Below the pieces are notes generated by a model that was not told the origin of the DNA, searched no databases, and saw only the letters and a list, made by a program, of their open reading frames with translations. Below are positions 1 to 64,000 of a DNA stretch of 64,000 bases, one piece after another. How positions within the stretch are numbered: the first letter of the stretch is position 1; each line of letters opens with the position of its first letter. The position numbers and the translations under genes are program-made. Origin of the DNA: Eledone cirrhosa (lineage: Eukaryota); the NCBI GenBank assembly GCA_964016885.1, contig OZ024740.1, forward strand, positions 213,528,001-213,592,000. Direction: 5' to 3'.

Positions 1-629
1 ATTTATGCTTTGTCGTTCACGTATATTACTGTTACACATCCATCGGAGCATGCAGGCTTCGTTTCTCTCTAATCTACGTAAGTCTTCCACCTTCAGCGCC
101 CAGGTCTCACTACCATGCAACATCGCTGTTCGGATACACGCATCATACAGTCTGCCTTTCATTCTGAGGGAGAAGCCTTTTGCAGCTAGCAGTGGTAGTA
201 GTTCCCTAAACTTCTTCCATCCCGTTCTTACCCTAGTTATTGTACTTTCTGAGCACCCACCTCCGTTGCTAATTCGGTCACCTAGGTAGCAGAAGCTGTC
301 TACTGTTTCTACAGGGCCCTCCCAGAGATTGGTGGTACTTGTTTCCTGTGGCTGTTTGCTTGCTGTTTCAGCACAGCTGCTGCATGTGAATCCTACATTC
401 TTAATTAAGCTTCCTGAGATCCCGCTACATCTCTTGTGTACCCATTGTTTGCATTTGGGGCAAAGAATGGAGTTCCTACCTACACCTTTCCTACATACTG
501 AGCAAGGCCATTTCCCTGAGGGGATCTGGGTTCTGTTTTCTCGTCTACTTATAAGGACCTTAGTCTTTGTCATGTTGACTTTGAGGCCCTTTCTCTCTAG
601 TCCCTGCTTCCAGGTTTGGAATTTATTTG
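1..629 (-). mobile_element. RTE-clade LINE fragment (RT C-terminal region with Cys/His finger), runs off the window start
   Basis: Reverse complement is nearly identical to 31171-31799, which translates to WPCSVCRKGVGRNSILCPKC...FCYLGD...LHGSETW. Confidence 0.92.
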
Positions 630-764
630 TATATATGTATATATGTGTTTGTGTGTGTGTGTATGTATGTGTATGTATGTGTGTGCATATGTATGTATGT
701 GTATGTATAGTATAGTTTATACCGAGAGACATACATACATGTAGGTGTGTATATATATATATGT

Positions 765-798
<34 letters not shown>

Positions 799-811
799 AT
801 GCGCACGTGTG

Positions 812-852
<41 letters not shown>

Positions 853-983
853 ATGTGTATGCGTGTGTGTATATTTGTGTGTTTGTGTTTTTTCTTGTGT
901 ATATATGTATATATGTGTTTGTATGTATGTGTGTGTGTGTGTGTATATGTATGTGTGTGTATGTGTATATATATATATATATT

Positions 984-1168
984 GCACTCAATGCTCCTTT
1001 GGGAGCCCCTACATGGACACACTAGAAGAGGAAGACCAAGGTTAACATATGTTGATGCCCTAAGGACAGACACTGGTCTGTTGGAGATGCAGGATATGGC
1101 AGCGATAATGAGGGACAGAGACCGCTGGAGAGAACTCGTCCATGGATCTCGGGAATTTTACCCGCCTT

Positions 1169-1170
<2 letters not shown>
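984..1170 (+). mobile_element. 3' fragment of a distinct non-LTR retrotransposon ORF
   Basis: [29 protein letters not shown]...[11 protein letters not shown], a typical LINE RT C-terminus, sitting between (TA)n arrays. Confidence 0.7.
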
Positions 1171-1220
<50 letters not shown>

Positions 1221-1302
1221 ATATGTGTGTATGTGTGTGTATATATATATATGTGTGTGTATGTGTAGGTATGCACACATATATGTATATATATATATAT
1301 AT

Positions 1303-1582
1303 TTGATCATGCTTTTATATTTAAATTTATTTCATTCCTTGTATTTTGATCATGCTTTATTTTTATTTTTATTTTTTTCATTCGCACCGTTTCCTTTCGC
1401 TATATGTCTCTCCACCACTCCCCTACACACCCTTTGAACTCTGTTCCCACACACTTCTCACCTGAGGAATGGCTTATGCCCGAAACGTCGTCCCCCACCA
1501 ACACCCCACTCTCCAGAGCGTGAAATTAATAAACATTCGTTGTACTGCCTCTCTGTTTTGTCCCTGTTCAAATTTTTCCATT
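1303..1582 (+). mobile_element. Dispersed ~280-bp repeat with a hammerhead-like core (Penelope pLTR-like); second copy at 11205-11498
   Basis: Near-identical to 11205-11498; contains CTGAGGA-ATGGCTTATGCCC-GAAA-CGTC at 1462-1489. Confidence 0.6.
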
Positions 1583-1585
1583 ATA

Positions 1586-1684
<99 letters not shown>

Positions 1685-2125
1685 ATATATATGTATATAT
1701 ATATATGTGTGTGTAAGTGTTTTTGTATGTGGTTGTGAGTATGTAAATATATTTTATTCTTTCCATTCTGCAAAAACACTCTGGCCACCTGTGGCTTGTA
1801 TGTTAACTTGACCACTCACCCCAGTCTGTGCCATGATTCTGTCTTGTTTAATGTTTAATTTCTATTACCAACCCACCTAAAAAAAAAATTTCCCTACTAT
1901 ATATCTGTGGATTTACTATTCTTGGGGTTTTTATTTATTTATTTTTTTATTTATTTTATTTATTTATTTATTCATTTATCTATTTATTCATTTATTTATT
2001 TATTTATCTCAAAAAAGCACTCTGGCTAATTCATATTGTGGTCCTGTGTATCTAAATACCATCCTACCCCCCACCCCCCCATACCACTACCTAAATGTAT
2101 AAATACCAGAACTTAATATGACACC

Positions 2126-2262
2126 CAGCTTCCTGAAGATTTCATCTGAATGAAACAGTACTAGTCCCGTAGAAGCTCCTTCTATAAAATAAAAAATGTT
2201 TACTCTGCCATGTATTGAGTACCTTACTTACTGTGGTTATCCCCAACTCAACCCGGGACCTA
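2126..2262 (+). mobile_element. Short repeat with a hammerhead-like core, same family as 25259-25390 and 25471-25600
   Basis: CTGAAGA-T-TTC ATCT GAA-T-GAAAC-AGTACTA-GTC, followed by the shared downstream block atgtattgagtac...ttactgtggtta. Confidence 0.55.
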
Positions 2263-2285
2263 CGTATATATATATATATATATAT

Positions 2286-2951
2286 ATGGTGGCTGCCAAC
2301 TCGTTTTCGAGTACGGCCACTACTTTATATCCATGTAGGAGAACCCCTACTGATGCGCTGAACGAGTGTGACCCTCCAGTCCAGCCAGCGACTTGAAAGC
2401 TCTGGTACAAACACTACACTTGTGACAATTATTGACACATAGTGCTGGGCCCATGGTACCATGTGACGACAAATGCAGAGAGATCTCCAGATATAAAGCA
2501 ATGCCTGTGCCGTGAAGCTTTTATAGTGAGCAAAGGCACTGCACAAAGCCAGTCCCACTCTCTTAACCAAGATGATATTTACCAAAAAGAAGAACAAGTC
2601 AACATCATTGGATACCATCAGGGTTGCAGGTGTTATATCAGAGTCTTCCTTCTCCTAGAATTCTGCCTTGACAAAGGCTAAGGGGTCATCTCTCCCGGTG
2701 ATTTTGGATGGCCATTGACTCTTAAGAGCTCCTTTGCCTTTTGACAGGTTTTGTTTTTAGTCCTGCAGGATGTCCAAAGCCACCCTCCTCACCAAGAAAC
2801 CTTGGTGGGGTTGCCAGTTTAGTCGCCAACGACCCGACCATGGGACAGGTTGTACTGGAATACATGAATACTCGCCCAGCGCACCAGCAGGGGCCCCCCC
2901 ACATGGACACAAAGCAGTGGCCGCACCCGAAAACGAGCCGGCAGCCACCAT
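2286..2951. mobile_element. Element bounded by 82-bp inverted repeats, one arm A-to-G hypermutated; interior resembles a LINE 5' UTR on the - strand
   Basis: 2286-2367 versus the reverse complement of 2870-2951: 15 mismatches, all A/G; flanked by (TA)n-type arrays. Confidence 0.75.
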
Positions 2952-3249
2952 GCACATACATATATATGTATATATATACACATGTACACACACATATATG
3001 TATATACACACATATGTATATATATATATATGCACACATACACATACACACACACATACATACATATATACATACACACATACACACACATATACATATA
3101 CATATATATACATATATATATATATACATATATACATATACATATATATACACACACACATACATATATATATACATACATATATACATACATATATATA
3201 CATATATATATATATACATATATATACACACATATATATACATATACAT

Positions 3250-3485
3250 CTTTTTCTTCCTCTATTACTAATATAAATACTTCAATTTTTCTGATTTTAT
3301 CCAATTTATCCAAAATCTCTGAAGAAGTGACAACTGATTATACATTTGCTATCGAATACTTGCTAACATTATATGATTACACAAGCAGCGATACATAGGT
3401 ATTCCGTCTGTTACAGAAACATATGTCAATACCTAATAAATTCCTTTTTTAAAAAAAGCACTTTCATTTTATATTCATCCTTTCT
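3250..3485 (+). repeat. ~235-bp direct repeat (copy 1) with a long-stem-II hammerhead-like core
   Basis: Near-identical to 4492-4727; CTGAAGA at 3319, GTGACA...TGTTAC stem, GAAA-CATATG-TC at 3416-3427. Confidence 0.7.
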
Positions 3486-3588
3486 ACATTTTCTCCGGAA
3501 TATAATTTATACTCGTTGAGCAAACCTGCACGTACGCTGCTCATCTCTAACGTAACGATATATTATCACTACATTATTGATAACCTGA

Positions 3589-3637
<49 letters not shown>

Positions 3638-3786
3638 TATATATATACATACATACACACACATATATACACATATACATATAAATATACACATATAGAA
3701 ACATATACAAACACATCTACAGAAATACACATATATGCACATATACAAAATACATAAAAACACATACACAAATATATATATATACG

Positions 3787-3830
<44 letters not shown>

Positions 3831-3875
3831 TTATATATATATATACATACACACTTATATATATACACATACACA

Positions 3876-4266
<391 letters not shown>

Positions 4267-4305
4267 TATATATATATATATATACATATATATACATATA
4301 TATAA

Positions 4306-4388
<83 letters not shown>

Positions 4389-4395
4389 CATATAT

Positions 4396-4449
<54 letters not shown>

Positions 4450-4491
4450 GTTTACCAGCAAATTGAATTGCCATCTGTTATATACTATCCC

Positions 4492-4727
4492 TTCTCTTCT
4501 TCCTTTCTTACGACTAATATAAATACTTTGATTTTTCTGATTTTTTCCAATTTATCCAATATCTCTGAAGAAGTGACAACTGATTGTACATTTGCTATCG
4601 AATACTTGCTAACATTATATGATTACGCAAGCAGCGATACATAGGTATTCCGTCTGTTACAGAAACATATGTCAATACCTAATAAATTCCTTTATAAAAG
4701 CACTTTCATTTTATATTCATCTTTTCT
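4492..4727 (+). repeat. ~235-bp direct repeat (copy 2) with a hammerhead-like core
   Basis: Near-identical to 3250-3485; core at 4565-4673. Confidence 0.7.
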
Positions 4728-4749
4728 ATATATATATATATATATATAT

Positions 4750-4815
<66 letters not shown>

Positions 4816-5061
4816 GGAAAAAATGAAACGAAATTTCATTTCTCACTCTTAGTACGGCTGTTACTTAAATATAAGTATGTATGCAGATGTACAGTAGTAT
4901 GTATATATATATATACATACATGCACACAAATATATATGTATGTATGGATTCACCGAACATTTATTATAATGCTCGGTGTGTTTGTAAACAAACATCCCA
5001 AATTAAGCCGTACAGTGTCTAGCAACCATCGTTGCTCATTTGTTCAACACTGAAAAAGGAA

Positions 5062-5102
5062 CTCTGTACTAGTTTCAAGCTTATTAGCTATCGTCAGCAA
5101 CG
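5062..5102 (-). ncRNA. Minimal type-I hammerhead ribozyme motif
   Basis: Minus strand reads CGTTG-CTGACGA-T-AGCT AATA AGCT-T-GAAA-CTAG-TA-CAGAG; palindromic stem III ACTAGT, GUA site, weak stem I. Confidence 0.6.
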
Positions 5103-5298
5103 TATGCCTTCCTGCCAGATGATTGAACGTCTGAAAGTATATACTTTCTTTATGCATATTAACGGCTGAGCAGCCTAATTTGCATATCGAGTGAGTTAAT
5201 CGAATCCATACGTACATATATATATGTGTGCATGTATGTATATATATATATACATACTACTGCACGTCTGTATACATATATGCATGTATGTATACATA

Positions 5299-7371
<2,073 letters not shown>

Positions 7372-7414
7372 ACATGCATACATACATACATATACATACA
7401 TATACACATATAGA

Positions 7415-7548
<134 letters not shown>

Positions 7549-7603
7549 AAATATTAAACAAATAATGAATAAACAATTCCTTATATTAAACAAAAAAAGT
7601 TCA

Positions 7604-7749
7604 TTATTTAACGATCGTTTCTAGGATATATATGTGTTAGAGTTGGCATGCATATTCAACAGATCTATGTACAAAATTATACAAAATTATACAAACTATC
7701 AAGATTAAATATACATACCAACACATATATACGCCGTCTTCAGAAATAA
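7604..7749 (-). ncRNA. Type-I hammerhead motif with extended stem II
   Basis: TTATTT-CTGAAGA-[14-bp stem TATATATGTGTTGG/CTAACACATATATA plus insert]-GAAA-CGATCG-TT-AAATAA; 6-bp stem I, palindromic ACGATCGT. Confidence 0.65.
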
Positions 7750-7790
7750 AGATATATAATAGATATATATATATAGATAATAATAATAAT

Positions 7791-7873
<83 letters not shown>

Positions 7874-7934
7874 TATATACATACACATATATATACATAT
7901 ACACACATACATATATACATATATACATATATAT

Positions 7935-10355
7935 TTGCAACACAAACTTCCAGAAACCTGCCAATCACCTAATAACCTACAAATCTGGCGAGCACATAAG
8001 CCAGATTGACTTCTTACTAGTTAGGCAGCGGGACAGGCAGATAGTGTCTAACACCAAGGCATACCCTGGGGAAGAATGTACCCCACAGCATAGGTTAGTC
8101 ATTAGTGTTATCTCAGTAAGCAAGAGATGGAATGAAACATACAGGAAGGTGTGGAGAAGAAAGGTCTGGAAACAAAAAGACCTTTCACTAAAATACAAAT
8201 TTAGGAAAGCCCTTCAAGATGTGTATGACGAAAAAGAAGACGTTTTAGAGACGTATGACATAGATAATAACTGGAATTTCTTACGTGACAACTTGCTGCA
8301 GGCTACTGATGAAACTTGTGGCTGGAGCAGAGCTCCAACCAGACAGAGAGTGACCTGGTGGTGGAACAGCACAGTAGATAAGGCCATTAGAGACAAAAGA
8401 CTAGCATGGAAGGCTTGGAAAAAGGGTGGGAGTAGGGAAGAATATACAGCCGCTAAGAGAGAAGTTAGACGTCAGGTGTACTTAACATGCAGGGAGGCTG
8501 AGAGTAGGAGGTTTGCCAATGTTCTGCGACGGGAAAATCAGAGGTGTGCGGTGTTCCACATTGCAAGGCAGTGTGTCAATGCAAATCAGGATGTTGTTGG
8601 AGATAAATGTGTCCGGGATGATCCCGGTGTACTTAGTGTCACGAATGATCAGAAAAAGAAGGCCTGGAAATGTCATTATGAGAGACTGATGAATGTGGAG
8701 AACGAATGGGAGAGAGAGAAATTACCCTTAGTAGATCCGACAGAGGGACCAGCTATTGAGATTGACGAATATAGGGTCTAAGAGGCGATTAAGGAAATGA
8801 AAAATGGTAAGGCTGCTGGACCATCGGGAATAGTTGCTGAGATGCTGAAGGCATCAGGGGACGTAGGCACTAAACTGGTTGCACGCATCATCAATCAGGC
8901 TATATTTGGTGGTGTCATACCCAAAGACTGGTGCAGCAGTATTCTCATAAATTGCTACAAAGGTAAAGGGGATGCTCTGGAGAGGAGCAATTATAGGGGT
9001 ATAAAACTGATGGATCAGGTTATGAAAGTGGCAGAAAGGATATTAGCACAACTAATTAGAGAAAGGGTCAAACTAGATGAGATACAGTTTGGTTTTGTGC
9101 CTGGGAAGAGTACAACAGATGCCCTCTTCTTGGTGAGACAATTGCAAGAGAGGTTCTTAGAGAAAAATAAGCCACTATACTTAGCCTTTGTTGACCTAGA
9201 GAAGGCCTTTGTTAGGGTACCCCGATCTGTCATCTGGTGGTCCATAAGGAAACTAGGTGTTGAGGAATGGCTTGTGAGGACAGTGCAAACTTTGTACTGA
9301 GGTACTGTCAGTAAAGTCAGTACAAGTAGGAGTACATCAAGGTTCGGTCCTCAGCCCGCTCTTGCTCATTATAGTCCTCCAAGCTATAACAGAGGAGTTT
9401 AAGACTGGCTGTCCATGGGAACTCCTCTATGCTGACGATCTGGTTCTTATAGCAGAATCAGTAGAGGAGCTAGAGAATAAATTCTGGCTATGGAAACAGC
9501 AGTTGGAAGCAAGAGGACTGAGAGTGAACCTAGCTAAAACAAAAGTGTTTATGAGTAGAAAAGAGGACAAAACTCTGATTCCGTCAGGGAAGTGGCCATG
9601 TTCGATATGCAGAAAAGGAACTGGCATAAATTCTATAAAATACACACAATGCAGATCCTGGGTACACACAAGAGATGTAGCAGCATAGCAGGCAAACTAA
9701 CAGGTAGGGAGAAATATGTATGCAGTAGATGTACAGGGAAATTAGACAGTACAAGTCGCATTGATAGACACATTTTTCAAATGCAGGAGGGTGCTATAGA
9801 AGTGGTGGATAGCTTCCGGTACCTAGGAGATCAGATTAGCATGGGAGGAGGGTGTTCCGAGGCCATAGTATCTAGAATAAGGACGGGTTGGAAGAAGTTT
9901 AGGGAGTTGCTTCCTCTGTTGACGAAGAAGGGTTTCTCCTTGCGTTCGAAAGGGCGGTTGTATGATGCCTGTGTGAGGAGTGCGATGCTGCATGGTAGTG
10001 AGACGTGGGCAGCAACTGCAGAGGATGTGCGACGGCTGGAGAGAAATGAGGCAAGCATGCTCCGTTGGATGTGCAGTGTAAATGTGCGTGAACGACCCAG
10101 CATGAATGTGTTGAGAGAGAAACTGTGTCTGAGAGGGATAGAATGTAGTGTACGGGAGAGGAGATTGAGGTGGTATGGACATGTGATGCGCATGGAGGAT
10201 GACCGATGGGTGAAGAAGTGCCAGGAAATGCCAGTTGAAGGAAGACGTGGTAGATGTAGACCACGAAAAACATGGGCGGAGGTGGTGAGAACAGACATCA
10301 GATCGTTGAAGCTCACGGTGGAGATGACGTAAAGTGATGATGATGATGATGATGA
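7935..10355 (+). mobile_element. Degenerate RTE LINE of a second subfamily (end of AP endonuclease, RT, finger)
   Basis: SQIDFLL, QHRLV, KAAGPSGI, YADD, FRYLGD, LHGSETW motifs; frameshifts and stops; (ATG)n tail directly after the ORF. Confidence 0.93.
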
Positions 10356-11204
10356 TACATATACATATATACATATACACACATATATACACACATACGC
10401 ACATCCAACTACACACACACAGTACACCACACTCCCTCCATAGAACCACACACACCCTTCTCTCCCCGCTCCACCCACACGCTCGCTCAACACTCACTCA
10501 TCCCACTAACACCCCTACTAATACACACACACCCACCCTCTTCACTCCAACTTTCACACCTACCCATCCTCGCCCCTTTACCATTCCACCGACTGCTGCT
10601 TTGCCCTCTGACCACCTCCCAGCACAAACAGACCACAGCACTCCCACTGCTGACCACTTCCTGTTGCGCGCGCACCCCACATCTCTCCTCTTCCGATCAT
10701 CGCTTCATGGAATACCCACACGCAGAAATTGACCAGCCACCAATCCACTAAACATCTTCGGAATTTACCAGCTTTTCAACCATCCTCTTACGTAACCACC
10801 TATATAACTCACCCACACATACACCCCAGAAAAATTTTTTTTCTCCACACGCCACCTACACCCACAACACGCTTAAACCCCACACACGTGCTTTCCACCA
10901 CATATCTAAACCCTCAGCCTCCTGATTCCTCTCCCCCCACCCCTCTATCCACACACGCACAGACACTCCGACCCACAAACTCCCCCCCCCCACACCTCTT
11001 CCTGAACATGCAACCCCGTTCTTCCCCCAACCCTTACTTTCACATACACACACACACACACGCACGCACAACTACACACACACACCACCTTCAGCCCTCC
11101 CCGCTCGGACACCCCGTCTCCCTCTCCCCACTCCACCCGCCACCACCCCTACACACCACACACCCTTACACCACCTGTTTAACTCCCTTTTAATTTCAGT
11201 TTAT

Positions 11205-11603
<399 letters not shown>

Positions 11604-11632
11604 CTATATATATAACTATATGACTATATATA

Positions 11633-12720
11633 TAACTAAGAACATAGATTTTACATGTGGCCGGTGCTCTGGTGCAATAAGTAGCAGCAAGTGCCCACAA
11701 AATACTAGCTCTTTCAATTGCGCAGAGGGTTCTATAGAAATAGTGGACAGCTTCCGTTACCTGGGCGATAAAATCAGCAGTGGGGGAGGGTGCTCTGAAA
11801 GTACTGTAGCTAGAGTCAGAACTGGTTGGAAAAAGTTCAGAGAGCTTATACCACTATTAGCTGCTAAAGGGTTCTCCCTAAAAATGAAAGGCAGGTTGTA
11901 CGATGCCTGCATACGAACAGCAATGCTGCATGGCAGTGAGACCTGGGCATTGTGTGCAGAGGATATACGCAGACTAGAGAGGAACGAAGCTTGCATGCTC
12001 CGCTGGATGTGTAACAGTAATATACGTGAACGGCAAAGCATAAACGAACTAAGGAAAAAATTAGAGATAAGAGGGATCAGATGTTGTTTACTCGAGAGAA
12101 GGCTACGTTGGTATGGACACGTGATGCGCATGAAAGTCGATAGCTGTATAACAAAGTGCAGGGCAATAAAGATAGACGGTAGTCACGGAATAGGCAGACC
12201 TAGAAAAACCTGGGACGAGCTGATAAACTCCGACATCACACACTTACACCTCTCCAAGACAATGTCACTGGACCGAGACCTTTGGCGGTACTCAGTAACA
12301 GAGAAGACCCGCCTTACCTAAATATATAGTAAAACCTACGCCAGCCAGTAGGCATCTCTAACAAAATACACCCTGTCCCACCACCATCACCCCCACCCCA
12401 TCCACACCACCCCGTTCTATGTAAAGCTATGTTGGTGCCGCGCCATCGAGGCCGAAACAAATGAGATCGTGTAGGTGTCACGACAAAAAAACACACAGTC
12501 CACGCTGTAATGTGGCCGTGTAGGCAACACGGTAAAAACCTCCCAGACCCACACTGTAAATGTGGTTGGTGTTAGGAAGGGCATCCAACTGTAGAAAACC
12601 TGCCAGACAGTCCTATGCGAGCAAGACAATCACTCTTGCCTCAAGTGGGACTACCCCCGTCCAAACCCATGCAAGCGTGGAACACGGACGTTAAACGTTG
12701 ATGATGATGATGATGATGAT
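11633..12720 (+). mobile_element. RTE LINE 3' fragment with open RT C-terminus and full 3' UTR
   Basis: [11 protein letters not shown]...FRYLGD...GRPRKTW...EKTRLT, then UTR and (ATG)n. Confidence 0.92.
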
Positions 12721-13013
12721 ATATATACATATACACATACATACACATATACACATATACACATATATACACATATATACACATATATACATATATATAT
12801 ATATATACATATACATACACATATATATACACACATATATATACACATATATACATATATATACATATATATATACATATATATACATATATACATATAC
12901 ATATATACATATACATATACACTTATACACACATATACACATACATACATCTATATATATCATCATCATCATCATCATCGTTTAACGTCCATCTTCCATG
13001 CTAGCATGGGTTT

Positions 13014-13072
<59 letters not shown>

Positions 13073-13075
13073 TAC

Positions 13076-13159
<84 letters not shown>

Positions 13160-13273
13160 ATACACATATATACATATACACATACATATACACATATATA
13201 TACATATATACACATATGTACACATATATATACACACACACACACATACACATATAATATATATATATATATA

Positions 13274-14342
13274 CAGGGTATAGACGATATTTGTTCGCAA
13301 TTTTCAACTGCTAATTTTATGCAAAATTTTTTTACTTCCTTTGTCACTCTTGTCTTCATAAAAACAGTGACTATATTTCCATTATTATTTGATTATGAAT
13401 ACGGTGGATTGGTAGTATCGGTAGAGGGTCGGACACCATGTTTTGATGCATAGAGTTACGGCCCTTTCCAATCTGAGTTCAAATCCCGCCGAGGTTTACT
13501 TTGCCTTTCATCCTTACGGGGTCGATAAAATAAAGTACCAGTAAAACACTGGGTAATTGTTGGCCTTGTGCCAAAAGTAGAAACAATTATTTGATTATGA
13601 ATAATTTTGAACCTCCAAATTTGTGGAAGAGACATGGAGTTCTTCTTGGAATCCGCGCCAGGAGGACAAATAAGACTAGAAGATCAACTCCAAGAACAAC
13701 AAGCATCCAAAGACGTGCCCAGAGTCATGCAGACAAAGTTTCCAGCGACAACATTGGTCTTAAGTGTCGTCAACAGTCAAGGTGACATCATGGCACCTCA
13801 CTTCTTCCCTGAGGTCCTCAAGCTGAACACCGATGGCTACATCCGCGTTCTGAGCGAGGTAGTAAAGCCCTGAATCGACCAGGTATCTGCAGGTAGGCCG
13901 TACGTGTGGCAGCAAGATTCAGCGCCCTGCCATACCAGCCGAAAGACCCAAGCCTGGCTGTCAGAGAACTTCGTCGACCACACTTCACCTGACATCTGGC
14001 CTTCCAGCTCGCCTGACTGCAACTCCCTCAACTTCTTTGCGTGGGGCGCAGTGGAACGAGACACCAACAGATCTAGCTGTAATACGAAAGACGATCTGAA
14101 GGCCAGGATCACAAGTGCCTTTAGGGGCCTAAGTCGGGGAACAGTGACGAAGGCCTGTAGCTGGTTCCAAGGCCGCCTTGAGGCCGTCATCAAAGCCAAT
14201 GGCGGGTTTATCGAGTGAGATCGAAAGAACAAGTCATGAAGACAAACTGATGCAAGTTTGATAAATAAATCTTAAAAAATAAAACTACTGTGTTACTCAT
14301 TCCTAGACAGTAATCTTGCGAACAAATATCGTCCGCACCCTG
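13274..14342 (+). mobile_element. Tc1/mariner-superfamily DNA transposon relic, internally deleted
   Basis: TIRs CAGGGT..GACGATATTTGTTCGCAA at both ends, flanked by TA; transposase motifs WQQDSAPCH and WPSSSPDCN.LN; in-frame stop at 13871. Confidence 0.9.
13402..13585 (+). mobile_element. tRNA-derived SINE nested in the mariner, with an 18-bp TSD
   Basis: B-box-like gagttcaaatcc; core gcctttcatccttacggggtcgataaaa; TSD attatttgattatgaata at 13384-13401 and 13586-13603. Confidence 0.85.
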
Positions 14343-14467
14343 TATATATATATCATCATCGTTTAACGTCCATCTTCCATGCTTGCATATATATATATAT
14401 TAAAATACAAATATTAATATAATGATGTTCTTTTGATCAATTACATTTTATTATATATATATATATA

Positions 14468-14723
14468 TATTGTTATACTTTGGGAGGGTCATGTTGCCAA
14501 TAAGAAACACACGCACCAGTTGCTTTCACTTCAATTTATTATAATACATTTATAAATTTAGGAATTTATAAATTTCCGGTTGGTTGGTTGGTTCCCAAAC
14601 CAGATGGTTGTTTATATATTGTCAAAGTTCTCTCGTCACACATTCTGTAACCTCTTCAGTCACTGGGGATTCTTTTCTTTGTTTTTGTGCCTCTCCTTTG
14701 TTCTGTCCTACGCCATCTTGTTT
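14468..14723 (-). mobile_element. Non-autonomous pLTR-like element with a decayed hammerhead (GAAA to GAGA)
   Basis: Inverted near-copy of 17190-17451; core at 14620-14664. Confidence 0.7.
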
Positions 14724-14724
14724 C

Positions 14725-14782
<58 letters not shown>

Positions 14783-14789
<7 letters not shown>

Positions 14790-15552
14790 ATACTTGGCGA
14801 GGGTCATATTTGTGTAATAATATTGCCAGAATTAATAACATAACACACTCACTGTTTGGTTGGTTTTCGCTTCTGTGTCTTTTATATCGGTTAATTTAAT
14901 TTATTCGGTCCTCAATGTTACCATTGACTGACCAATGGTCAAAAATACAGATATAATATAGACACAAACACATATATATATAGTCTAACAAAGTTCTTTC
15001 ATTGCACATCTGCAACATCGTCAGTGGTGTTATTATGTTTCCTCCTTTTGTATTGTACGCCATCTTTATTTAGTCTGTTTATTTATTTATTTATTTTTTT
15101 TTGTTGTCTTCTCTGTGCATGCGTTTGCGTGTATGTATAGTGTTTGATGTGTGTTCGTGTTTGGGTGACTGTGTATTGGTTATTGTATTCTATCTTAGTT
15201 TACTAGTATGTGTTTATATGTGTTTGTTGTTATTGTGCTTGTGCATGTATTTATTTATTTATACTTCTCTTAGGTCAGTATTGTTTGTTTGGGTGTAGTT
15301 GTTATTCCATTCATTTTTTCTGTTTAGCCTTGGCCTTCTAAGTTCTATTTCACTGGCCTCTCTGAGTTGCCTATCTGCTGGGTCATTTCTATGTTTAGAT
15401 ATTATTCTAATTTCTATGTTGTCTATGTTACCGTCGTGTTGTTGTCTGACATGTTTGTATAGTACTGAAACCAACCAAACAGTGAGTGTGTTCTGTTATT
15501 AATTCTGGCAATATTATGACACAAATATGACCCTCCCCAAGTATAACAATAT
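14783..15552 (-). mobile_element. 5'-truncated Penelope-like retroelement: GIY-YIG C-terminus, pLTR with hammerhead, inverted terminal duplication
   Basis: SVLYKHVRQQH...RQLREASEI...PRLNRKNEW (15300-15470, - strand); hammerhead at 14986-15030; ~85-bp inverted repeats at 14783-14868 and 15467-15552. Confidence 0.78.
14986..15030 (-). ncRNA. Minimal hammerhead motif in the Penelope pLTR
   Basis: CA-CTGACGA-T-GTTGCA GATG TGCAAT-GAAA-GAAC-TT-TG; short stem I. Confidence 0.65.
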
Positions 15553-15592
15553 TTGTTTCGACACACAATTTCATATCAAAAACTTCGCAAAA

Positions 15593-15655
<63 letters not shown>

Positions 15656-15722
15656 CAGCCTCGCTTTCAATTGTCCTTGACTCTGTTTTGAAATCCATAT
15701 CTCACTTCCATTTTAAATAAAA

Positions 15723-15793
15723 TTCATTCTGATGATTGAAGGCAGACGTCTGTGCCAAGTTCGTCTGTCTTTGTGAAACCTTTGGTAAATGAA
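15723..15793 (+). ncRNA. Type-I hammerhead ribozyme motif
   Basis: TTCATT-CTGATGA-TT-GAAGGCAGACG...CGTCTGTCTTT-GT-GAAA-CC TTT GG-TA-AATGAA; GUA site, predicted cut after 15787. Confidence 0.75.
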
Positions 15794-15829
15794 ATAATTA
15801 TCTTATGTTGTTTATTACATAAATATATA

Positions 15830-16570
15830 TAAAAATGAAAGGCAGGTTGTACGATGCCTGCATACGAACAGCAATGTTGCACGGCAGTGAGACCTGGGCA
15901 TTGTGTGCAGAGGATATACGCAGACTAGAGAGAAACGAAGCTTGCATGCTCCGCTGGATGTGTAATAGTAATATACGTGAACGGCAAAGCATAAACGAAC
16001 TAAGGAAAAAATTAGAAATAAGAGGGATCAGATGTTGTTTACTCGAGAGAAGGCTACGTTGGTATGGACACGTGATGCACATGAAGGACGATAGCTGTAT
16101 AACAAAGTGCAGGGCAATAAAGATAGACGGTAGCCACGAAATAGGCAGACCCAGAAAAACCTGGGACGAGCTGATAAATTCCGACCTCACACACTTACAC
16201 CTCTCCAAGACAATGTCACTGGACCGAGACCTTTGGCGGTACTCAGTAATAGAGAAGACCCGCCTTACCTAAATACAAAGTAAAACCTACTACAGTCAGT
16301 AGGCATCACTAACAAAATACACCCCCACCCCACCCCATCCACACCGCCCCTTTCAATGTAAAGTTATGTTGGTGCCACAACATCCAGGCCGAAACAAATG
16401 AGATCGTGTAGGTGTCACGTCAAAAAAACACACAGTTCACGCTGTAATGTGGCCGTGTAGGCAACACGGTAAAAACCTCCCAGACCCACACTGTAAATGT
16501 GGTTGGTGTTAGGAAGGGCATCCAGCTGTAGAAAACACGCCAGATAGTCCTATGCGAGCAAAATAACCAC
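15830..16570 (+). mobile_element. RTE LINE 3' fragment
   Basis: MKGRLYDAC...EKTRLT plus 3' UTR; highly similar to 11880-12630. Confidence 0.9.
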
Positions 16571-16654
16571 ACATCAATCTAAAACTACTTTTCATATGTT
16601 GATTTAAAACTGCACTATCCACAAGTGTTTTTTAACCTTCATATCATGTCTTCC

Positions 16655-16725
16655 TATTTTATCTGATGAAAACACAAATGTTATTGCATGATGATATTTG
16701 TTTTTGAAATGCGCATAATAAAATA
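16655..16725 (+). ncRNA. Intact type-I hammerhead ribozyme motif
   Basis: TATTTTAT-CTGATGA-[~15-bp stem II]-GAAA-TGCGCA-TA-ATAAAATA; perfect 8-bp stem I, palindromic ATGCGCAT, AUA site, predicted cut after 16717. Confidence 0.82.
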
Positions 16726-16911
16726 CATGGAACTCTTTTAACCATCTTTTGATCTTATATATTATGTATACTCCAGTCCTACAAACTGTAGAGTGCTTCT
16801 TATCCGATATCTGCATTGCTTTATTGTACTACAATAAAACTCACCTCCTACATATATATATATATATAAACAATGAGTTATATGGTTTGTTGATTATTCA
16901 ACCAAGTTAAA

Positions 16912-17022
16912 TTTACAACAGTTTAGAAGCACTCTACAAAATTTATCTGGAGTATCATTAATATTAACAATATTAATGATACTCCAGATAAATTTTGTAG
17001 AGTGCTTCTAAACTGTTGTAAA
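16912..17022. repeat. Perfect hairpin, 54-bp arms and 3-nt loop
   Basis: 16912-16965 is the exact reverse complement of 16969-17022. Confidence 0.93.
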
Positions 17023-17062
17023 CAATATTAATAAATGGAAAATATCTTTACAAAACCATATT

Positions 17063-17123
17063 TATTTTATTATACGTATTTCAAGGGAACTAACATTTAA
17101 GAATGCTTTCATCAGATAAAATA
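17063..17123 (-). ncRNA. Type-I hammerhead ribozyme motif, paralogue of 16655-16725
   Basis: TATTTTAT-CTGATGA-AAG...CTT-GAAA-TACGTA-TA-ATAAAATA; palindromic ATACGTAT. Confidence 0.78.
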
Positions 17124-17189
17124 TAATATTTGGTGTTAAGATAGTGACATACCTTAATGGTATAAGCCCACCTTCAGTGGGCTTATATC

Positions 17190-17451
17190 ATCTTGTTTTT
17201 TCAAGATGGCATAGGACAGAACAAAGGAGAGGCACAAAAACAAAGAAAAGAATCCCCAGTGACTGAAGAGGTCACAGAATGTGTGACGAAAGAACTTTGA
17301 CAATATATAAACAATCATCTGGTTGTGGAACCAACCAACCGGAAATTTATAAATTCCTAAATTTATAAATTTATTATAATACATTGAAGTGAAAGCAACT
17401 GGTGCGTGTGTTTTCTTATTGGCAACATGACCCTCCCAAAGTATAACAATA
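17190..17451 (+). mobile_element. Non-autonomous pLTR-like element with a hammerhead at 17258-17302
   Basis: CTGAAGA-G-GTCACA GAATG TGTGAC-GAAA-GAAC-TT-TGACA; ends gaccctcccaaagtataacaata, like the Penelope terminus at 15529-15551. Confidence 0.72.
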
Positions 17452-17574
17452 TATATATAAATATATATATATATATGAAGTATTTCCGTAGAAAACGTAA
17501 AGTAAGGAAGAGTGCTCTATGAGTGCTCTACAGAGCTATTTAATGATGTTTATTACATAATTATATATATATAT

Positions 17575-18647
17575 ACTAGCAGCAGGACCCAGCGTTGCAC
17601 AGGGTAGGAAACGTGAAATAGCTATTTAATGATGTTTATTACATAATTATATATATATATACTAGCAGCAGGACCCAGCGTTGCACAGGGTAGGAAACGT
17701 GAAATAGCAACATGCATATGCAAAGATTGAGGAATGTAGCTGTGTACTTTTTGAATTCCCTTATTCTCAGGGAATGATTGTTCATCTGCTGGAAATGTAG
17801 AACACCAGCAGGCCCGAATCGTGAAATATCTGTATGCATGTGCAAAATTTGAAGAAAATCAGCTGGATACTCTTTAAGCGTACTAAATCTTAGAGTATGA
17901 TTTTTCTTCCATTTGGAGAAAATCACACTGCGTTTACACAGCAAAAAAGGTGTGACAAAAGGGGTCACCGCGGAATTAGCACAACTGCTGTTCGGCGTAC
18001 TTGCACAGGGCGTTCATATACTGCAGCATAGGTGCAACAAAAGGGGTCTTAGTAGAAGTAGCACAGACTTGAGTTTTACAGTGTCAATAACACGGCAATG
18101 TACACAGGGCCCGGATTTGCGCGTGATGAAAGCATGAAGCGTCAACAGGGCGCCGACAAACATTTTAAGGTCCTCCTCATTTCCTCAATCGCCCGAAAAT
18201 GATCCTGCTTAAAAGTAAGTATGTGTTGTGTCCTCTGTTAAATAAACCAAATTTTTAACGAAATATTATATGCTACTTACGATGTTTAAGTAGCGTTTAT
18301 ATTGAAAATGAAATTGGCATGTAATGCCCAATGCTAAATCGTAAATTTCCTAGAAACGATTAATGGAATCGGAATTTTTTTTGTCCACAGCAATGTGAAG
18401 GGACTAACTAATGTGTGCTGCAAATTTTGAGGAAATTGGCTGGATTATCGGCTGCCTAAAAAATGCGGTCTTTCGCCTAATGCCTAGGGCAGAAAAAGTC
18501 TTTCGCCTAGGGCAGAAAAAGTTAAAATTGTTTTAGCCCATTGCACTTCAACAAATATAAGTAACGCATGTGTAAAGTTTGAAAAAAATCGGTCAGGTAC
18601 TTCTCGAGTTTTAGGGATTTACACAGACAGACAGACATCCTCTGTTT

Positions 18648-18660
<13 letters not shown>
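17575..18660 (+). mobile_element. Non-autonomous Helitron-like element (Lep1/HINE-type) with a duplicated 5' end
   Basis: Starts actagcagcaggacccagcgttgcacagggt (twice, ~87-bp duplication); ends aaagtttgaaaaaaatcggtc...(acag)n...ttttatata. Confidence 0.55.
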
Positions 18661-18678
<18 letters not shown>

Positions 18679-18919
18679 ATAGAGAGAGAGATGCGTCGAA
18701 AGGTCCGAGACCCACAGCAGACAACTGAAGAGGGGATATGTCCTTTGTTTGTGTTTTCCATATATTTCTAAACACTCTTTATTAGTAACCACACATCACC
18801 TTGTCCCTTCTAAATTTAAATATATATATATATGTATATATAGGAATAGTAAATAACAACAACAAGGAGTACAGTTACGAAAGGTGTTAGGTATTAGGTT
18901 CACGCTTGAGAGTGGAGGG

Positions 18920-19135
18920 TATACTTTGGGAGGGTTATGCTGCCAATAAAAACACATGCACCTGTTGGTTTTCATTTCAATTTATTATGAATTTCCGGTT
19001 GGTTGGTTCAATAACCAGCTGGTTATTTATATATTGTCAAAGCTCTTTCGTCACATTCTGTGACCTCCTCAGTGACAGGTTTCTTATTTCGTGTCTCTCC
19101 TTTGTTCTGTCCTACACCATCTTGAAAAAACAAGA
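18920..19135 (-). mobile_element. Third copy of the pLTR-like hammerhead element
   Basis: Homologous to 14475-14723. Confidence 0.7.
19035..19077 (-). ncRNA. Minimal type-I hammerhead ribozyme motif (43 nt)
   Basis: TGTCA-CTGAGGA-G-GTCACA GAA TGTGAC-GAAA-GAGC-TT-TGACA; perfect stems I and II, CUU site. Confidence 0.8.
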
Positions 19136-19435
19136 TCTTTCTCTCTATATATAGACATATATCTTTTCATTTGGTTATCTGGCAGGTTTTCTACGGATGG
19201 ATGCCCTTCTTAACGCCAACCACATTTACAGTGTTGATTGGGAGCCTTTTTACTATGTCTCCTACACGACCACTTTACAGATTGGATTGGGTGTTTTTTT
19301 GTCATGACACCTACACAACCTCCTTAGTTTGGACTGGATATTCTGTGGTACTAACATAACTTTACAGAGAAAGGGTGGTATTATTGGGAATGAGAAGAGG
19401 GAGTAGGGATAGTGGGTTGGGCTGTATATTTGGTT

Positions 19436-19622
19436 AGAGAGAAAGGACCATATATCTTATGAGAATACAGTTATTTGGTATATATACAGAGCACATATAT
19501 CAAGGCGGAATATGTACTTTAGATGGATTCCATCTAAAGTACATATTCCTCCTCGATATATGTGTTCTGTATATATACCAAATAACTGTGTATTCTCATA
19601 AGATATATGGTCCTTTCTCTCT
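19436..19622. repeat. Near-perfect ~92-bp-arm hairpin
   Basis: Centre agatgga-t-tccatct at 19521-19535; a few mismatches and one 2-nt indel. Confidence 0.92.
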
Positions 19623-20284
19623 CTATATTTACATATATCTATTAATTAAAATTTTATGTATATTCCTTCTCTCCTTCCATACACATCCGTTTGCGGTAAC
19701 CATCCCTCCCCTATTACCTACGTCTGCAATTTCCCCAAGCTTCCTCCACCTCCCTCCCTAGTTCCAAGACAAAACTGCCCAGTCCACACTGTAATGTGGT
19801 TGTGTAGGTGACATAACAAAAAGCAGCCAGCACACACTACAAATGTAGGGAGGTGTTAGTTCAAGGACCTGTGACGCCAAATAATTCTATTGCTATAGGT
19901 TCACCAAGAAACCCATCTGAGAGCAGATTGTAGGGAGGTGTTAGTTCAAAGACCCATGAGACCAAATGTTTTTATTACCATAAAGGTTTTACCATCCTGA
20001 AACAGGGAACTATGACACCGCCTGGTCTTTTGCCACCTCCCTGTTGATCCCAGTATAAAGACAACACCACCCTTTGGTGTTTTATATATAATTTTGATCA
20101 TTGTTATCCAAGTAGTATCTTATATCAATTTTTCGTCACAACTATTTCCTATAATAAAGTCCCGCAGCCCCTAAATACCTGCTCACAATAAACTTATCAA
20201 GAAGATGACCATGTCAGTTGATACCTTAGTATCTTTATTATTCCTGATATCGTAAAAAATCATAACATTGATATTCTTCTTTTT

Positions 20285-20540
20285 CTTCAACTTTGCCCAC
20301 TTATTCCTGAGAGGGACGTGTGTGGATAGAGTCCTCAAACACTCCTTCCAGTAGGTCCTGTTAGAAGCAACTGTTTCCAACTCATCTGGCTGGATACCCA
20401 AGTGAGACCAACCAAGCTCATAGATGTTATCCAACCATCTTGCTTGGGGTCCACCCCTGGGTCTCCTGCCAGTTGGTTTTGCCCATAAAATCAGTCCAGT
20501 GATTCTTTCCTGAGACATTCTAATCACAGGCCCATAGTAA
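20285..20540 (-). mobile_element. 3' end of a third RTE-like LINE family
   Basis: IRMSQERIT..ILWAKPTGRRPRG.P.ARWLD; homologous to 30415-30790, 60516-61020 and 62283-62615. Confidence 0.8.
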
Positions 20541-20664
20541 AAAAAAAAGAAAGAAAGAAAATGGAATTATTTTAACAGAAGAATTAATTAATTATAAAGT
20601 GATAAAAGATAATTAATTGAAAAAAAAAAATAATACTAATGAAGGGTGTTGAATTTTATTTGGA

Positions 20665-21427
20665 AAGAGGGTCCAATTGATGAGAGAGGGGCTGCAGTTG
20701 ATGAGAGTGAAAGAGGGTCCAGTTGATGACAGTGAAAGAGGATCCAATTGAATAGAGAGGGACTGCAGTTGATGACAGTAAAAGAGGATCCAATTGAATA
20801 GAAAGGGACTGCAGTTGATGACAGTGAAAGAGGGTCCAGTTAATGAGAGAGGGACTGCAGTCAATGAGAGTGAAAGAGGGTCCAGTTGATGAGAGAGGGA
20901 CTGCCGTTGATGACAGTGAAAGAGGGTCCAGTTGATGAGAGAGGGATTCCAGTTGATAACAGTGAAAGAGGGTCCAATTGATGAGAGAGGGACTGCAGTC
21001 GATGAGAGTGAAAGAGGGTCCAGTTGATGACAGTGAAAGAGGATCCAATTGAATAGAGAGGGACTGCAGTTGATGACAGTAAAAGAGGATCCAATTGAAT
21101 AGAAAGGGACTGCAGTTGATGACAGTGAAAGAGGGTCCAGTTAATGAGAGAGGGACTGCAGTCAATGAGAGTGAAAGAGGGTCCAGTTGATGAGAGAGGG
21201 ACTGCCGTTGATGACAGTGAAAGAGGGTCCAGTTGATGAGAGAGGGATTCCAGTTGATAACAGTGAAAGAGGGTCCAATTGATGAGAGAGGGACTGCAGT
21301 CGATGAGAGTGAAAGAGGGTCCAGTTGATGAGAGTGAAAGAGGGTCTAGTTGATGAGAGAGGGACTGCAGTTGATTACAGTGAAAGAGGGTCCAGTTAAT
21401 GAGAGAGGGACTGCAGTTGATGACAGT
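20665..21427. repeat. Compound minisatellite with a 301-bp higher-order duplication
   Basis: Subunits gtgaaagagggtccagttgatgaga and gagggactgcagttgatgaca; the block from 20701 recurs at 21002. Confidence 0.9.
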
Positions 21428-21430
21428 CAA

Positions 21431-21511
21431 ACGGAAGTGCACACAGCGACATCTAAATCACGCATGCGCATAGTCACTAGTTAAATTAATGGACGCCAGT
21501 GTTCCGAGCAG
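21431..21511 (+). promoter_or_regulatory. Candidate SPOP promoter and non-coding first exon
   Basis: CpG-rich cluster: ETS ACGGAAGTG (21431), CAGCGACATCTA (CTCF/YY1-like), NRF1-like CGCATGCGCA (21461), AATGGACGCC, then donor CAG|GTTAGA at 21511/21512. Confidence 0.6.
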
Positions 21512-21729
21512 GTTAGAATTTTCTTCTTTTATCATTTAAGAGGAATTTATTACTGTGAATCTATAATTTCTTTAACTTTCCACTTTCGAAACATATATTT
21601 TAGTATTCATTATCTTTCTGTGAAAACTTTAATTCAATTTGTATTTAAGAGAGATTTCTGAGAGATTTTTTTTCTCTTTTGTTTTCGCCTGTGTTGGGAA
21701 ATCTGTGTATATATATATATATATAATAG

Positions 21730-21760
<31 letters not shown>

Positions 21761-22114
21761 ATATATGTCGAGGAAATTTACTATAAAGACAATTGATTTT
21801 AATTGTATGTTAATATTATATATGTAATATTATTTATAATCAATATTTTCAAAATATTTATCCATATTTTTTTCATTCGAAAGAGAAATTATATTTACTA
21901 TCTTTACTCTAATATTTCTCTCCACTAAAGACTATCTTCTTCACTGCGTCCTACTTGCTTTATTATTCCCTCTGTATATATAAATACACGATCATATGTG
22001 TGTGTGTGTGTATATATATATATGTGTGTGTGTATATATATATGTGTGTGTGTATATATATATATGTGTGTGTATATATATATGTGTGTGTGTATATATA
22101 TATGTGTGTGTATG

Positions 22115-22149
<35 letters not shown>

Positions 22150-22189
22150 GTATGTATATATATATATATATGTATCATCATCATCATTC

Positions 22190-22238
<49 letters not shown>

Positions 22239-22304
22239 GTATATATATATGTATATGTATATATATGTATATGTATATATATGTATATATATATATATAT
22301 GTAT

Positions 22305-22350
<46 letters not shown>

Positions 22351-22351
22351 G

Positions 22352-22382
<31 letters not shown>

Positions 22383-22397
22383 GTATATATATATATG

Positions 22398-22442
<45 letters not shown>

Positions 22443-22597
22443 GTATATATGTATATGTATATATATATATGTATATATATGTATATATATATATGTATAT
22501 ATATATATATGTATATGTATATATATGTATATGTATATATATATATGTATATGTATATATATATATATGTATATGTATATATATATATATGTATATG

Positions 22598-22631
<34 letters not shown>

Positions 22632-22700
22632 TGTATATGTATATATATATATATGTATATATATATATGTATGTATAAATATATATGTATGTATAAATAT

Positions 22701-22764
<64 letters not shown>

Positions 22765-22971
22765 GTATATATATATATGTATATATATATATATGTATAT
22801 ATATATATGTATATATATATATATGTATATATATATATGTATATATATATATGTATATATATATATGTATATATATATATGTATATATATATATGTATAT
22901 ATATGTATGTATATGTATATATATATATATGTATATGTATATGTATATATATATATATGTATATGTATATG

Positions 22972-23005
<34 letters not shown>

Positions 23006-23033
23006 TGTATATGTATATATATATATGTATATG

Positions 23034-23067
<34 letters not shown>

Positions 23068-23078
23068 TGTATGTATAA

Positions 23079-23150
<72 letters not shown>

Positions 23151-23253
23151 GTATATATATATGTATATATATATGTATATATATGTATATATATGTATAT
23201 ATATATGTATATATATGTATATATATATGTATATATATGTATAGATATATATG

Positions 23254-23338
<85 letters not shown>

Positions 23339-23357
23339 GTATATGTATGTATATATG

Positions 23358-23597
23358 TATCATCATCATCATCATCATCAACGTTTAACGTCCGTGTTCC
23401 ACGCTTGCATGGGTTTGGACGGGGGTAGTCCCACTTGAGGCAAGAGTGATTGTCTTGCTCGCATAGGACTGTCTGGCAGGTTTTCTACAGCTGGATGCCC
23501 TTCCTAACACCAACCACATTTACAGTGTGGGTCTGGGAGGTTTTTACCGTGTTGCCTACACGGCCACATTACAGCGTGGACTGTGTGTTTTTTTGTC
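23358..23597 (-). mobile_element. RTE 3' UTR fragment
   Basis: Near-exact reverse complement of 12484-12720. Confidence 0.9.
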
Positions 23598-23652
23598 TGT
23601 ATGTATATATGTTTTGACTGTATGTATATATATATGTATATATATATATATG

Positions 23653-23699
<47 letters not shown>

Positions 23700-23700
23700 G

Positions 23701-23799
<99 letters not shown>

Positions 23800-23810
23800 G
23801 TATATATATG

Positions 23811-23863
<53 letters not shown>

Positions 23864-24189
23864 GTATATATATATATGTGTATATATATATATGTATATA
23901 TATATATGTATAGATATATATATATATGTATAGATATATATATATATGTATAGATATATGTATAGATATATATATATATGTATATATATATGTATAGATA
24001 TATATATATATGTATATATATATGTATAGATATATATATATATATGTATGTATATATGTATAGATATATATATATATATGTATGTATATATGTATAGATA
24101 TATATATATATGTATATATATATGTATAGATATATATATATATGTATATATATATGTATAGATATATATATGTATGTATATATGTATAG

Positions 24190-24223
<34 letters not shown>

Positions 24224-24597
24224 GTATAGATATATATATATATATGTATGTATATATGTATAGATATATATATATATATATGTATGTATATATATATGTA
24301 TGTATATATATATGTATGTATATATATATGTATATATATGTATGTATATATATATGTATGTATATATATATGTATGTATATATATATGTATATATATATA
24401 TGTATGTATATATATATGTATATATATATATGTATATATATATATGTATGTATATATATGTATATGTATATGTATATATATGTATATGTATATGTATATA
24501 TATGTATATGTATATATGTATATGTATATGTATATATGTATATATATATGTATATATATATATGTATATATATATATGTATATATATATATATGTAT

Positions 24598-24629
<32 letters not shown>

Positions 24630-24676
24630 GTATGTATATGTATATATATGTATGTATGTGTATATATATGTATGTA

Positions 24677-24709
<33 letters not shown>

Positions 24710-24910
24710 GTGTATATATATATATATATATGTATGTGTGTATATATGTATGTGTATATATATATATATGTATGTGTGTGTATGTATATGTATGTGTGTA
24801 TATATGTATGTGTGTATATGTATATGTGTATGTGTGTATATATGTATGTGTGTATATGTATATGTGTATGTGTATATATATATATATATATGTATGTGTA
24901 TATATATATA

Positions 24911-24955
<45 letters not shown>

Positions 24956-24964
24956 GTATATATA

Positions 24965-25001
<37 letters not shown>

Positions 25002-25005
25002 TGTA

Positions 25006-25091
25006 GGTCTACTCCAGATGAGTTTAACTCTTCCACGCTGTGATATATATATATCACAGCGTGGAAGAGTTAAATTCAGCTGGAGTAGACC
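25006..25091. repeat. ~40-bp-arm hairpin centred on (AT)n
   Basis: ggtctactccag...ccacgctgtgatat / atatcacagcgtgg...ctggagtagacc. Confidence 0.88.
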
Positions 25092-25182
25092 CACCATATA
25101 TATATATATGTATATATATATAAACATATTACTATATACATACATATATGTATGTGTCTATATGTATATATATATATATATA

Positions 25183-25600
25183 TAGAACTGTTTCGTTTGT
25201 ATGAAATCATCAGATATATATATAGAACTGTTTCGTTTGTATGAAATCATCAGGAATGCCCTAATGATTTCATACGAATGAAACAGTTCTAGTCATGTAA
25301 AAGCCATTTCTATATTAAATAATGTTTACACCCTACTAATGTATTGAGTACCCTTTTTAACAGTCGCTACCTCCGATTTTACTCGGGATCTATATATCTA
25401 TCTATATGAGAGAGAGAAATGATTTCTACAGGACTAGAACGGTTTCATTCGAAGGAAATCATCAGGAAAGCCCTGATGATGATTTCCTTCAAATGAAACA
25501 GTTCTAGCCCTGTAGAAGCCATTTCTATATTAAAAATGTATATTCTGCTATGTATTAAGTACTTTACTTACTGTGGTTACCCCCGATTGAACACAGAATA
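25183..25600. mobile_element. Two fold-back units, each made of head-to-head hammerhead-like cores
   Basis: Hairpins at 25223-25291 and 25424-25517; arms read CT(G/A)ATGA-T-TTC....(G/A)AA(T/C)-GAAAC-(A/C)GTTCTA. Confidence 0.6.
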
Positions 25601-26567
25601 CACACACACATATATATTTGTGTGTGAATATATATATATACTCATTCTAATATGTTAATATTTGTTGATGTTTTTTTTTTATATATAATACAATCTCTAA
25701 TATTACCTACATGATATATTTTAGAATTTCATTTAATGATTTAAAAAATGATATATATCCTATTTAAAATTAATGTTTAATTTAATCTATATTGTTTTTG
25801 CGTCATTTTAAATAATTTCGTTTTTTTTTCGACCCTTTTAAATATTCACATTTGCTAATTATATCCATATTAGTAAATTGCAGTCCTTTTGTAGTTTAAG
25901 AAATCCCTTCTGAGGAGATATAATTATATTATTGCAGTTTAAGATATCCCTTCAATATACAGTAGAATCCCTTCAATATACAGTAGAATCCCTTCAATAT
26001 AGAGTAGTGATAATTATATATTATTGCAGTCCTTTTGTAGTCCCTTCAATATGCAGTAGAGATATAATAATATTTTGTAGTTTAAGATATCCCCTTCAGT
26101 AGAGATACAATTATATTATTCGCTATTAATTTGGTTTGGTTTTTCTGTGTTTTATTTATAACTATGGGGGGATTTTTTTAATGTGCAAATATTTCTTGGT
26201 TAATTTATGTTATTTAAAACTTTCTAATATTGACGATGTTTTTAAGAAAACACTGATTATTCCACTCAGAATATATTTTTGTTACTAAACATCTGAAAGT
26301 GAAGGAGGCACATAAATTTACAAACGTTAAATATAAAATTGTTCGTTAATTTGTGTGTTTGTGGCAAAGTTCCAGAATTTAATTTTGGTTGAATCATAAC
26401 TCATTGTAATTTATAGAATTTAGTAGTTTCTTTGATTTGTGAAGATGTAACATCGGCTTATTGTTGAATGAATGAAATCTGAGACAAAAGTCAATTCTCG
26501 GCATCTAGTCGCTTAAAAAACAAGAGACCCTCTAACTCCCTATCTTTCTCTCTCCCTTTTCTTAAAC

Positions 26568-26638
<71 letters not shown>

Positions 26639-27356
26639 TACACACGTGTGTGTATATTCACTTCGACATACATTTCAAGGTTCCTACCTATTAATACCAT
26701 TGATTTATTTCACTGTTATAAATCCCTTTTCTTTAGTGTAGGTATAGTATTAATGATAAATATACTTCGCCTGTCGACTTAAGCTTCCCAATATTGAGTC
26801 TCTCTTTCGTGGGATCCACCAGCAAGCATTATCTTCTTAAAAATATAATTAGGTTATTTAACAGATGTTTCGTCCTTTTTTGTTTATATATGTGTACATA
26901 TTTCTGTGCACTATATTGCAGTAATAATTGGCGTTAAATTAGAAAACCCGTATTATATCTTCACTATAATTTTTCACCATTATATCATTCTTCCCTAACT
27001 TCTATGATTTAAGTTGAAGTTATTATTTTCCCTAACCAAGCATATTGGCTTTGTTTTTTATTCCAACATTCCCGTAGCAAACATTAGGTCCTTTTTGTCG
27101 TTTCCCCCACTGTATCAATATCCCCCCCCCCCCCTAACAGTGGCCAGTGATGGCTTTTGTGTGTGATATATAGTTCCTTAAATATTATTCCATTGCTCAA
27201 ATGAACTCTTATAAAACAATTCTCTATAGGAAGTTATATTTCAGGTTTTAACACGTATTTCTGTTTATAAAGCTTTATATTCATTGGGACATGTTTATAA
27301 CGAAAGATTCTGAAAACATTTGAACATATGGATTAAATCTTCCGTTTGTTCACTTA

Positions 27357-27402
<46 letters not shown>

Positions 27403-28909
27403 TGAATTAAAATAGATTAATCAATGAGTTGATAAAACTGAACTCCGAGATGATATAAACCCATAAGATACGGACTAAGAAAGTATAAATTTATTCAATT
27501 ATTCAACTATTATTTGTTCTTCTAACATTTTATTCACTGAGTAAACTTACAGTTTTATTGTATTAACTTTTACTTTCATTAATTCAATCTAAATTGGGCA
27601 TTTTTCTTGCTATTTTGTTGCAGAATTCTTAATTCGCTGTTGAGCTCTTTTAAGCAGTCTTACTTCACTCAACATTAATTATTTTTTTGTGTTGGGGTTC
27701 TACAATCTATACAATAGGAATCAAGTTATTTGTATTCCCAGACTTCTGTCATTCCATTTAAAGATTCAATTACTACATTAATGAAGAAACCAGAACCAAC
27801 TTTAACAGTAACAATATAACACTATTCTCATCTGGGCACGATTGTTGTCAGACTTGATATTGAGATTCTTTCCAAAGTTTCTCAAAAGGGTTCCTTCTTG
27901 ATTAGTTATTTTTACGTCTTATTTTCATCAAAATTAAGACTGCTTTATCGTTTTGTTTGATAAATGGTCTATAAATTCTTATTAAATATATTTTCTCAGG
28001 TGTATGACTACCATTGCTTTTATTCCTTTTTGCTAATTAACATAATTACTACAATTATCAAATCACCCTGGCTTTCTTGAACCTGCAGGATCATCAGGCC
28101 ACAGCTCAATCCAGTATGTGGTATTAAGAAGAATACATGACTCCTTTTGACAGAACAGCAGTTCACTGTAACTTTAATCCCTAGCTGCTGCTGGTACTCA
28201 TTTTTCCCATTTGAATGATCTGGAGTTGTGTAAAATGAATTGCCTTGTTCAATGACACATGCTTCCCAACTCAAGGATCATATTGAAGTTTGTGAGATAG
28301 CCCAATACACTTATATCCATGATTGTGAGATCTAACCATTAAGCTGCATGACTTCATATATTTGATACTAGACAACACTTCTTCGCGTCTCCCTCACCAT
28401 TCTCCAGGGAAATGCCTTCTCTATTCTGTCCATGGGCTGGCCAGCACATTGGCTCCCATCTGAATATAATAGTGAGAGCTGGAGGCAGTGAGTAAAAGAG
28501 AGAGAACATCACACATCTTTCTGTCTATCTATCTATCTTAATACTGTTATATTGCTGGTTATTACAAATTTGTTTGTGTGAAGTTAGGAAACAAAAGTTG
28601 ATTCAGCTACAATATATTACTTGTGCTTATTGTCCAAGTAGTTTGTGTACCAATCTAGATATATCTACTCTCAAGTGCCAAATCACACAAATAATATCTT
28701 TACAATATACTAATAATGATTGTTGCAGAAACTCTTTCAATTTTGTTTTCCCCATGTGTTATTCAATGTTTTCTTTTATATTTCCAGTATACAATTAGCG
28801 GACATCTTGATTTCATTTCTTTGTGGTTTCCTACCAATCTCTCAAGCTGTCGTCCCCGCCATCATCACAAGCACTGGACCAAGATCCTACTGCCAGTGAC
28901 CACACCAGG

Positions 28910-28987
28910 ATGGCAGTCTCCCGGGTGCCGACACCTCCACCACCGGAGATGTCATGCCCTGTGGCAGAAAATTGGTGTTATACACAG
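28910..28987 (+). CDS. SPOP: SPOP coding exon 1 (MAVSRVPTPPPPEMSCPVAENWCYTQ)
   Basis: Matches the SPOP N-terminus; GT donor at 28988; likely acceptor tttccag ending 28787. Confidence 0.93.
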
Positions 28988-30414
28988 GTATCTCTCTTCC
29001 TTTCTTATTAGTGCATATTTTTATAAAAAAGAAACCAATGATATTAAAAGGTAATGTTGGCTTAGTTGTTACAGTTTGATTGAGCCTGTTTCTTCAGAGT
29101 TACTACCCTTCTAGCTGGGTTGGAGACCACATTTCTCTCATATGTTCTATTTTTTGGCATAGCTTCTAATGCTGGATGACCTTCCTAACTCCAACCATTT
29201 TATCATGGCACCAGCACCAGAAAATTTGCTATGTCCTCAACGAGCCTTCTAAAGAAACCTCTCTACTACTTATGTGGTCTCTGATTCAATTGTTCAATTC
29301 AGAGTATTAGTTATATTTTGTTGTGGTACCAACACTAGAAAGGTACTTCACCCTTACATGGAAAAATAGTCCTCTGTCTTATATATTTTGATTTTCATTG
29401 CTATATAATGAACCTTATATAAAAAGTCTTATTTTCCAATATAAATTCAATAACTTGAACAAAGTTGAGCTATGAAAGTGTTCAAGAATTTAAAGCAGCA
29501 AGTTATTTTTTGTCTGGTTGCGCATAAAGTGTATGTGAAAAACTGTCTTCGTATTGATAACATTGCAGTTAATGCAGTGTTGGACACAGCTATAAATGGG
29601 ATGGAGTTGTCAATAGCATTTCCTATGTTAACTTTAACACTTTTGAGGAATTAGGAAAGTGGGTACATTTCATTAAAGGTTTTTATTTGAAAAATATGTC
29701 ATGCATTGAAAATGAAATGAAGTTTACTGCTCACACCTCTGCAGATTAGCTTATTCAAGGTTTCTCATAGTTTTATCATGAAATGAAGCATCTCACTGAA
29801 GAACATAACATGCTGCCCAATCCAGGAATTAAACCCCTGACCTTATGATCATGAGTCCAACCCCCTAACCACTAGGCCAGAAGACGTCAGCCATTTGATA
29901 TTAACAACCCAATGATCTTTTCAATTTCCTTTTTAGAAATAGAAATTTTAAGGTGTTTGAGTGGAAGAGCCCACAAGATGCAAGGAATTTTATGCTTATT
30001 TTGCCAAAGGCTCATCTTTGGACTAGTTATATTTAGATATTTGGTGCTAACAGAAATACTTATGATATTTTTGTGTGATCTTCATTAGCTACTTCATACG
30101 ATTTTATCTAAATATGAGTAGGTAGTTTGCAAGTTATTCAGATAGATAATTCTGATCATCTCTCATTGAAAACATGCAACTGTGTTTGTAAGGTGAAGTG
30201 GAAGTCTTGTATACTGATACAGTTGTCCCAAAACTTGTAAAGCACTAAGTCAGTTATCCCCAGTGGCACTTGGTAGTAGGCATGCTTTGTGTTGACCTTG
30301 TTAAAATATGTATGTTGTGATAGGTGCTGGAAAAACATCACAAAAGGTTGTTAGTGGAAATCTGTGACAAGATCTCCTTTGTTATTTTCATTTTTAGTTA
30401 ATATGTCTTAAGAT

Positions 30415-30790
30415 TTGAAAGAATACAATCGCGAATACAAGTAGTCGAAATGGGGTTCCTCTGGTATTCTTCGGAATAACGTTACTTGATAGTGTAGCTC
30501 GGAGATCAGAGAGTCATTCCAGGTAGATTTGCTATTGAAAGATCACAGCTCTGATATGGGCATGTGGTTAGAATGTCTCAGGAAAGAATCACTGGACAGA
30601 TCTTATAGGCAACCAGCAGGAGACCCAGAGGTAAACTCCGAACAAGATGGTTGGATAACATCCATGAGCTTGACTGGTCTCGCTTGGGGGTCCAGTCAGA
30701 TTAGTTGGAGATGGTTGCTTCTAACACTGGAAGGAGTGTTTAAGGACTCTGTCCCCATGTCCCTCTCAGGAGTAAGAGGGAGAAGCAGAT
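30415..30790 (+). mobile_element. Decayed 3' end of the third RTE-like family
   Basis: Homologous to 60630-61020. Confidence 0.75.
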
Positions 30791-31170
30791 GTCTTAAGCT
30801 CTCCACAGTGATTTACTGGGTTCAATGGTATTTTTTTGGTGTAAGTAATTTAGATCTTGGCATAGAATTTACAATCATTAACAAAGTACCTTTGAGTAAA
30901 TATAGCAGTTTTTGATTTAGAGTTAAATTAGAGAAGGATATAATTGATGGAATGTTGAGGCAAGCAACATTAACATTACAAGAGGAGTTTCTGAGCCATT
31001 AAATAGCAAAGAAGAATGTTGTGACATTGAGCTCTGTCTTAGTATTATGAACAGAAGCATTAACAATGATTACTGCTGTTAAAGTTTTTCTACATGTTTT
31101 TGCTTCATAAACTGAACTGTGTTGATTCCATCACACCATTACCTCTAAATAACTTAATAACTGTTAGCAC

Positions 31171-32395
31171 CAAATAAATTCCAAACCTGGAAGCAGGGAC
31201 TAGAGAGAAAGGGCCTCAAAGTCAACATGACAAAGACTAAGGTCCTTGTAAGTAGACGAGAAAACAGAACCCAGATCCCCTCAGGGAAATGGCCTTGCTC
31301 AGTATGTAGGAAAGGTGTAGGTAGGAACTCCATTCTCTGCCCCAAATGCAAACAATGGGTACACAAGAGATGTAGCGGGATCTCAGGAAGCTTAATTAAG
31401 AATGTAGGATTCACATGCAGCAGCTGTGCTGAAACAGCAAGCAAACAGCCACAGGAAACAAGTACCACCAATCTCTGGGAGGGCCCTGTAGAAACAGTAG
31501 ACAGCTTCTGCTACCTAGGTGACCGAATTAGCAACGGAGGTGGGTGCTCAGAAAGTACAATAACTAGGGTAAGAACGGGATGGAAGAAGTTTAGGGAACT
31601 ACTACCACTGCTAGCTGCAAAAGGCTTCTCCCTCAGAATGAAAGGCAGACTGTATGATGCGTGTATCCGAACAGCGATGTTGCATGGTAGTGAGACCTGG
31701 GCGCTGAAGGTGGAAGACTTACGTAGATTAGAGAGAAACGAAGCCTGCATGCTCCGATGGATGTGTAACAGTAATATACGTGAACGACAAAGCATAAAGG
31801 AATTGAGAGAGAGACTGAGCATAAGAGGAATCAAATGCTGCGTGCAGGAGAGGCGGTTACGCTGGTATGGACATGTGATGCGTATGAAGGATGACAGCTG
31901 CATAAAAAGGTGCAGAGCACTAGAAGTTGATGGAAATCGCGGAGTGGGGAGACCCAAGATGACTTGGGATGAGGTGATAAAAGCCGACCTTACCCAACTA
32001 CACCTCTCAAAGACAATGACACACGACCGTGACTTCTGGCGTCACGCAGTAATACAGGGTACCCGACCTCCCATGGGTACATGCTGAAGCATATAAACAA
32101 TATGCCCCCACTCCCCCCACCGCAAGGTGGTCGTGGAGGTGCCACGGCAAAAAAGCACTCAGCCCACACTGTAAAGTGGACGTGTAGGCGCCACGAAAAA
32201 GCACCCAGCACTCACTGTAAATGAGGTTGGTGTTAGGAAGGGCATCCAGCTGTAGAAATCAAGCCAGATCAGTTCCTGTATGAGCAAGGCATGGTCAGCC
32301 GACCAGACACTGCCCACAACAGGACAACCCGTCTAACCCATGCTAGCGTGGAAGAACGGACGTAAAACGGTGATGATGATGATGATGATGATGAT
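31171..32395 (+). mobile_element. Young 5'-truncated RTE LINE in a SPOP intron
   Basis: Uninterrupted 286-aa RT C-terminal ORF with finger, 3' UTR and (ATG)n tail. Confidence 0.93.
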
Positions 32396-34417
32396 ATCAC
32401 TTAGTAATATTAACTTGGATTATTTTATCAGTTTCCACTGTCAAAGTTTGTATAGATGGATGGTTGATTACAACATTAACACAACACATATGTTCAAATA
32501 AAGCCATTGTGTTGGAGATGGCTTTACCTGCTTTATATTGGCATTCTAAGTATTTAATACATGATGTACACACCTGAGAAGAATGACCCTTTTTCTTACA
32601 CATGACATCTAGCAGGACATTGTCTGTACTCTTCCTACACACAAAATATAACTTCTTCTGAAATATATTTCTGTTTAGTGCCCTCCTCTGTAACAATAGT
32701 AATGTTTACAAATAGATCTTATAAACACTGGCTTTTTTTCAGCAGCGAGTCCAAACAACCTGCTTTATGGAACTACTGTTTGCAAATCTAGCATTTTATT
32801 CTTGAGTAGTCATGAATGTTATTCCAGAAATAAAAGCATCCATTATTAAATTTGTATATAGTTTTGATGACACTGCTATAAAGTGAAATTTTTAGCCAGT
32901 TTTAAGAATTGAAGGAATCGATTCAGGGATTCAGTTGGGTGTTGTTTGCAAGTATTTAGTTGTAAAATCCTTATTTACTGATTTGTGTGATTTTTAGGCA
33001 ATTTATTACCATCACCACCGTTTAATATCTATTTTTCCACACTAGTATGGGTTAGATACATTGTTCCATTGAGATAAGTCAGATCAGGTGATTGTGTTTT
33101 GCTTACACAGAACTGTTTCTGGCTTGGTTTCTATGGCTGGACGCCCTTCCTAACACCAACCACATTTGCAATGTGGACTGGGTGCTTTTTATGGTGGCAC
33201 CAAGACAACCACGTTTACAATGTGGACTGGTCCTTTTTATGGTGGTAACAAGACAACCACTTTATAGTGTGGACTGGGTGCTTTTTATGGTGGCACCAAG
33301 ACAACCTCTTTACAGTGTAGACTGGGTTCTTTTTATGGTGGCACCAAGACAACCACGTAACAGTGTGGACTGGGTTGTGAAATACAAAATTTACAATTAT
33401 GAAACTTTTTTGCGGTTGTTAGAGCAAAAATATAACAGTTGTAGTTTCATATTAGTTTTTCTTTTATTTTGAACTGTTTATTTGAGATTCTCAAATGTTT
33501 CTGTAAATTTGTGGCAGTTGCTTACCATTGGAAATAAAATAAAAAGGAATCCTAAATCTTGGTGTATCTTTAGTTACCTCTAATGACATGCACAGATATG
33601 GTGTCATCATCATCATTTTTACGTCTGTTTTTCCATGTTTGCAAGGGTTGGTTGGGGCCTTTTCAACATAGCATCTCTTTTCTCATTACATGGGTTGATT
33701 GGGGCTTTTTCAGCATAGCATCTTGCTACTTGTTGCATACCTTCATCATCTCCACTAAGTTTTAGCGATTTGAGATCAGCTCTTACCACCTCCTCCCAGG
33801 TCTTGCTTGGTCTTCCTTCACTGGGATTTTCTGGCACTTTGCCCAGCAATCATCATGCATGCGCATCACATGTTTGTACCAACACAGTCTTTTCTCTTGC
33901 ATGCCACTTAAGATTCCTTTTAAACCCTACTAACTTGGATATACACACACACACAATTCAGGCTGTATTAATTATGCCTAGAGAGCCAATCTCAAATATT
34001 TTTAGGATTAAATGTATTACAACTGTGTTTTTTATGAAATTTATTTTAGATTGGCTCTCTAATCTGTATTACTTGTTCACCAACCTTTTGAGCCAAACAA
34101 TAGAGCTTCTACACTCACTTGACCGACTGGAAAGAGACAAATTTCCCTCAAATCACAATATGCCTTCTTAAAAGGAAGGAAACATTAAATATAATCTTAG
34201 ATATACTATGTCTGGAAAAAGATAGGAAGATAATGGCTAGAATAGAGAAAAGATTCTTGTTATTATGACTGAAAAGAAGGGCAGCATCCATTACTTTTAT
34301 CAACATCTCAGGAGTTTGTTAGAAGGAAGATTTTCCTAGACTTGCAACAGTGTACTACACTAAAGGCAGCTAAAGCTGGGTGATGGTCTTAAATAACAAT
34401 CCTGGTATTATATATAT

Positions 34418-35038
34418 CATCATCATCATCATCATCAACGTTTAACGTCCGTGTTCCACGCTTGCATGGGTTTGGACGGGGGTAGTCCCACTTGAGGCAA
34501 GAGTGATTGTCTTGCTCGCATAGGACTGTCTGGCAGGTTTTCTACAGTTGGATGCCCTTCCTAACACCAACCACATTTACAGTGTGGGTCTGGGAGGTTT
34601 TTACCGTGTTGCCTACACGGCCACATTACAGCGTGGACTGTGTGTTTTTTTGTCGTGACACCTACACGATCTCATTTGTTTCGGCCTGGATGGCGCGGCA
34701 CCAACATAACTTTACATAGAATGGGGTGGGGTGGGGGTGGTGGGACGGGGTGTATTTTGTTAGAGATGCCTACTGGCTGGAGTAGGTTTTACTATATATT
34801 TAGGTAAGGCGGGTCTTCTCTGTTACTGAGTACCGCCAAAGGTCTCGGTCCAGTGACATTGTCTTGGAGAGGTGTAAGTGTGTGATGTCGGACTTTATCA
34901 GCTCGTCCCAGGTTTTTCTAGGTCTGCCTATTCCGTGACTACCGTCTATCTTTATTGCCCTGCACTTTGTTATACAGGTATCGACTTTCATGCGCATCAC
35001 GTGTCCGTACCAACGTAGCCTTCTCTTGAGTAAACAAC

Positions 35039-35040
<2 letters not shown>
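34418..35040 (-). mobile_element. RTE 3' fragment antisense to SPOP
   Basis: Reverse complement closely matches 12081-12720. Confidence 0.9.
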
Positions 35041-35076
<36 letters not shown>

Positions 35077-35723
35077 CTGTTCTTCCGCATAACAGAGTCA
35101 TCCAGTTCTACACTGTAAATGTGGTTGGTGTTAGGAAGGGCATCCAGCTATAAAATACCCGGTCAAATTTACAGTTCTCGTCGGAGCAAGGTGTGGCATG
35201 GCCAACTCTGACCCAGACTTGCCTCCTGGCGTGGATGACTTGTCTAACTCATATAAACATGGAAAAGTGGATGCTAAACGGTGATGATGATAATATATAA
35301 AATCATGAAGTACAAATCAACAGGTTATAATTTACTTTATTTATTCATAATCGCTGTTATATATATTTTGGAGATAACTGTTATGCAACAGTTATGACCT
35401 CATCAGATAGTTAAAAGTTGAACTGAAAAACATGGACATATAAATTAACCCTGTTGTTTCGATTCATTGATATGTCCCGGGTGAGCTATTTGGAGTTACT
35501 CTCTCAAAGCACTGGTCGGTGATCAACTAACACATACTTTAATTGATAGTTTTATATATATATATATCTATATATTTAGCAGTAGAGTTTTAGGAAACTT
35601 CCTCTTTCATTCAACTTGTGAAATGTACCTAACTAAGCATTTTAGAGAGTATTGTTGTTTTTTGTCAGTATACCCAGTTTTATTATTTCATTTGTATTGT
35701 TTTATTTCTTGAGGAAATGTTAA

Positions 35724-36005
<282 letters not shown>

Positions 36006-36153
36006 TAAATGTCAGTTATTTGTGTATTATTATTTAAGCATATCAAATAAAAAAACTAAGAAATTTTTTAGTTAATATGAAATTATAAGGTTTAAGGTTA
36101 CACTGCTAATATTTTTTATATTGACTAAAAATGCATTTTTAAATATTTTTCAG

Positions 36154-36305
36154 GTGTTTACGGGTTAATCCTAAAGGGCTTGATGAAGAAAGTAAAGATT
36201 ATCTTTCTTTATATTTATTATTAGTTTCTTGCAACAAAAGTGAAGTTAGGGCTAAATTTAAATTCTCTATTTTAAATGCCAAAAGAGAAGAAACTAAAGC
36301 TATGG
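36154..36305 (+). CDS. SPOP: SPOP coding exon 3 (MATH)
   Basis: [50 protein letters not shown]; 152 nt. Confidence 0.97.
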
Positions 36306-36571
36306 GTAAGTGGTCTTGCTATTTTTTACCATTACCAATTTATAAGATTGCATTTCTTTGTTTTGACAAGAAAGGACATTTATTTAAATATACTTCTCAT
36401 ATTTGATGAATTTTACTATTTTTTTAGGTATATTGTTGTTGGTTCTGTGAAATGTTCCTCATACAGCAATCAATATTTGATGCTTTGGAACTGATAATAC
36501 TTGTCGGATAATGAGAAATATTTCATTTTTATTATATTCACACAGTAATTTCTCATGTCTCTTCCTATTAA

Positions 36572-36811
<240 letters not shown>

Positions 36812-37107
36812 TAAATACTTAAAATTAATTTACAACTAAAATATTTGAGCATAGTTTTCATTTTCTAATAGAATAGAAATGACATTTTAAAATTTTAATT
36901 ACAGTACCATATTTATTAAATTATTTTCTTTCAAATTCTTTACTGATGTTCAAATATTCTATACAATTTCATTTTGGTTTTCTTCACTTTAATTTATTAA
37001 CTTAAATATTTGATATTGGTCAAATCTTTTATTCTTAAATTAGAAAAACTTAATTGAAGATTATTGACTTTTGTTTTTCACATGCCAATAATATTGTTTA
37101 ATTAGTG

Positions 37108-37590
37108 CCACTTGCCCACATAATAGAACCACTTGCCTACCTAATAGTACCATTTGCCCACATAATAGTGGCATTTGCTCACATGATAGTACCACTTGCC
37201 CACATAAATAGTACCACTTGCCCACATAAATAGTACCACTTGCCCACATAATAGTACCATTTGCCTACATAATAGTACCACTTGCCCACATGATATTACC
37301 ACTTGCCTACATGATAGTGACACTTTCCTACATGATAGTAACACTTGCCCACATAATAATGCCATTTGCTCACATGATAGTACCACTTGCCCACATAAAT
37401 AGTAGCACTTGTCCACATAAATAGTAGCACTTGTCCACCTAATACTATCATTTACCCACATAAATAGTACCACTTGCCCACATAATAGTACCACTTGCCC
37501 ACATGATATTACTACTTGCCTACATAATAGTGCCACTTGCCCACATAATAGTACCACTTGCCCACATAATAGTACCACTTGCCCACATAA
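37108..37590. repeat. Intronic ~21-bp minisatellite
   Basis: Unit cataatagtaccacttgccca, about 22 variant copies. Confidence 0.92.
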
Positions 37591-37715
37591 TCTTAAAATA
37601 TGTTAGAATATGATAATTTCTATATTTGGGTGATTGCTGGCAATGTAAGAAATAATGTTTTTATCTTTTATTCTTTTTAAACTCAATTTCCTTAAAAAAC
37701 AACCCTTTCTTCCAG

Positions 37716-37893
37716 GTGAGTGTAGTTGGGGATACAGTAAACGTCTCTGGACAAAGTAATTGTACACCTGTAAAAGTACCTGACTGTCGACTCAGTGACG
37801 ACTTGGGTGGTTTATTTGAACGGTCTTCTTTTAGTGATGTTACGTTATGTGTTGGCGGCCGAGAGTTTCAAGCGCATAAAGCTATTTTGGCAG
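37716..37893 (+). CDS. SPOP: SPOP coding exon 5 (BTB start)
   Basis: [13 protein letters not shown]...[21 protein letters not shown]; 178 nt. Confidence 0.97.
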
Positions 37894-38604
37894 GTAAGTA
37901 ATCTACTTTTCCTGAATTATTATTATTAGACTTTTTGGCAGGTGATTGAGCTGATTTTGTGATACACCTTGTGACAATACCTGTCTACTCTGGTGGGATT
38001 AGTGGAATTGTTTGAACATCAGAAGAGATATCTAGCAGTATTCTGGCTCTTTGTGTTCTGAGTTCAAATCTTGCTGTAGCCTACTTGTGTCAGACTTAAT
38101 CTGTTGCCAGAACACCACCTCCTAGTCAATCATTAGTGGAGCTCATTTTCTTGCAAGTATTTGTCCCTGGTCTCCAATTTGAGGATATTTTTCTCCTTTA
38201 ACTAAATAGTAAAAAAATATACTGTATGTACTTGAATATAAGCCAATATGAATATACCCCCTCTCCTGTTTTATGTCTGAGAAATGGGTAAAAATCCCAA
38301 ACTTATTTATGTAGAATTTGAAGTTGTTGAAAATAGTCAAAATATTGACCCCTGACTATAAAACCCTCTTCCCCCTACCCACTATTGATTTTTTTCGTCA
38401 CATATTCCTTGGTTTATATTGTGTATATACGATAAGTAGGAATTTTTTTATTACTTTATAATGGCGTGGGATTTTATTAATTTTTTTCTTTTCTTAATGA
38501 AGCATTTTGATATTTGTTCAAACTGTATTTATTTGGTGCTGTCATTTTTAAGCATTTCAACTTATATGATTGATTTTTAATATAGAATTGTTTGTATTTT
38601 TCAG

Positions 38605-38660
38605 CCCGTTCCCCTGTATTTAATGCAATGTTTGAACATGAAATGGAAGAAAGAAAACAG
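38605..38660 (+). CDS. SPOP: SPOP coding exon 6 (BTB)
   Basis: ARSPVFNAMFEHEMEERKQ; 56 nt; tcag/gtaa boundaries. Confidence 0.96.
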
Positions 38661-38774
38661 GTAAATGCTAAAATAATAATCTTTATTAAACTGTTACATT
38701 ATATATTGGTTGTGATGTTAAGGCACTAGACCAGCGTTCCTCTGCATATTTTGTTTCATCCAATACACATGGGA

Positions 38775-40595
38775 AGGTGGGTCTTCTGCAGTACAGCATA
38801 GCACCTGAAATCTAAATCCTATATCATTTCTTTTGCAAGGTTTAATTGGGCAAGGTTAGCTTTTATCACTTCATCCATAGCTTTCTTAGGTCTTCTTCCT
38901 CTTCTATAGTTTCAGTCAACTTTGAGTGCCCTGCATCTTCTCAATACAGCTGTCATCCTCCTGTACACTGTATTTGACTCCTCTTATACCCAGTTTCTCT
39001 CTTTGTTCATTGAAGCTTCACTGTTCATGCACTATTACATTCTTTGTTAGTCTGTCTGAGATCCCACTACATCTTTTGTGTACCCATAGTTTGCATTTGG
39101 GACCTAGTATTGGATTTCTATCCACTTTCCAGCACACTGAGCACTGCCATTTCCCTGAAGGTATCTGGGTGTTGTTTTCCTTTCTACTTACTAGGACTTT
39201 GGTCTTTTCAAGTTGATTTTAAGACTTCTTACTTCCAAGCTATGCTCCCAGGTTTGGAATTTCTTCTCTAATTCTACCATAGATTTGCATATAGGAGTTC
39301 TCAAGGGCAGCCAGTCTTAAACTCTTCCATTATAGCCTACAGGATGATAATAAACAGGTGAGGACTAAAAATAGAGCCCTGATGGACCACTACTTGCATG
39401 CTAAATTCCTCACTATAATCATTATTAATTTAAACCTTGCTGACTGCTCCTCTGTACATGGCTTGTACCCTCACAAGCCACTCATCTAACCCTAGTTTCC
39501 TAAAAGACCACCAGATTATGGAACTCTGTCAAATGCTTTCTCCAGATCTACAAATGTCAAAAAGAGGGGTTTACTTTTAGCTAGGTACTTTTCTTGCAGT
39601 TGCCTCACAAGAAAGAGGGCATTAGTGGTACTTTTACCTGGCATAAATCCAAACTGCATTTCATCTCTGTCCTTAATCAATTGTGAAATAAATCTGTAAC
39701 CTTCATTACCTGACCCATCAACTTGGTGCCCCTATAGTTTCCTATATCTCGAGCATCTCCTTTGTCGTTGTAGCAGTTGATGATGCTGCTACACCAGTCA
39801 TTGGGTTTGACACCATTCTGTATTACTAGGTTTACTATACGGCTGGTTACGGTATGACCCACCATTCTAGATGCTTTCAGCATCTCAGCAAATATCTCCA
39901 ATGGTGCAGCTGGTTTACCTCAGTACCCTTGTATGACTGGTCACTGTTGGGTCCACTTGGGGCAGATGATCTTCCTATGCACTCTCCTCATTCAGCAGTC
40001 TTTTATAATAGCACTTCCATGCTACTTTCTGTTCAAAGTTGGTGAGGGCAAGTGTGCCATTATCATCTCAAACACTTCTCCCCAACACCATAACAATTTT
40101 CCCTGAAGCACTGCTTTGCAATTCTGAACAGCTCACACTGAAAATCATATTTAAATGTTTCTATTTTCTGCTTCTTCCTTTGCAAAGTATACTTGTTGCC
40201 TAGCTTCTTGGTAGTGATCTCTGTTTCCCCCACTTTGCCAATCTTTCCATGCCTGTCTCTTGGTCTTAATTAATCCACTCTACCATTCCACCACCAAATC
40301 ACTCCCCTTCTCCCTGGAGCCCTACTCCAGCTACAGATCTCATTTGTCACCTTCAACAAATTATCTTTCAGGAATTCCCACTGTTCCTCTATATTTTTTA
40401 TCTATTTGCTCTTCTTTACTGTCAAAAGCATCAAGCAAAATACCTCTAAATTTGTTACTGGCTGAGGGCTCCTTCAACTTCTATATCCTTCTCCTCCAGG
40501 TTGCTCTCTGTTTCCAAGTTCATATAGCTCTAACTATAAAGTTGCTAAGTACTAGGTTGTGTTGGGAAGTGCATTCCTCTAAAAAGAGGGAAAGA
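38775..40595 (-). mobile_element. Old, heavily decayed RTE LINE in SPOP intron
   Basis: EMLKAS...DWCSSIINCY.DKGDA.D.GNYRG.KLM, QFGF and GKWQCSVL remnants on the - strand. Confidence 0.85.
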
Positions 40596-42057
40596 CCTTA
40601 AAAAACACTATTTTTCTCCAATAGAGTCATGTCAGTCTTGTCACCTTCAACAGCAAAAACTTAAAGCAATGTTGTATACCTCTCTCTGAACATGTAACTA
40701 AAACCATCAAAGTCACTATAGATATTAGGTTTAACTCTCACTGGTAATGTCACAACCTTGACATAACACTAAACATGTAACTAGAACCATCTATATAGAT
40801 ATAAGGTTTAACTATCACTGGTAATGCCACATCTTCAACATAATAGAAACTACATCACAAAGACCAGTCTTCAACTCCCAAAATATATTGCATGTCTCAA
40901 CAGTCATTTACCCTATACAAAGCTTGAGTGAGTTCTTCAAGGAATACTGCTACGGTATCTGGTATAGTGCTGCTACTACACATTACAGGCATTCTAGACA
41001 GTATCCTCAAACTAAGCAATCAGCTTATTGATGTGAGTTTACTCACCAACATAAACTCTGGCCCAATGATGTGGCCTCCGTTCCTCATTGTTGGCTGATT
41101 TTCTGGCCCTGCCACTCAGGTCCATCTAACTTGTCTCTTCTTTTTCACCATCTGTAGTATCCCACCTTCTCCAGACCCCATGCTAACTACTTAGCCTAGT
41201 TCTTCCTCTTCAGGAAGTCATCTATCTAGAATGCTCTCTTCCCAAAACTATCAACCTCATCAACCTCACTGATCTCAGAAAGTTTGTGAATGTTATAGGC
41301 ACAGCCCATTTTCACCAGACCAAACATTTTTCAGCAAATATTTGGATTGTTGCTTCCTAAATTAGTTTTTGATTTATCTTAAATTATTCATATTCTTGCA
41401 AGTTATAATGGACAACTAAAAGGATGAGTGTTAGGAAGGGTATAAAAAGTCATATAAAATGTTGCAAGTTCTCTTGCTTCAATGTTTGGATATTATTACA
41501 TTGTAACTTCTAATACATAGTTTGTGCAGACTACTACTAACTGAATTCTACATAATTGCACTTGTGAGCCATTTGTTCACATCTCTTTTTCATTTTAAAA
41601 GGAATTTGCTATATTGTATATAAAGTAGTTGGCAATCCCCTGGAGGCAATATAGAGAAGTTTGGCCAAGCATATAACAACCTCTCTAGTTCTGGTGCCAC
41701 AATAAAATACATTCAGTACACTGTGTAAAGTAGTTGGTGGTAGGAAAGGCATCCAGCTGTAGAAGCCATGTCATGTATGGCGTGAATGGGCAAGATGTGG
41801 TACCCTGACAGTCTAGTTTTGAACCATTAACAAGCTGTCTAATCCTTACCTGCATGAAAAGCAGATGTCAAATATGTGCAGTTTACTACAAGCCAGCTTG
41901 GAAGCCTCTACTAAGAATAGCAATCAAATTTCTCTCATCCCACTCTACCATCTAAAAAACAAATGAACAGTCACATTGTATAATGTAAAGGTAGATACAC
42001 TTAAGAACTTACTGATGGGATGGTCATGAGTGGAATATCTTTGATCATCGGGCACCT

Positions 42058-42398
42058 TGTAGCTTACCATATATTCAAAAGTTATATAGCAAAATTTTTC
42101 TTATTTCAATATATATTTAGTGAATTGGTTTATTGGTTTAATCTTCTCCGGAAGATACCACTGGTAACTAACCACTTGAGAAATAAAGATAAAGTAATCC
42201 GGGCATGCAAGATAGAGGTGATATGCTCTGTACATATAGTGTTCAGTTCCGAAGTAGTCGCAAGAGTATAGAGAGCTGCTCGTTAGGACGAGGCCGACAG
42301 CGAATAAGAGAGCGAGAAACACAAGTCTCGTCTCTTTATAATGCCTACGGGAAGTAACTCTAATTAATTCTCTTTTTTTTACCGTAGGGGTCGCTACA
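42058..42398 (-). mobile_element. Probable solo LTR (341 bp)
   Basis: TGTAGC...GCTACA termini; TATAAA followed by AATAAA on the - strand; CpG-rich relative to flanks; no TSD seen. Confidence 0.6.
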
Positions 42399-42529
42399 TA
42401 TATATAACATAGATTATTTTATTGGTTATATATAGTCTAACCCATGCTAGCATGGAAGAACGGACATAAAACGGTGATGACAATGATTGAATATCTGACC
42501 ATGTGTTACTACTCTCATTACAATCGATT

Positions 42530-45500
42530 ATTGGTCACAAGTTGACACTAAAATATTGTTCCACAACATCAGATCATCTGGTACTGATATTATTAGTCAC
42601 AACACTAAAATATTGTTTGTTCCACAACATCAGATCATCTGGTACTGATATCATTAGTCACACCACTAAAATATTGTTTGTTCCACATCAGATCATCTGG
42701 TACTGATATTATTAGTCACACCACTAAAATATTGTTTGTTCCACATCAGATCATCTGGTACTGATATCATTGGTCACAACACTAAAATATTGTTTGTTCC
42801 ACTTCAGATCATCTGGTACTGATATCATTAGTCACACCACTTAAATATTGTTTGTTCCACATCAGATCATCTGGTACTGATATCATTGGTCACACCACTT
42901 AAATATTGTTTGTTCCACATCAGATCATCTGGTACTGATATCATTGGTCACAACACTTAAATATTGTTTGTTCCACATCAGATCATCTGGTACTGATATC
43001 ATTGGTCAAAACACTAAAATATTGTTTGTTCCACTTCAGATCATCTGGTACTGATATTATTAGTCACAACACTTAAATATTGTTTGTTCCACATCAGATC
43101 ATCTGGTACTGATATTATTAGTCACAACACTTAAATATTGTTTGTTCCACATCAGATCATCTGGTACTGATATTATTAGTCACACCACTAAAATATTGTT
43201 TGTTCCACATCAGATCATCTGGTACTGATATTATTAGTCACACCACTAAAATATTGTTTGTTCCACATCAGATCATCTGGTACTGATATTATTAGTCACA
43301 ACACTAAAATATTGTTTGTTCCACATCAGATCATCTGGTACTGATATCATTAGTCACACCACTAAAATATTGTTTGTTCCACATCAGATCATCTGGTACT
43401 GATATCATTGGTCACAACACTAAAATATTGTTTGTTCCACATCAGATCATCTGGTACTGATATTATTAGTCACACCACTAAAATATTGTTTGTTCCACAT
43501 CAGATCATCTGGTACTGATATTATTAGTCACACCACTAAAATATTGTTTGTTCCACATCAGATCATCTGGTACTGATATTATTAGTCACACCACTAAAAT
43601 ATTGTTTGTTCCACATCAGATCATCTGGTACTGATATTATTAGTCACACCACTAAAATATTGTTTGTTCCACATCAGATCATCTGGTACTGATATTATTA
43701 GTCACACCACTAAAATATTGTTTGTTCCACATCAGATCATCTGGTACTGATATCATTAGTCACACCACTAAAATATTGTTTGTTCCACATCAGATCATCT
43801 GGTACTGATATCATTGGTCACAACACTAAAATATTGTTTGTTCCACTTCAGATCATCTGGTACTGATATTATTAGTCACAACACTTAAATATTGTTTGTT
43901 CCACATCAGATCATCTGGTACTGATATCATTGGTCAAAACACTAAAATATTGTTTGTTCCACATCAGATCATCTGGTACTGATATCATTGGTCACAACAC
44001 TAAAATATTGTTTGTTCCACATCAGATCATCTGGTACTGATATCATTGGTCAAAACACTAAAATATTGTTTGTTCCACATCAGATCATCTGGTACTGATA
44101 TTATTAGTCACAACACTAAAATATTGTTTGTTCCACATCAGATCATCTGGTACTGATATCATTAGTCACACCACTAAAATATTGTTTGTTCCACATCAGA
44201 TCATCTGGTACTGATATTATTAGTCACACCACTAAAATATTGTTTGTTCCACATCAGATCATCTGGTACTGATATCATTAGTCACACCACTAAAATATTG
44301 TTTGTTCCACATCAGATCATCTGGTACTGATATCATTGGTCACAACACTAAAATATTGTTTGTTCCACTTCAGATCATCTGGTACTGATATCATTAGTCA
44401 CACCACTTAAATATTGTTTGTTCCACATCAGATCATCTGGTACTGATATCATTGGTCACAACACTAAAATATTGTTTGTTCCACATCAGATCATCTGGTA
44501 CTGATATTATTAGTCACACCACTAAAATATTGTTTGTTCCACATCAGATCATCTGGTACTGATATTATTAGTCACACCACTAAAATATTGTTTGTTCCAC
44601 ATCAGATCATCTGGTACTGATATCATTAGTCACAACACTTAAATATTGTTTGTTCCACATCAGATCATCTGGTACTGATATTATTAGTCACAACACTAAA
44701 ATATTGTTTGTTCCACATCAGATCATCTGGTACTGATATCATTGGTCACAACACTTAAATATTGTTTGTTCCACATCAGATCATCTGGTACTGATATCAT
44801 TGGTCACAACACTAAAATATTGTTTGTTCCACATCAGATCATCTGGTACTGATATTATTAGTCACAACACTAAAATATTGTTTGTTCCACATCAGATCAT
44901 CTGGTACTGATATTATTAGTCACAACACTAAAATATTGTTTGTTCCACATCAGATCATCTGGTACTGATATTATTGGTCACAACACTTAAATATTGTTTG
45001 TTCCACATCAGATCATCTGGTACTGATATCATTAGTCACACCACTAAAATATTGTTTGTTCCACATCAGATCATCTGGTACTGATATCATTAGTCACACC
45101 ACTAAAATATTGTTTGTTCCACATCAGATCATCTGGTACTGATATCATTAGTCACACCACTAAAATATTGTTTGTTCCACATCAGATCATCTGGTACTGA
45201 TATCATTAGTCACACCACTAAAATATTGTTTGTTCCACATCAGATCATCTGGTACTGATATTATTGGTCACAACACTAAAATATTGTTTGTTCCACATCA
45301 AATCATCTGGTACTGATATTATTGGTCACAACACTAAAATATTGTTTGTTCCACAACATCAGATCATCTGGTACTGATATCATTAGTCACAACACTTAAA
45401 TATTGTTTGTTCCACATCAGATCATCTGGTACCGATATCATTAGTCACAACACTTAAATATTGTTTGTTCCACATCAAATCATCTGGTACTGATATTATT

Positions 45501-47845
45501 GGTCACAACACTAAAATATTGTTTGTTCCACAACATCAGATCATCTGGTACTGATATCATTAGTCACAACACTAAAATATTGTTTGTTCCACATCAGATC
45601 ATCTGGTACTGATATTATTAGTCACAACACTAAAATATTGTTTGTTCCACATCAGATCATCTGGTACTGATATCATTGGTCAAAACACTAAAATATTGTT
45701 TGTTCCACATCAGATCATCTGGTACTGATATCATTAGTCACAACACTAAAATATTGTTTGTTCCACATCAGAACATCTGGTACTGATATCATTAGTCACA
45801 ACACTAAAATATTGTTCCACATCAGATCATCTGGTACTGATATTATTAGTCACAACACTAAAATATTGTTTGTTCCACATCAGATCATCTGGTACTGATA
45901 TCATTAGTCACAACACTTAAATATTGTTTGTTCCACATCAGATCATCTGGTACTGATATTATTAGTCACAACACTTAAATATTGTTTGTTCCACTTCAGA
46001 TCATCTGGTACTGATATTATTAGTCACACCACTAAAATATTGTTTGTTCCACATCAGAACATCTGGTACTGATATTATTAGTCACAACACTTAAATATTG
46101 TTTGTTCCACATCAGATCATCTGGTACTGATATCATTAGTCACAACACTAAAATATTGTTTGTTCCACATCAGAACATCTGGTACTGATATCATTAGTCA
46201 CAACACTAAAATATTGTTCCACATCAGATCATCTGGTACTGATATTATTAGTCACAACACTAAAATATTGTTTGTTCCACATCAGAACATCTGGTACTGA
46301 TATCATTAGTCACAACACTTAAATATTGTTTGTTCCACATCAGATCATCTGGTACTGATATTATTAGTCACAACACTTAAATATTGTTTGTTCCACATCA
46401 GATCATCTGGTACTGATATCATTAGTCACACCACTAAAATATTGTTTGTTCCACATCAGATCATCTGGTACTGATATTATTAGTCACACCACTAAAATAT
46501 TGTTTGTTCCACATCAGATCATCTGGTACTGATATCATTAGTCACACCACTAAAATATTGTTTGTTCCACATCAGATCATCTGGTACTGATATCATTGGT
46601 CACAACACTAAAATATTGTTTGTTCCACAACATCAGATCATCTCGTACTGTAGTCACAACACTAAAATATTGTTTGTTCCACAACATCAGATCATCTCGT
46701 ACTGTAGTCACGACACTTAAATATTGTTTGTTCCACAACATCAGATCATCTGGTACTGTAGTCACGACACTAAAATATTATTTGTTCCACAACATCAGAT
46801 CATCTGGTACTGTAGTCACGACACTTAAATATTGTTTGTTCCACAACATCAGATCATCTGGTACTGTAGTCACGACACTAAAATATTGTTTGTTCCACAA
46901 CATCAGATCATCTCGTACTGTAGTCACGACACTAAAATATTGTTTGTTCCACAACATCAGATCATCTCGTACTGTAGTCACGACACTAAAATATTGTTTG
47001 TTCCACAACATCAGATCATCTCGTACTGTAGTCACGACACTAAAATATTGTTTGTTCCACAACATCAGATCATCTCGTACTGTAGTCACGACACTAAAAT
47101 ATTGTTTGTTCCACAACATCAGATCATCTGGTACTGTAGTCACGACACTAAAATATTATTTGTTCCACAACATCAGATCATCTGGTACTGTAGTCACGAC
47201 ACTAAAATATTGTTTGTTCCACAACATCAGATCATCTCGTACTGTAGTCACGACACTAAAATATTGTTTGTTCCACAACATCAGATCATCTCGTACTGTA
47301 GTCACGACACTAAAATATTGTTTGTTCCACAACATCAGATCATCTCGTACTGTAGTCACGACACTAAAATATTGTTTGTTCCACAACATCAGATCATCTC
47401 GTACTGTAGTCACGACACTAAAATATTGTTTGTTCCACAACATCAGATCATCTCGTACTGTAGTCACGACACTAAAATATTGTTTGTTCCACAACATCAG
47501 ATCATCTTGTACTGTAGTCACGACACTAAAATATTGTTTGTTCCACAACATCAGATCATCTCGTACTGTAGTCACGACACTAAAATATTGTTTGTTCCAC
47601 AACATCAGATCATCTCGTACTGTAGTCACGACACTAAAATATTGTTTGTTCCACAACATCAGATCATCTCGTACTGTAGTCACGACACTAAAATATTGTT
47701 TGTTCCACAACATCAGATCATCTCGTACTGTAGTCACGACACTAAAATATTGTTTGTTCCACAACATCAGATCATCTTGTACTGTAGTCACGACACTAAA
47801 ATATTGTTTGTTCCACAACATCAGACCATCTAGTACTGATATTAT
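42530..47845. repeat. 5.3-kb intronic satellite: about 70 copies of 58 bp, then about 23 copies of a derived 54-bp unit
   Basis: Unit ccacatcagatcatctggtactgatatcattagtcacaacactaaaatattgtttgtt; switch to the 54-mer near 46620. Confidence 0.96.
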
Positions 47846-48656
47846 TATTTTCCCAGCTACTTTCAAAATATTGGTTTGTTTACTGTCATTAATAGGTATT
47901 GCATCCTCTATTCATGTTACATGTGAGTGTTTTGTTAGCATTTTTATATTTATTTGATGAAAGTAATTAATCTGACCTCTATACTCGCGTTCAGATTTAG
48001 TATTCTTACTCTTTTCTATCATTAATCTTTTGTTGTTTTCCCCTAGACTGTCGGTGTCATCAAGTATATATTACCATATTTAGTGCTATATGTTTTCCCT
48101 AGACTGTCGGTGTCATCAAGTATATTACCATATTTAGTGCTATATGTTTTCTCTAGACTGTGTCAGTGCCATCAACTATATTACTATATTTGGTGCTATG
48201 TTTTCCCTAGACTGTGTCTGTCATCAACTATATTACTATATTTGATGCTATATATATATATGAACCCTTTTCTCCCCTTCAAAATGGCTAAAAACATATC
48301 ACCCCCAGTCATATATGTGAACTATAGTAGGCTAATATTTTGTTAATATTGACTGCTGAAGCAGTGAGTGGGGTGTTATCGATCTGGAGTTCCTTCATGC
48401 CATCAAATATGGTAATTATATTTCTTTTTGATACTATGTCATCTGAGACCACTTCTGGTTCTATGTAACAAAACTTCTCATTTTAAAGTGTTCATATTTA
48501 AGTTAAAATCTCCCAACATAATTTTATGTAAAACTCTTTTATATACTAAACTTTAGCTTACTGATTAAATCCCTCTGAATTTTTGATTTTCAAAATTAAT
48601 TTTTGCTTAACAGTTAGAATATTATCTTTTTCTTTTTTTCTTCATTTAATATTTAA

Positions 48657-48825
48657 CCCTTTCTTTACCATATTTCTAATGACATGTATTTCAATTAATT
48701 AATGATTTTGGAAAGATGTTCTAAATTATTTCGTTTACAAATGATTCTTATACGAAATTGTTAAATTTTAATTTAAAATGTGCGGCTTTGTTTCATAGAA
48801 CCAGAGTTGGTTAGTATCAAAAGGG
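48657..48825. mobile_element. piggyBac-type MITE (relatives near 52107-52318 and 53927-54130)
   Basis: TTAA|CCCTTT...AAAGGG|TTAA. Confidence 0.6.
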
Positions 48826-48948
48826 TTAATCTGTGTCTATACATGTATTGTTAAAGAGTTGCCTGAGTTAATCATATAAGTTGTTTGAGCTGTTGTGAAG
48901 AAGTTATAGCTTTCCTAAAAAAATTTATAAATACTTTGAACAACTTTG

Positions 48949-48980
<32 letters not shown>

Positions 48981-49962
48981 CATCATCCTCATCATAGTTT
49001 AACATCTATCTTCCATGCCAGCATGAGTTAGACGAGGAATTGTCCCACTTGAGGCAAGATTGATCAGGTGGCTGTATCTCGCTTGTATAGGGCTGTATAT
49101 ATATAAAATATTTCATATTACTGCTTGTAATTAGGAAGGACATTAAGCCATAGCAACCAAGCTAAAATACAGGTGTGTATGAGCATGTTGATCTCTAGAC
49201 CTGACTTATCTCATAATGACAACCTGTGTAACCCATGCGTGGAAAAATGGAAGTTAATTGACGATGATGATAATGATACTGTAGACACTCCTATATAAAT
49301 TACACCATAGATAAGTTGCACCTCCATTTTAGGTACAGCTTAATTCTAAAACAGAATTAGTTCAGCTTGATACTAAATTTGAAAATATTTTGAAAATATA
49401 GGAGATTGTAAAAACATCAGTTCTGGTATTAGAACTGATGTAAATCAAGCAACGTTGTAAGGAGTATAGAAATGTTTAGACTTTAGACGAAATTGGATTA
49501 ACTCTTTTGTAGATGCTAACCAAAAAAATTCTTGTTAAAGGCTTTAAAGGAATCGTAAAAATGAAGAAGAAGTAAGTTTGATTTTATTTTTTAGAGATCC
49601 TCATACATATATGGTCCCGTAACCTCTGATGGAGTCATAGGGGTGCTGTATTGACATATGTCGTTTCTTGTGCATTTTAAGCCTGGCAGTGTCCATCCTT
49701 CTCCAGGCCTGGGTACAGCAGATTTCTTTCAAAGAAGGATAGAAAGTGAGAAAGATACTTTTTATCGACTTGACCTAGGCAGGATTTGAACGCAGGGTGC
49801 AGAATCTGAACAAATACCACAAAGCACTCTATTCAACGTTCCAATGACTCTGCCAATTCGCCGCCTTAGATGTCTTCATAACACTAAAGAAAAGGAAATG
49901 TGGGAAAACCTTCTTACAGTTCTCAAATAATTAATATTTTTATACATTTCATTTTGTTTTAG

Positions 49963-50085
49963 AATCGTGTGGAAATAACAGATGTAGACCATGAAGTAAT
50001 GCGGGAAATGTTACGCTTCATTTACACTGGTAAAGCACCAAACTTAGAGAAAATGGCAGATGATCTTTTAGCAGCAGCCGACAAA
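49963..50085 (+). CDS. SPOP: SPOP coding exon 7 (BTB)
   Basis: [41 protein letters not shown]; 123 nt. Confidence 0.97.
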
Positions 50086-50521
50086 GTAAGTCCCCCCCCC
50101 CCCCTTTGTTTTCTATGGTTTAAATATTATTTGGCCCCCATGTTTTTCATAGATATAGTCCTGTCAAGACTAAAAGGCCATTATAGACAGCCACTTCCAA
50201 CATTACATGTTCAGTTATTGAGATATCAACTGAACATAACTTTATGCCAACTGTGTACATATTCTCTAAAATAACTGTTGGCAACAATTTTCCTATTAAG
50301 ACAACAAATTGGAGCCTTAGAGTATAGAGTATTTATTCTGGTTCTCTGTACTCCTAGTTTGAATCCCATCAAGGATTAATTTGCTTTTCGTCCTCTGGAC
50401 ATCAATAAAATAAAATAACAATCCAATAAAGTGTCAAATGAGATACCTTGCAATATTAGTTCTAGCTGTTTATGGTCTGAATTCAAATCTTAGATGATGG
50501 TTTAATCTGTTGCTCACTTGA

Positions 50522-50772
50522 ACATCACATCTTTTGTGTACCTGTAGCAGACTCCATGTTATATCATCACATCTTTTGTGTACCTGTAGCAGACTCCATG
50601 TTATATCATCACATCTTTTGTGTACCTGTAGCAGACTCCATGTTACATCATCACATTTTTGTGTACCTCTAGCAGACTTCATGTTACATCATCACATCTT
50701 TTGTGTACCTCTAGCAGACTCCATGTTACATCATCACATCTTTTGTGTACCTGTAGCAGACTCTGTTACATG
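50522..50772. repeat. 42-bp minisatellite, about 6 copies
   Basis: Unit atcacatcttttgtgtacctgtagcagactccatgttatatc. Confidence 0.9.
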
Positions 50773-52604
50773 ACATCTGTTGTGTGCCTTCAATTCAAAT
50801 GTTTATAGTATCTGAGTGGACAGGCTGCTGTGAAAATTTGCACTATACTAAAGACCTTTACTGTGACACAGTCATTGTGGTGTTTTGTACTTTTCAAGAT
50901 TGACTTTCTAATGTGGTTTCATGTGGTACAGGTTAAGAGTTAACAGCTCTTTTCCCCTAAATCTGCAGCAGTCGAAATTGAACTTTATTTCACCTAGCTA
51001 TCCTTCTTCTTCAGCCTAGTTCACCCAGAAAAATTCCATCGTTACCTTAAAAATGAAAAGTAAAATTTCAAATATAAAGTGTTTAAGGAGGGCATTAAAA
51101 GACTGTTCTAAAATGTAATATTTATATTTACAACACATCTGCAGATGAACATGTATTTTCATTAAATTACTGTTCATTTGTATTTTTATTTCATCATCCT
51201 TGGTATGGGTTGAACACATTTCTAATTTAGCAACACTAAGCTTTGATCTAATATTATTACTCTTGTGAGTGTCAATGTTTTCAGGTATAACTTCATCTTT
51301 CTTTCTAAGATTTATGTCTATCCCATGTTTTCCTGCTGCCACCAAACTGAAGTTAATACTTTTCAACTTATTTCTCTCCAATTAGTAAAGATCTCTGCAT
51401 ACAGTCAATTTCCAATGTTAGACTTTGGCATACAGAGTTATCCCCCCTTGGTTTTTAACACCTGGACTTATCCACAATGTTTTGTGTTTATTTTACAAGA
51501 TTCTAAATGTGAAATCCTATACTCATACACGTATGTTTAGAGGGTTACACAGGGCCGTATTTAATGGGGGGCAAAGATGACAATTGCTCCGGGCCCCCCT
51601 GCAGTACCAGCGACAGCCGTAGCAATTTATTTGTGCCCTCAGGTGGGCTTTTTTGTTTTAGGATGGTTAGAATTTTTGATTTAATACCTGTATGTATAAC
51701 TTCAATTCCAATTACTTGTGCCAAGCTAACTTTGATATGTAAAATTGGGGGTGGGGTGCTGTATATTCTATTTTTTTTGTGTATGAGCCCCCTCCCCAAA
51801 CCAACCCTGCGCCCACATTTTGTATTTCCTTTTTTTAATTTTTTTTATGATAAACTACTGCCAATGTATGTTTTATTAGTAGAAGGATCTGAAAATACAA
51901 TAATTCTGGCCGGACAGAATGCTAAAGGGTTAAATATTAGATGTAATTATAGAAACTGCCATAGTCTATAATGGACATTGTATTTATGCTAAATGATTAC
52001 CAAAAACCATGAAACCCTCCCTGGTTCTACAGTACAAAGCTGTTTGTTTTAAATGTTTATATTTATCTAAAACCACTTGTCATAATTTTATGTAAGGCCC
52101 ACTTAACCCTTTAGTTACTAACCCAGCCAAGACCAGCCCTGGTTCCATAAAACAAAACGAGACCAATTTAAATTAAAATCTTCCACCATAATTTTATATA
52201 AGAACCTTACATTAAGTTATTTAGTAATGAAATTATTAATAATTTCAGTAAATCCCCCGAAATTTTTCATTAATTAATTGAAATAGTGTATTTCATTAGA
52301 AATGTGGTCACGAAAGGGTTGCAAACAACTGCTTAATAACAAGAAAGTTATAAATATAAATCCCTCAAAATTATTTTTATAATCATAGGCAGTGTCTTTC
52401 ATTGTAAATCTGGAAATGAAAGGGTTACAGAGATAAGTTTCTAATACTTGGGCTAAAATAAATTATTCTCAGATAGTATTATTTTCTAATGAGTACTTCA
52501 TTTTCACTGGTTTATTTGGAACATTACCTTTTTTAAATCTTTATTTTTTATGTTCAAATTTTAAGGATTCCTCCTTATTTGAGATTCCCTGTTTTATTTT
52601 TTAG

Positions 52605-52747
52605 TATGCACTTGAACGATTGAAAGTAATGTGTGAAGAAGCTCTTTGTTCCAGCCTCACTATTGACAGTGTCTGTGAGATACTAGTCTTAGCAGATTTA
52701 CACAGTGCCGACCAGCTCAAGACACATGCCATAGATTTTATAAATAG
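52605..52747 (+). CDS. SPOP: SPOP coding exon 8 (BTB end/BACK)
   Basis: [47 protein letters not shown]; 143 nt. Confidence 0.96.
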
Positions 52748-52843
52748 GTCTGTAATATATTTCATTTATAGTTGTTAATGTCTACATATTTATGAATGTG
52801 ATAACTATAGCTGAGTTAAAGAAATTTGATTATAAAACTGTTC

Positions 52844-52888
<45 letters not shown>

Positions 52889-54820
52889 ATACTTTAACAA
52901 TCATGTTTAGGATATACCTTATTTCAAGTTTACTCATTATCCTTACCAATACTATTTACATTTTAGAAAGTTGAATTGTATTGTTTTCTTAACACACAAA
53001 CACTGAAGCTGCTCTTTATTTTCTATGCAGGAATCTGTATGGAAATTTAATTTTGTATTTGGGTTGCATTCTGTTTAGATGACGGATTGTCAGATATCAG
53101 GTTTTTCCTCCAGCTCACAGCTCTCTGCGTTCTCATTTCAAATTCCTGTCATTGTCAACTTCGCCTTTCCTCTTTTCAAAGTCAATAAATCAATTACCTG
53201 CCCAGGGTCAGTGGATTGGCAGAACTGTTACACAGGATGATTTGGCTCTGTGTTCTGGGTTCAACTCCAGAACAGTAATTTAATCACCATGATATGTTCA
53301 CTTTTCATGCTGGCATGGGTTGGACAGATGATCATGGTTTGTGACTAGGTGGATCAGAGAACCATATTTCCCTCAGGTGTTCCATTTTTGTTATAGCTTC
53401 TATGATGTTTGTGCTATGAAGATTATGTCCTCAATGGGATTCAAGGGTTCTCTTAACCCTATGTTAACTCTGTCAACCATTTTACAGACTGCACTGAGTA
53501 TATTTTATCATGGTACCAGCTCACAACACTAAAGGGCAGCCATAACTAATATCATAAAATATATATACATTGTGTGCATTATAACTGACTGAGGAATTAA
53601 CTTTTAGTTTACTAAATAGGGTTTCTTCAGTATTAGTTGTCATTTAGCCCCAAGTCAGCCCTTTCATGTTGTTATGGCTCCATGTGTTTTAAGGCTCAGT
53701 GTATCTAGATATCTAGGGCTACAGTATCCAGTGTATCCTTTTAAAAACCGTAGTGTGGTTTTAGGGCTATTTGGTTGCTATTTCAAGTAAGTCGTGAAAT
53801 TATGTAGATCTTTTGTTGGTTTGATACCAGTGTAGTACTAACTAGAGCCTTAAAGATATGTTGGTACCAGTGTAATACTAACTAGAGCCTTAAAGATATG
53901 TTGGTACCAGTTTAGTACTAACTAACCCTTTAGCATTTACATTACTCTATATATACTATTGTATTTTCACAGTAAAGGCTTTATCTTACATAATTATCTC
54001 ACATAATATCGAATCTACGTGATTTGAGAACAATACCTAAATATAGGTATGAGCGGCCAGTTACAGCTAGTTTAAACAGAAAGGGGTGAGACACTTCTGG
54101 TTGGACACGGCTGGTTTAAATGCTAAAGGATTAAAGTTATTTGTTGGTTTGATACCAGTGTAGTACTAACTAGAGCCTTAAAGATATTCAAAAGAAGTCT
54201 GATAATGAGGATATTTTCAATCTGTTAAAAATTGAAAATAAATTTTTTTAAATGTTTATAATAGAAAATATTTCGATGTTCTTTTTGTATTTATATGTTT
54301 AAATGTAGCAATGTCAGAAGTTTATAACGGAATATAGGTATGACAGATTATGAAAATAACCTTAAATTTAGTTAGGCTTAACATAGAACTGGGCTTGTCT
54401 ATAAACATAGTCTGTAAATAGCTAGGCTTAACATAGGACTGGGTTTGGAAATAGTTAGGCTTGACATAGAGTTGGGCTTGTCTACAGACATAATCTGGAA
54501 ATATGCTTAACATAGTGCTGGGCTTGTCTACAGACATAATCTGGAAATAGCTAAGGTATTAGAAGTGGGTTTAATATCTTATTCAGTATTTTTCTCTAAG
54601 ATTAAAAATGAAAAGAGTTGTCTTTATATGGGTCTGTACAGTGTCTGCACCAATTTTAACTAATATCCTAATGTAAATATTATTTTTTTTAGTTTTTACT
54701 ATTTGTTTTTATTTCATATATCTTGTGTTTATTTGTTAATGTATGTTATTTGATTATATTCTGAACTTATCAGTATAATATTACATTGAATATACATTGA
54801 AAATGTTTGTTATTTTTTAG

Positions 54821-54965
54821 CCATGCTACAGATGTCATGGAGACAACTGGTTGGAAGACACTCATACAGAGTCATCCACATTTAATTGCAGATGCTTTTC
54901 GGGCACTTGCAAGTCAACAGTCACCACCATTGGGTCCACCACGTAAAAGAGTGAAGCAATCGTAA
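54821..54965 (+). CDS. SPOP: SPOP last coding exon (BACK plus NLS)
   Basis: [47 protein letters not shown]; total CDS 1125 nt. Confidence 0.97.
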
Positions 54966-55553
54966 AATTCAGCAACATTAGACTCCTGCTCTTTCCTGCA
55001 GTTTATACAACACATACTCTTGACCTCATGGAAGCCATTGTTTGCTAAATCTTTTTCCCTGTTCATCACAATTTCTTCAGATTTATTGAGCATTTATTGC
55101 TGCTGTTTCCAAAATGAAGTCATCTTATGATTTTCTATTTTTGCTGCTACTTGATGGCCACCACTATCTTTTATCAAATAACTGCCTTATTTTTAAAAGT
55201 CTGCAGCATTTCATCTTAAATTTATCAACTTGGATACGATGCAGTACAAAATAGGATTGTGATGTAACAGTTTGAATTAAAATGCAGTTTTCTGGTAATG
55301 GATGAAAATGTGAGGAGTTTAATACGGGAAAAGATGTGTCAATCTCAGCAAGCCAGCGTGAGTTGTTTCATGGCCTCACTATGTTTCTGCTCCTAGAAAC
55401 GTTTTAAAGCACCAGATAGTCAAAGAGTAGAATTGGTATCTCTGATTTTTACAGAAACAAGTAGTCTTTTATTTCTATAAGAGTTACTTGCAGTTGGAGG
55501 TCCTGTTTATATTGACTGTTGTTTCCACCAAGTCATTTATTTATTAAAAGAAC

Positions 55554-55845
55554 AATAAAAAATATATAAATACATAGCGAAACACAGACTGACATACACA
55601 TACGTACACATGTACATACACCTGTTGAAAAAAAAAACAAAAACAGATCATGTTTGCCTTTTTCATCTTAACTTAAAAGCTACTCCTGTTTGGTAGTTTC
55701 TGTACTGATTCTTTGTAAATGTTGGAAAGGTTTGGCATGATAGAAGAAGAAGAATTGCATTCTAGTGATATTTATGTAAGTAGTTCAATGAAGGTTATGA
55801 AAGGAACATATTGTTTTCATAATTCATTTTTGATTATTGAATAAA
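55554..55845 (+). terminator. Two candidate SPOP polyadenylation signals
   Basis: AATAAA at 55554 and 55840; the second is followed by GT/T-rich sequence and repeats resume after it. Confidence 0.5.
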
Positions 55846-56096
55846 CATTCCTTGGTGGTATTATATTTCCTATATCTTCCTTTGTAATGATAACATTTCT
55901 TTGTGAAAGTAGATACACAGGGTTGAAGTCACTTAGGACAGGTGAAGGTAGATACACTTGGTTTGGTTGAAGTCACTTAGAACAGGTGAATGTCAATACA
56001 CCTGGTCTGGTTGAAGTCACATAGGACAGGTGAAACCAAGAAGACACCTTTTCATTTCAGAAAACTTGGGATATAAATCTGTTTTGTGTGTGTATG

Positions 56097-56129
<33 letters not shown>

Positions 56130-56374
56130 GCATATGCATATATATATATGTTATCATTTAATGTCCATTTTCTATGCTAGCATTCTACAGTGTGTACTGG
56201 GTGCTTTTTGTCTTGACACCTAAATGGCCACTTTATAGTGTGGGTTAGATTGGTTGTCACATTATGAGACAAGTCATGTCAGGTGATCACGTCTTGCTCA
56301 TACAGATCTGTATTTTGTTTTGGTTTCTATGGCTGGATGCCCTTCCTAACACCAACCACATTACTGTGTGGGAT

Positions 56375-56670
56375 ATTATCGTTTTTACGTCCTTGCATGG
56401 GTTGGATAGGTCCTTCTTAGCACGGCATTTCTCCACTTGTGTTCCTTCATCATCTCCTCTACCAATTTTAGCAATTTGAGGTCAGCTCTCACAACCTCTG
56501 CCCAGGTCTTTCTTGGTTGTCCTCTACTGTGGCTTCCTTCTACTGGGATTTTCTGACATTTCTTCACCCAACGGTCAATATCCATGTGCATCTAACCCAT
56601 GCTAGCTTGGAAGATGAACGTTAAATGATGATGATGATGATGATGACCACATGTCCATACCAACGCATTA
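56375..56670 (-). mobile_element. RTE 3' fragments (subfamily of 7935-10355)
   Basis: DRWVKKCQKIPVEG..SRGQPRKTWAEVVRADL. Confidence 0.8.
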
Positions 56671-57472
56671 TATATATATATATATATATGTGTGTGTATG
56701 CGGTTTCAATTTCCTAATTAGGAGTAACTATCCTTCATTGCTTTATGAGAAATGACTAGGGAGTAAATGTGATAAATCTATGGAGCTCCAAAGATGATTT
56801 GGTGTTCAATTGAAAACTATTCTGGCAACCCCTCATACCACTTGTACTGCTCTGCACTAATTGAATGACATTAGCAAGGGTTAGAGAGACCTTGTACTGT
56901 CTGGTTAACCCAGGATCTCCATACATCCATTCCATGATTGCAACCCAGAGAGGTTACACAGTTGACCAATGGTGCAAATTCCATTGTTTTAGTTTAGCTG
57001 GATGTCACAATATATGTGTGCATGCAAAATGGTTGTCGTTAGGAAAGGCATCTAGCCGTAGAACCCATACTAAAATGGAGAATGTATGAGCAAGAAATGT
57101 AACGACCCATCCAACCCATGTAAAATTTATGTGTACTTATGTATTGTTTGTGTTTGACATGGGTTAGACAGTTCACTGGAATTTCTGTCTTGTTGGGTTG
57201 AAGGACTACCCGGTGCTAATGTGTTCCATTTTTGGCATGATCTCTATGGCTGGATACACTTCTTATCTCATATAGATGTGTGTGTATATATGTATTAGTA
57301 TATTCTGTGTATATACAAATACTTTATCATACACTTCGGTTGCTTAGCACAATATATATTAACTCCCAACACAAACCTCATTACTATACAAATTAGTACG
57401 TCTGTTTCAGGATACTATGACAAGTGGTAGGGTATATAAACCCCTCGGTTACATAGTTCCTTGTAGTTGTTT

Positions 57473-57530
57473 GAATGATTTACCTGATGAAGGGCCAATT
57501 AGGTCCGAAAATCTATTAATGGTATTCATC
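57473..57530 (+). ncRNA. Degenerate hammerhead-like motif
   Basis: TAC-CTGATGA-A-GGGCC AATTA GGTCC-GAAA-ATCTATTA-ATG-GTA; junction spacing is imperfect. Confidence 0.45.
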
Positions 57531-57628
57531 AAATTTTTTTTAATTTACAGGGAAATTCATTATTTGGCATGTTTACATATATACTGTGTAAATTTAGATA
57601 CACATTACCAAGTCTCGGCTATCTTTAT

Positions 57629-57663
<35 letters not shown>

Positions 57664-57672
57664 CTATATATA

Positions 57673-57713
<41 letters not shown>

Positions 57714-57754
57714 ATATATATATCTATATATATATCTATATATATATATATATA

Positions 57755-57909
<155 letters not shown>

Positions 57910-57941
57910 ATATATATATCTATATATATATATTTATATAT

Positions 57942-58165
<224 letters not shown>

Positions 58166-58172
58166 ATATATA

Positions 58173-58500
58173 TGGAGGCACATGGCTTAGTGGTTAGAGC
58201 ATTGGCCTTGCAATCGAAAGGTTGTGAGTTCAATTCTCAGACCAGGTGGTGTTGTTTCCTTGAGCAAGACACTTTATTTCACATTGCTCCAGTTTACTCA
58301 GCTGTAGAAATGAGATAAGGACTGGGGTCTATATCATTCCATTGTAAAGTGGACATGTAGCCGCCACGGAAAAAAAAAGCACCCAGCACTCGCTGTAAAT
58401 GAGGTTGGTGTTAGGAAGGGCATCCAGCTGTAGAAATCGAGTCAGAATCAGTTCCCGTCCCACCCTTGCAAGCAGGGAAAAGCAGACGTAAAATGATGAT
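58173..58500 (+). mobile_element. tRNA-headed SINE joined to an RTE-type 3' tail
   Basis: A-box tggcttagtgg, B-box gagttcaattc, ccttgagcaagacact core, then ggttggtgttaggaagggcatccagc...atgatgat. Confidence 0.75.
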
Positions 58501-58509
58501 ATATAATCA

Positions 58510-59442
58510 TAATTGTTTCTACTTTTGGCACAAGGCCAGCAATTACCCAGTACATTACTGGTACTTTATTTTATCGACCCTATAAGGATGAAAGGTAAAG
58601 TCAACCTCGACAGGATTTGAACTCAGACCGTAAAGGGACGTAACTATGCTAAAAAGCATGGCGTCCAACCCTCTACCGATACTGCCAATTCACCGCCCTG
58701 TATATATTCATAATAATGAGAGAAAGACAAATTATGTCAGATTAATTTGTATATACCACTCCATCTGTAGTTTTTATGTTCTTTACCAGGGTGGTATTTT
58801 ATCTCCTATTAACTGACATATTTTGTCTTTCATTACTATGATTTATAAAGATTTCGGTCTCTCTTCCTTGAGCTCCCTGGACCATAGGGGATTTTTGTAA
58901 GTTTTTAACTCTATCTTTTGATTTGATATTCCGTATGAGCCAGACATGGTCACCCGACCTCACATTGCCCACAACAGGACAACCCGTCTAACCCATGCTA
59001 GCGTGGAAGAACAGACGTAAAACTGACGATGTGGATATTTATATTTACATCACCGTTTAACGTCTATCTTGCTACGCTTACATGGGTTTGACTAGTCATG
59101 TTGAGGCAATTAAGGTCACGTGACTGTCTAGCTCATGTATGTATGAATATATATCATTGTTTCTATTTTTGGCACAAGGCCAGCAATCACCCTAGTGCAT
59201 TACTGGTACTTTATTTTATCGACCTCGTAAGGATGAAAGGCAAAGTTAACCTCGGCGGGATTTGAACTCAGACCGTGAAGTGTATATATAATAATTATTT
59301 CTACTATAGGCACAAGGCCAGCAATTTTAGGGGAGGGGAAAGTCGATTAAATCGACCCAGTACGTTACTGGTACTTTATTTTATCGACCCCATAAGGATG
59401 AAAGACAAAGCTAACCTCGGCGGGATTTGATTTCAGACTGTG
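58510..59442 (-). mobile_element. Cluster of three copies of the 13402-type SINE (58510-58697, 59155-59280, 59292-59442)
   Basis: Each contains ttttatcgacc....aaggatgaaag and ggatttgaactcag or a close variant. Confidence 0.8.
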
Positions 59443-59479
59443 AAGAGGTGTATATATACTAATGCTAATAATAATGAAA

Positions 59480-59970
59480 ATAGAGTACAGTGTTCAGGTG
59501 CACTACAACTCATCAAAGGTGCATGTATAGTACATAAAGTAATGTATAAATGTCAGGAAAGTGAACAGTGTATGAGTCGTGATATACACAGACAGACACA
59601 CATGCGTGTGTATGCATGTATAGGGAATATCTGGTGTAGTGGTTAATTTTGGGACGCATGGAAGTTTTGCAGGATGCAGTGTCTCGACAGCTAACTGAAA
59701 CAGGTAGTTTGAAGGATGCAGTGTCCAGACAGATAACTGATACAGGTTTGAAGGATGCAGTGTCCCGATAGGTAACTGATGTAGGTAACCTCTGGGTTAA
59801 ATCAAGGTGATGTCAGTCGATTGCCTGAAATATATGTGAGGAAGGATGGGACAGAGTTTCTGGTGCTTGTTTGAAACTGAGTTCACGATGCAGTCGGTTT
59901 GCAGACGTATTATGTCTGAGACCGCTGGAAGTAGTAGTCTAATATCTGCGGATAAAAGTTTCTTTTATTA
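59480..59970 (-). mobile_element. Possible CR1/L2-like LINE 3' remnant
   Basis: - strand gives LPVSVSCRDTASCKTSM-like repeats resembling the CR1 terminal LP.SVV...SFK motif. Confidence 0.4.
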
Positions 59971-60210
59971 ATGGTAGGCGTGAGAGATGAGGTTGTATAC
60001 ATGGCGCTACATAGTTTAGGAAGTTAGTGGAGGGGATGGAAGGTTAGACATACTGCAGTGGAAGAAAGCACGTAGTCAGTCCTTTTATAGCTAAAACTAC
60101 TCTCTGGCCTTCAATAATCATACCCCACCCCGCATATTAATTTTTCAAATTTTTTCCACCCACTGCTTCTCAAATTTTGCTAATCTGTCTCCGGCGAAAT
60201 TTTATTTTAT

Positions 60211-61020
60211 GTTGTAACATTACAGCACCAACTTTTGCAATTCTTGCACTTAATTCAGCCTCCTGCCTTCCACCACTCGCGAACACGGCCCCGAGATACT
60301 TGAACTTCTCTACCAGCTTCAGTGGAACCTCATTCACATGTAGTGTGCACTGCGCAGGCTTCCTTGAGAGGACGAGTGTGTCAGTTTTCGCAGCACTGAT
60401 TTTCATTCTAGCCATGCAGCATTCGGCATCAAACCTATCAAGTGCAAGTAGAAGATCAACTTCTGTCGACTTGAGAAACACCATGTCGTCTGCAAATTCC
60501 AGCTGACTGATACCACTTCAGTATTCAGTAATCAGAAGAAGGGAAGTAGGCGGAAAAGCCAAACTCGTTATCTTCGATTCGGTTTTCGTGCCAACCCTTA
60601 CTTATGGTCATGAATCTTGGGTAATGACCGAAAGAATACGATCGCGAATACAAGCGGCCGAGATGGGATTCTCCCGAAGGGTCTTTGAAGTAATGTTACT
60701 TGATAAAGTGCGTAGCTCGGAGATCAGAGAATCACTCCAGGTAGATCCGCTACTTCTCCTAATTGAGAGATCACAGCTCCAATACTATGAGCATGTGGTT
60801 AGAATGTCTCAAGAAAGAATCACTGGACAGATTTTACGGGCGAAACCAACTGGTAGGAGACCCAGAGGTATACCTTGAGAAATATGGTTGGATAACATCC
60901 ATGAACTTGGCTGGTCACGCTTGGGGATCCAGTTGGAGACGGTTGCTTCTGACAGGACTCGCTGGAGGGAGTGTTTGAGGGCTCTTCCCCCACGACCCTC
61001 TCAGTAATAAGTGTGCGAAG
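60211..61020. mobile_element. RTE-like LINE with a 5' inversion
   Basis: - strand 60211-60520 gives FADDMV...FKYLG...GAVMLQ; + strand from 60516 continues LQYSVIRRRE...PTLTYGHESW. Confidence 0.85.
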
Positions 61021-61846
61021 AACATTCCTGCGACAATTAATTTTCTTTAGACATTAAAAAACATTATACATGACAAAAAAAAAGAACATTACAAGAAATC
61101 TCATACGTTATAAAATAAATAGGATTGGGGGGGGGGGGGGTCTCAATATGTAAACTAAACGACTAATTCTGGTTTCTAAAAAAATCAAGGGAGACAACCT
61201 AGAAAAATTAGCTATCCCCCATTATTTAGTACACGAGAGTACATTAAAGGCACACGTATCTGGAACGCTCAGCTACGTTAATTTCACGACCAGGCAGTTC
61301 TGAAATTGGAAGGCATAATGAAAAGATTTCCGAGTTTACTAATAGGAATGGTATGGGCCCGTATTGGCATACAGCGTTTCTTGGTTATTTAAAACCTGGT
61401 GGAGCCCAAGCCTCTTAAGGTTAGTTTACTAATAGCTTAATACAAACGCAAATGCAAAGTATTCAGAAAAACAAAAACATTAACGAACAGATCTATCCAA
61501 TAATGAAAGTATTTAAAAAATAATTCATTGCGTTAACATAACCGCAATCTACATCATGGAAACGTATCTCTGTAAAATGTCATCAAAAATATACGTTAAG
61601 AAAGATACGGGCAAACGAAGTTGTTGGTGAGTGGAACTAAACTGTAGTTAAGCCTCGTTATTTTTTCTTAAGTATTTCTTTCGTTACTTTTGTATGGAAA
61701 TCGTTTGTTGACATGATTTTATTCAGCATTTGTTACCAATATATGTAATATACCAATATATAATATATATAACTTCAGTCTAGTGTTAACCCAGTCTGCT
61801 TTAACATTGTTTTAAAATAGTTTTGTTATTTATTATCTGTAAAAAG

Positions 61847-62068
61847 GACGGTGGATTGGCAGAATCGGTAGAGCGCCGGACAAGCTTCGCAGCATAGAGT
61901 TACGACCCTTTACGTTCTGAGTTCAAATTCCGCCGAGGTTAGCTTTGCCTTTCATCCTTACGGGGTCGATAAAATAAAGCACAAGTAATGCACTGGGGTC
62001 AATTTAATCGACTTTCCTCTCCCCCTAAAAATTGCAGGTCTTGTGCCTAAAATAGAAACAGTTATTTA
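61847..62068 (+). mobile_element. tRNA-derived SINE (13402 type), close to full length
   Basis: tggcagaatcgg A-box, gagttcaaattcc B-box; flanked by duplicated gttatttattatctgtaaaa. Confidence 0.85.
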
Positions 62069-62282
62069 TTATCTGTAAAAGAAACAGGGAGGGGAAGAAA
62101 CCGATCGAACTATGTTTCCATTGATCCATTATTTGAATTGAACTGAGTGCACACAGAACCGGATTAGATACGACAAAGCATCCTCTTCTGATTTTTAATA
62201 AATTCGGCCACTCCACCGCCCACCCTTGGATTTGACTTTTATACTTTCGGGATCGTTTAGTAAAATACTAAGTTGACTTCAG

Positions 62283-62615
62283 TGCGGAGATTGGAGATCA
62301 GAGAGTCACTCCAAGTAGAGTCACTACATCTCAGAGTTGAGAGATCACAGATCTGATATTAAGGGCATGTGGTTAGAATGTCTCAGGAATGAATCGCTGG
62401 ACAGAGTTTAAGGGCGAAACCAACCGACAGGAGACTCAGAGGTAGACCCTGAGCAAGATGGTTGAATAACATCTATGAGCTTGGTTGGCCTCGCTTGGGG
62501 ATGCAACCGGATCAGTTGGAGATGGTTGCTTCTGACAGGATCCGCTGGAAGGAGTGTTTCAAGACTCCCCCCACCCCCACACCTACCCTCAGGAATAAAT
62601 GGGCGAAGAAGAAGC
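62283..62615 (+). mobile_element. 3' end of the third RTE-like family
   Basis: Homologous to 60715-61020. Confidence 0.8.
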
Positions 62616-62640
62616 AGAAGACTTCAGTAAAATATGAGTG

Positions 62641-64000
62641 CAGACAATCCGAACTTATACGGAAGGGAGCACAGACAGTCGGAACATATACGGAAGGGAG
62701 CACAGACAGTCGGAACTTATACGGAAGGGAGCACAGACAGTCGGAACATATAGGGAAGGGAGCACAGTCAGTCGGAACATATACGGAAGGGAGCACAGAC
62801 AGTCGGAACTTATACGGAAGGGAGCACAGACAGTCGGAACATATAGGGAAGGGAGCACAGACAGTCGGAACTTATACGGAAGGGAGCACAGACAGTCGGA
62901 ACTTATACGGAAGGGAGCACAGACAGTCGGAACTTATACGGAAGGGAGCACAGACAGTCGGAACATATACGGAAGGGAGCACAGACAGTCGGAACATATA
63001 GGGAAGGGAGCACAGACAGTCGGAACATATAGGGAAGGGAGCACAGTCAGTCGGAACATATAGGGAAGGGAGCACAGACAGTCGGAACTTATACGGAAGG
63101 GAGCACAGACAGTCGGAACTTATACGGAAGGGAGCACAGACAGTCGGAACATATACGGAAGGGAGCACACACAGTCGGAACTTATACGGAAGGGAGCACA
63201 GACAGTCGGAACATATACGGAAGGGAGCACAGACAGTCGGAACTTATAGGGAAGGGAGCACAGACAGTCGGAACTTATACGGAAGGGAGCACAGACAGTC
63301 GGAACATATAGGGAAGGGAGCACAGACAGTCGGAACTTATACGGAAGGGAGCACAGACAGTCGGAACATATACGGAAGGGAGCACAGACAGTCGGAACTT
63401 ATACGGAAGGGAGCACAGACAGTCGGAACTTATACGGAAGGGAGCACAGACAGTCGGAACATATAGGGAAGGGAGCACAGACAGTCGGAACATATACGGA
63501 AGGGAGCACAGACAGTCGGAACTTATACGGAAGGGAGCACAGACAGTCGGAACATATACGGAAGGGAGCACACACAGTCGGAACTTATACGGAAGGGAGC
63601 ACAGACAGTCGGAACTTATACGGAAGGGAGCACACACAGTCGGAACATATAGGGAAGGGAGCACAGACAGTCGGAACTTATACGGAAGGGAGCACACACA
63701 GTCGGAACATATACGGAAGGGAGCACAGACAGTCGGAACTTATACGGAAGGGAGCACAGACAGTCGGAACATATACGGAAGGGAGCACAGACAGTCGGAA
63801 CATATACGGAAGGGAGCACAGACAGTCGGAACTTATACGGAAGGGAGCACACACAGTCGGAACATATACGGAAGGGAGCACAGACAGTCGGAACTTATAC
63901 GGAAGGGAGCACAGACAGTCGGAACATATACGGAAGGGAGCACAGACAGTCGGAACTTATACGGAAGGGAGCACAGACAGTCGGAACATATACGGAAGGG
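62641..64000. repeat. 31-bp minisatellite running off the window end
   Basis: Unit cacagacagtcggaac(t/a)tata(c/g)ggaagggag, about 44 copies. Confidence 0.96.

Follow-up and report, generated by a model that had tools for sequence, protein, structure and literature searches.

In a 64,000-nt stretch of Eledone cirrhosa DNA (hereafter the window; assembly GCA_964016885.1, contig OZ024740.1, positions 213,528,001 to 213,592,000 of the forward strand), a young retroposon copy abuts an inverted second copy of its own 3'-terminal sequence, in which most As have become G. Judging from the sequence comparisons, the probable origin of this structure (probability about 0.8) is an ADAR-edited RNA that was reverse-transcribed and fixed in the germ line, so that inosines would now be present as G in inherited DNA. 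This reading, which a first-pass annotation had put forward for a single arm, is supported by the polarity of the changes, by the ADAR genes of the host, by further hyper-edited copies and by a strand and neighbour bias across the family; the feature is real in the assembly, and the reading is extended from one arm to a family of elements.

The inverted arms and the direction of change

The features of the locus, in window coordinates, are as follows.

2265 to 2285, no strand: (TA)n run, tail and/or target of the insertion, and likewise the point where the left-hand repeat naturally ends in (TA)n (from the sequence)
2286 to 2866, minus strand: body of the copy, 581 nt of a 612-nt non-autonomous retroposon of the young subfamily, without about the first 30 nt of the 5' end
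2286 to 2367, minus strand: left arm, corresponding to the sense-strand 3' end of the retroposon (82 nt); identical in 29 of the 29 closest copies, 0 of 22 sense As changed
2353 to 2424, minus strand: C2H2 zinc-finger remnant directly before the stop and a 3' UTR of about 60 nt (from translation, and from Pfam on sister copy L027)
2373 to 2377, minus strand: A-run with four of five As changed to G, 6–10 nt outside the duplex; variant present in only seven genomic places
2498 to 2866, minus strand: 5' part of the element in its putative bipartite build, common to diverged relatives, which stop at about element position 213
2645, minus strand: lone A-to-G change (comparison with sister copy)
2780, minus strand: lone A-to-G change with G as 5' neighbour; a minor variant in older copies too, so it may be ordinary
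2858 to 2874, plus strand: junction with three extra bases and a six-base word present twice (2858–2863 and 2866–2871); unique in the assembly
2870 to 2951, minus strand: right arm, an inverted duplicate of the last 82 nt of the element, 15 of 19 As changed to G; unique in the assembly
2952 to 3031, minus strand: tail that follows the inverted arm, made of five 16-nt units of (AT)7AC type; 12 of 40 dinucleotide units carry G at A positions, aperiodically
3032 to 3249, no strand: remaining purine-pyrimidine tract with 66 AT, 42 GT and 1 GC on the minus strand; either edited (AT)n or ordinary target microsatellite

Realignment of 2286–2367 with the reverse complement of 2870–2951 reproduced a gapless match of 82 nt with 15 mismatches, every one of them A on the left and G on the right, and confirmed the earlier count of 15 converted As among 19. 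The changes lie at 2875, 2876, 2884, 2888, 2894, 2895, 2897, 2900, 2908, 2910, 2915, 2924, 2927, 2938 and 2939; all six U-preceded As (TA) of the right arm were converted, and the surviving As were those that had been listed before. While the A-to-G direction was borne out, the strand required correction: the right arm shows T-to-C changes on the plus strand, which are A-to-G changes on the minus strand, the sense strand of the element. The claim that only one arm was edited holds for the arms themselves, with 15/19 minus-strand As changed on the right versus 0/22 on the left (Fisher p 6e-8), but changes go on in the body and the tail. The associated statement that A content is back to normal beyond the duplex was wrong, as four of the five As at 2373–2377, the As at 2645 and 2780, and 12 of 40 tail units are also changed on the same strand. 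An evenly edited hairpin is disfavoured because of the asymmetry between the arms, of which the right one possesses a perfect 82-bp partner that is itself unedited.

Ordered by 5' neighbour, the right-arm changes amount to 6/6 after U, 3/3 after A, 5/6 after G and 1/3 after C, with the first A of the arm counted separately. The full 5' neighbour order of ADAR is U>A>C>G; in the arm, change is near saturation and the ranks of G and C are reversed relative to this order, and the pattern (with G at 5/6) is weak evidence for ADAR. The probability that all 15 of 15 changes should be A to G by chance is about 2e-20, given that only 53 of the 1075 substitutions counted across the 120 unbiased copies are A to G.

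The polarity of the changes was established by comparison with other copies. A family consensus with G at the changed sites, which the first-pass annotation had named as the finding that would speak against its reading, was sought and not observed: none of the 29 closest copies departs from the left arm in its first 87 nt, and at all 15 sites A is the majority base of the unbiased sample (counted over 136 aligned pieces, before removal of duplicates). Since sister copies carry A, the G-rich arm is derived; on these comparisons the right arm is taken as the derived state and the left arm as the state of the family. A search of the whole genome assembly for the G-rich arm pattern returned one place, the window locus itself. 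APOBEC-type DNA editing (sense G-to-A) was rejected, as the polarity runs from A to G.

Junction, body and tail of the window copy

At the 5' end of the window copy, three bases and an inverted duplicate of element positions 82 to 1 stand in place of the usual terminal 30 nt, and the six-base repeat at this junction has the appearance of a slip at a stall. An assembly search for the junction of an unedited parent gave one match, again the window locus itself. Both ends of the insertion lie in microsatellite, and in L015 a paralogous copy of the left flank likewise ends in (TA)n at the same point.

Six positions distinguish the body from sister copy L027, all of them T to C on the plus strand and thus A to G on the sense strand, corresponding to an editing level of 6/157 As; such a cluster would arise by chance with a probability of 1e-5. 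Beyond the arm, a purine-pyrimidine tract of 298 nt contains only six Cs on the minus strand, which recur with a strict periodicity of 16 nt, while the Gs of the tract are aperiodic; as the Cs are periodic and the Gs are not, G was laid over a periodic array. The tail has a G share of 0.30, compared with a median of 0 and a maximum of 0.22 in 71 sister tails of at least 60 nt. The 15 changes of the arm, six of the body and 12 of the tail thus add up to 33 A-to-G changes on one strand (minus, sense).

The tails of the 149 young-subfamily copies were searched for a donor of the 16-nt-periodic tail. Sister copy L022 (G000:C2:359.73 Mb) possesses a G-free tail with five 16-nt intervals as well as two of the body changes of the window copy; it also has 12 extra bases ahead of the element and two body variants absent from the window copy. 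Furthermore, the young copy L205 carries a similar 16-nt-periodic block adjoining the element, with a tail that is G-free or G-poor.

The retroposon family

Window 2286–2866 matches many genomic places at 99% identity (3556 candidates, of which 40 were scored), and matches to one 33-nt segment alone indicate at least 22,659 copies of the element. On the minus strand, the element ends with the zinc-finger remnant and a stop, followed by a UTR of about 60 nt and a microsatellite tail; the zf-C2H2 Pfam match on copy L027 has an E value of 9e-5, which is under the curated cut-off. All 149 young copies, which were picked by closeness to the window copy or by an unchanged zinc-finger peptide, begin at the same 3' end, and 70 of them are shortened at the 5' end. 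The minus strand was accordingly assigned as the sense strand on the grounds of an invariant 3' end, truncation at the 5' end and the zinc-finger remnant. The subfamily is young, with 73 of the 149 copies free of any substitution.

The element combines high copy number, a fixed 3' end, variable 5' truncation and a microsatellite tail, features of RTE-type bipartite LINEs, and 25 of 51 matches to diverged relatives end at element positions 200–224. On this analysis the element would fit the build of a bipartite non-autonomous LINE, and 'RTE-like' is used here as a resemblance. Bipartite non-autonomous LINEs derived from RTE, Ingi, Vingi and R2 elements have been described (PMC5786205), as have microsatellite tails of RTE elements (PMC6007223); as portrayed there, they share with the Eledone element a length of about 600 nt, a 5' part followed by the 3' end of an ORF and UTR, a microsatellite tail and 5' truncations. 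They differ in that no autonomous partner was found here, and the likeness does not fix the clade. The search for an autonomous LINE partner yielded no protein relative, and no long ORF behind the diverged 5' parts; a 654-aa frame in L146/L267 was rejected as its ORF, being translated microsatellite. No ribozyme or other real Rfam family was detected on the window or on copy L027, and the hammerhead core motif was absent from both strands of L027, so that membership among Penelope-like elements or retrozymes was not indicated.

Other hyper-edited copies

The A-run variant of 2373–2377 occurs in seven places, and three of the six others (L034, L037 and L038) bear further clusters; L033, L035 and L036, which make up the rest, were not counted as hyper-edited. 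A search pattern that forces three sense A-to-G changes at UA sites retrieved six copies, versus 0.02 expected from single-site frequencies, while its mirror retrieved 0 copies genome-wide. The genome-wide search for the antisense pattern in the arm region returned the window locus only. An additional hyper-edited copy (L056) was met among the 120 unbiased copies, and this one in 120 suggests that hyper-edited copies number in the order of a hundred or more in the family, with a wide error.

Ten such copies other than that in the window were pooled, revealing 118 sense A-to-G changes versus five mirror changes among 185 substitutions; the sense A-to-G count is 79 when the sites forced by the search are left out. 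Sense A-to-G changes account for 30 of 35 substitutions in L044 and for 7 of 7 in L045. The ten copies belong to at least two subfamilies, have few other variants in common and are spread over at least seven chromosome-scale contigs and one small contig. Rates of change by 5' neighbour were 0.098 for U, 0.083 for A, 0.065 for C and 0.036 for G (G lower, p 0.027). Constant protection of the last 82 nt was not supported, as 11 of 209 As are edited there in the other copies, against which the 0/22 of the window copy is ordinary (P 0.30).

The link between hot spots and predicted pairing was weak (rho 0.20; fold z -0.9 to -1.35), and among the pieces found around nine hyper-edited copies no inverted copy lay within about 5 kb. 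In the fetched DNA, other repeat families showed no A-to-G run of five or more in 232,105 comparable positions, which is a small sample. As a separate observation, 27 of 114 unbiased copies, from several backgrounds, have C for T at element position 135 (window 2420), a position also changed in hyper-edited copies and therefore a candidate for a recurrent editing hot spot or for the mark of an edited source copy.

Strand and neighbour bias across the family

The unbiased sample comprises the first matches on contig C1 (120 copies, with related carriers merged by a rough rule), and the search segment (119–151) and six subfamily sites were left out of the test. In these copies, sense A-to-G origins (86/14007) exceeded the mirror class (48/13873; p 0.0013), and the excess was pronounced after U, with 31/2649 versus 5/2656 (p 7e-6). 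Other pairs of substitutions were close to symmetric: non-CpG C-to-T and G-to-A changes were level (144 vs 121), while T to A and T to G were slightly above their mirrors (52 vs 38 and 29 vs 18, respectively). The neighbour order U>A>C>G was observed in the pooled edited copies, and the family-level test also gave this result in the 120 unbiased copies; the neighbour-base bias that the first-pass annotation had proposed to look for is thus present at family level, U-favoured and G-poor. Additionally, per-site frequencies in hyper-edited and ordinary copies are correlated (rho 0.42, p 4e-7). Outside element positions 65–235, the sense excess was absent from the 149 young copies (4 sites vs 5; 8 carriers vs 16).

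The host, an octopod with ADAR genes in its genome, encodes an intact ADAR: an ADAR2 exon is 96% identical to that of Octopus vulgaris and has intact catalytic motifs, and three further deaminase loci are present.

The tails of 106 unbiased copies are also polarised, with sense AT/GT units of which 509 are of GT type versus 65 of the mirror type. Editing of (UA)n might account for such tails, as might a tail unit that is encoded; an origin of the polarised TA/CA tails as edited (UA)n was not upheld, as tail and body editing were not linked (n=41, rho -0.14, p 0.38).

Possible routes from edited RNA to the window locus

Two routes by which edited RNA may have given rise to the locus were weighed, and the odds that we infer are nearly even, with a slight lean towards a fold-back parent. 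In the latter route, an earlier insertion would have come to a halt with about 30 nt of the 5' end uncopied, whereupon the stalled strand would have folded back, copying its own first 82 nt and the tail. A minus-strand transcript of this fold-back parent would then have been heavily edited in its antisense arm and tail, and the edited fold-back RNA would have been retrotransposed to a (TA)n site from its unedited 3' end. This 3' end may either have escaped editing, or reverse transcription may have started on an unedited sister RNA, in which case a crossover would be placed near element position 83–87. The route is favoured by the base of the right arm at element position 66, which is that of the young subfamily and is present in only 9 of 111 unbiased copies, and by joints at 2866 in DNA reads of X22, another sample. 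These reads contain fold-back joints 2804–2866 (63 reads) and 2858–2866 (37 reads), each with two start places, and the joints at 2866 represent the same stall point in other copies. Against it, the assembly contains no such parent, and the bare 3' arm calls for an extra step.

The second route, which is possible and close to the template switch that the first-pass annotation had suggested, involves two templates. A lightly edited sense RNA would have been copied up to a stall near the 5' end, followed by a jump to a separate, hyper-edited antisense read-through RNA from another copy, of which the last 82 nt and the tail would have been copied. The probability of this route, a minority share, is part of that given above for the edited-RNA reading rather than additional to it. 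It accounts for the restriction of the changes to one arm and for the uniqueness of the junction, with no need for a lost parent, and the levels of change in the body (6/157) and in the last 82 nt (0/22) are ordinary for edited copies (11/209; P 0.30). Furthermore, one 113-nt contig of run X4 (a run of unrecorded kind, possibly RNA) lies on the arm with seven differences, indicating that antisense-edited molecules may exist apart from the window locus, and L022 combines its G-free tail and five 16-nt intervals with two shared body changes. However, a random antisense partner would have the young-subfamily base in only 9 of 111 cases, and the mismatches of L022 (12 extra bases and two variants), together with the similar block of L205, mean that its match may be due to chance.

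Alternatives to an edited RNA

An assembly or polishing artefact, in which the G-rich arm would be absent from the DNA of the animal, is improbable. Depth over 2878–2905 was zero in X1 and X2 contigs and in X22 raw reads, but these samples may be other individuals and the filter of the comparison drops records, so gaps in cover prove nothing. In the bin 2871–2877 depth was small and not zero (3.0, 2.0 and 1.1 for X1, X2 and X22, respectively), which could represent an unedited junction in those samples. While both observations speak for an artefact, errors do not yield pure one-strand A-to-G changes with ADAR-like neighbours at ten further loci, nor do they explain the strand bias of the 120 copies. 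Moreover, the absence of the locus from other individuals is expected because the subfamily is so young (73/149 copies substitution-free).

A change at the DNA stage is, if anything, slightly less probable still. According to this explanation, a second cDNA, primed from the other end of the target, or a fold-back copy underwent deamination by ADAR while in an RNA:DNA hybrid, or the reverse transcriptase placed G opposite U when dATP was low, as in misincorporation by dNTP imbalance. The arm starts exactly at the 3' end of the element and has a tail, like a primed cDNA, and deamination of DNA by ADARs at A-C mismatches has been reported for model hybrids (PMC12925331). Against this, antisense A-to-G clusters would be expected in ordinary copies, and the two pattern searches for them gave the window locus only; antisense A to G after U is the rarest class (5/2656); the six body changes have the opposite cDNA polarity and are left unexplained; and the tail of the arm was not copied from the present left tail. 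Finally, an ancestral G with G-to-A change in the left arm, ordinary mutation or an older subfamily is refuted by the A of the sister copies, the single genomic occurrence of the G-rich pattern and the chance probability of about 2e-20.

Comparison with known systems

Repeats are the chief substrate of ADAR, which converts A in dsRNA to inosine, a base that is then copied as G (PMC5625713). In a frog repeat, up to 65 of 77 As were edited (PMC5625713), which places the 79% editing of the right arm within the published range, and the ADAR signature includes G-poor 5' neighbours (PMC2873906). Hyper-editing by ADAR in transcriptomes is alike in that its clusters occur in inverted repeats (PMC5625713; PMC9068888); such edits stand in RNA against an unedited genome, whereas the Eledone marks stand in the genome. 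SINEs are the dominant repeats of octopus, and cephalopod editing has been proposed to serve as a defence against transposons (PMC5625713 and PMC9068888 for the former, PMC9068888 for the latter).

The nearest parallels are A-to-G hyper-edited DNAs of avian retroviruses, namely the U3 region of Rous-associated virus and an inverted repeat of avian leukosis virus (Felder 1994; Hajjar and Linial 1995, as cited in PMC12925331). In these clones, too, ADAR-type A-to-G clusters were put into DNA by reverse transcription, in one case in an inverted repeat. As summarised there, they are single viral clones, while the Eledone case concerns a non-LTR, non-viral germ-line retroposon with many independent copies and a family-wide bias. 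Endogenous LTR elements edited by APOBEC (Knisbacher and Levanon, PMC4866542; Zaranek et al., PMC2873906) similarly show deaminase clusters in genomic copies that are polarised by sister copies and strand-biased. Those fossils, as these reports present them, are G-to-A changes from cytidine deamination of cDNA in vertebrate LTR elements, in contrast to A-to-G changes on the RNA strand of an invertebrate non-LTR element; 19 invertebrate genomes served as a negative control and were at noise level for APOBEC-type editing (PMC4866542). ADAR1 is described as restricting L1 without editing it (PMC5974252; PMC12925331). Searches of the open-licence literature turned up no earlier description of ADAR edits that had become fixed in genomic copies of non-LTR elements.

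Inversions by twin priming and self-annealed inverted duplications are known for L1 (10.1101/2024.12.14.628481). The window locus resembles L1 twin priming, as outlined in that source, in having an inverted piece at the 5' junction and homology on the scale of two bases; it differs in that twin priming inverts the 5' remainder without duplication, while here the 3' end of the element and its tail are duplicated and the duplicate is edited. A twin-priming 5' inversion was consequently rejected for the locus, the inverted piece being a duplicate of element positions 1–82. No other inverted duplicate of the 3' end was present among the fetched loci. Elsewhere in the family, inversions of twin-priming type were seen in L036, L049 and L121 (also in L101, L053, L161, L184 and L243), three of which break at about element position 469, and L071:1040-2114 contains two near-full copies, palindromic at element positions 71–78, both without the 3' end and with no clear editing.

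Implications of probable editing marks in genomic DNA

RNA editing is generally taken as non-heritable. Edits of cephalopods in particular are treated in PMC7703385 as not directly inherited; here, editing marks appear to have been fixed in DNA via a non-LTR retroposon. If so, ADAR would meet retrotransposition-competent RNA in germ cells and the edited RNA would still be copied, and editing would constitute a strand- and context-specific class of mutation in a family of 22,000 copies. The edits could additionally serve as a barcode for the strand and the number of RNA molecules behind an insertion, and the proposed anti-transposon role of cephalopod editing, as put forward in PMC9068888, becomes testable from genomes alone. 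Caution is also warranted in read-based surveys, where genomic A-to-G copies can mimic RNA editing.

A broader proposal, which we advance tentatively and hold at a little less than even odds, is that ADAR editing of retroposon RNA in the octopod germ line acts as a standing mutational force. It would have left on this family about a hundred or more hyper-edited fossils, lightly edited copies would supply much of the common A/G variation in the family, and heavy editing of the antisense arm would free the 3' end of a fold-back RNA for retrotransposition. If true, the activity of ADAR in the germ line and its preference for sites would be recorded, with dates, in the genome.

Other features of the window

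Several further features were noted in the window. Two older reverse-transcriptase fragments (1–627 and 6097–6729) lie in inverted orientation and are about 75% complementary, and other interspersed families form direct repeat pairs of 90–94% identity (3249–3489 with 4495–4731, and 3985–4177 with 7099–7278). A short repeat at 1461–1490 contains a hammerhead-like core, possibly a remnant of Penelope type. Long AT/GT tracts with G confined to one strand extend over 22193–24951, and a tandem array of 29-nt units occupies about 63600–64000.

Follow-up and report, generated by a model that had tools for sequence, protein, structure and literature searches.

Convergent hammerhead motifs around a perfect 54-bp hairpin: a probable repeat pile-up at a microsatellite

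The two opposed hammerhead motifs described here and the perfect 54-bp hairpin between them are probably an ordinary pile-up of repeats, namely two insertions lying tail to tail at a microsatellite together with a young template-switch hairpin. They lie in a window (the whole stretch of DNA analysed, 64,000 nucleotides) of animal DNA, rich in repeats and by its repeat motifs probably from a cephalopod, in which the LINE frames are broken and (TA)n tracts run long; taken as a whole, the locus most likely has no function. A preliminary description of this DNA had proposed that transcription in either direction could yield a self-cleaved RNA carrying a dsRNA stem, and had kept two independent insertions as a fallback. 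It is the fallback that the data favor. The features are as follows; the (AT)n tract, the direct repeat and unit C were overlooked in the preliminary description.

16400-16572, + strand: 3' tail of an RTE-like LINE, 95% like the copies at 12464, 34672 and 23595 up to about 16570.
16573-16851, + strand: unit A, a very abundant hammerhead-bearing repeat (pseudo-LTR-like, or a 3' end); its 5' limit is approximate.
16655-16725, + strand: hammerhead A, type I, with an 8-bp stem I, a long stem II (15/16 pairs), a palindromic stem III and an AUA site.
16768-16800, + strand: block shared with unit B, a small bulged hairpin, in a 3' portion missing from many contigs of the family.
16820-16838, + strand: A+T-rich terminal hairpin of unit A with AATAAA; its counterpart in B is at about 16887-16906.
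16852-16868, no strand: (AT)n tract where unit A and unit B adjoin by their 3' ends.
16869-17163, - strand: unit B, a diverged copy of a related, less abundant repeat with its own relatives among the contigs.
16912-16965, - strand: original hairpin arm, which is B's own shared block; contigs of run X1 join it straight to 17024-17026.
16966-16977 and 17021-17032, + strand: 12-nt direct repeat, a duplication footprint.
16969-17023, + strand: 55-nt insertion, the inverted arm copy and exact reverse complement of 16912-16965; one contig omits precisely these 55 letters.
17063-17123, - strand: hammerhead B, type I, with core and stem I intact and stem II drifted (6/11 pairs).
17161-17187, no strand: perfect 11-bp hairpin where B and C adjoin by their 5' ends; the stem can be extended to about 14 bp.
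17190-17467, + strand: unit C, the third repeat with a hammerhead-like motif (core 17263-17291), which stands head to head with B and ends in (TA)n.

Both ribozymes lie at the coordinates and on the strands first reported, and they share the 8-bp stem I and the AUA site. Each contains the core CUGAUGA...GAAA with an AUA triplet, and each agrees with the definition of a type I hammerhead (CUGANGA, GAAA, NUH and three helices). A strict hammerhead descriptor matched twice in the 64-kb window, at A and at B, whereas the mean over 100 dinucleotide shuffles was 0.0 with a stem I of at least 8 and 0.01 with a stem I of at least 4. The predicted cut sites, after 16717 on the + strand and between 17071 and 17070 on the - strand, coincide with those claimed earlier. 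Stem III is palindromic in both motifs, with the sequences originally given (ATGCGCAT in A, ATACGTAT in B) and 8/8 pairs each; the dimer duplex is modeled at -10.5 and -6.5 kcal/mol, respectively, and as a monomer stem III of either motif has 2 bp only. The description of both hammerheads as intact holds for the two cores and for stem II of A but fails for stem II of B. Helix II beside the core has 15/16 pairs in A and, in symmetric register, 6/11 in B, where the hammerhead fold stands at +3.7 kcal/mol. Stem II pair 4 of A is a pyrimidine mismatch, to which the mismatch at pair 4 of B corresponds, and over the ribozyme the two are 70% identical. The G10.1-C11.1 pair, a hallmark of the Penelope minimal hammerhead, is absent from both motifs, which have A-U instead. 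Nor does the best fold of either contain an unpaired letter between A9 and 10.1, as folds without it are lower by 2.7 (A) and 3.4 (B) kcal/mol. Compared with the minimum-energy fold, the modeled hammerhead fold lies at +4.2 kcal/mol for A and +8.8 for B, and neither motif folds better than its own shuffles (z = -0.74 and -0.41). No Rfam hammerhead model reached its gathering score across the 64 kb, and none of the 19 Rfam matches at E<=10 on 16400-17400 was to a hammerhead model. The Rfam miRNA and snoRNA matches were rejected, being below gathering score.

Much of what follows depends on public contigs, which were aligned to 16570-17200 at 80% likeness for four of the 23 listed runs (X1, X5, X7 and X8), with the small-share runs X9-X19 left out. 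Matching contigs numbered 6747 in X1, 41 in X5, 42 in X7 and 33 in X8. Summed X1 depth, about 1e6 over A and 1e3-2e4 over the parts specific to B, is a sign of repetition only and not a copy number. No listed contig piece spans the whole stretch, and 16856-17009 is bare of contigs in X5 and X7 and nearly so in X8, gaps that are uninformative because the repeat at 16842-16880 was skipped and records were filtered in alignment.

Unit A begins at about 16572, where the RTE-like tail ends; the remainder of that tail, seen in other copies, is absent downstream. It is covered end to end by contigs of 4/4 runs compared, and pieces in X5, X7 and X8 differ from it by 0-2 letters in 70-141 nt. These runs are labeled as three other organisms, and the 98-100% likeness of unit A to their contig pieces could be explained by close species, by a young shared family or by mixed samples, each of which would suffice. 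The A/B family looks very abundant and common to runs of several labeled organisms. Relatives of unit B are many among X1 contigs, at 85-90% identity, with some in X5 and X8, and the B pieces listed differ from this B copy by about 10-17%. The block of the hairpin does recur 3' of the + strand ribozyme, as had been noticed, with 9/9 and 14/14 letters identical between A and B and 76% identity over 42 columns. Contigs run into (TA)n at 16770 in 61 cases in X1 and 2 in X5, and we therefore regard the shared block as an optional 3' part; by analogy it may recall the optional tail of Penelope insertions (PMC8557442, in the text available). The A+T-rich terminal hairpin of unit A was considered as a Helitron 3' end and dropped: that end motif is CTRR, and the end here is not. 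Contigs are much more numerous over the segment 17032-17076 than over the remainder of B and show a different stem II beyond 17087, and these contigs, with (TA)n ends near 17033, would on their sequences be a third, abundant subfamily with a B-like spacer.

Homology between the two units raises the question of whether A and B could be the two ends of one old insertion, a direct and an inverted pseudo-LTR that have since diverged. The two are homologous throughout, their 3' parts agreeing in 79/141 columns (56%) with the duplicated arm omitted, a score reached by 0/1000 shuffles, and an inverted copy is frequent in Penelope insertions in the portion of PMC8557442 consulted. However, A is 98-100% like pieces from other runs and 56-70% like B, and B has relatives of its own, so each is nearer to its own family. 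Furthermore, the inverted copy described lies at the 5' end and directs the 3' ends outward, whereas here the 3' ends meet. We consider a single old insertion extremely improbable. For the same reason, the tail-to-tail geometry of two separate insertions rests on the microsatellite argument, that is, that an (AT)n tract is symmetric and thus accepts an insertion in either orientation. The distance from core to tract is 189 nt in A, and 247 nt in B, or 192 nt without the 55-nt insertion. On its far side B abuts unit C, copies of which lie at 14720-14452 (95%) and 19136-18920 (76%), both on the - strand. Family C, which also has a core at 14997-15024 (-), shows one unpaired letter followed by a 6-bp stem II and, in two copies, a (TA)n end about 190 nt past the core. 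The 11-bp hairpin between B and C may have come from another short template switch, or may be the scar of a 5' inversion. A perfect tandem duplication of 86 nt lies farther on, at 17534-17705.

We also asked what the family variants say of selection. The stem differences between A and B had been taken as covariation implying selection on structure, and this stands for the repeat families but not for the composite as one unit. In the 40 of 72 variant rows listed, all seven variants in the stems of A keep pairing and none falls in the core, although this is a soft test, as A-to-G opposite U always keeps the pair. The only core variant listed for B is at N7, a free position. The two central letters of B's palindrome vary, and pairing holds if both change or if the commoner one changes alone, part of the depth at these variants coming from a more abundant relative of B. 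In stem II of B, with 5 mismatches in 11, family variants at 83, 96, 97 and 44% of X1 depth restore four pairs, the fifth mismatch being the one at pair 4, and one listed variant (26%) breaks a pair. Large families with pair-keeping changes, as is typical of Penelope-type hammerheads, are thus found. These sequence comparisons support selection on the ribozyme structure within the families. This particular copy of B looks decayed in stem II, and it may alternatively represent a distinct subfamily with another stem II fold.

The hairpin between the ribozymes is as perfect as had been claimed. Its arms, 16912-16965 and 16969-17022, form 54/54 pairs around a 3-nt loop, and 16900-17035 folds at -81.7 kcal/mol (z = -19.9); none of the Rfam miRNA matches on it attains its gathering score, and what they pick up is the perfect stem. 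Deleting 16969-17023 leaves a 9-bp hairpin around the same loop. Among the 15 joints listed (of 17, in X1), nine leave the left arm and resume at 17021-17057, omitting the right arm. Seven of these are skips of 55, 58, 62, 64, 79, 86 and 110 letters, the last without both arms as aligned, and two are strand changes, which are the one-arm form mapped the opposite way. Each is a single contig at a depth of 4.6-11.8, and these contigs are other copies or alleles, not necessarily this locus. At position 16922 a different letter makes up 97% of X1 depth, and the letter of this copy is mirrored at 17012; a letter so rare in the family, present in both arms, indicates that the arms were copied after this B copy diverged. 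Zero mismatches in 54 bp would have P <=0.003 if each arm had aged by at least 5%, an assumed rate. A template switch can produce an inverted and a direct repeat in one step (bioRxiv 10.1101/2023.04.19.537475, in the part accessible). The inverted copy with its direct repeat, the one-arm joints and the mirrored rare letter together point to a recent template-switch duplication, and the hairpin most likely arose through a recent slip in copying within a single repeat copy, and is younger than this B copy.

Two other origins of the second arm were weighed. The hairpin might be a standing feature of the B subfamily, a hairpin-bearing mobile RNA rather than something private to this locus. Contigs break at perfect palindromes, and 6981 pieces lie beyond those listed, so two-arm copies could hide among them. 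However, the nine one-arm joints, the rarity in the family of the letter mirrored at 16922/17012, and a length to (TA)n that equals that of A only without the insertion make a standing feature very unlikely. An error of assembly or a chimeric long read is, in our judgment, highly improbable. The X1 contig that omits exactly 55 letters could be this locus itself, and the best runs contain a fraction of 0.73 of the sampled words. Against this, that contig could equally be another copy or a pre-event allele, and the return after 54 nt, the 12-nt direct repeat and the 9-bp hairpin as seed fit a template switch. Read chimeras, for their part, fold back and are not known to return to the first strand. 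A recent template switch therefore remains our preferred origin of the second arm.

Could the composite nevertheless work as one RNA? It had been suggested that the ribozymes and the hairpin form one selected unit, either strand of which would give rise to an RNA that cleaves itself and offers its 54-bp stem to Dicer or ADAR. Both cores are intact and the hairpin is perfect, and hairpins born by template switch became miRNA genes in primates, according to the section of bioRxiv 10.1101/2023.04.19.537475 that we cite. In equilibrium folding models, which ignore kinetics, stem I of A has a pairing probability of 0.59-0.83 at four of five transcript lengths up to 17060 (0.11 at 16850), falling to 0.0 once the + RNA reaches 17090. 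Stem I of A is thus predicted to form before antisense B is transcribed, leaving a window for co-transcriptional cutting by A. Stem I of B reaches 0.51 at 17050, is at most 0.01 from 16870 and is 0.0 once the - RNA reaches 16740. Full read-through is accordingly predicted in both directions to pair each ribozyme with its antisense copy and abolish stem I. Each strand carries one sense ribozyme and so allows at most one cut, whereas the release of a unit would take two; a heterodimer of A and B within one molecule was rejected, one motif being antisense in any transcript. In addition, stem III is of the dimer type with no tandem partner, stem II of B has drifted, and the hairpin arose later than the B copy and is missing from the one-arm joints. 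The claim of a self-cleaved dsRNA-bearing product from either direction is not supported by these results, and a single selected unit appears most improbable.

How much cutting the motifs might do individually can be gauged from published systems. A single minimal motif showed no detectable cleavage, and dimers low cleavage, in the available part of PMC4209133, whereas axolotl motifs reached 6-22% cleavage as monomers in that of PMC7229834, by analogy with which weak cutting here may be possible. Hairpin RNA could arise if the locus is transcribed. One could also imagine a newborn hairpin-RNA gene, in which the repeat ribozyme would provide a self-cut 5' end and the template switch a 54-bp stem, and small RNAs complementary to the shared block would silence the repeat family or load the editing machinery; we hold this to be decidedly unlikely.

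For the repeat pile-up, we envisage the following history. A and B, which are repeats, would stem from Penelope-like retroelements, either as their 3'-end or pseudo-LTR units or as short non-autonomous derivatives, each with a type I hammerhead about 190 nt ahead of its (TA)n end. Cutting at AUA would occur when two head-to-tail copies in one precursor pair via stem III, and would trim the element RNA during transposition. A and B, of different subfamilies, would have been inserted separately, in opposite directions, into the same (AT)n tract. Judged against its family variants, B then drifted and probably lost stem II pairs. Finally, a template switch in replication, seeded at B's 9-bp hairpin, would have copied 54 nt backwards and returned, leaving the inverted arm and the 12-nt direct repeat that are present. 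If the + strand is transcribed, A would at best cut weakly before antisense B is made, and the product would be a 5'-OH RNA with an open 3' end carrying the hairpin.

A and B are hammerhead-bearing repeats, most likely of Penelope origin. No coding Penelope partner was found, and clade membership is therefore something we infer. No frame with RT plus GIY-YIG was found in the window, and no Penelope frame is tied to A or B: of 44 frames near hammerhead-like cores compared with Pfam, out of 60 listed, none matched, and the control for this search, two LINE frames, was matched in full (2/2, RVT_1). Truncated and solo copies are the norm for Penelope-like elements. The cores stand 189 and 192 nt ahead of (TA)n, and family contigs enter (TA)n, in line with the position near the 3' end and the (TA)n bias of such elements. 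Head-to-tail tandem units, which define non-LTR retrozymes, were not seen in the window, where A and B are single and on opposite strands, and so we do not file A and B as retrozymes. The hammerhead pattern was found 0 times in viral contigs, and the shared-block pattern 0 times in genome contigs and in viral contigs. Two metagenome-contig loci (L001 and L002, 5001-5041) do carry the hammerhead pattern. They are identical over the part viewed and belong to another family, with an AUA site, a near-palindromic stem III, a G-C closing pair, an unpaired letter after the core and repeat-like DNA; one short reading frame was seen, in L001 only.

The window holds other repeats of this kind. Bare hammerhead cores number 19 where 2.46 are expected, and a clear stem II after one unpaired letter, a Penelope hallmark, is present at 11377, 15024, 17263, 19072 and 57484. 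Further opposite-strand pairs of cores occur at 17115/17263 and 25443/25473. The second of these belongs to a nested cluster at 25191-25520, with cores at 25191-25213 (-), 25231-25253 (-), 25443-25465 (-) and 25473-25498 (+), the last two standing back to back in the manner of the inverted copies at the 5' end of Penelope insertions. This family has a relative at 2133-2155 (+), and its core layout resembles the Hydra-clade table in the part of PMC8557442 at hand. Hammerhead-like cores with a short G+C-rich stem II were seen at 1462-1485 (+), 11377-11400 (+), 57484-57510 (+) and 5073-5097 (-), those at 1462 and 11377 being copies of a single repeat that has AATAAA and (TA)n 120 nt past the core. 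A long hairpin at 19450-19606 has 78-nt arms that are 86% complementary, a 1-nt loop and a perfect 21-bp center (19507-19549), and may have arisen like the 54-bp hairpin, but earlier. A perfect 26-bp palindrome at 25023-25074 is centered on a short (AT)n, on either side of which an end of the same repeat points in the opposite direction. RVT_1 was matched in broken LINE frames at 5770-6660 and 8782-9297, the first with a PHD-like cysteine-rich stretch after the RT, and many 3' tails of this family end in (GAT)n and then (TA)n. Minisatellite arrays at 46554-47957 and 62453-64000 yield long spurious open frames.

As a composite the locus carries little weight; it shows how hammerhead repeats that favor (TA)n can pile up in both directions and mimic design. 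The hairpin has some value as a datable template-switch event and a possible proto-small-RNA locus. The design of the A/B family itself is non-standard, with an 8-bp stem I, an A-U closing pair, a long stem II mismatched at its fourth pair and a variable palindrome. We found no description of the family in the open literature; Repbase, Dfam and closed journals were outside that scope, so it may already be catalogued. Its abundance and its non-standard design make it suited to tests of dimeric hammerheads in Penelope transposition, a role called still unclear in the portion of PMC8557442 available.

The closest published systems are the hammerheads of Penelope-like elements, here compared with the accessible parts of the articles cited. 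Dual motifs on opposite strands 100-700 bp apart and a palindromic helix III have been described for them (Cervera and De la Pena 2014, PMC4209133), and the cores of A and B are about 450 bp apart. Like those metazoan motifs, A and B are of type I with a long helix II and a small palindromic helix III fit for dimers, and they share the occurrence of many sequence families per genome, mostly as solo copies, and of opposite-strand pairs. However, helix I has 8 bp rather than 4-5, and no adjacent reading frame was found. Helix II is closed by A-U rather than G-C, its fourth pair is a pyrimidine mismatch, and its best fold leaves no letter unpaired after A9. An optional 3' tail is described for Penelope-like elements as a whole (Craig et al. 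2021, PMC8557442). Hydra-clade elements in the same source resemble A and B in their (TA)n preference, in a sense hammerhead 100-200 nt before the 3' end, in a first helix II pair that is often not G-C and in a cleavage residue that is often A. One of them, Hydra-1_Obim of Octopus bimaculoides, carries its sense hammerhead some 100 nt short of the 3' end, but that motif differs from A and B in its sequence and in a helix III with a loop. The short A and B motifs were not found by a short-word search of the curated Naiad, Chlamys and Hydra sequences in the part of the PMC8557442 supplement consulted, in which line breaks can hide a match. Recently active Penelope families are described in Octopus vulgaris in the available text of PMC13282606.

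Animal non-LTR retrozymes are similar to A and B in several respects, being non-coding units of about 250-300 nt with low G+C, one type I hammerhead per unit and dispersed monomers (PMC7229834; bioRxiv 10.64898/2026.07.22.740005). The same two sources, in the parts accessible, present retrozymes as thought to derive from Penelope pseudo-LTRs, the preprint treating this derivation as that of animal retrozymes and dispersed monomers as common. Yet retrozymes are defined by head-to-tail tandems that lead to circular RNA, whereas A and B are single and stand tail to tail. With regard to the hairpin, our case differs from the template-switch hairpins described so far, as covered by the texts cited, in sitting inside a mobile repeat. 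It agrees with them in the one-step birth of a perfect stem and in the combination of an inverted and a direct repeat (bioRxiv 10.1101/2023.04.19.537475; PMC8794818).
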